In this document: in pieces, positions 1 to 64,000 of the stretch
Position numbering within the stretch: the first letter of the stretch is position 1
How the letters are laid out: each line of letters begins with the position of its first letter
Assembly: GCF_036321535.1 (NCBI RefSeq)
Contig: NC_087436.1
Span: 70,124,001 to 70,188,000 of the forward strand
Origin: Camelus dromedarius
Taxonomy: Eukaryota
Length of the DNA stretch: 64,000 bases
Direction of reading: 5' to 3'
Program-made: the position numbers and the translations under genes
The notes under the pieces: model-generated
What the model was told of the DNA's origin: nothing
Databases searched by the model: none
The model's input: only the letters and a program-made list of their open reading frames with translations

Positions 1-1399
1 AAATCTATTAAGGGAATATATGAAAGCCAATACAGTACAATAGGTGGCTATAATATAGAGTGGATTCCAAAGCCAAACTGTCCGGGTTCAATTCTAGTTC
101 TACCATTTACTAATTTTATGACCTCACTTAAACTCCATGTGCCTCAGCTTCCTAAATTAGAGATTACCATGATACTTCCCCATAGGGATGAACGTCAAGG
201 GCTTATAACAGTACTGACACATAATAACTACTCTCAATGTTCGCTATTATTATTGCTGCATAGTCCAGGAGAAACTGAGATCAGTTTAAGCTAATCTGAT
301 GGTAGAGTATCTTCAACAATCAGAACTCATGTCCTGAAGAAAGTGTCCTAATATCACTTATGTGTCATTCATAAACCCCTACCTTCTACAGTAAAAAAAT
401 CCCACAAAGGACTTAGAATAAGGCAAAAGGGTATTTTAAAAAAAAAACTATTGGCCCTTATTATGTGTAGTTTGCTAGCTCCTGAGCCAGGCATCACAAT
501 AATGTAATAGATTCAAGTTGATGATAAATTATAGTTGCCACAAACACAATGGTTAAATGTCAAATGTTATTTAATATTTATTATTTTTCTCTGAGGACAC
601 AGTGTTTTTCTTTTTAATTTTCATAGGCTGATGATATAATAAAGCATTAATCCATCTTTTCAGCAATACAAATTTTTAAAGAAAACAATTTCCTCACCTA
701 AGTGGCAAATAATTCCAAGATTAAGCTATGGAAGATTAGACTATGGGAGCTGCTCGAACTGAAGAACTGACTTCTGAACTGTTAATCAAAAAGATCTGAG
801 AATGTTTAATACTTTCTGAATATGCACTGGATATCGCAACTCTATTCTAAATAGTTAGGAAATGTAAAGTTTAGTATAAACCAAATAACATTAGAGCAAT
901 GTGATCATTCCCATTAAAAATATCTAAAATATTTTTCTACCTTCTCTATAACAGCATATGCATTTGTTAAGTATGACTACAAAGTCTTAAATAGTTATCA
1001 ATAAAAATGAACAGAAAAATTGAGATTCATTATGTGCCTAAATAGAACTTGATGTTTAGATATAATGAAAATTTAACACACCTAAAGCAAAGATATAATT
1101 ACATCCCAGCTTGGATGCAACATCCTTTAAGCAATATTCCCAGAATAACAATCCAGAGGTGATCTCTCAACCCTCTGATCTCTCACAGCACTGGGTTTAC
1201 ATTACACACTGCCTTAGATTTTAGTAATCATATGCATATGTTCTTTTCTGCCTGATTATAATCTCCTTGAGAGAGGAGTCTGTGGCTAATTCACCTTTGG
1301 ATCTACTACAGCATGTAGCATTCTGCTACAATTAGTAAGCAGTTAATATTTGCTGAATGACAAAACATATTAAAATATACATTCAAAAATGAATTCTGG

Positions 1400-2248
1400 A
1401 GCCATTATTAAAAAGTCTACAAATGATAAATGCTGGGGGGAAAATGATAAATGCTGGAGAGGGTGTGAAGAAAGGAGAATCCTCCCACACGACTGGTGGT
1501 AATGTAATTTGGTACAGCCACTATGGAAAACAGTATGGAGATTCTTTAAAAAAACAAAAATAGACTTACCATATGATCCAGCAATCCCACACCTGGGCAT
1601 ATATCCAGAGAAAATTCTAAGTTAAAGAGATACATGCACCCCAATGTTCATGGCAGCACTGTTTATAATAGGCAAAGACCTGGAAGCAACCTAAACGTCC
1701 ATCGACAGATGACTGGATAAGGAAGTTGTGTGTGTGTGTATATATATGTATATATATATACACACACACACATACACACATATACATACATACATACATA
1801 CAATGGACTACTAAACCATAAAAAATAATGAAATAAAGCCATTTGCAGCAACATGGATGGACCTAGAGATAATCACACTAAGTGAAGTAAGTCAGACAAA
1901 GACAAATACCATATGATATCACTTACATGTGGAATCTTAAGAAATGATACAAATGAACATATTTACAAATTAGAGATAGACTCACAGACAAAAAACAAAG
2001 TTATGATCACCAAAATGGGGAGGAAGGAGGGATAAATTAGGAGTTTGGGATTAGCAGACTCAAACTACTACATACAAAATAGATTAACAAGGTCTTAATG
2101 TATAGCACAGGAAACATAATGAAAAAGAATATGAAAAAGTACATATGTATATTGAATAACTGAATCACTATGCTGTACACCAGAAACTAACCCAACATTG
2201 TAAATGAACTATAGTTCAATTTTTTTAACTTCCTCAATTAAAAAAAAA
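1400..2248 (+). mobile_element. 5'-truncated LINE-1 (ORF2 end + 3' UTR + A tail) with an internal (TG)/(TA)/(CA) microsatellite at ~1726-1801
   Basis: Typical L1 3' motifs (ccatatgatccagcaatcccac, gcagcaacatggatggacctagag, ctatgctgtacaccagaaac). Confidence 0.9.
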
Positions 2249-3699
2249 TTCCGTGCTTACCATCAAAACATAAGACTTTTACCCACACCTTTTTTATTCA
2301 TTAAACCATAGTTCCTGAAATCTTATAATGGTTTTTAAATGCTTAAGATAACCTTTAGCACTTTAAAAATATTTAGCTCAAAATATCACTTTTCTGAAAA
2401 ATTGTATTATTTTTCATAACGTAATGACACTATGCTTTCGACAAAGAAATTGTTGCCATTAATTTTGGCAACTTATCAAAAGGTCAGCTTCTAACTTCCC
2501 ACATTTGAAGGAGCCATAATACCTAACATATGTAATGAATATGAACCTATCACATGTAATGTGTAGACACTTAAACCTTGAGTTACTCTTAGATTGCAGG
2601 GCAATCCTGTCACACGTCTAGTCCTAGAAATAATTCTAAAGACAAATTTGACCAATTCTTCCCTTATTTTCACCCTCTTCTTCAAATACTTTAATTTGAG
2701 CTCTTGGTTTCTTTCATCCACCCCGCATAGCCTACCCTCTGGAAAAAGTTCAAACGCATTCACACAGAATTGGCGAAGGACTGGTAACAGCTGAATGTGA
2801 GGGCCTGGTGTCGGAGCCCTGTCCCAGGTTTCTGTGCTAGATTTGCTAATGTAATCTCCCCAAGTCTCTGTTTCCAAATGTGTAAAATAAAGACACTGTG
2901 GTTGGAATCAATGATTCCTAAAATCCACTCCAACTCAGGTTAACTCCTTTAGGGATATTGGGAGCCCCACGCATCATTCACTCTCCGTTTACGTAGCACC
3001 TGAGGTAGACAGATAATCAAATACTGTAATTTCAACACTTATTCATTAAACAAATCTTCACTGAATACTCACTGTGTGCCAGACACTGTATTGTGTGCTT
3101 GCAATACTATAGTTCACAGAGCTCTACCAGATGATACAAACGAACTGAGGAAAAGACAACTAAGGGAGTTAAAGAAGAGCTCGAAGAGGTGATGCTTAAG
3201 CTGCTCTTCAGTATGGCAGAACTTTCCCAAGTGGGGCGGGAGCACTAAATCCTGTTTGGTAAGGAGGATAGATGGCGCGTACAAAAAGACAGCGATGTGA
3301 AAAGCACGTTGAGTGTTTTCAGCAGCTGAAGGCCGGGTAATACAGGACAAGGGTTCACAGTACTCATTATAATTATAATCTGGCACGTTTTGAGTGATTA
3401 TTTGATCAACGCTTGTTCCCCGCTGGACAAGTTCCACGAGGGCAGGAACAGCGTCTGCTTTCGCCCACATTATTCTCCCAGAGCCTAAGACGCCACCTTG
3501 TGCCTATTAAGTGTTTGGAGAGTTCAAGGGTTCGCCCCTGAGACATAAAATGTGTCACCTCCAAAATATCTTAAAGAAGGAACACTTTCCACTACAAGAA
3601 AGAGACATAGCGAGCGGTGCCTGCTGCGCCCAGTTGAGTTCCTCGGGAAAAGTATTTCCACCGTCGCCCTCAGCAACACCCTCAGGGACACATACCCAC

Positions 3700-4500
3700 T
3701 GCAGTAACCGAGCCCTGAGTGCAGGGAGCTGAGGGGGGCTGACACCCGCCCGGAGGCCGGGCCTGCGCTCTCGCCCCGCCGCCGCCGCCGCCTCAGGCTC
3801 CGGTGCCCAGAAACGTCATACTTGGACGTTGCGGAGACAAAAACCTGATTAACTGCCAGACTTACAGGAGAAGACAAAACAATTCCAGTAAACAAGGAAA
3901 GCTTATACACTAGCAGTCAGCTTCCGGTTGGTGACGCCCAGGACAGAAGGAGTGCAGCTCACCACACAGCCGGCCGGCCTCTCCTGGGCCTAGAGCTAGA
4001 GCGCCCTCTCACGGTCCCGATGACTTCGCGTCGCCGTTCACGAAGCCGTCCCCCGAGCCACGCCCAGGCTCGCGAGATTAAGAACAGAAGTCTCTCTGAA
4101 GGGCTCCAGGGAACTGAACTTCCTATGCCTATTGTTCCTGCACGGAACGGCCTGAAGGACCAACCGGAAGTAGGGGTTCAAACGCTACACGGAGAGCATT
4201 CTGGGGACCGGAAGGAAGTGGAATCTCTTGCGTCCAACTGGAGTGCCGGCAAACGCGCGTGGTAGGAGAGTGCGCGGCTGTTAACAGAAGCTCGTTGCGG
4301 GAGCGCGTGGCTGGTGCGTGGAGGTCAGAGGTGACCAGAAGCCAGACGTCGGTGTAGAAGCTGAGTCCGCGCGAGCTATGGTGGGGAGATCCCGGCGGCG
4401 CGGAGCGGCCAAGTGGGCTGCTGCGAGAGGCAAGGCAGATCACGGCCCGGCCGACGAAAATGATTTAGAATCTCCACCCTCACCGGGGGACTCCAGCTAC
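3700..4500. promoter_or_regulatory. CpG-island promoter of UTP3
   Basis: Sharp rise in GC and CpG content; ETS/GABPA-type sites CTTCCGG (~3921) and CCGGAAGT (~4164); a TCTCGCGAGA-like motif at ~4068-4077. Confidence 0.8.
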
Positions 4501-5802
4501 TACCAGGATAAGGTAGATGATTTCCATGAGGCCCGATCTCGGGCCGCCTTGACTAAGGGCTGGAGCGAAGTGGAGAGTGGGGACGAGGAGGAGGATGGCG
4601 ATGAGGAGGAGGAGGTGCTTGCCATAGATGTTGCTGATGAGGACGACGAAGATGGAGAGAGTACGGGGGATGAGGAGGATGACGATGAAGATGGTGGGAG
4701 CTCTGTGCAGAGTGAGGCAGAGGCCTCGGTGGATCCTAGTTTGTCGTGGGGTCATAGGAAAAAACTTTACTATGACACGGACTATGGTTCCAAGTCCCGA
4801 GGCCGGCAGAGTCAACAAGAAGTAGAGGAAGAGGAAAGAGAGGAGGAAGAGGAGGCACAGCTCATTCAGCGGCGCCTAGCCCAAGACCTGCAAGAGGACG
4901 ATTTTGGAGTCACCTGGGTGGAGGCCTTTGCAAAACCGGTGCCTCAGGTAAATGAGGCTGAGACACGAGTCGTGAAGGATTTGGCAAAAGTTTCGGTGAA
5001 AGAGAAGCTGAAAATGCTGCGGAAGGAATCACCAGAGCTCTTGGAGCTGATAGATGACCTTCAAGTTAAGTTGACAGAGATGAAGGATGAGCTGGAGCCA
5101 TTGCTCCGGTTGGTGGAACAAAGGATCATTCCACCCGGAAAAGGAAGCCAGTACCTGAGGACCAAGTACAACCTCTATTTGAACTACTGCTCCAACATCA
5201 GTTTTTATTTGATCCTGAAAGCTAGGAGAGTCCCTGCACATGGACATCCTGTCATAGAAAGGCTTGTTACCTACAGAAATTTGATCAACAAGCTGTCAGT
5301 TGTGGATCAGAAGCTCTCCTCCGAGATTCGTCATCTACTCACACTTAAAGATGGTGCAGGAAAGAAAGAACTGAATCTAAAAGCAAAATCCACGAAGACC
5401 AAGCCAAAATCTGTTTCAGAGACTTCTGCTGCTGCCTCTGCTGTTACAGACCTTTCTGATGATTCTGATTTTCTTGAAGAAGCTGCATTGAAATACTATA
5501 AAGAAGTAGAAGACAGGCAAAAATTGAAGAGAAAGAAAGAAGAAAATAGTACTGAAGAACAGGCTCTTGAAGATCCAAATGCAAAGAGAGCCATTACTTA
5601 CCAGATTGCTAAAAACAGGGGACTTACACCCAGGAGAAAGAAGATTGATCGAAATCCCAGAGTGAAACACCGGGAGAAGTTCAGAAGAGCCAAAATTCGC
5701 AGAAGAGGCCAGGTTCGTGAAGTTCGTAGAGAAGAGCAACGTTATAGTGGTGAACTATCTGGCATTCGTGCAGGAGTTAAAAAGAGCATTAAGCTTAAAT
5801 AA
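4378..5802 (+). CDS. UTP3: UTP3/SAS10 small-subunit processome component, intronless, 474 aa
   Basis: Uninterrupted ORF from ATG 4378 (gctATGg context; MVGRSRRRGAAKWAA) with an acidic N-terminal region, a Sas10/Utp3/C1D domain (LRKESPELLELI...YLRTKYNLYLNYCSNISFYL) and a Sas10 C-terminal domain (KRAITYQIAKNRGLTPRRKKIDRNPRVKHREK...SIKLK). The ORF-track start at 4318 is a GTG. Confidence 0.97.
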   Translation: MVGRSRRRGAAKWAAARGKADHGPADENDLESPPSPGDSSYYQDKVDDFHEARSRAALTKGWSEVESGDEEEDGDEEEEVLAIDVADEDDEDGESTGDEEDDDEDGGSSVQSEAEASVDPSLSWGHRKKLYYDTDYGSKSRGRQSQQEVEEEEREEEEEAQLIQRRLAQDLQEDDFGVTWVEAFAKPVPQVNEAETRVVKDLAKVSVKEKLKMLRKESPELLELIDDLQVKLTEMKDELEPLLRLVEQRIIPPGKGSQYLRTKYNLYLNYCSNISFYLILKARRVPAHGHPVIERLVTYRNLINKLSVVDQKLSSEIRHLLTLKDGAGKKELNLKAKSTKTKPKSVSETSAAASAVTDLSDDSDFLEEAALKYYKEVEDRQKLKRKKEENSTEEQALEDPNAKRAITYQIAKNRGLTPRRKKIDRNPRVKHREKFRRAKIRRRGQVREVRREEQRYSGELSGIRAGVKKSIKLK

Positions 5803-5851
5803 AATATTTGCTTAGCTTAAGGTTTTTTTGGCAAAATTTTAGATTAATAAA
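5798..5851 (+). terminator. UTP3 polyadenylation signals
   Basis: AATAAA at 5798-5803 overlaps the TAA stop codon; a second AATAAA at 5846-5851 is followed by T-rich sequence. Confidence 0.6.
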
Positions 5852-7307
5852 TTTTTATTTTTCACTGAAGTTACTATTAATATTTAATTCCTAATCTTAA
5901 ATTTTAAAAATTCTTGTCAAAAGGGGAATTTGTTTGGGTTATTCCTCAATTAATTTGTCTTTTCATTTATAATCAGGGCAGTAAGAACTTTGGGAGCAAT
6001 ATGAATGTGCTTGGGAAAACAGATGGTTTTGGGAAAAGTTCTCCAATATTCTGTCAAGTAGTAACCTAGGGAAATTTCACAGCTGGTTGTGGAGCAACCA
6101 TCAAACTTGGAATACTTTTATAATTTTTCATGTAAAGTGAAGAGAATGCATCTTTGGCAATTATCTTATTTGTAAGATAGCTTTTAAAATAGTTTTGACA
6201 CATTATTTCACTTAAGTATAATTCTTGAGCAGTACTTGTTAATAATGGGTTGAATGTTAACTTCAGGATTTTGTACCCTTAATTGTGGTAAAAGCTTAGG
6301 AATGAAGAAGAACTTGGTTAAAAATAGAAAAAGATACATCTTAATTACATTGTGAATATTTTTTGATAGTCGTTAAATGTGGTAAATAAGATAATAATTC
6401 CATTTCCCCTTCTGTACTGGTGACTTGTAGTGTGCTATTTGTACATTCCACCTGCTGAAAATTTGGTGTGATTACCACTAGGTTAGTGGTAACTTCAAGT
6501 GGTAATGAGTTACATTTTTCTTTACAATTACTTTGGTCTTTACAGTAGGGAAAAGATGAAAGGGTGAACTTAAAAATACATAGGATGATGCCAGGGAAGA
6601 AATGAGAGGACTAGTGAAGAAAATCACAAAGGACATCTTAACTATGTCACTGTTTATTCATTAAACATCGTGCTAGCTGCTAGAGGTGCAGAGATGATCA
6701 GTGGTTAATATTTATTAAAACACTTGCCTTAACTTTGTAAAGTGGTACTGTTCTCTCTATCAGACGAGGATGCTGAAATTCCAGGAGGCTAACCTTCTAA
6801 AGAACACGTGCTTGGGATTTGGACCCAAACCGGCCTTCATTCTTTTAATCTCTGATTTACAGCTGCTGCCTCAGAGCAGCACACATGCCAAATTATTTTC
6901 TTTTGTTTTCTTAAAAGAGGTAGGCTGGAAATAAAAGCTTATATTGAATGGAAAGGTACTGTTGTTTTAAGCATTTTATTTGTTATTTCCTTATTCCCCA
7001 CAACTCTTATGTAGTAAGTTCTATTATTATCCATATTTTAAAGATGAGACAACTGGCAAAGTTAAGAACCTTTCTCAAGGTCATATAGGTATCAAGTGGT
7101 AGAGCCAGGATTTCAGCCTACCCTTTCTGGCTTAAGACCCCTATCCTGTACTTCCTTCTCTGATATAGTAGAAAAAGTACAGGTATTAGAGGTAACTTAC
7201 TAGGGTGATTTTGAGTTAATTACTTGATATCTGACTCATTTTCTTCATTTATGTGATACTATTATTGTAACTACCTTGGGGAGCTAATATAACAATGGTG
7301 AAGAACT

Positions 7308-8143
7308 GAAGATAATGGAAAGTATATATATTGATTTCTGCCCCCAGTTTCTGGCACAGAACTAAAACCCTTGTAAAATCCTAAGTGATAAGAGCACTGG
7401 GAGCATCATTTGTTTTAATGAGGTGACTCTGGGTGGGCTCCTGGATGAGAGCTGGTCGCCAGAAAGACCAAGCCGTGATTATAAGCTTGTAATTTTCAGC
7501 CCCAGATCCCCATGCTCCAGAGAAAGGAGAGGGGCTGGAGGTGGAGTTAATAATTGGTCATATCTACCTGAAGAAGTCTCCACAAAATCCCAATAGTATG
7601 GAGTTTGAGGAGCTTCTAGGGTCGTAAACATCTACATACTGGGATGGTGATGCACACAACTTCATGGGGACATGAGCTCCTGTGCTGGGGAACCTGCCAG
7701 GCTTCACTGTATGTACCTCTTTATCTGGCGGTTCATCTACATCATATCCTTTACTAAACTGTAAACGTCAGTGTTCCTTGAGCTCTGTGAGCTGCTCTAG
7801 CAAATTAATCAAACCCAAGGAGGGAGTTGTGACACCCTCAGATTTATAGTCGGTAAGTCAGAAGCACAGATGCCAATCAAAAGCACCTGGACTTTTGATT
7901 GGCATCTGAAGTGGGGTAAGGGATAGGGGCAGTCTTGTGGAACCAAGCTCAACCTGTGGGATCTGATGCCATCTCCAGGTAGATAGTGTCAGAATTGAAT
8001 TAAATTGCAGGACACCCAGCTTGTGTTGCAGAGAATTGCTTTGTGGGGGAAGGAAAAAATTACATGTGGTGTCAGAGTGTTTAGAGTGTGTATAACAGTG
8101 TGACAGTAAAGGAGAAACACAGGTGGAAAACTCAGTTTTTCCA
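7308..8143 (+). mobile_element. MER21-like solo LTR nested in a MIR
   Basis: MER21-type motifs (ctggcacagaactaaaacccttg...gtgataagagca; tccaggtagatagtgtcagaattgaattaaattgcaggacacccag). MIR-like sequence lies on both flanks (to ~8360). Boundaries are approximate. Confidence 0.7.
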
Positions 8144-9220
8144 ATTCAACAGCAGACTTTACCCCCTGCCCCATTTCCATCACTTAGTACTTGTGATATT
8201 GGGCACATTACTTGATCTCTCTTCTTCATTTTTTCATCTGGGGATAGTAGTAGTAGTACCTATTTCATAGAGTTATTATGAAGATAAAGTGAATTAATAC
8301 ATATAAAGCACTTAGAACAATGCCTGTTATACAGCAAACACCTAGTAAGTGTTGGCTCTTACTACAGGTTGTGACGATCACATCTAGCATGAAGATGCAC
8401 GACAAAGTATAGCTAGTCGTATGGTGATTCCTATTTGTTACAGGAACATAGAGAATAAAGTGCAGTCATATATGTAAAAATGCTTGAGAAATTAGTATTC
8501 TAAGTTTGGAACAAGGAGAAAGCATTGGGCGAGCAAGCACATGAAGGGATATAGAAAACCTGGGACAGGACAAAAACAAGGAAATGAAGTGAGCAGTTGA
8601 AAATGTTTAATGTTTTATGTCAAATCCCTGTCATGTATATAAAATTTTATGGAAAAAATGTTTTAAAGGAACAGAAGTTACTGGATTTAATGTTTACATC
8701 TTCCAAATTTTGTATTTATTTAACAAACATTTAAAGAGCCCTGAGATGTGCTGGGTACTGTCCTAACATAAACAATAAATTGTTAACTATTCAATGTGAT
8801 CATTTTTCATAGAGATTCACTTGGTGAACCCTGGAGAGTCTCATGCATAAGAGTTCCAATAAAGTAGATTACTGGTATCAGTCATCAATACAAAGCAACA
8901 ACCAATTAGTTTTATGTCAGCATGTTAAGCTATGGGCAACTATTGAAAATACAAAATATTAAAAGTAGAGGAAAATATCAAATTAGTGATCCAGTAACTT
9001 ACTCTGCTATTAGCCAGCTGACTTGCTTTGGACTAATCAATTTCTCTACGCCATAGTTTCTTACCTATATTCTTATTTATAAAGGAGTTAACATATCCCT
9101 TTAATTTTTATATAGAAATAAATTTATTTGCTTATCAAGCCTCTAAAACTGCCTTCATGGTCAAAGCTTTTGGCAAACTGGGAAATTACTTTTTGTGATC
9201 TTAAAGATAAAACTAGCTTA

Positions 9221-9360
9221 GGGAGGAAGGTATAACTCATTGGAAGAGGGCGTGCTTAGCATGCATGAGGACCTGGGTTCAATCCCCAGAACTTCCATTT
9301 AAAAAAAATAATAACAAGTAAACCTAATTACTTCCCCCCCAAAACAAACAACACCAAAAA
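9221..9360 (+). mobile_element. tRNA-Ala-derived SINE (camelid Vic-1-like)
   Basis: A/B boxes, 'aacctaattac' tail and A-rich end; TSD AAAACTAGCTTAGG. Confidence 0.85.
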
Positions 9361-10344
9361 AAACTAGCTTAGGTAATGTATACAATTACATTCACATATC
9401 TGAGACAAAGAAAATGTTTGATATATCCGAGGAGTGGGTGGAGTTGCTTATTTTTCCCTTACTGGTTGTGTAAAGTAAAAGATTTTAATATGTTAAAGTA
9501 ATATAAGTTAACATTACCAAAATAATTCAGGAAAGGTGAAAATCAGCATAATTTACATCTCAGGAATCACAATGATAAACATGTACCGCTGTCTGACTAG
9601 TACATGATCCAGAAAAATCATGTAGGGGTCAACCAGAATTCCAAATCCTTCAAACCAAATTATGTTTCCGGTAATAAATCAGAGTGTAAAAAATTCTTTT
9701 AGATATTATTTCAAAACATTTGTATTTTGCTATCACAAGTTTAAACACAGAAACAGTATAGAAAATTTAACACCAACCAAATCAACAAATGTTCAACATG
9801 CGAGTTTTTAATTTTGCTTAAAGTGTATTATCTCATGTTGAAGTTACTTAATGTAGCTACTTTAGCTATGTATTCTAGAAAATGTTTTCTTGACTCTTTC
9901 AGTTATTGACTTGTGGAGGAGAAAAACTGATTTTTTAAACATTTGCTTCAAAGTGAAGCTTTACATAATAGTAAATATTAAGAATCAACATTTTTTAAAC
10001 TCTAAAACAAAACAAAAAAACCTGGAAAAAACTAATAAAATGTTCTGCCTGAAGTGCTTAGGGTAGCAATTAGGAGCTTGACCTCTGGAGCCAAGACTGA
10101 ATTTAAATCCCAGATTCACCACTTACTATGTGTCTTTGGTCTACTTAACCTCCCTATGTCCCTGTTTCCTCACATTAAATAATGTATGATTGTTATAGCC
10201 ATTTAATTTACTTAAACCATATAACATGCATTTACAATAGCAGCTGGCAAGTACTAAGTGCTTAGTGTTAGTTACTATTAATACATTAAAAATAATAAAA
10301 CTAATTTACTCTACTTGAAGGAGTTCGTTTTCTTGGTTTTATCA

Positions 10345-10528
10345 TAGTGGTTCTTAAACCTAAATTCCTAAGGATCAATTGTTAAGTTTAAAATGCAGAT
10401 TCCTGTGCCCAGCCTCCACAGATTTTTGTTTAGCTAGCCTGGTGTGGACCCAGGGATCTCTATTTTTAACAGACACCTCAGAGGATGCTGATTCAAATGG
10501 TCTATAGAACACACTTTGGGAAACACTG
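10345..10528. mobile_element. MER5-like hAT-Charlie DNA-transposon relic
   Basis: agtggttcttaaac...aaatgcagattcctg...cactttgggaaacactg, with terminal inverted repeats. Confidence 0.7.
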
Positions 10529-12230
10529 CTCTGGACACACAGCTTTTTAGGTTTCTATTCAATTATAACATAGACAAATAAGTGAAATTAACATGTACCT
10601 CTATTATAATTACAAGAATGAAACAAGATATAGTCTTACCATGAAACTTCAAAAATTCTAGGATGGCCCCTTGAGAAATCTATTGAAAGCATTGGACCTT
10701 CCTCCCAGAACAATAATACATAGGCCTAATCTCATTTTACATACCATGTCAGTGGGTTCCTAGACAAGCCAGGAGTCTCCTACCTCATAGGAAACTATAC
10801 TAGAGGACTGTTCTTTTTACCCTTAAGCATTGCTTTATATGGCTGATGTTAATACAATAGGAGATCATCTTACCATGGGTAGGAGAGGGGATTATTCAAA
10901 GTAAGTAGAAGACAAAAGAATTTGATTAGCACCTAGAATTTTTTTTTTAATATTTATTAAGTGAGCTCTTTTAGACATACATTTCTAATCATATCATGCT
11001 TGAACATACACAAAAGGGAAACTGCAGCCAAACAGATAAGTTTATTCTTTAAACTTCATATTCACTTCAGATTTTCTGAATCACTTCTATTCACGGTCCC
11101 TGATGGCCACAGAATCAAAGAATTTTATAGGATTTTAGAAAGAAGAAAAGGATTTTTAATTAAAAAAAAAAAGGAAGTCACGGGGTAGGGGTAGACAGGA
11201 CCTGAAAACTACTAGAGGAATAAATCTGTTGTGTAAAAAGAAGAAACAAAGATCTTAACTTTGGGAGTAGACACATTGGTAGAAGAGATAGGAACTTTAC
11301 AGTCAGAGCAATTAACTCTTTAGTTAGGATGCTATGGGACCTCAAAGGAGGCACATACCTCTAAGGAAGGCAAAGAAGATCTGTTCGAGTAGAATCTTGG
11401 AAGAGTGGATGTGGTAATATGAGGAATGCCAAACATGTTAAAGTTTATCCAGAGGCAACAGGGTAGAAAGATAATACTGGAAAGGTGGGGAGGGATTAGA
11501 TCATGAAAAAGTTTAAGGAGCTGAGATTGTATCCCAGACATGGAGAAGGCAACCAAGGTTTTTAAGAATCAGTATGGTAGAATTAGATCAACTTTCAGAA
11601 AAAAGTACTCAGTCTAGCTGCTGTAGAACAATGGAGTTAGAATAAATTTAAAATAGGGATATGAAAACCAGCGAGGAGTCCTTTGCAATAATAGGCAAAA
11701 ATGATGAAGATTTCAATTAAAGTAGAGAGGACAAATTCAGGGACAGATCTGAGGGAAATTTAGAAGAGAATTTTTAAAAGAGAGCATGATAATTGGAACA
11801 AAGTATGGACAAAGCCATGGAAGGTCAGCAAAAACAACCAACCAAGTAGTTTCAGAAATTCTATTATGTTACAACTCTAAATAGGCACAAAATATGATAA
11901 GCTCCTCTAGGGTAGGCATCTTGAATTCTACTTCTCCACAGTATACACATGGAACACAACTTTGCTGTTAGTAGATCTTCATTAAAAAGATATAATTATC
12001 AAACTTAATCGAAATGGTCCCTCAACATTTTTTATTTTCTATTAATAAAGTAACATTCATTATAGACTACTTGCATATAAAGAGAATTAGAAAAATGGAA
12101 AAATACATCCATATTTCTACCACCCAAAGAAAACTGCCATTGTTTGATCTTGTTGATTAAGGTAACTACATTTCTTAAGAGTGCATTGTACTTTTAATCA
12201 GAGTATTGTATTAAGAGTAGAGCTTATAGG

Positions 12231-12330
12231 GATCCGGCATAGCTCAGTGGTAGAATGCATGCTTAACATGCACAAGGTTCTGAGTTCAATGCCCAGTACC
12301 TTCACTAACAACAGCAACCAGAAAAATCAC
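12231..12330 (+). mobile_element. Short tRNA-Ala-derived SINE
   Basis: tagctcagtggtagaatgcatgcttaacatgcacaaggttctgagttcaat; 19-bp TSD (17/19 identical) at 12212-12230 and 12331-12349. Confidence 0.8.
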
Positions 12331-12349
12331 TAAGAGTAGTGCTCATAGG

Positions 12350-14765
12350 AGAGGTGGCCAGATAGTACTAGCAGGAAGATGCTGAACTCACCTCCTCCCA
12401 CAGACAAACCAAAATTACAACTACTTAGAGAGCAGCAACCTAAAAGAACAACCTGAAGACTAGCAGAGAAGATTTCAACTAAAGGCATAAAGAAGGAACC
12501 ACAATGAGACAGCAGATGGGTGGAGATGGAGTAGAGTCAGGAATTACACCCCCAGGGGTCAGTGATCCACAAACAAGAGAAAATCACAATCATGGAAGTC
12601 TTCCAGCAGGGCTTATATTCAGGAAAGCCAGAGGGCTATAGGAAACAGAGACTTCACCGCCCCCCTCCCTGCCCTTTTTTTTTTTTTTTTTGGAGGTGGA
12701 GTTAATTAATCAATTAATTAATTAATTAATTGATTTTAGTGGAGGTACTGGAGATTGAATCCAGGACCTCATGCATGCTAGGCATGCACTCTACCACTAA
12801 GCTACCACCGAGACTTCACTCTTAAAGAGCACCTGCAAAAATCTCACATGTTCCAAGTCCCAGCAGAGAGGCAGTAGTTTGAAGTGAGACTGAGTCAAAC
12901 CCACTTAGTGATCTTGGAGAGCCTCCTGGAGAGGCAGAAGGCAACTGGGTCTTCCCCTGGGGGTGGAGACGTTGGCAGTAGCCATTTTGGGGAGTTCATT
13001 CAACCATGATAACACTGGTACCATCAAGCTCCACTTTGGAATCCTCCTTCTAGTGTATTAGCACCAGGGACCCAGCCCCACCCTACAGTAGGCCATAGCA
13101 GCCAGAGCATGAAGCACAGCCTCACAGCCAACTAGGCAGAAGGCCAGGCCCTCCAACCAGCACATCCACAGTAGTCACCCCACCACAAATGAAGGGTACA
13201 CAGAGCCCACACAGGGCACAGCCCTAGAACATATGGCTCTGAGGACCAGAAGGGAGCATACTGCTTGGCTCCATAGGATTTCTCTTACATAAGGCCACTT
13301 CTCTAAGGTCGGGAAACGTAACCAATCAAACTGACACATAGAAATAAACACAGTGAATTAAGCCAAATGAGGAGACAGAAGAATATGTTCCAAACTAAGA
13401 GCCATAACCTCAGAAAAAGAGTTAAACAAAGTAGAGATAAGCAATCAACCCAATAAAGAGTTCAAGGTAATGACCATATAGATGCTCACCAAACTGGGGA
13501 GAAGAATGGATAAACACAGAATTTCAAGTTAGAAATTATGAAGAGGAACCAAACAGAGCTAAAAAATACAATAAGTGAAATAAAAAATACACTGAAAAGA
13601 ATCAACAGTAGGTTACATGATACAGAGGAAGAGATTAGCAATCAGGAAGACAGAGTAGTAGAAATCAGCCAAGCTGAAAAGAAAAAAGAATTTTTAAAAA
13701 TGAGGATAGTTTAAGAGGCCTCTGGGACAATATCAAGTATACTAATATTTGCATTGTAGGGGACCCAGTAGGATAAGAGAGAGAGAAAGGGGCAGAGAAA
13801 TTATTTGAAGAAATAATAGCTGAAAACTACTCTAGCCTGGGAAGATAAACAGACATAGGTCCAGGAAGCACAGATTCCCAAACAAGAGGAACCCAAAGAG
13901 TTCCACACCAAGGCACATTAAAATTAAAATGGCAAAAATTAAAGATGAAAAGAGAATCTTAAAAACAGCAAGAGAAAAGTAACTAATTATACTGCTAAAT
14001 GCAAGGGAACCCCTACAGGGATATAAGCTGACTTTTCAATAAAAACTGTGCAAGCCAGATGAGAGTGACACAATATATTCAAAGTGATAAAAGAAAAAAC
14101 CTACAACCAAGAATATTCTACCTAGAAAATTACCATTCAGATTTGGAGAGATAGAGTTTAACAGACAAGGAATAGCTAAAAGACTTCAGCACCACTAAAC
14201 CAGCTTTATAAGAAATGTTAAAGGGATTTTCAACAAAAAGGCTACTACTTAGAAATATGAAAATTATGAAAGGAAATGTCTCACACACAGACTGAAAGTG
14301 AGGGGATGGGAAAGGAATTCCATTTAAATGGAAAACAAAAAGAAAACTGGCGTAGTAATACTTGTATCAGACAAGAGACAAAGAAGGGCATTATGTAATG
14401 ATAAAGGGACCAATCCAACAAGAATATGTAACAATTGTAAATATATATATGCACCCAACATAAGAGCACCTAAATATAGAAACCAAATATTAACAGACAT
14501 AGAGGGAGAAATTGATAGTAATACAATAATAGTTGGGGACTTTAACACCCAAATTTCACCAATGGACAGATCATCTAGACAGAAAATTAATAAGGAAACA
14601 CTGGCCTTAAATGACACATTACACCAAGCAAACTTAATAACTATATACAGAACATTCCACACCAAAAGAACAGAATACACATTCAAGTGCACATAGAACA
14701 TTCTCCAGGACAGATCATATGTTAGGCCACAAAATAAGTCTCAACAAATTTAAGACTGAAATCTG
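12350..14765 (+). mobile_element. Degenerate LINE-1: 5' UTR, ORF1 (from ~13367) and ORF2 endonuclease part; 3'-truncated
   Basis: ORF 14328-14696 contains IYAPN and IIVGDFNT...MDRSSRQKINKET, which are L1 endonuclease motifs; ORF1-like sequence lies upstream; many frameshifts. Confidence 0.9.
12658..12809 (-). mobile_element. tRNA-Ala-derived SINE inserted in the L1 5' UTR
   Basis: Reverse-strand tRNA head, (TTAA)n and poly-T; TSD GAGACTTCAC at 12648-12657 and 12810-12819. Confidence 0.85.
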
Positions 14766-15390
14766 AAAAAGAATATCAATCCTTCCCAAGTAGCATCTTT
14801 TCTCTGATCACAGCTCTAAGAATCTTATGGTAAAAGTACATCTATGACATTGATCTCTAAAAAGTTTTAATATATTCTAAGTGTCCATCCTTAAGATAAT
14901 CAAAGGGTTTCAAAAAACCAAACATAGATAACAAAAATAAAGTGCAGATTAAGCTGAAAACATCTCTTGCTTTATTTTCCTTTTATTAGAGAAAAGTTAA
15001 TAGACGTTAATTCGTACAATGGCTTGGATTGTGTCACTTTAAAATAGTATTAGGAAGAAGCATTTGCAAAAAGAAGCAACGTGTTTAGGCTTGTTTTTAT
15101 AATCTTAGCTTCCTTAAACATGTGTAGCAGCTGAATCAGCCCTTTATGTCACTAAAACTTATGTAGAGCTATGATTATATTATTGATCCAAAAGCTAAAA
15201 GCATAAGAAACTAGGAACTTGGAATACCATCCACCTTTAAGGAAAATGTTCATAAACAGCCTTGCCTGTGAACTTTAAAGGATTTATATTTCAGTTGATT
15301 TTTTTATATTCATTACACTGCCACTTAATTAATGACAGAGAACATAAATAGAACTGTTTTTAAAAGAGGCCCCAGAAAACCCAATAAACC

Positions 15391-15510
15391 ACTATGCTGT
15401 ACACCAGAAATGAACACATTATAAACTGACCATATTTCAATAAAAACAAAATAAAATTTAAGACAATGAAACAGATTTCAAACTAAAAAAATAAAATAAA
15501 ATAAAAACAA
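15391..15510 (+). mobile_element. Short L1 3'-end fragment
   Basis: ctatgctgtacaccagaaatgaacacattataaac followed by an A-rich tail; similar to 2168-2220. Confidence 0.65.
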
Positions 15511-17049
15511 TATGCTGCAAGATTCCACAGCATATCAATAACTATAAGTATTCTGGCTAACTAGAAAACAAAAAGCTAGTGATTTAGACTAGATAGCATT
15601 TCATAATTTGTTAGCTTGGTGACTCCCTTGGGTAATTATTGGCCTTTCTCAAGAGTGATTTGTGAGGAGTCTGCTCTTTTTTCTTCTGCCTACAGTGGGG
15701 TAAAAGTATATTCTTGTCAAATTCTTTACTGAAAAATTGCAAAACAACTGTGTCAAGGAACCTGACAAGAACACAGTGCCACAAATTTCTGCATGCAAAA
15801 ACAAGGTAAAGGATCCAGTTAAAGATGGGTATAAAACTATATAATACATCTGGAATCTTTTAGTTTTTCTCTTCAAGGTATTATACAGTTTGTAATTCCT
15901 CAAAGGCAATTATGTTTTTTATCAAGATTCTCACCCTCACCAAGAATGAAATGAAAAGGACCAACAAACTTCCAAAATGTTAAAGATATGGTAAAAAATC
16001 TTTTTTCCTCCTCAAAACTGAGTTTGTTTTTATTTTTGTAAGTTACATGCTGTTTTACTAAAAAGATAAAACATAACTAATAATAATTGTTTTCACCTAT
16101 GCCAGAACAAGAATCCAAGCTAAGAAGACAACTTACTTAAGCAAGTAGTAGCACTGTGATCAACAGGTCACCGAAATGCCCAAAACAGAAAAACTAAGAA
16201 ATTTTCTGATTGCTTGAAGTTAGCCTCTTCGTCAACACCTCCTTTTAAAATATATTTTTGTTTAAAAGAGTTGGTGGAAGATATTATTAGAAGTCTCATG
16301 GTAATTTCTTATAATTTCAAGGTGATTTTTCAGAGAATAACAATGAAAAGGCTTACTTTTCCTTTCAGAGAGGCATAACTTCCTCCACAGAAGCAAAGAC
16401 AGACCAGATAAAGAGGGAAAATCAGGTGGACAAAATGTTACACAACAGTGATTTTTAATTATGAGTCAATATGGATTCTATGCCAGCATTTTTGCAACCC
16501 GAACACAAAGCTAATCAGCTGGGAAATACGGGGCACGTTCATGGAGTCCAGCTCAAAGAATAACGATAGTAACTGGAAATTGTCTTTATTAAAGAAGCAA
16601 ATGTTTACTTACGGGAATAACTGGATCAGTAATCACTGATTCAAATATTCAAAATAAAGCACCACTGGCCAATTACTAGGGAGACACAGGCACTATGAAA
16701 GTGAAAACTGTCGCCCTGTAATAGACGCTTGTCACATAAATTCTAAGCTGTTTGGTTTAAAACGCATTCATGCGCACCCGGAACACCGGAAAACCAGGGA
16801 GTTAAAGTCAAAGCACATACATTTCTACACAGCGCATATGACAGGGAACAAAAGAAGTGGGGAAAGGAAGACACCCACCTCTGGTTTCTCACATAAAAAG
16901 CTCATAAATCACAACCGTGAATCAACGGTCAAAATTATAGCGTGTGCAAGACAAATGGTATCGTTTAATACGGGGTTGGGGGAGGGCAGGCTCCTGTTTA
17001 AAATTAGCTTTCGCCTCTTCAACCCAGATCTTTGTGCCACCGATGAAGT

Positions 17050-18470
17050 TAGGCGGTTACACACAAAAGCGCCCCTGGATGTTTGGCCAGGTCTCCCACC
17101 GTTCAAGCACGGGGGGGCGGAGTGGGTGGCAAACACACCTGACCGCTCGGGAGGGTCGGGCCGGGCCAGGGACGGGAAGGACGAGGCCCTGGGCGCCGTC
17201 TCCTTTCCCGGGTGGGCAGGGAGCTCAGCGATGCCGGAGCGAGGCGGAAGGTGGGAAGTGGAAAGAGGAGGAGGTCGCCCCCTAGGGGAGCCGCGCCGCA
17301 GGCTGCGGGCCGGGGCGGGAGGGGCCGGCGGGAGGAGACGGCCGGTAGGGAGACCGCGCCGTCGGGCGGGGCCGTCCTTCCAGCTGGCTCGGACCCGGCG
17401 GGGCGGGCTGTAGACGGAGCGACGGAGCCCAGACCGGCCCGCAGCCAAGGAGAAAGGTGGCGGCGCGGACGGGACGGGGCGGCGGCTCCCCGCCGTGACC
17501 CTCTGCTCCCTCCGCCCAGGCCTGAGCGCGAGTCCGAGGCGGCGGCGAAGGAAGGAGCGAGCATGGCTGAGACCTCGCTGCCGCCCACCGCCGGCGCGGA
17601 AAGTTGCAGCGAGGAGCCGGGGAGGGGCGGGAAGCAGCGACTGGAGGAGCCGCGCCGCACTCCAACCCAGGGCGCGGACCGAGAGGACGAGGCGGGGCCG
17701 CCGCTGGCCTCCCCCGCGGGGCAATCGGAGCCGGGCTCGCCGGTGGCCGCCCCCTTCTTCCTGCTCTACCCGGGCGATGGAGGCGCCGGCTTCGTAGCGC
17801 GCCCGCCGCCGCAGCAGCAACAGCGCTCCTGGAGGACCCCGCCGTCGCCGGGCTCCCCGCTGCCCTTCCTGCTCCTGAGCTACCCGAGCGGCGGCGGCGG
17901 TGCCGGTGGCGGTGGCGGCAAACACCGTGAGTGGCGGCCGGGAAGGGGAACGCCAGCGGGGAGGGGAAGGGGGGCCTCGGCTGGGAAGGGCTGGCCCGGA
18001 GCTCCGCCTCCTGCTGGGTCCCCGGAGCCGAGCCGGACGCCGGGCCGGCTAGGAGGTAGGGGCGTTGGGGGTGGCTTCTTGGTACGCTCCCGTCCGGGGG
18101 CACGCAGGGGGGCGGCCGCTGTCTGGGTGCCGGATTATTTACCTCCGAGTCTCCCGAGGCCGCAGGCTCCTGCCCAGCCTCCCCTCCCTGCCCAGGCGCT
18201 GGATCTCGCTAGCCTCCCACGTGCTCGCCGGGTCCCAGCCCTGGGTCTCTGCTGGGAGGCTTCCCCGGAGGAGTCGAGGAGGGGGCGGCGCCGCCTTCTG
18301 CGGGCTCAGAGCGCCGCGGCCGCCGAGTAGGTGTGGCTGCTGCCGCGCCGCCGCCCGCGTGGCCCTAGTTGGACCACTAAATTTTTTACGAGCGTTCACT
18401 CCGCACCCGTAAATATTACAGATCCGTCCCCCAGAATGGGAAGAAATCAGGAATAGTGCGCGAGATGACG
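17050..18470. promoter_or_regulatory. CpG island / promoter of RUFY3 exon 1a
   Basis: Very GC- and CpG-rich, with multiple GGGCGG boxes, surrounding exon 1a. Confidence 0.85.
17563..17926 (+). CDS. RUFY3: RUFY3 alternative first coding exon 1a (MAETSLPPTAGAESCSEE...GGGKH)
   Basis: ATG in agcATGg context; donor CC|GTGAGT at 17926/17927; 364 nt, so phase 1. It splices in frame to 61649 (C|AT = His, then [12 protein letters not shown]). It matches my recollection of the long RUFY3 N-terminus. Confidence 0.88.
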
Positions 18471-20081
18471 AGAAGGGAAAGTGTGGCTTTGGGAGGGCAC
18501 TTACCGGGATGTTATCGTTTGACAGGAAGAGGCCTTCACCTTTTAAAGCCACTGTCACCAGAGCCATCTGAATGCAGCGGACCCCACTTTGTGCTATATC
18601 AGTCAGCAAATGTCTATTGATAGCGAGCGGGCCCTAGAGCAGGCAATATGTGTAAGACTCTTGTTAAGTCTGGTTAAGAAAGACAAGGTCTTAGAATATG
18701 AAGATGTGACTGAAGATGTAAGGCGTGATAAAAATGCCGAATACTTTGCTGTATGAGTTCTGAAAAGGGGGAGAAACTTGCGTAAGGTGAAGAGGAAATC
18801 ATTCTGTCTCTGTCTCTCTCAGTCTCTGAGATAGAGCTAGAGATTTCTTTTTTAGTACCCAAGCAAATCTTTTAACTGGTCTGCACTGCCAAGAAACCCG
18901 GACTTTTTCTTTTCTGCGTCTGATCTATCCCTTGGGAAAAGATTAGCATTAGTTGACTATTTCCTGTGTGCATGCCCTGTGATTATCATAGTTAATCCTC
19001 ACATCTCTGTGAGCCAATTATGCCACTTTTTCAGATGAGGAAGTTGAGGATCAATGTGATTAAGTGATTTGTCCTAAATAACAATGTAATAGAAGGAATG
19101 AAGTTGACCCAGATTCTTTGCCTACCGAGCCCATGCTGTTTAAGTGAAAGCCAGACGACCAAAAACTTGATTGGATGGTCCTCCCTAGGTTAGGGTCCAT
19201 TGGATTCAGCTGGAGGGAGTCCTTTGTTGACTTCTTTTTATTACTTACCTAGAATGGGAGCCAACATTGACCACCGACTAAGAGTCTTAGTAAAATCATA
19301 GTTTGTGTGTTAGAGTAATCCACTAATCTCTAGATACGAGTATCTGATCATGTCAGAAATTAGTCTTTTTATAAGCAGAGAGAGTAAAGGTAATAGTCTC
19401 AACACTACTTCATTTTGTAAGGAATCTGCTTTGTACTTTGTTCTTTAAGTACAGCATCTCTTTTCCTTCCTAAAATTTTCTATTTTTGAGTAATTTGCTT
19501 ATCAACCAGTCACTGTAGAATGAAGAAGACCTTCCTCTCAATTGTTTATAACTCTGTCACAGTTGTGGTACAAGGTGTGATGCAGAAGAATTTTTCAAGT
19601 TTTAGCCAGTATCAGTTGTGGGAATTATCTGAACTTCACTTTGAGTCCTTCTTATTAAGGATTGGCTTTATTTATTTATTTTTTTAATGTTGTCAGAAAA
19701 TTTGGGCCTTAGCATGATGGAGATCATCAATGGAAGACTTAAAGCTAGAGTTTCGTAATTGTGATCCCTTGATCTCTACTTTGCAATCGTAGCAGATATG
19801 TGGCATGATTTGTTAGCACATAAAGTTTGAATAGTCCCATACTGGCCTTTAATTTCTGAAATTAAAGGCTTACTGGTGTGAAAGTGCTCAGAAAAATTAC
19901 TGGGAAAGTGTATGTGTCCCACTTCCACTGTTTTTAAAGACCAGTCACTGGGGACATTTCATATTAGTAAAAGATCACTGATACTTGACTTAAAGTAGTT
20001 CTTGTTTTGTACTATTTTTGTTTGTACCAGTTATTTTTAATGTACTTCGGAATATACATACTTGAAAAAAGGAATACTCTG

Positions 20082-20269
20082 AGGAGGGAAGGTATAGCTC
20101 AAGAGGTAGAGCACATGCTTGGCACACACAAGGTCCTGGGTTCAATCTCCAGTACCTCCTCTAAAAATAAATAAGTAAACCTAACTACCTCCCCAACACC
20201 AAAAAAAAAATTAAATTAAATTAAATTAAATTAAAAAGAAAAAAGAAAGAACCCTTAAAAAAAGAAAGA
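20082..20269 (+). mobile_element. tRNA-Ala-derived SINE
   Basis: tRNA head and long A-rich tail; TSD AAAAAAGGAATACTCTG on both sides. Confidence 0.88.
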
Positions 20270-21345
20270 AAAAAGGAATACTCTGGATATTAATAAAAAT
20301 ACTTCCTGTCAATGCTCTACACAGTCAGTGCAATATTGCTTTCTGTGATGGACCTGAATATCAGAACTCAGGGTCTCCCGACGACTCACTTGAACAACCT
20401 AAGACCAAACCGTTTTAAAAAGTCTTATTTCAATTACCAGAGCACTACTTATTTAAATTACCAGAGCACTGCTTGATGCAGCCTCCATACCCAAAGAATA
20501 TTTGCCTCCTCAACACCCAATTTTTAACTCTCGCTAATATATTTGCCCAAAGTATATAACAGATAATAATTTTGACAGACTGTATATTAAGGCAGTGTTA
20601 TCTTTTTGTTTTAGAAATCTTGACCGCACTCAGAGATTTTAAAAATTAGCCTTTACATTTGAGTTCAGAAGCTTTGTTTTAAATGACTCTGATGAATAAT
20701 AGCAAAAACGTGTGCACAAGAGGTACCCTAAATTTTCAGAGTTCATGACATGTAAGGTTTCAGTGTAAAATCTTTCAGGATCTAATGTTCGTAAAATATT
20801 CAGCATACTTAAATGCAATATGAAAGGTTTCTGACTAGATTATGTCACTTTCTGAGTCTTTTAGTGCTGATAATCTGCTTAATTTTTATGCTTCTAGCTT
20901 TTAAATCTCATAAATTTTACCATGCCTTTTTAAAAATTGATTTATAAAAATTACAAGTAACACAAGGATCTGTTGGTCATTGGTTAGATGTTTTATAGTA
21001 GAAAAGGTACATTGAGCACAAAGTGAACTTTCCTCTTCGTGGGCCTCCAAACTCTCCCCTCCCCCACCCCTCCCCAGCAGAGTTTATTATCAGAGAATAC
21101 CACTTTTGAGTTTGGTGAGTTTTCTCCTAGAACTTTCCGTGCATTCGCAGAGATGTATATGTTCATATTTCATGGGGCCTTTTCCTCCTTGGTGTATCAC
21201 CTTCCATTCCAGTTTCTCACCAGCTACTTGCATGCCATGGTCCAGTACTTTTGAAATTGAGTCCCCCTAAACCCATGTTTCTCTTCCAAGGTTATGACTA
21301 ACCCCTCTATCCAAACTTTATTCCCTTCCTTGTCCCATACCAAAG

Positions 21346-21937
21346 TGGGGAACTGAAACCAAACAGGACCTGTGGGGCCTTCCCAGGTACAAAAGCCCCT
21401 CCATGACCCCTGTTTCTTGTTTGTGAGGAAAAAAGAAAAGGCTTCAGTCTCGTAGGCCTTACCTGAGTTCCAAAGAGCAGACTCCAGCAGTTAACGATTA
21501 GGACAGTAGAGTCACAGACTCCTGGTTCCTCCTGAAGGGATGTAGATAACAATCTGATGCATATCTTTGAGTTTTTCTATGGAAACTAAGACCCTCATCC
21601 AGGTGGAGGATGGCAACTATGCGCTGACCACAAGCATGTAGACCCCAGACTGGTTGGAACCACAAGGTTGAAATTCCTGAAATGTCACTGTTACCTCACC
21701 ACCAACCAACCAATCAGAAGACGATCCACAAGCTGATCACATCCTACGAACCTCTCCCCTCGCACTGTCTTTAGAAACCCATACCTGAAAGCCATACAAG
21801 AGTTCAGGTCTTTTGAGCATGAACTGCCCATTCTACTTGCTTAGAACCCTGCAGAAAAACCCTTACTTTGTTGCAAACACCTGCTATCAGAGTTAGGCTT
21901 TCTGTGCCTAGGGCACACCAGCTCTTGCTCGGTAACA
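21346..21937 (+). mobile_element. ERV-type solo LTR
   Basis: About 590 bp ending ...CTCGGTAACA, with an internal CCAATCAG and LTR-like organisation. The left boundary and TSD are unresolved. Confidence 0.6.
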
Positions 21938-24286
21938 CTTTAAATGCCTTCCTTTTTCATCCTAACTTTAGAAGTTGTCTTGTGGGTGGATGGGATGGAC
22001 AAGAGATGGCTTCTTCTTGGTGTTGGAGTGAACAGGCACCCCTGCCATTTGCATGGTTATCAGCTTCTGTTGACAGTTCTTTTCCTCTTCGAACTCCCAG
22101 AACTACAGCACACATTTATGTTTAAGGCAATGCCATGTAGATAGCCCATATCTCTGCCCTTGTCTTTTCTCTCTCAATTACAGCAGTGTACAAAAAAAAA
22201 ATCCAACTCACAAAGAAGCAGCTTTCTGTATTTGTATGTGCTGTTTAGAGATGGGAGGAGGGCTAGGAAAGGAATAGAAAAACAAAAACAAACAAACAAA
22301 AAAAGCCTTGGGAAGGACTGGCAGCATTACTATGACTACCCACTTCAAAGTTGAGTCTACCTAACAGTGAATGCCTTGATTGAGCCCTGAAAAGTGCAGG
22401 GAATTGGGCTTCTAGAAGCATTCCACTTTTTCTCACAGAAGCACTTTAAGAATCCATGATGTAGGGAAGGAGCTTTCTCATTTACATATAAACCCAGGAA
22501 TGCATATTTAAGGGGAGAAAATTAATTTTATATTCACAGTTTTATACACACACATACAATATAAAAATATGCATATATTATGTATGTATGTGTGCATATA
22601 TACAATGTGTGTGTGTATATATTTATTCATTGATTTTAGTTTACTTTTCATGGATATTTCTATTATCATGTCTCTCTCTTTTTTATTGTTTAATAGTAGT
22701 CTAGAAGACATTATACGTGGTCAAGGGTTGAATACACATTAATCAGTTCATCTGCTGTATGCTTTTTAAACTTTGAAAAGACAAAAGTACTTTTTTCTGT
22801 TTTGTAAATATAGAGGCACCTGCCCAAAACTGAGGTATGCTGGGGAAGGGTCGAACCATCAAAATCTAAAAGTTTTGAGCATTTACCTCATTCTAGTAGG
22901 TTTTAGATTGATTTGTGACTTTTTAAAAGTCAGCTTTTTGGTATAATTAATGTAGAACAGTGCCTCCATTTACAATACTATGATTCACAAATCTATTAGC
23001 CTCCAGCTCTTATCCAACTGTGTTCAGAACGCAGAGCCACTTTCTGATCCATTAAATGCCGTTTTGTCAAGTGGCAGATATAAGTGTCTGTAAAAAAGGG
23101 GGGAAACCCTCAGAAATGTAAGCCTCTTTGGTGCGTAATTGTAGACTAGTGACTACCAGGCACCTTTAGAGTGTCTAAATGCAGGTGGGTCCTTTCCACA
23201 CACAGCTGAAATGACTGGGACATCCCGAGCCTCTAAGATACTGGGAGCTGGGTCATGCCCCCTTTTCCTTCCTCATGACCAGACGAGCTGTCTGCTGCTT
23301 GCCTCCCGGATTTTGTTTTATCACCACTGCTGCCTAAACTGTCCCAGTTTGTCTTTCCAGTCCATTTCTCCCTTCCCTTCTGCCTCCTTTCTTTTGTTTT
23401 ACCTACTGTTCTGTCCTGGCATTATCAAAAAGTCAGATGATGCTTCCAATTGACAGAGCAATAATTTTAGAATATCAGGTGTAATCTTTGAATCTTTGAC
23501 TTTGTTTTGGCTCCTCCCCTCTTGATAACCACAGGTTTATTCTTTCTAGACAGAGTTTCTTTTTTTTTCTTGGTTCTGATCTTAGCTTCATTCTGGATAC
23601 TAGAAGATCCTAAAAGGCTCTTCATTGGGTAACAAAAGTTATCCTGTAGTTCTGTAACTCAAACAATTATGAATAAAGAATGTGACTAGTAAGATAGTAA
23701 TGGTAACTAGTGGCTACGATTTATAGAATATTTTTATGTGCCAACTGGAGAGGCAGAAACTTCACATGTATCAGTACTTACCAGTCTGAGGGGGTTATAG
23801 TTATAAGAGGTATTTCTTAGAATTTCCAATAGATAGGAGCGCCAATACATAAAACTACTGACTTAATAATGAAAGCTGGAAAAAAAAATGGGGAGGAGTA
23901 GTCCCTATAGAATTCATATAGGTAGATGGGGGCAACATATGTTTTTCATCAGAGTATTTGATTCAGTCTCTAAATGACTTATTTAAACTATTATAAAATA
24001 AAAAATTCTGATAGCATAACCTTGGATTTAGAAGATCATATACTGGGATACAACTTTTTTGGTGTTAGAAAAAGCCTTATCTCAAACTTTAGCATGCATC
24101 AGACTTACCTGGAGGTCTTGTTAACACAGATTTCTGGCTCTATCCCCAGAAGTGGTTTTGTTTTTATTGAGATGTAATTGACATATTAGTTTCAGGTATA
24201 CAACATAATGATTCAATATTTGTATCTATTTTTTTAACTGAAGGAGAATGAATTCATATTCTTGAATAGTCTGACTCCAGAGCTCA

Positions 24287-24430
24287 TTTTTTTTTTTTTT
24301 TTGTAGAGGAAGTAATTAGGTTTGTTTTTCTTAATTATTATTTTTTTTTCAATGGAGGTACTGGGGATTGAACCCAGGACCTCACGCATGTTAAGCATGT
24401 GCTCTACCACTGAGCTACACCCTCCCCACA
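24287..24430 (-). mobile_element. tRNA-Ala-derived SINE
   Basis: The reverse complement reads GGGGAGGGTGTAGCTCAGTGGTAGAGCACATGCTTAACATGCGTGAGGTCCTGGGTTCAATCCCCAG; TSD AGCTCAT. Confidence 0.88.
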
Positions 24431-27400
24431 AAGCTCATGCACTTAATCATTGTATACTTCCTCACCAAGACCTTAAAGAAACCAGTCTGAGTAGAGGGCA
24501 GTAAAAAAAAGTTGCTGGATGGGAGAGAGAGCAGAGGAAAGGTGGCAAAGAAAGCAGCTTTTCAGACTAGAAGAGTAGGATTGGCCTCAAAACGTATTCA
24601 CCTGATTGTGCTTTGCCTTTCATCTTTCCCTTTCTGTTTGACTTTTAGCAGAAACTTATGTGTTACAGAGGTAGAATTTTATCAGAAAGCTAAGAGAATG
24701 TATTTTTCTAGTGTCAGTTATAGGTAGCAAAACGTCTAGGTGGATGATGATGAGAGTGTAGCAGAATTAACTGGATGAAATAATGACATTTCCTTGTTGG
24801 CTAATATTTTTGAAAATTCTTAAATAATTAAAAGAGTTGCCTAAAAGATATGCAGCTTCTCCATCATTGCACAATAAATAACCTGTAGCCAACATAAATC
24901 AAAGTAGAATCTCATTTTAATGAATTTTGCAGAGCATCACAACTGTTATATTTCCATGCAAACTTTATTAACATTAATTATGATGTCTTCCTGGAGTGCA
25001 AAGTGGCTCAAGTATGAGCTTGAAATTTTATTTTGGTAAGTCAGTAGTGCACCATAAGCATTAAAGAATTGGTATGAAATTATGTGAAAAGAAATGCCTT
25101 TTGAGTTACAAAACAGTGGTACTTGAGACGTACATATTAATATGGTCCTGTGATTGTATAACTGAAAAGTTCATAGCCTTCCTAAAATCTGTCAGGGCTG
25201 CAGGCCAAGATAGTATTCTTCTTTGCAGAGCCCATCTTAGTGACTGTCTGGTTCTAGACTTGCTCTGTGTGAAATGGACACGATACTCAGCATGTGTCAG
25301 AGGGAGTGGCATGGAGAGGGAGCGGAGCGGGGAAAGTTTGAAACCTCATAATCCATAAGAAAAGGAGAGACTGGCACACTGACAGCAAGAGGCATGTAGA
25401 AAGCAGTTGTTTCAGCATGTTGCCTTTTAGAGTACGGTTCCTCTGACTTTAAAATCTGTTTAGGGGCTCTCCACAGACATTTATCTGCTTCCCCTGCCTT
25501 TTCTGTGAACTTAGGAAATCTGGTCACCTGGTGTGAATGCTTAGTAAAATTCTCACTTCTCTCTCCTCTTCCTTCCTCGGGGCCCAAGGGATGCCCCAGC
25601 ATACCCTTTGCTCAGATCAGCTTTTTACTTTCCTCTCCCTTAGTCCCATGAACATTCACCCTTACCGACTTTCATTTCATGTCATGGTAGGGTTTTTGTT
25701 TTTCTTCCAGAATTCCTGAAGGCAGAATCACTTCTAATATGAGAGTGGCTGCCTTTACTGACTGCTTACTTTGTGCCCAGTGCGAGGCTGAGCGTGTAAC
25801 TTACACTACTTTATCCAACTCTGAAATAGTTAATATGAGTATCTGCATTTTGTCAGTAAGGAAACAGGCACAGGAGCAAGAAGCTTGCCAAGGTCACTCA
25901 GCTTCTAAGTGGTGGGTCTAGGATTCACTGTGGGCGTTCTGACTTCATTCCACCTGCTCTCCACCTCCTTAACTGCCTCCTGTAATTGGAATCACATCCT
26001 AAACTGGAGGCTCTTTTCTAGGCCCCAGTAATCCTCTAGTTCCTTGTTCTACCCAGGAAAGCCCTATTTGCTAAAAATAAATGAATGAATGTGAAGTTCA
26101 CAAGTCACCAGTTTGATAGAGAAAATAGTTATGTATCTGTGTGTCGAGGACTTAGGAATTTCTTAAACACCTGTAATTGACTGTTTCTTGTCTATTGCTT
26201 TGTTCTCTCTTCATATCCGTCCATAGTGGCTACCATATAGTAGATGCCTTGTACATGCTGAATGATTGAATCTGTTACGTACAAATGAATAAAGCTTGTG
26301 TTAGAATGACATGCTTGTTAGGGCATAACTTGGTTTCTAGAACTTGGGGGTTTTCATGGTTGAAGTGAAACAGGAGGGTGGAAATATACCACTGCAAAAA
26401 TACAGAGTGCTTTAGAGTTACATCTCTATGCCAACAAGTATCCGTTGAAAGTCTGGTATTTGGTAGGTACTGTTATAAGCAGGTGTGTAATGGTGTGCAA
26501 AGCAGGCAAAAGTTCTTCTCCTGGCACCTGTGATCTTTGTGAAGCTAGTTATTTAGTTTCATTTGTAACTGAGTATACTTAGACAAGAGGATGAATTTCC
26601 CAAGATCATCCACTAAGTAGTTGGTAGCTTTCATCTGTAAATCACTGCTTACTGCCACCTCGCCATTAAATCCATTTTAGTTATTAAGGTAGACGTTATT
26701 TCCAGTCTTAGGCTGGCTAATTTTAACAAGTAAAAAGATTATGCATTGTAATAGTCCTGCTAGTGTTTGTTTCTGACAAAAAACCGACTCAGTTTCTCAG
26801 GTACACTCATTTTATAGTACTTATTATCCTTGGTTAATATCTACAAACTAGTACTGAGTCTGCCAAGTGTATAAACCTAAACTTGTAGAAATCTCAACAT
26901 TAGAGTTAGACATAATAAATCTTTGTATGCAAGAGGGAAGGAAGTGGGAGGGAGGGAAGTGGAAGGGAGGACTGAGGCATGTGACAGTCATGACCATTCA
27001 ATTGAATAATCTTAGAATTTAGCAGAAACATCTGGGCTTTCCCAGATGCCATCATGATGATAATTCATCAAGGAAACCCTTTTGTGCTAAAAGTAACTAG
27101 TGAGATGAGCCAGGGGTGGAGGAGGGGGTGAGATATTTCTTCTTAAATTGTAGAATCATGACACAGGAAGCCTTGGGAAACAACTTGTGAGCTTTACAAA
27201 CTGATTTAGTTGCACAAGTTGACAGATTGTAGGAAGCACTATTGTGTGCAGAATAGGAACTAGGTAATTAATAGGAGGAGTTAGCTAACTATAAAAGAAA
27301 TAAGTGAAATGGTCTGTTACCTTCAAACCTGTTGAAGAATTGGCATACCTGCCAGAAATCTGTTTCTGAAAAGCATCATTTAAAATGGAAAAATTAGAAG

Positions 27401-30400
27401 TAAACCAAATGCTTACCAGCATGAAAATGGCTTGGAAAATTGCTTATACATAAAATGTAATATTACCTTATAATACTAGCAGCCCAAAGGATAAACTACG
27501 GCTACACACTACAATGTGGATGAATCTTAGAAAATGCATTGTTGGGTCAATGGCTTAGAAGGTTATGGAAGCCTTATTGTAAAGTTAAAAAAACCTGAAG
27601 TTAATATATATTGTATAGGCATTATATACATATAATAATATTTTTAAAAGAATGATTTACACAAGATTCAAAAGTGATTGCCTCAAAAGGGGAGGCAGGA
27701 AATCAGAAGAAAGAAGTAGCATATAAATGTAGGTTGTTAGCCCATTCTCCAGTTGACAATAGTTTCATGGATATTGGGGGTTTTTTTTTAAACAATTAAA
27801 GTTATACATTGAAGTTTGCAATTTAAAGAAGTTCTACAATGAGTCATTTTAGAAAATCGCTCCATCCCTTCATTTATCTTTTCACACTTCTGAATGTATC
27901 AGGTGTTCTTAATGTGTTCACCTGAGTCAGTAAATGTGCAGGGAACTCGGTAGGATGGTTTTTCAGCTCTGTCCTCACAGTGGTGGTTCAGCAAGCAAGT
28001 GACATTGTCCTTCACGGTGTTCAGGAAGAATTTGGTTCACCCTCTGCCAGCACAAGTAGGAGAGATCCATGCTGGGTTCTCAGGTTCTCAGAAAATGTCT
28101 GATTAAAAAACCCGAACTAAGTGTCTAAGGGTGGCTAAGTGGAATATATGGTTTGTGGAACATTAAGGTGTAAAGTGTGAAAGCTGCTAAAAATTTTCTC
28201 TTCTTCAAATCTTTGTTCAGATTCATATTTAGGAAATTTCATGAGGATCTTGCTTTGGTTTTGCTTTTGTTTTGTTTTTAATTTTCCCTGAGTAAAATTT
28301 AATCCTTGGAGTGGAGTGCTGAAGTTGCAAAGTGTAGAAGAAAGCATGGACTTTGGGGCATTCTAGACAGAAGCAGCTGGGGATCCCAGATCTGCCGCTT
28401 GCTAACTGTGAGATCTTGGGCCAGTTACATGGTTCAGCTTTGATTTCCTTGTATATGAAGAGGGAGTATCAGTACCTACTTTGCAGGATTCCTGTGATGA
28501 TTTGATATGGTATTTATAAAGTACCTAACAGAAAATAGAAGTTCAATAAATGGTAGCTACCTTAAGTAGTAATAATTTTTCCACCTTGTATAACAGGGAC
28601 ATTGGGTGTAACAACCCAGTCTTTGTCTTAAAATAGTAGCTGAGTAAATACACTTTAAAGAAATGTAACTGCTAACTTTGAAATGTGTATCTTATTTGCT
28701 TTGAATCAATCATAATGCAGAAAATTTGGGCTGTATAAGCAGGTAGAATATAGGAGTATTCACATCATCATCTTGGATTTGAACCTCACATAGGCTCGTT
28801 AATTCTGCTTTAGAGCCACAGACTGTACCCCAGCCCTCCTCAGAATGATTTTACAAGCATATGCTGTTATTCACAAGTGGAATCAAATGAGAAAATAGTT
28901 CAGTACAGCTTAAAACTAGTATGTTTATGAGAAAAAACAAGATTATGAAAAAAAAGGTCAAGGTTTGTGTGTCTTACTGATGACTTAATATTACCTTTAT
29001 ATTCTAAGCTAATATGTTTACTTAGTAAAGACCCAAATGTAAAAACAGTACTAAGTAATATTTAAAATTATTTTTATTAGTCCTCTATAAAGATAGTGTT
29101 TGTTTTCATAGTAAATTCATTGCCTGTGAACAGTGAGTAACTGTTAAACACTCAAGAGTGTTTACCTGTAAACAGGCATAACCTAGATAAGTAGAAGTAC
29201 AGGTTTTCCTGCCCACCCACAGCTCTTCTTTCTGAAATGACTGCTAACACCTCCTCAGACTGGTAGGTATGGGAAACTCGAGGTTTCCCAGTGCAGGCAG
29301 GTTTTTCTCTCCTTGGCAAACATTCTGATTGCTTTGGGCTTCCCTGCCTGTGTCCTCTACCTGGAGAGAAGGACCTTTGGAAGGAATGTTAACCAAGTTC
29401 CTCTGCTTATTAACCTAGATGTTCTTGTGCTGCCATGTTGTAATCAGTCCAGATCTCCTGTTCAGGATTAAGTAAATGCTTATTGTTTTCTTGGTGGGGA
29501 GATAGTTCATCACGGTTTGTGACAGACTAAATTCAAATATTGGTGGACATGGGCAATTCCAGAGCACGCAGATTAATTCGTATTCTCTATTCTGTATGTT
29601 AAGATTGTATCAGTGATCTGCAGTCTTGATGTCATATGCACAGATAGCCAAGGATGTTTGGTGTTGTGGTTCCAGGGACTATTTAGTGTATGTTTAATTT
29701 AAAGGTTTTGAAGACTGCTTAACTATGTTTTAAAGTATTGCATGGCTTAAAGTGAAACTATAAACTATCCTCCTTTAAACTTTAATGTATATGATGGAAA
29801 TACGTCTGGCTAGAAGGGAATTGAATTGTAATTAAATGTGAATGTGTTAAATGAAGGCTTATATTCAGTATTTGGATATGTAAACTTTGCTTCCTTAAAA
29901 AAGTGATCTTGTCCGACTGCTGCATGCCAGCGCCTGGCACACGGCGTACTCTCAGTGAATGATGAATGAACAAGTGAGTGAATAAGTGAATGAGTAGCCC
30001 TGGGTCCAGATGTAGAATAACACTGGAAGAGATTTACATAGAAATGAATGACCCTACCTGGAATATTTTGTTTTCTTTAGTAATTTGCTGATTTTATTCC
30101 TAATTATGAACACCATATACATATACGCACTCTTATGTTATACCAGTTTGCCTTCTCTAACAGCATGAAAATGCCTATTTGCCTACAGGATCTGGTTCTT
30201 AGCATTTTTTTCTTTGAGCTCAATCTCAAATTAGAATGGAAGCAGTTATGGAATTTTAATGATACTCAAGGAGAAATGTCTTATTTCAGTTTTCAGGTAT
30301 CCCTCTGATAAGACATCCTAGAACAGATTAAATCACCTTGGGACATGTTTCCTGAAATTGTATGTTCCTCCTCAAAACTGGACCCTTAAGAAGAAAAAAA

Positions 30401-31099
30401 AAAAGAAAGAAACAACTTGTTTTCAATCGCCCAAAACATTTTCAGAGAAAACCTTTATCATCCCTTATCTTCTATTATTTATGTATCTTAAAAAGCAAGT
30501 ACCTAACTTTTTGCTACCAAGGCATAAAGGCCTCACTGGATAATACAGCTATGTGGGTGGGTGGGTAAGCTGGTTGATTGGTTTAAGGGAAATATAATGT
30601 GCCCTTAGGATGTTCCAGGATGGGAGACTTTTTAAGATATTACATAGTTCTGTGCTCTTATTAGGAACTAATCTAATGTAGAAACTTAGTAAATATAGCA
30701 ACATCAAAAGGAGAGGGGAATTGCCATTCATCAGGAAGGATTTTGCTTTTTTAACTTCAAGTTTTCTTGTTGTTTTTTACATTTCTGTCCAGTCTAAAAA
30801 GTTAGGTCTCTGTACTTTGGAAAAGGAAATTATAAATGCTTAGAGTATGATATTTAAATTGGAAATCTGCTTTAGTTTTTTTCCCTAAAACACCATCTTT
30901 AGCAGAGTAAAGACTTTTAATAGCTAAGTATATGACGATAAAAGAGGTGAATTATGTGCTTGTTAAATCAGTCTAACTGCCTCTTTTACCATCTTTGCTA
31001 TGGAGTATTACCCAGTATGAATTGTCCTCCACTTATCTAGCTCTTTTATCCCACAGTGAGGGGAATTGATGAGGATATGTGCATTGTGTTATGTCTGAT

Positions 31100-31872
31100 C
31101 ACAGTTTGACTAGCACAGTCTGGAAGTGGGTTGTACAGGATGAGAGCAAGCAGCCTAATTGCTCTCCCTGCATCAGCAGCATCTATAAAGCATCCTGGGA
31201 ATTGCTCGCCATCCGTTCAGAGCAGCTGGTCACATGAGCTTGAATTTTCAGTTCAGTTCATTAGTCAGCCATTTTGGTCAACACCCTGCTTACTGCGCAC
31301 AACCAATCCTATTAGAACTCAGCATCCCGGCTCCTCTGAGCAGATCCTGCAAGTGATTTCTGCGATTCAGGATTTTTTTAAGCTAAATAGAAAATATTGG
31401 CTTATTTTTTGGTTTTTTGGTTTGGGGTTTTTTTGCTTTTGTATTTCTTTTTCTGCACAAAGAAGGAGGATTTTTCACTTACTCATACAGAGGCCAGTTT
31501 TTTAAAGCCAGCTAAGGTGGAATCGGCTGTGCAGGATTTCAAGCCTCTGGCTCAGCTGAAAAAGAAGGGGGTAGGGAAGGGAAGATAAAAGGAGAGAAGC
31601 TGGAAGAAGACAAGCATCGTCTTACTTTGCTATGTGGTAGGAACTGTCTATGAGAAAAGATAGTATAGAATTGTTTATCTTGAACAGTTGGTTCTTAAAT
31701 CATTAGGTATTTTTCCTTGTGTGTTTTTTTTAACCTCCTCTATCCCTTTTCTTGAGAGCTTTGTTACAGAGCTTTGGATTTGGGATTTTTGTTGAGGAGG
31801 TTTTATTTATTTTTGTTGGGTGTGTGTGTGTGTGTGTGTTTGTGTGTGTGTTGTGGTCCCAGCTGAGTCATC
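31100..31872 (+). promoter_or_regulatory. Putative promoter / 5' UTR of RUFY3 exon 1b (non-CpG-island)
   Basis: No recognisable transposon sequence; TATAAA at ~31184, CCAAT at ~31303, a purine-rich block at ~31560-31615, (TG)n at 31821-31850 and TGAGTCA at 31864-31870. The transcription start cannot be determined from sequence. Confidence 0.45.
31821..31850. repeat. Interrupted (TG)n microsatellite just upstream of the exon 1b ATG
   Basis: Read directly from the sequence. Confidence 0.9.
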
Positions 31873-32050
31873 ATGTCTGCTCTGACGCCTCCCACCGATA
31901 TGCCAACCCCCACCACTGACAAGATCACACAGGCTGCCATGGAGACCATCTACCTTTGCAAATTCCGAGTGTCTATGGATGGAGAATGGCTCTGCCTGCG
32001 AGAGCTGGATGACATCTCACTTACACCTGACCCAGAGCCTACCCATGAAG
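31873..32050 (+). CDS. RUFY3: RUFY3 alternative first coding exon 1b (MSALTPPTDMPTPTTDKITQAAMETIYLCKFRVSMDGEWLCLRELDDISLTPDPEPTHE)
   Basis: Recognisable RUFY3/Singar N-terminus; donor AAG|GTATGG; 178 nt, so phase 1; G|AT = Asp into the common exon. Confidence 0.95.
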
Positions 32051-34961
32051 GTATGGTCAGACCCCATCCACTAGCGTCTCACCAGCATCCTCATTGTTAC
32101 TTGGGCTGGGAGGGTCAGGGAGAGGCAGGAAGAACCCATACTCTAAACTGTTAACAACCCTGAAAACCTTTCAAGCTTACCTACCACCAGCTCCCCTTCA
32201 GTACTTTACTGGGGAAAAATATGTTTTCCCTGCCCCATGAGGTATCCTTTCAAAAGATGCTGGTGCTTGTTTAGAGTTCTTTGTCTTGAAGCCTCTAATG
32301 AGAACATTTGAGGTCACTTATCACATCTGACCCTAATCGATAATGGAAAAGCTATTAATTCTGATCAGATGCTAAAATATTATAGAAATTAGAGTGATCC
32401 TTAATAGAGTAAGGTAAAATAGCATAACTGTAATTATAGGGTTGTACATGATATAGTTGAAACACTCATGAAGGGTATCCTATTATCAGGATGTAATGTT
32501 AATCAGGCTATGATACCTAGAAAATAATTGGTCAAGCATTATCTTTTTTAATAATGTAGATTATAAGCTTAGATGAGAAAGCAGTTTTACATTCAGTGCT
32601 TATTTAATGAATATGGACACTTAAAAAAGCATAATGCCTTCAAAAGGTTAAACATGGTTGATAAGGTAATCCCTACCTGTGGACTGGAACCTATTGGCCA
32701 TTGCTTTTTAAAAGTTATTTGTGGTAGCTATGATGACCCTTTGAAATTTCCACTGTCAGTACCTTTGAGACCTTTGTGGTCTCTTGACTCTGACTTTCTC
32801 CCAGAACCTTTTCTAAATTTTAAGAGGTTTTCATCTTCTCTCCCATTATAAGGAAGAGAATTAATCTGAGCCATAATTTGAAGCAAATTGTTTTGTATTT
32901 TTGTGTAATGGTCTCTTAGCTAATGTTTATTCCCTACCCTTAAAATAATGAAGACAAATGCTTACATATGAAGATAAATTCTTTACAAGCATCTGCCTGA
33001 TGTTTAGGCGTATCTGCAGGACAGAGGGCATAAGGTGAATTGCCATAGCAATTGGGTTAGGAATAGTGATCCCTTGCCCTTGACCTAGCATTGCAATCTT
33101 GTCATGACTCAGATTTCACCTTTTGTGACAGAAGAGGATATTATTTTCCCAGTTAGACTATGTTAGAGAGGGTTAACAACACCGCACAAAGCAGTCATTT
33201 AGGGTGTGTCTTTAAGGGCAATGGTTAAGTAGTTTTTAAGGCCGTTTGTATCTTTTAACAATTGGTTTGTCACTTGTACAGCTTCCTTTGGCTCTAAGTT
33301 TCAGAATGTGCACAAGGATTAGAAGACATCAGCTGGAATTCCATACAATGCCAGTACTGTTTAGAACAGCCTCCAAAGCTTTAAAAATCTTTAGGAAAGG
33401 AGAGTACATTTTTAGGTGGTACCAGGAAGTATTTTAGCAAATGCCTCAATTAGCATATTTTGTTTTAAAAATTTCATTTTGAAAGTCATGTTATATGAAA
33501 TATTCCCTTTTATAAAAGGCAGTAAAAGGCAGTGTGTCAGTGCCTCAAAAATAATTTTTAACAAATTTAGTACTCGAATATATATGCTTTTTGAGCAAGA
33601 TTCCTATGAGTGAGCAAAAATGAGTTGTTTGGTTCATGTAGGCTTTTGTAGTGGTGCTGATTGAATTCTTTATTGCAAAACCTGTGAGGGAAACTGTATG
33701 AGAACTGCAGCCTAAGCTTAAGTGGCACATCCTTGGATTAAGGAAAACAGAAATAGGAAGTTCCCAATACCTTAGAATCGATTATAGAGGGGTATGGAGG
33801 AAAGTAGAGAAATGCTGACAATGAGTTTTGGAATTTGGCCTTATTTGGCAAAAGAAGCAACAATTTCAAATGATTAGAACGAGAAGCGGTCAAAGAAAGT
33901 CCTGGCCCAGGAACACATCTGTAGGTTTAGTGATCTAGGACACCAGGTAGTGCTGTGCAGGGCTTTTATTCCTTGCCCCACCGGCTAACTCTGGATGTCT
34001 AAACAATCATTTGGACCCAAGAAATGCCTGCTTTAATATTAATGCCAGTGATAATTGTTAAGTTTAATTTCGCCATCAGCGTTTAAGTGGTGATCTCCAG
34101 GCCAGTGATAACAAGAATCTCACCGTGTTGACAGCATGGAGCACCTGGTGCCCAGACACACAGAAGTATTCACAGAATACTTCCCAGCTGATTCCTAGAG
34201 GGAAAAACATCTGACCACGCAAGTCCTGCATTGGGGCCTCCTGACCCCCGCAAAAGAGAGCGGGTGGAAAGCGGGTGTCTTAAGACAATAATACAGGCTA
34301 ACTATGTGGCTTCAGCAGTAGAAGCCTTGTGGTTTCCAACTTTTGTCTTCTGAAGACAGAGTTCCTGCTCTTCACTGTGCAGTCCACAGTGTAGCCTGGA
34401 CCTAGAGTTTCTGCCTAGCTTAACTCTTAAATACATGGGAGTAAAAACTCACTTTATTACTTCAGTGCTTATTGATGGTCAAGGAAGTGATCTCTCTCCA
34501 CCCCCTACTTTTTTTTTTAAGTATATTAATAATATAAATAATATATTATTTATATATTAATATAAATATATAATTAATAATAATATAAAATAAATATAAA
34601 TTAATAATAAAATAATATACTTAAGTATATTAATAATATACTTTAAAAAAAACAAACCTAGAGCGAATCTACAAATCTCTGACGGTAAGGAAGGTTCAGG
34701 AAAGGCTTCATCCAGTAAGTGACACCTGAACTGGGCTCGACCTTGTGAGATAAGTAGATGATCACCAGGCAGACACTGTGGTGGAAGGGGGTGGAGGCTG
34801 GCGGGGATGACTTTTCAAACAGTGCACAGTGAGCCAGCCATGCTGGGCAATAGCAGGCAGTTAGGAGTGGTTTCCACCAGATGGAGGTTAGGAGCATTAA
34901 ATGGGATAATTAATGTAAAGCACCCTATAAATGTTAGTTATTTGTACAGTAGTTATTCATA

Positions 34962-35090
34962 GGGGGGAAGGGTATAGCTCAAGTGGTAGAGCACACACTC
35001 AGCACACAAGAGGTCCTGGATTCAATCCCCAGCACCTCCTCCAAGCAGAAATCAGTGAATAAGCCTAATTACCTCCCCCTCATAAAATAA
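34962..35090 (+). mobile_element. tRNA-Ala-derived SINE
   Basis: tRNA head and 'cctaattacctcccc' tail; TSD TTATTCAT. Confidence 0.85.
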
Positions 35091-35787
35091 TTATTCATGG
35101 GACAGTAGTTTGTGCTGCAACAGTTTAAGCCACATCATTAAATCTATTGCCATTTTAGTGTGTATTTGTTTTTATGTCTAACCATCTGGACTGGTCTAAA
35201 CTAGTTGTTTACCAGACAGACTGAAGGTGAACATTAGTAGCTTAAATTCGTGTTTTAGCATTGTCTTTCCTTGGGCCTTTATAAACAAGAAAATACTTAG
35301 TTAAAAATAAACCTCAGTTATCAAGAAATACTTGTTTTCCTATTAACTTTCTTTTAAAGATGAGGAATCCAACATTGAGAGATGATCTGTACCATTTTGT
35401 TACAAAAACAACTGTAAGCTCTGAATTACTTTTCTGACTTAGAAAACATCCTTCTCAAATACAGATAATAAGAGGCAGACTATGAAGAAATGATACAGGG
35501 GAGAGACACACTGAGAAGAGAACTTTTGCTCAGGTCTTTGATCGCAGTGTTGCTGTGGAGAACTGTGTGCTGGCTGACTTCAGACGTGCTGTCACCGCAT
35601 GACTCTGCAGTCCTCCCCAGTGGTTGTTTCCTGCTTTAGTGTTCATTTCGGGGATCTGGCATTTATACTGTAGTGTATAACGGGGCAGCTTATATGTAAC
35701 ATCTGTGAGTGTAGTGATGATATTGCACATCATGCAAGGAATGTGTTTTGGTTTGTCACTTGGTCAGAAATATTTATTGGGCATCCC

Positions 35788-36064
<277 letters not shown>

Positions 36065-39000
36065 CTAGAGACTAAAAAATGGGTGGCCCTTGCCTTCAGT
36101 GAATTCACAGAAGTCAGGGTAAAGAGATGAAACAAAGATGTCAGAGGCTGCGGTAAAACAAATGTGAACTGCTTGGTTACTAAAAGACAGTCAATTCTGT
36201 TTCTTAGGAACTGGACATGGAATTCAGAGCCAGATAGCACTTAAAGTGACCACACTTCCCAAAGCCCTGTGTGGGTGTAGATGTGGGATCAGGTTTTTCC
36301 ATTCAATAGGGAATACTCTACTGATACAATAAGCAAGGAGAAATTCCCTGAAGATGAAATGGTTTGTTATTCAGTGACTGTGGAAAGTGTCTGGTGCTGA
36401 GATAATTCCACGGACATTTACTAACATCCTTTTACTCATTCACATCACTGCACACTAGTGTAACCCCAACTTGCCTGGGAACTGCATATGTTTTAATGAA
36501 AAAAGTGCATGTTCCAGTGGGCATTTTGGCGGGAAATCCAAATGGATGTTTACCAAGAAACTTGATAGCATGAATTCACTACAGTTTCGTGCAGGGCTTC
36601 TAAGCCTGGGATCCATGATCCAAAAAATTATATATAAAATTTTATATCTGCATTTTTTTTCCTGGGGAAGAAATCCTTAGGGTCCATTAGAACCCCCAAA
36701 GGAAAAAAAGCAGTATTTTAAAAACATGCAGTTTTTATCGTAAGATCAGACCTTCGGCCCATCATTCAACACACATTTAAGTATCCCACTTACAATTTAT
36801 GTTCCACCCTATGCTAGGTCCTGAGGTACAGCACAGTGAACTGGCCCGTTCCTCTGTTCTTTTCTGAGCTTATTGATAAGTGGGAAGTAGGGTACTTCAA
36901 CAAGTAAAATGGCAGTCATTGCAGTGTAATGGTACAGAGCCAAAAATATTTTCTAGGGAGTTCCAGGGAAATTTTCCAATTGAAATAATGTCTGAACCTA
37001 AGACGTAAAGGGTAAGCAGGAGTTAATCTAGTTGTAAACTGGAGGCAAGGGATGGTGGGGGTGGGAGGTGGGGAAGAGACAGCATTTGCAGAGACCCAAA
37101 CGCCAGAGCTGAAAGATTTTCAGTGTATATTTTCAGCCTCTTTCCAAAGTTCCTTTTCAGTAAATTTTCACCTCTTTGCTCTGAAATACTGCTAAAGCCA
37201 CATGCTCTACCAGGGACAAAATGTTAAGGGTAGTGATCAAACGGTAGATTTCTTTTTCTTTTCTGGTTGTGCCAGTGTTAATTTTTTCACATTAAAATCT
37301 GAAGTGTTCTGACAGTGAATAAGTTCATTATATGTTTGCATTTATTTCCATACTTTGTTAAAACTATAGTTTTCTCTTATGATTAATCAAACAGTGCTAT
37401 ATGTGTTAGGGCATCAAAGAAGGATGTATGTGCTCTGTTCCACACAAGAGGCTTAATTTTGTCTTTCATATTCATCTCCACAACTACCAGGATCTCATTA
37501 TGTCACATCCAGATTCCCACACCTACTCTCAGCTTTTCTCTAAACCATTTCTCTTCGGATACTGATTCATTCATTATAAGAATGCCAAATAAGTCTTCAC
37601 AAAAGTGAACGTTTCATTCTTGTACAAGAGCCTGTTTCATTCAGCCTTTATATTGAATGTAGAATATTCCTGAGAAAGTAGTGGTGGTGGTGGTGTAGCA
37701 GGAGGAGATGTTATCATTTATCGGGCAGCTCTTCTGTGCCATCAATTAAATTGGAGGCCTTAGCTTTTTATCCACTTGATTTTCTTCCCCTCTTTCCACC
37801 CATTTTTATAAAGTCCACGAAGATATTTCCCTAGTTGTGCAGGTGCTGCCCAACAACAGAAACGGCACACTGCTGAAACTGACCTGGCTGGCAGGCAGCA
37901 CCTTTATGTGCTGAACGTAAAATGTTTCTCAAGTGGATGTGCAAATGACATGAAAAGCTGTTTGTGGGAGCAGTAATGTTTGTGATTATGGATTGTATAG
38001 AATAGTAACTACATTGAATGCTAATTGTTTAGCCAAATATTCTCATGCCCTTCTTTGGGTAACTTTACTTATCAAATGTTTTTTCAAACTCCTTTTCTGT
38101 GCTTACCTATTTCAACCAGGCTGTGATTCTGTACTTCACCAAAACCCTGATTCCTGTTGTTCCACTATTCCTGCTTGAGATTCTTCTTGCTGACATTAAA
38201 TTAGGAAAAGGAAAGGACCCTTGACACCCTTCATCCATGAGCCCTCTCTAACAAACCCAACACCCTTCATCTCCTGAATCATTGGATACTGTTGTGTCAC
38301 TTGCTTGAATGCACTTGAAATCATTCTCCAGTGATTTATTTTAATCTATATGATTCCTACTTTATGAAGTTATACAGAAAGTTCTTTGGGGAAAAACTTT
38401 TCTTTTGCATCCTGTTTATGGTAGCTATCCAGCACACTTTAGATGAGCTCATTAATGCCCCACAACTCCAGAAAATAATCACTTTTAAAAGAAAAGATTA
38501 TTGGAATACCTTCCCTCCATTATACACAACTTACGGTTTCTGGGTATTTTCAATTTTTAAAAATCATTTATCATACTCTAGACTCATTGTATCTTATTTT
38601 GAAAATAGAAATTGAGTATAAGAAATAATTTGTTGTTGTTTACCATATCCATGAGTAATACTCAGTGCTGATGAAAGTGTGGTCAGATCCAGGTGGGGCT
38701 CTGCTAGTGGGAGTATACAGTGGTACAGCATTTTTGGAAATCACTTTATCAGTGTGGATCAGGAGCCTTAAAAAATTAAGTCCCAGTGATTATACCGGAC
38801 ATCTCTCCTAAGGAAATAATCAGAGGTACAGGCAAAATATACAGGTAGGTATATTTATCACAGTATTAATTATTTAGAGTGGCAAAACTTTAAATGCAAC
38901 TTAGATAGCCTAGCAGGAAAATTGTTCAAATAATTGTAGAACATCAGTACAACAAACACTAATAATGATGTTGTGGAAGAATACTTAAGGGCTTAGGGTG

Positions 39001-42000
39001 TTGTTTAGAATATAATAAGTTTTAAAGGCTGTCTCCCAAGCTGCATGTACCCTATGGTCATAATCTGTTTTAAATATAGCTACACGTACACACAAGTAAA
39101 AGGAAGTGTACCAAAAATGTAAAAAGTAGTTTTCTCTGGATAGTGGACCTACAGATGATTTTTACATTCTTCATACTTCTTTATGTCTTCCAGATATTCT
39201 ACAAGAGGACATATTACTATAATCAGGAAACAAATGCTTTTTTTTTTTTTAAGAAAAAAGCTTTATGAAAACTGTAGGTGTGCAGTCATCTATCTGTCTA
39301 ACTCAAGAGTTAAGCACCTTCCGTGGCAGAGTTTCCCATGTCCATGAGCAGGAGCAGGAGCCTAAAAGCAGAGCTGCTGTTTTGGATTCAGTTTTCAGTA
39401 CAGTTTTTTAATGTTTCAAGTAGACATCTTGAGTTTTTCCAGGTCACAGGCCAGGCCAGGGTTTATTTTCCAAGCTGTCTAGAAGCTGCATGCAGTGCAC
39501 AAGGGTGACCAATAGTGTCTAGACTTAGATGCATTCGGTACAGCATTTGACTTATTCCTTTCCTGTGTTCAGAAAATAAAACCTGAGTCGTTAGGATTCT
39601 CATCTTTTACAGAATTGTGTTACTGTTCTTTGCTTTCGCTATGCACTCCTCCTTTTGTAAACTGCCCTCAGTGAGATTACTGGAACATTTGCCACCAGCC
39701 CGGGTTAGCCTCAGAGTTACAGGGTCAAGTTCTCTGAGTTGTGATTACTTGTGCACAGGGCAGTCTTTGTGAACTTCTCAAAGTGAAGTGGTTATAGCTT
39801 TTATTACCATCTCAGAAGCCTACTGGACAGAGGTCTTGGGACAAGGTTCTTCCCTTCTTGTTGCTGTGTTCTGGGAATAGCCAGGCTAGTAACCCTTCCA
39901 AGGTAAGTTTTACCCACTCACTTCCAGGATTTTATAAAATCCTAAAGCTGGGGGAAAATATTAGCTGAGTTACATTTGTACCCCAATCTGTAATTAAGCC
40001 ATAGAAGAGCCACCTGATGCCTCTGAGCTGACTTTAATGGGCTCTCCCTAAAATCAGCTTTCTCCTTCCAATTTCAGGTCTACTCTCAGTTTCTTTCCAG
40101 CTCCTTAGTAGTTCTGCCACTGGCATCCACTTTAGTGGACTGTCATTAATCACAGTGCCTTACTACTGGCTTTCTTCTCTATTGGTGAGCTTTTTCTGGA
40201 CCTTTCTTGAACGTAGCTTTTACTTTAATGTGTGCCTTTCTTAACATAGTTCATATTAACTCTTCCTTGAGTTATCAGCTTCCAGTGCCAGAAGGTCATT
40301 TGTCCTAAACTAATCAGGGACATATTTCTCATTTTCCAGAGGTGAATGTTGTACCAGATTAGCTAACTACTACTCAGAGATGGAACTCAGATTGGAATTC
40401 AAGTTGTTGGATTCCCAAGCCTGGGTACCTGTGAGACCTGGCTGGGAAGAGAAAGAGGCTGCCATCTGAGAGCACCCACAGTATTCTCTGCTCTTCAGTT
40501 GTGGTTCTGTATTATTTGGGGGGTTTTGGTGGTGCCTTTCTTTTGGAAAGGTAGAGAGCATAATGGGGCATGATTTTCCATTGTGGTTCTTCCAACTCCC
40601 AACAGTCCACTGAGACTGCTACGAAGTGCCTTTGAGTACAGGGAAGTAAATACTAAAATTCATTCCCTTGCAATTTTTCACATTTGAACTTTGCCAGAGA
40701 ACAAATAGAAGAATTTGCTGAGCTTAGAAACACACGTGTTGAGGGACAGTGAAACAGACTTATTGCCAAACGGCCCCTAAGTATTTATTACTCATTGTAA
40801 TTGAATTTCCCAAAATAAAATATCTATCAGTGTATTGAAGATAATGGGGTTCTAATAATATATATTAATATATAATATATTAATGTATAATGAATATGTG
40901 TATTTTAGTGAAAACAACTTTATTTTTCTAGTTATAAAAAGAATATATTTGCATTTGAGTCACAGAATACAGAAAAGTAAAAAATATAAACTAGTAGAAT
41001 TCACCTAAAATTCTAATACTTGCCAATAACTATTAGTAAGATTTAGCAACCAGATTCTCTTTTTTAAATATGTACACATGGAGTTCATTTACAAGCTTAC
41101 ACAACTTTATACATGTAAGATCATTCCATTCTTGTGTTGTGTGACCTGCCTTTTTTCTCTGCAGCATCTTTCTGTACCAGTAACTAGAACTCTATATCAC
41201 CTCATTTACTGTCTTTTGTTTGGATGTACCATAACTTCTTTGACTCCCTTATTATAGACATTTAGGTTATTTCTAAATTAGGCTACCACAGTTTTGGCAT
41301 ATCATTATGTTTATAACTTGAACACATTTCATTTGAACAATTTTCATTTTTAGAAGTGGAATTTCTTTATCAAATAGTAGTGTATTTTAATTTTTATATA
41401 CAATTCCAAGCTGCCATAAACATTAAAAATTTTAATACATGGCATCATGAATTTTCATATTGGCTTTCTCTTTGCAACTCTTCTTCTTTTGCCACTGCAG
41501 TTGGTTGTGGTTTCTCACAGTGTGTTGAAATCTGAACTTCCAAAGGAAACAGTTGTGGTTTTTAGGACAGCTGATTCAGCAGCTGTAAACTGCATGATGT
41601 TTTATCTTTTTTTTTTTTTCTTTATACTAGCGACAGTGTCCTAAGCAGAAGAAAATGAGTTTTACCATTGATTGTACAGTGAGAAATTTCACCCTTTTCT
41701 GAGATTGCTAGAGTTTACTTTCTGGGATGAAAGGCTGCTGAAATTTCTTCTTTCTTTCTCCTAGGGCTGTAAATCTTAGCATATGTATGAGATGTACTAT
41801 ATCTTATCTGAGAATTTCACTGTGTCCTGTTCTATGAACAGCAGCTACCCATTTGAGGTCCAGTTAATCAGAGACGTTATTTTCTGCCATTGCAACCATT
41901 CAGGCAAGAGGGCGAAGGTCTCCTGAGGAGGCCCCTTTTCCTCATCCTCTCTCCCCTTCAGGCCCTGTGTCACCTAGCTGCTCACCTGACTTAGGAATCT

Positions 42001-42219
42001 CTTCTATCTTCTCTTATTTCTCTAATACCAATCCCTTTTACCTCGTGTCATAGTTACCTAGATCTCCTCAAGGGCAGTGTCTGTGGATGTTTCATCTTTG
42101 TATCTTCTGTGCAAACTAACCGTACTTAGCTGCCTTAGTAAAGTTCTTTGCTCCCCAGATGTGCTCAGTAAATATTAAATGGCTCAAATTCTGGTAACTG
42201 TATTGGGAAAATGTACATT

Positions 42220-43031
42220 TCTCCTCCTGGGTCTCTTTTACTTTCACACAGAACACTTCACTTCTGACACTTCTGGTCACCAAATGTGTGTAGGTTTTTC
42301 CCAGGACCAAGTGATTCAGCAATACCAGGTGGGTGTCCCACAATTTAACTCAATTCTGACTCTTATCTGCCTAGAGAAAGCATCAGATCCCACAGGTCAA
42401 GGACTCAGTCCCACAGGACCCCTCTTCCCCACTTGAGATGCCAATTGCAAGTAGTAGGTCTCCAGGTTACCCACAACTTCTGACTGGGCTGCAAATTGGA
42501 GGTCCCCATGACCTCCTCGCCCTTGAATTCAGTTATGTGCTAAACAACTCATGGAGCTCAGGGAAACACTTAGCTTTGCCAATTTATTAAAGGATATGGT
42601 AAAGGACATAGGTATGCAGCCAGATAAAGAGATACCTAGAGTGAGGTCTGGGAGGATTCAGAGCAGGAGCTTCTGCTCTGTTGAGTTGGGATACATCACC
42701 CTCCCGGGTACATGATTCAAACCTCATAATTTTGGGATTTTAAGGAGGTTTCCTCACATGGACAAGACCAATTATTAACTCCATTTTCAGCCCACATCTT
42801 CTCTCTCTCGGGAGGAGGGGATGCTGCTGATAATTCCAATCTTCTAATTATGTCTTAGGCTTTCTAGGCACCAGCTCCCATCCAGGAGCCCACCCAGAGT
42901 CACCTCATTGGAACAAAAGATGCTTCTAATGTTCTCATCACTTAGGAATTTACAAGGTTTCGTGAGCTCTGTGTCAGCGACTAGGGATGAAGACCAAATA
43001 CATATTTCTTATGATAAATCACAGTATCACA
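42220..43031 (-). mobile_element. MER21-like solo LTR
   Basis: Reverse-complement similarity to 7308-8143 (cttctgacac..., caattctgac...atcagatcccacaggt, ...gagctctgtgtcag...cacagtatcaca). Confidence 0.7.
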
Positions 43032-45444
43032 GTAACTTAGTATTACTTTTTCTCAGACCATTTGATTTTTTTGCTGATATTCTTGGTTTTTACTATACTT
43101 TGGGAAGAAGATAGACCTTAGCCTCAGTTACTGGTTTATTAGAACAGGACCTATTAGCATTTTTAAAAATTAGCCTGACAGTTCTTTCACTACTGTTTAC
43201 CGTTATGTTAACAACCTAATTGTATTATTGTTAGTTTAACAGCACCTCAGCTGTTAAATTTGTCATTTAGTCTACTTACATTGACTTAGGGTTTTTCGCT
43301 GTGTTTAATATTTAGGGTTTTTTTTTTCAATCCCATTCCCTCTATTTCCTTTGAATAATTATGGCAAATATACTTAGATAACTCCAGTTTGTAGCCAAAT
43401 CAGAATACAGGGCACACAGTGGTTTCTTGTATACGTAGAGTGGACATTGAGTACCTATAATGTGCTCGGTACTTCAAAGTCTTTAATTATTGTATTTAAT
43501 TTGAATATCTAATTATTTCCTACAGGAATACTAATATGCTTGATGTGAAGTGCTGCCCCAGGCCCTGCGAGTTCTGCATGTTTGTTGGCCTCCCTGTATA
43601 CCATTTTATCTTTCTAAAATTAAAAAATAAAATGCTGAATTTCAAAATACATTTGGCCAGAAAATAGATAAAAGGTTTTGAACCTAAGTTTACTCTTTAC
43701 TTCTCACACCAGTGCTGTAGGGCAGGTCCTGTTCTCGTCCATGTTTTACAGATGAGGGAACTGACTAAGGGAAAAGAGATGGAGTACCTGGACCAAGGTC
43801 ACACAGCGAGTGAGGGGTGGGGCTGGGACGTGAGCCCAGGCGTTCCCGCTCTTGAGTCTGTTCTCTGAACCAGCATGTTCTCCTGCCTCTGTTTATAAAG
43901 TGACTTGCTGGGGATGTTGACAGAAGTTAGGAATTTAATCCTGGTCCTCTGAGCTGTACTCCTGTGCTTGGTTTTCTAAATCATTAATTTCTAGACTTTT
44001 GAATTGGGAGATAGCACAAATGTAATAGGGCATAGATACTTGCAGTCTTTTTGTATTACCTGTCTTTGTGTTTGACCTAGCCAATAATCTGTATATATCT
44101 ATTTTTCAGAAAAGTTCCATTTTAATCACATATCACCTTACTAGATCCCCATCTGCTTCCCTGTTTTCTGAATTTAAATTTAAATTTAAACTTTCTATAT
44201 ACTTGGATCTTTTTTTTGCGCATCTTTACAGAATAACTGACCATATATTTGACACTAGAATATACCCTTATAGTCTAATAGAAAATTCTGTTACATGAGA
44301 ACTAAAATTAATCAGTTTAATTACAGTAGTATTTTATAAACTCGTGAGAATAGGACAAATGGTAAGTTCTTTTTTTAGATGGTTATTCCAAGTTATTGCT
44401 TCAGATACTACGCTGACTTCTGTGATAAATCTTTCAAGAAAGAGGGCTTATCATGGGCAAAGCATTCTTGGCCCATTTTCTCATTCTTTTATGTTCATTC
44501 CCTGAGAACTTACCTTTATTTGCTGCATACTTACACATGTAAAATTCACATGATTTTGTGAGTTTAAGTATGAATATGCCATTGTGTGTAAAATAATGGT
44601 TTCAGAGTTACTGAAGGAAGATGCTAATCCATTTTTTAAAATTTCTATAGCTTCTCAAAACTTATTTCAGAACAGAAAATGATCTACCAGTTTTAAGACA
44701 CTGTTAGAAGACACTAAAATAGAATCTACCTACTATAGAATAATAGAATAATCTGTTACATTTGTAATCTTGACATTCTTGTTCTTTTGCTTCATATTCT
44801 CACTATCCTGTGTGCACGAACATTGAATTTACAGTAAGAGGAGAGAGTACTATACTTTTAACTGGATAAACATTATCTGTGTTCATTTTATTATAAGTGA
44901 TTTATTTTGTCTTCAAAACAGCAACTTTTCCTTTATTTTTGTTTTGGGGAAGGAGAACTGTTGGGGTGGAGGGCATCAGGAAGAGTATTGAGATTTTTCT
45001 TTATTATTCTAAGTCACTAGTTTTGCATCATGATATTTGTCCTGAGTATAAAAAACACCCCACATGTTTTTCAGCTTCACTGAGGGGATGAAAATGAATA
45101 TTGAATGAGGTTGCGTACACTTAGAATACCAAGAATCTAATCTTGATTTTCAGTGGGGGAAAAAAAACCTGTTACTTTTTAATGGGATGTGCACCTTCCC
45201 TTTTATTAAAAACTGAAATTATTAATCTCAGCTTTACGACATTTAATATCACAGTTAATATCTCTGCTTTGTTAGTGTCACATTCCTCCTTGGGTGACTG
45301 CTAACCTCTTGGGCTAAGCTCAAAGAGTTCTGGGAATCTCCCTTTCAGTTATCCCTTTTGAAACCTTGTTTTTAATAACACTTTTCTTTCTTGGCTTGCA
45401 TGACATTTTATCTTTCTTTTCCTTTCTTTTTGCCGTTTGCAAAG

Positions 45445-45498
45445 ACTCTTGGGAGGATTTGACAGATTTGGTGGAGCAAATGCGCGATGATACAGAAG
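45445..45498 (+). CDS. RUFY3: RUFY3 54-nt in-frame cassette exon encoding (D)SWEDLTDLVEQMRDDTE
   Basis: Long polypyrimidine tract followed by TTTGCAAAG| acceptor; AAG|GTGCGT donor; 54 nt, phase 1-1, no stop codon. It resembles an 18-aa insert I recall from rodent Rufy3 isoforms. Confidence 0.85.
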
Positions 45499-48400
45499 GT
45501 GCGTGCCACACCAACATCTTTTAGCCTTTTTTCTCCCTTTCTTTCTTTCTTTTTCTTTCTTTTTTCTTTTTAACTTTCTAACCACCTTTTGATTGTTTTC
45601 CATAAGAGGAAGTGTCCGCTTTAGGTTTTATTTCCCATGACAGTAACTGGAGCAGTAAGCATATTTGCCAGATTTTCCATGCAGGTACTTCATACAGGAT
45701 TAGGGTTTTCAGAGTCTTGCATTTAAAATCTTTATCTTTATGGTTCCAAGTAAAGTGGCATTAATATATGTGTATGCTGTTCATTTAGAATATTTGTTAT
45801 TTAATAACATGTTCAAAGGGGACTTTATTTCAAGATTATATCATGTATTCCTATGGCTGTTTTCTCATTTGTTTGTTGGAAAATGTAAATTTTTTATCAT
45901 TCATGCCAAAAAAATAGATATATACATATTTCTATGAATTCCACGAACAGATCCCAGGAACTTCAAGTATTCGGTCTGGAATGTTGCTCTCTGATTTGTA
46001 GATTTCCATAACATTAAGCTACTTTCAGCTTGGTCATGTGGTAGCTGGTGGAATTACTTTGAAAAGTAGCACATGTGTTGTAATGTATGAAGGTTCCACA
46101 AACCAATCATTTTTTTTTCTGTAATTGGCACCTAACTTTAGGGAGCTCGTTAATACATTTTTTTATAATAAAAATAGAAAAATTGAAGTTTGGCTCCACT
46201 TTATTGCATCATTTTATGTTCTCCCACTTTGGCTGGGCACATTCTCATAGCACACGCTTCAGGGCGCACTCTCATAGCACACGTCCACTACTCTGCCCAC
46301 GCTGGCCTTGTCACTGACTACATCAGCGGCCCTGAGCCTCCTCTCCTGCCTTGTTCCTGTGATGTTCCATCCAGAGCATTTACACCGCATCTCCCTCCCA
46401 CTGCAGCCCCTGCAGTCTAGAGGAGAGCTCTGGGACACACTCCCTGACAGCTTTGGCCCGCATTCATTTCCCCATTCACTCAGGTTCTGCAGAACTTGGA
46501 GGTTGAAGCTTTTGACATGTTCTCTGATTCATGTATGTTTATATTCCTAGTTAAAGTGTAAAATCCTTGAGAGCAGAATTTGTCTTAAACTTCTTGGTGT
46601 TCGTATCAGACTTGGGACAGTATGGTCCTGGGTAGATTTGGTCACACTGGGCAAAAAACTAAAGAAGTTTTCTCTCTCCAGTGAGGCCCAATAGTTTCTT
46701 CTTTAGCATTTTACTTTGAATGAGTAAATTATCCTGAGTTTCATCTCATTTTCTACAAACTATTTTTATTCCATTTTTTATTCTGCTTTTAATATAATTA
46801 ATTATATTTTGATGAACAAAAAAATTAGTATTGTCTAGTTGATTGACAGTTCATAGACAAGAGAAAAAGGAGGTTGTTGGCTCAGTCAATGAGTACTGTT
46901 TACTGTGTTAGCTGCCATTATTTTTATTATTATTATTATTATTATTAATAACCAGGTACCAGTGTTTTGATTCCTTTAACAGACTAGTTATAAAGAAAAA
47001 AGCTACATAAAAGCCACAAATCTGTGCCCTTCTCGGAGATTTTTTTCCCTATGACTTACCCCTGGTAAACTTCCATTTCTTTAATACAAGGTACTACTGC
47101 AAGAATCAAGCCTGCTGTGAGAGTCAGCCTCCTCTTTTTCATTTTCTTTTTGCTGGAATTTTTATGAATGATTATCATAGATGAAATCAGAAAGGGAAAA
47201 ACTCAGAAGATATGAATTGTATTACTTTGATGTCTTAGTAGATTACCAGTCAAATGGTTAGCCAAGAACCTATTTACAGAAATGTCTTTCTGGAGTATAG
47301 CTTAAAATAAAGAAAATCAGAATGGGGGAAAGAAAATGGCTTTACTTGTTAACTTTTTTTTTGAGTCATTTCATCCTTGTCTTTTTAAATATAATTTTCT
47401 ACATCTTTTGTCTTGTTTCAGTTATATGAAATTCTAGAATTTTAGTGTTTACATAAGTTAGAGTTTTTGTAAATGAGTACTTGTAACAAGAATGAACATG
47501 AGTTGTGGAGTGTTACCCACACATAACACGCATAGCAGCCCAGGGTCATGGGAAGAACCTGCAGTCAGACCCAGAGAAAGCTGGTAATAAATGTAGGCTC
47601 AGATCTTCAGGAGACCATCACTGCTGAGCTGTTTTAACTCTGTTTCTTATCTGTTGTTATGGATGTGTCATAAGAGTTGGCTTTTTAACACTGAGTTCCA
47701 GCCTCCTGAAAGACTGCTTTTTTTAAGATAATAAACTCTAGGAGGTCATGGATTTGAACTGTTAGCTTTGGGGTTTGGTTTTTGTTTCAATTTTGGCAAG
47801 ATTGGGGTTTTTCTGGTGAACTGATTTCTTACAGTGATGGTTGGTTTTACATTCAGTGTGTCTATAACACCTGTCTAGTAGAATATGAAATGTCTTCTTA
47901 GGGTGGAATTGTATCATGCTCACAACATTGATCAGTTATCTTGCATCTCACTCATTATATGCTATTAATTTGAATCTAAAAGTTTTGAAACTCGTTAGAG
48001 AATTATGAAGAGTAATGAAATAATAAAAAGCACATGGTTTACTATCTTTAGTTTCTCAAAAAATAATTGAATTCCTTTCTGTACTCATTTATAAGCCTTT
48101 TAAACAGATTCTATGAATTTGCAGTTGCCCAGATTACTACCTATCTCTCTGAGCATTGGAGTGGCTGGGACATTACTTGAATTAGGAAAATAATATACCT
48201 GTGTGAAATATTACCTGATCAAGATTGCTTACTGGTTCCTTGATATATTTTGTGAGTTAAGACTTGTTATCTGCCATCTTGAAAAGTGGAAGGAACATAC
48301 CAATGATTTTCTTAGCATCTAGCACTGTGTCATATAGACATTCAATGAAAGGCTATATTTAATTAAAGAAAATTATTAAACTTATTTGTGGAAGGCCATA

Positions 48401-48531
48401 ATAATTTTAATACTTAACAATTGTTTATTAGTATGCCCCAAGCATTTCCAGATATTTAATATACATGAACTTGTTTAATCTTCAAAACCCTTATCATCTT
48501 ATGGCTGAAGAAAGTAAGGCCTACAGAGTTC

Positions 48532-48958
48532 CATCCTAGTGGAATACTACTCAGCAATAAAAAGGAACAAACTATTGATGACCTGGATGGATCTCTCAAG
48601 AATTATGCTGAGTAGAAAAAAAAATTTTTTTCTTTAAAGTTACATGCTATATGATTTCCATTTATATAACATTCTTGAAATGACAGCACTTTAGAAATGG
48701 AAAACAGATTAGTAGCTGCTGTGGATTATAAGGAGGTAGGAGGCAGAAGGGAAGTGCCTGTGGCTGTAAAAGTTCAAAATGAGGGTGATATAATTCAATG
48801 CTGTAATTCAGTGTCAGTTTCCTGGTTGTAATAAGTTACTCTGGTTTTGTAAGATGTTACCTTTGGGGGAACTAGGTTAAGGGTACACGATATCTCGCTA
48901 TTGTTTCTTACAACTGCATGTGAATCTACAATTATCTCAAATTAAGAAGTTAAAAAAA
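48532..48958 (+). mobile_element. Old L1M (L1MB/MC-type) 3' end
   Basis: ggaatactactcagcaataaaaaggaac...caactgcatgtgaatctacaattatctcaa followed by an A tail. Confidence 0.75.
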
Positions 48959-50206
48959 AGAGAGAGAGAGAGAGAAAGAAAAGAGAGAAGAAACTCGCCT
49001 AGGGTTACAGCTAGGGGAAGAATTCAAGTAGAGTTCAAACTCCAGCGAGCCAGCTCCAAGGCTTGTGCTCTTAATCACTAAACCAAAGTTCAAACCTAGT
49101 TGACTAGAGACCCACTGTAAACATATTTTTTCACCAAAACTCCATACACACATCATTGATTTGTAAACATCTAGAACAAGGGCTTCATGAAACAATGCAT
49201 GACCTTACTATGTGGGACATACTAAATTGATTTTATACTCCACTAAGAGGTCGTGACCTTCAGTGTGAAAGCTAGTCCAGGATCCTGTGCTGCCTCTCTG
49301 GTGTATGTCCATTTTAGCTCTAGCTACCGAGATAGAAGCAAAAGAGTTCTTCCCGCAGTGCCAGTATGTTGGGTTCTGTTCCCAGCCTGTAATTGTTAAC
49401 ACCTTTTAAAGTCTCGGCCAGTGACCCTGCATCCTTCTGTTTCTCTTTAAACCATCTCCTCTGATGAAAACATCTTATTTATAATAATTGCTGCTGTTAT
49501 CCTTATGCTAGTGACTATCCAACCCCAAACTTTAATTTGTATGTACAACTATGTGTTGAAAATTATGTTGAGAATGCTTCCACATAAGTATCATTTACTG
49601 TATCCAAAACCAAGCAGATTTTGTCCCTTACCTCCAAAACAATTATTCAGTTGTTGTTGTTGTTGTTTAATTTCCATTTTCAGAACAGTATTCTAGTCTC
49701 ACAGGGCAAAAACTTTAGGTTATTCTTGACTCCTCTGTTTCCTTAACAGGTACAGTTCTTCAGGGCAAGCCATTTTGATCCTCTCCACCAAATTCTTCAA
49801 ATTCCCTTTGCATAATCCTTTCAGACTAATCACCCTCAAACAAAGCTGTAGTCTTATGACTTGCCTGCTGAAAACCTGCAAAGGTTCCCATTGCCTGCTT
49901 CCTGGATATGCAGGTCTGGTTTTAGAGACCTGTCATTTGATTCTGCCCTTCCTGTGTTTTCCAGTTCTCCTTAGGAAGAACTCCCCACTCCATTATTTCC
50001 TTCACCTCATTTCACACAACCACTCCCACCCCTTGGAATACTTTCTTCCATGTTTTCTGTGATTTCATATTTAGGGTCTGCCTCAAATCTTACACTGGAA
50101 TTTATTGTGCTTTTATCTTTATTACTTTTGGTGTTGTCTCATTTGGAGTATAGATGTACAGTGTTCTAGGGAATTAAACTAAGGGAGAGTTTATTCCTAT
50201 TTAGTT

Positions 50207-50207
<1 letters not shown>

Positions 50208-50238
<31 letters not shown>
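50208..50238. repeat. (GTT)n microsatellite
   Basis: About 10 units, read directly. Confidence 0.9.
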
Positions 50239-50239
<1 letters not shown>

Positions 50240-50253
50240 TTGTTTTTGTTTTT

Positions 50254-50686
50254 TGTCAAGGTTGGGGTTTACCCTACTTGCAAGCTAAAAAATGAGCCTG
50301 TTACTGTTTCTTGGATGCTGGTAAAGACATGACTCCTTTTCAGTTAGAGACAAAAAACCTTGTTACTCATAACACTACAAGCAGACTGAGCATCAACACT
50401 TTTGTGTCAGTTCCTCTTGCACCAGAGTTGCACCCAGGAGACACTATGGCTCAGGAAGATGCTATGCATGTGGTGGTTCTGTGTTGCAGCTGAGGAACGT
50501 TGAGTGTGGGGTATCTGTTGCTTTTACAGGAAGCAGTAGGCAAGTCTCATCTCTCCTGATGATCAGTTACATACACAACCCTGAGAAATGGCCTGGATAA
50601 AAGAGCATTCAGGGCCTTGCATTCTTGGTACAACCCATAAAGAAATGTAGAGCAGGAAGTCCAAGGAGGATTGTCTCTCTCAATAT
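50254..50686. mobile_element. Old LTR (MER77/MER68-like)
   Basis: ttgcaagctaa...gcctg...ggatgctggtaaagacatgactcc...agagacaaa motif; the family name is from memory. Confidence 0.5.
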
Positions 50687-51117
50687 TTTATAGGTTAGAT
50701 GTAAAGAGATTAGAAATTTCCCCAGTATCACTCAGGGAATATGAGAGAAGCAGCTCTAACTCTTCTAGATCAGATCACAGTGTTGCCCTCTAACATTTTA
50801 ATTATTTCTATGGAATAAGTTGAGCAGAGCAAGGAACTCTTGGGTTTATACTTAACACCTAAAATTTTTATGTTGCATCAAAACAAAGGTGACTGACTAC
50901 TGTCCTTCTAGATGTTCCCAGAAATCTTCTAGGTATTCTTCTGCGTGTGGAATTCTTCAGGTAAAGGTGCTTGAAGAAGTTTAGGAAACTCCTAAAGTTG
51001 ATTATTTTGTGATATGGGAGTGCAGTGAAGAAGTCAGTGTGGTTTCATAGAGAACTCTTGGACAAGTTTGGAATATAAATGGACATCTTTTAAAGATTAG
51101 AGAAGTGGATATCTAAA

Positions 51118-51997
51118 GGAAAAACAGTTTTTCCCTCTGTTATTCACAGTGCTCTCTGACACTGAGTGTGTGGGGTGTTTTCCCACACCCACTGATTCTC
51201 CAACAGCAATTCAATTCTGACGCTATCTGGAGTTAACACAGACTCCACCAGACACCCCCTCACTTTAGATGCCAATCACAAGTCCAGGTTGTCACCTGTG
51301 CTTCTGACCAACCAACTATAAATTGGAGGTTTCCATGAGCCCCTCCTCAGGTTTGATAATTTGCTACAAAGGCTCACAGAACTCAGGGAAAGAGTTTACT
51401 TGCTAGATTACAGGTGTATTATAAAAGAATACAACTCAAAAACAGCCAGATGGAAGAGATGCATAGGACAAAGTATGTGGGAAGGAGCATGGAACCCACA
51501 TACCCTCTTGGGGCACATCACCCTCCCAGCTACCTCGATGTGTTCACTAACCAGCTCTCTGAACCCTTTCCACTCGGGTTTCTATGGAGGCCTCATTATG
51601 TAGGCTACATTGATTAAATCATGGTCTTTGATGGTTGAGCTCTATCTCCAGCCCCCCTCCCCTATCTGGATTTGGAGGTGGAAGGGGGTGGCTCAAAGTT
51701 CCAACCCTCTTATCACGCCACTGGTTCCCCTGGCAACCAGCCTACACATCCTTAGGGGCTTTCTAAAAGTCACCTTATTAGCAAAAACACTGATTGAATG
51801 GGACTTATGAATAACAAAGATGCTCCTTTTACCTTTAACTCTGGTAAACTCAGGACCTAGAAACAGAAACCAAATATAACAGAAGATACCCCTGTAGCTC
51901 TTATCACTTGGGAAATTACTAGGGTTTTAGGACCTCTGTGTTAGGAACCAGGGGCTGAAATAAGTATGTAGGTAGATTTATTTCTTACTATTTCACA
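51118..51997 (-). mobile_element. MER21-like solo LTR
   Basis: Shares blocks with 42220-43031 (agatgccaat, ctcacagaactcagggaa, aaagatgct, ctctgtg...ggaacca). Confidence 0.7.
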
Positions 51998-52418
51998 ATC
52001 CCTAGCCAAGAATGAGTAAAAGTGTATGGAAGACTGGTTTTGGAACGTTAATAACCAAATAAGCTTGCTCATTTCAATGCTGACACCAATCAAAAGGGTT
52101 TGGGTTTTTTTTTTTTTTTTTTTTTGGTTATATTCAGGATTATAAGAAAATAGCACTAGATTCTTATTGGAGGCTAGCAGTTAAACCTTGACATGAAGGA
52201 AGAGAAAGCAGAAGCTCTTTTTTATTTTTAATTATCGAATTTTTCAGCTACATAAAGTAGAGATAGTAGCATAAGAAACCCTGTTTCCATCACCCACCTT
52301 CAATAATTATCAATATTTGCTGATCTTTTTTCATCTATTACCCCCACATTTTTCTAGAGTAGTTTAAATAAAGCAAACTCCAAGCATCATGTTTTGTCAC
52401 CTGTAAATACTTCAGTAC

Positions 52419-64000: not shown

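Follow-up and report, generated by a model that had tools for sequence, protein, structure and literature searches.

The RUFY3 gene of the dromedary contains a 54-nt cassette exon that is real, ancient and optional, and that is already known from annotation; the motif it encodes is, as judged from the sequence, a candidate for function only. The exon adds a conserved acidic peptide of 18 residues to the flexible linker preceding the RUN domain. We tentatively regard this insert as a short motif that folds when bound by a partner, of which the ATG8 family is the single most likely class; this assignment is plausible and short of firm.

The window, the whole stretch of 64,000 nucleotides of Camelus dromedarius DNA that we analysed, carries the 5' part of RUFY3 on its + strand. 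Two alternative first exons precede the cassette: exon 1a, whose coding part (17563..17926, + strand, 364 nt, phase 1, donor GTGAGT) was located by tblastn of annotated isoforms, and exon 1b, whose coding part (31873..32050, + strand, 59 codons plus 1 nt) matches the N-termini of many mammalian RUFY3 proteins at 100% identity. The cassette itself (45445..45498, + strand, phase 1-1) has an acceptor with a pyrimidine tract followed by AAG and the donor GTGCGT. Exon 2 (61649..61822, + strand) encodes the start of the RUN domain, and the RUFY3 RUN constructs solved in the PDB begin within it, past the insert. When we re-read the window and joined the exons, the coordinates, length, phase, translation and exon-joined peptide given for the cassette by the first-pass annotation all proved correct, and exon 1b, cassette and exon 2 together form an open reading frame with 18 extra residues. 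A splice-site and frame filter (pyrimidine tract of at least 16/20, donor agreeing at 7/9 or more consensus positions, 9-150 nt, frame preserved, no stop) returned the cassette as the sole candidate in the 29.6 kb that separate exon 1b from exon 2; with its AG/GT ends, preserved frame and freedom from stop codons it has the properties of a cassette exon. Exon 1a also joins the cassette in frame, with open reading through cassette and exon 2. Counting positions from the tryptophan of the insert (W0), use of exon 1a instead of exon 1b places K-H-H before the motif serine, and the upstream acidic residues are gone, leaving only S-1; exon 1b is the source of the acidic residues at -3 and -2. Exon 1a is GC-rich, and in it a stretch resembling P-F-(F/L)-L-L-x-Y occurs twice, both copies being kept as far as lizards.

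The exon had been described as hidden, which it is not, and its insert had been linked with rodent isoforms. Among the 120 RUFY3 proteins listed for an exon-1b query, the insert is already present in 25 and skipped in 79, the others being 14 fragments that run into an intron and 2 models without exon 2. An insert-directed search (120 of 175 matches listed) found it in placentals, a marsupial, the platypus, birds, reptiles, amphibians, teleosts, sharks and a chimaera, that is, in every jawed-vertebrate group sampled and not specifically in rodents. The cassette end in the window is of the M type, that in the muroid rodent rows of the V type. Eight of the ten pairs of included and skipped forms that we compared, all of them annotation models, are same-species pairs and differ solely by the 18 residues; of the remaining two, one is a cross-species pair with two further mismatches and one differs elsewhere. 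Most of the insert-bearing rows are predicted isoform models rather than direct reads. Proteins from 2-kb assembled contigs represent both the included form (P0125) and the skipped form (P0041, P0047 and P0072), and given the 13 and 16 kb that separate the exons in the window, we infer that such contigs must derive from spliced RNA. The annotated RUFY3 isoforms (RefSeq and UniProt models of, e.g., 487 versus 469, 638 versus 620, and 483 versus 465 amino acids) have the same exon at the same position, and their peptide, identical in most mammals, does not differ in sequence from the insert of the window. The form that is longer by 18 residues is probably the rat splice variant singar2, which, unlike singar1, reportedly does not suppress surplus axons (Mori et al. 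2007). Eight divergent RUFY relatives that keep a motif like that of exon 1b have no such peptide ahead of RUN. Judging by these sequences, the cassette seems confined to the RUFY3 of jawed vertebrates, although in the relatives it might be concealed by skipping. The fish and shark models (P0187-P0193 and P0205) have a RUN start unlike the tetrapod form and a cassette tail longer by 1-3 residues, and the cassette peptide of the platypus has 16 residues.

From 425 stored proteins, 216 contained both flanking anchors and 113 of these contained the insert. These 113 rows are isoforms of related species, partly obtained through the insert-directed search, so that the counts given for them are not independent and are biased toward conservation. 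The conservation of W and L that the first-pass annotation had proposed as a check on its motif is nevertheless borne out, and it reaches far past mammals. W0, E+1, D+2 and T+4 are present in 113/113 rows, and position +3 is hydrophobic throughout (L in 109/113 and F in 4/113, the four being teleost rows). Upstream of the tryptophan, E-3, D-2 and S-1 are each found in 112/113. Downstream, +5 is D or E in 109/113, +6 is L in 85, V in 23, W in 4 and E in 1, +7 is V in 110 and M in 3, +8 is E in 109 and D in 4, +10 is M, L, V or I in 113/113, and +11 is R in 109/113. The tail beyond +11 is variable; its last five residues differ in sequence and length, and the insert comprises 16 to 21 residues in most rows. 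The conserved core, codons W0 to M+10 (45450..45482, + strand), thus includes the LIR-like W-E-D-L, an overlapping L-x-x-L-x-E and a predicted helix. The first-pass annotation overlooked that conservation extends as far as +10/+11, with the i, i+3, i+7, i+10 spacing of a helix. Since +7 and +10 are conserved, any binder would read beyond the four-residue core; the insert could be an LIR followed by a helix whose register is uncommon, an LIR that is itself helical, or a helix recognised by a different partner.

The surroundings of the cassette suggest how its inclusion may be controlled. Neural exons under SRRM4/RBFOX have a long AG-free acceptor zone and TGC near the 3' splice site. The 3' splice region of the cassette (45349..45444, + strand) runs for 94 nt without AG before the acceptor, whereas AG-to-AG gaps of at least 94 nt account for just 5 of the 1934 gaps in 32051-61648; relative to the exon, TGC occurs at -14 and at -7, and a single TGCATG at -48. 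Based on these sequence features, the flank is a possible SRRM4/RBFOX context. The cassette resembles the SRRM4-dependent neural microexons in being frame-preserving and conserved and in having a long AG-free acceptor with TGC; however, that class is given as 3-27 nt in the accessible literature, and the RUFY3 cassette, at 54 nt, is twice the class size. RUFY3 is unmentioned in the top-ranked SRRM4 and microexon papers that we searched and has no row in the table of SRRM4-induced inclusion in PMC7935315 (file 7, 315 rows; 12/19 supplement files searched). File 6 of the same supplement reports other human RUFY3 events that change in tumours, one affecting an 85-nt exon and the other an alternative acceptor of 20 nt; of the 4 places at which RUFY3 events occur in this source 3 are shown, and neither event is the cassette. 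The supplements of PMC12626424 and PMC13719587 contain no RUFY3 entry. Rufy3 isoforms are described as hypervariable in brain in the accessible parts of PMC11156538 and PMC10103983, and RUFY3 is among the genes with differential exon usage in those of PMC13719587; the cassette is not described in the portions available of these three papers or of PMC7236505 and PMC10354229. Downstream, the region of the donor site (45499..45571, + strand) includes, right after the donor, a T/C-rich tract (45526-45571) that is a possible site for U-rich splicing regulators.

The first-pass annotation proposed that the insert carries an LIR/AIM-like motif. The match to the xLIR pattern, the invariance of the tryptophan and a weak pass in a co-fold with GABARAP support this claim in part, whereas an acidic residue at +7 is missing and the LIR is not the sole reading of the insert: because of the helical conservation pattern to +10/+11 and of the overlapping B56-type LxxLxE site, it is one of three live readings. 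The [WFY]xx[LIV] core is present in the window and in 109/113 homologues, and the xLIR regular expression (as given in the accessible text of PMC5119064) matches 108/113 insert-bearing proteins; in the two full-length proteins scanned, the match in the insert is the only one. The pattern is unspecific, as it also matches 5.1% of the sequences obtained when the 19-residue peptide was shuffled 100,000 times, and the available part of PMC5119064 reports 27 verified alongside 20 unverified matches in its own data set. In the same source, the verified AIM of yeast Atg3, GDWEDL (Table 1), shares the WEDL core and an acidic residue upstream with the RUFY3 insert, and GEWEDL of NCOA7 is among the unverified rows of another set. 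Atg3 is, however, an unrelated protein, and the RUFY3 candidate differs in being alternatively spliced and in being followed by a conserved hydrophobic helix face. The accessible sections of PMC7615515 state that acidic residues at -2 and -3 raise LIR affinity, that canonical LIRs bind in extended form, and that an acidic residue at +7 is found in many LIRs. When the cassette is joined to exon 1b, 112/113 rows have acidic or phosphorylatable residues in positions -3 to -1; with exon 1a, S-1 alone is left. The acidic +7 that starts the amphipathic helix of C-terminally extended LIRs occurs in 0/113 rows, +7 being V or M.

Among the closest known LIRs is that of FYCO1, a RUN-domain motor adaptor relative, which shares acidic residues at -3 and +5 with the RUFY3 insert. 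In the LIRs of FYCO1, AnkG, AnkB and FAM134B, as far as PMC7615515 is accessible, helix-forming residues lie C-terminal to the core, as they do in the insert. According to the same partial source, D at +5 of the FYCO1 LIR leads to a preference for LC3A/B and repels GABARAP; because the acidic +5 of the insert resembles this LC3A/B-selective motif, LC3A/B may be favoured over GABARAP. The differences are that the insert is without the acidic +7 of the FYCO1/AnkG-type LIRs and has hydrophobic residues at +7 and +10, and that the RUFY3 motif lies N-terminal of RUN, the FYCO1 LIR near its C-terminus. In FYCO1/AnkG-type LIRs the hydrophobic register is one step later than the +7/+10 of the insert.

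Residues 50-83 were co-folded in ESMFold2, without alignments, with a GABARAP that agrees with PDB 1gnu at 114/116 positions; the run gave a score of 0.34, exactly at the mark, with the best of 3 controls at 0.03 and no interface given; contact agreement between runs was at least 80% and partner pLDDT at least 53. In calibration the mark was reached by 51/78 solved and 2/108 mismatched microbial pairs and by 39/65 solved and 2/126 unrelated eukaryotic pairs, a calibration outside which peptides fall. Scores of 0.60 or below contain just 5/78 solved complexes, yet all 4 passing mismatches (of 180). The pass may also reflect memory, because many LIR-GABARAP complexes have been solved. As a model result, the co-fold lends weak support and shifts the odds of ATG8 binding slightly. 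Since the linker is of low confidence in the AlphaFold2 model, the motif is probably exposed; against an LIR, however, the helix predicted there for residues 63-74 runs through L+3. RUFY3 knock-down in HeLa left autophagic flux unchanged according to the accessible text of PMC8938454, a result whose relevance depends on exon inclusion in these cells.

The same residues may instead form one continuous amphipathic helix that enters the groove of a partner outside the ATG8 family, or packs on RUFY3's own RUN domain or coiled coil and alters its activity; we consider this possible and somewhat doubtful. S-1 would serve as an N-cap, and W0, L+3, V+7 and M+10 would fall on one face, to which the restriction of +7 and +10 to hydrophobic residues in all rows corresponds, whereas +6 varies. 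The L-to-F exchange of teleosts at +3 would be harmless to such a helix, and the inability of singar2, probably the longer form, to suppress surplus axons, as reported by Mori et al. 2007, also counts in its favour. The hydrophobic moment at 100 degrees is 0.57, equalled in 0.12% of 20,000 shuffles, and for W0 to +10 it is 0.57-0.60 in five bony-vertebrate rows (p ~0.001 or less, 20,000 shuffles); however, in the two rows tested from cartilaginous fish it is 0.39-0.43 and does not reach significance (p 0.11 and 0.08), and the 0, 3, 7, 10 pattern was derived from the same sequences. AlphaFold2, given a bat isoform that carries the insert and an alignment of 88 sequences, predicts a helix for residues 63-74, but its pLDDT of 54-59 does not amount to a confident packing on RUN: pLDDT is 45-59 for residues 51-80, otherwise below 50 in the linker, 92 for residues 81-90, and above 85 in RUN. 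Moreover, a helix of this kind names no partner, and the invariant E+1, D+2 and T+4 exceed what a plain amphipathic helix needs.

A docking site for PP2A-B56, L+3-x-x-L+6-x-E+8, which would bring the phosphatase to the RUFY3 N-terminus or to its partners, is in our view improbable. The consensus, [LMFI]xx[ILV]xE with an invariant E, and the gain in affinity from phosphorylation at motif position 2 are taken from the accessible part of PMC10970375. RUFY3 has L-x-x-L/V-x-E in the window and in 108/113 rows, the four teleost F rows included, and the invariant T at motif position 2 could be phosphorylated. However, position 4 is L and not the preferred I of LxxIxE, positions 7-9 are not acidic, and the consensus is lost in 5/113 rows: the pigeon has E in position 4, and four rows from cartilaginous fish have D in place of the invariant E. 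The pattern also arises in 5.0% of shuffles and has four further matches elsewhere in the protein, and a B56 site leaves the invariant W unexplained. That the insert serves mainly to separate the exon-1b motif from RUN, as an acidic spacer or a patch for phosphorylation with no dedicated partner, would agree with the low confidence of the region in the AlphaFold2 model and with the variability of the last five residues, but four invariant positions including a tryptophan, kept from sharks to mammals, are unexpected for a spacer, and we judge this explanation quite unlikely. Least credible is the W-acidic motif for kinesin light chain, raised as an alternative in the first-pass annotation, by which the insert would couple RUFY3 to kinesin-1. 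The E-D that comes after W, amid other acidic residues, and the role of RUFY3 as an endolysosomal motor adaptor speak for it, yet the published consensus, L/M-D/E-W-D/E (bioRxiv 10.1101/2020.06.17.157255, accessible part), is matched by 0/113 rows, with D at -2 in 112, and RUFY3 is placed with dynein-dynactin in the available text of PMC8938451 and PMC8938454. We also considered that the insert might modulate ARL8 binding via the neighbouring RUN helix, and dropped this as unlikely, since the part of RUFY3 to which ARL8B binds is residues 441-561, not RUN (PMC8938454, accessible text). A caspase site (D-L-T-D), an AP dileucine, an FFAT motif and a gamma-ear motif, judged by consensus alone, were dropped too, as +5/+6 vary or key residues are missing.

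The cassette is not the only conserved element ahead of RUN. Exon 1b encodes at 31948-32010 (residues ~26-45) an ancient motif of two cysteines and a tryptophan that is nearly invariant in vertebrate RUFY3 and is also kept in the eight divergent RUFY relatives. AlphaFold2 predicts a low-confidence beta-hairpin for it, and it has its own W-x-x-L, which does not match xLIR. Searches of Pfam and the ESM Atlas with exon 1b matched nothing. This motif may be a better-conserved uncharacterised binding element than the cassette.

The literature that we searched, mostly outside subscription papers and including the accessible parts of PMC7431699, PMC8938451, PMC10354229, PMC7236505 and PMC3634510, assigns no motif or partner to the RUFY3 insert. 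The available literature on RUFY3 and LIR, PMC7431699 included, assigns no LIR to RUFY3, and the word singar2 is absent from the literature searched. RUFY3 studies used the human 469- and 620-residue forms, as far as PMC8938451 and PMC8938454 are accessible; because these lengths match exon-skipped proteins, a motif specific to the insert would have escaped them. If the insert does bind ATG8 proteins, the two pockets of their LIR docking site would accommodate W0 and L+3. Affinity would then be raised by the acidic -3 and -2, contributed by exon 1b only, and by a phosphorylatable S-1, and the stretch from T+4 to R+11 would fold into a C-terminal helix. Inclusion of the exon could then recruit a RUFY3 dimer to ATG8-coated membranes or have it turned over there, and skipping would remove the site. 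In its fullest form this proposal, which we put forward as speculative and rather unlikely, is that since the origin of jawed vertebrates the exon toggles an LC3A/B-preferring LIR in the dynein adaptor RUFY3, tuned by the choice of first exon and by phosphorylation of S-1; as a so far unrecognised retrograde counterpart of FYCO1, the included form would tie the ATG8-coated organelles of neurons to dynein, and these 11 residues might bind either ATG8 or PP2A-B56, one excluding the other. If ATG8 proteins are not bound, the invariant tryptophan motif would still indicate another partner; if they are, RUFY3 would gain through splicing a controlled link to autophagosomes or to ATG8-labelled endolysosomes.
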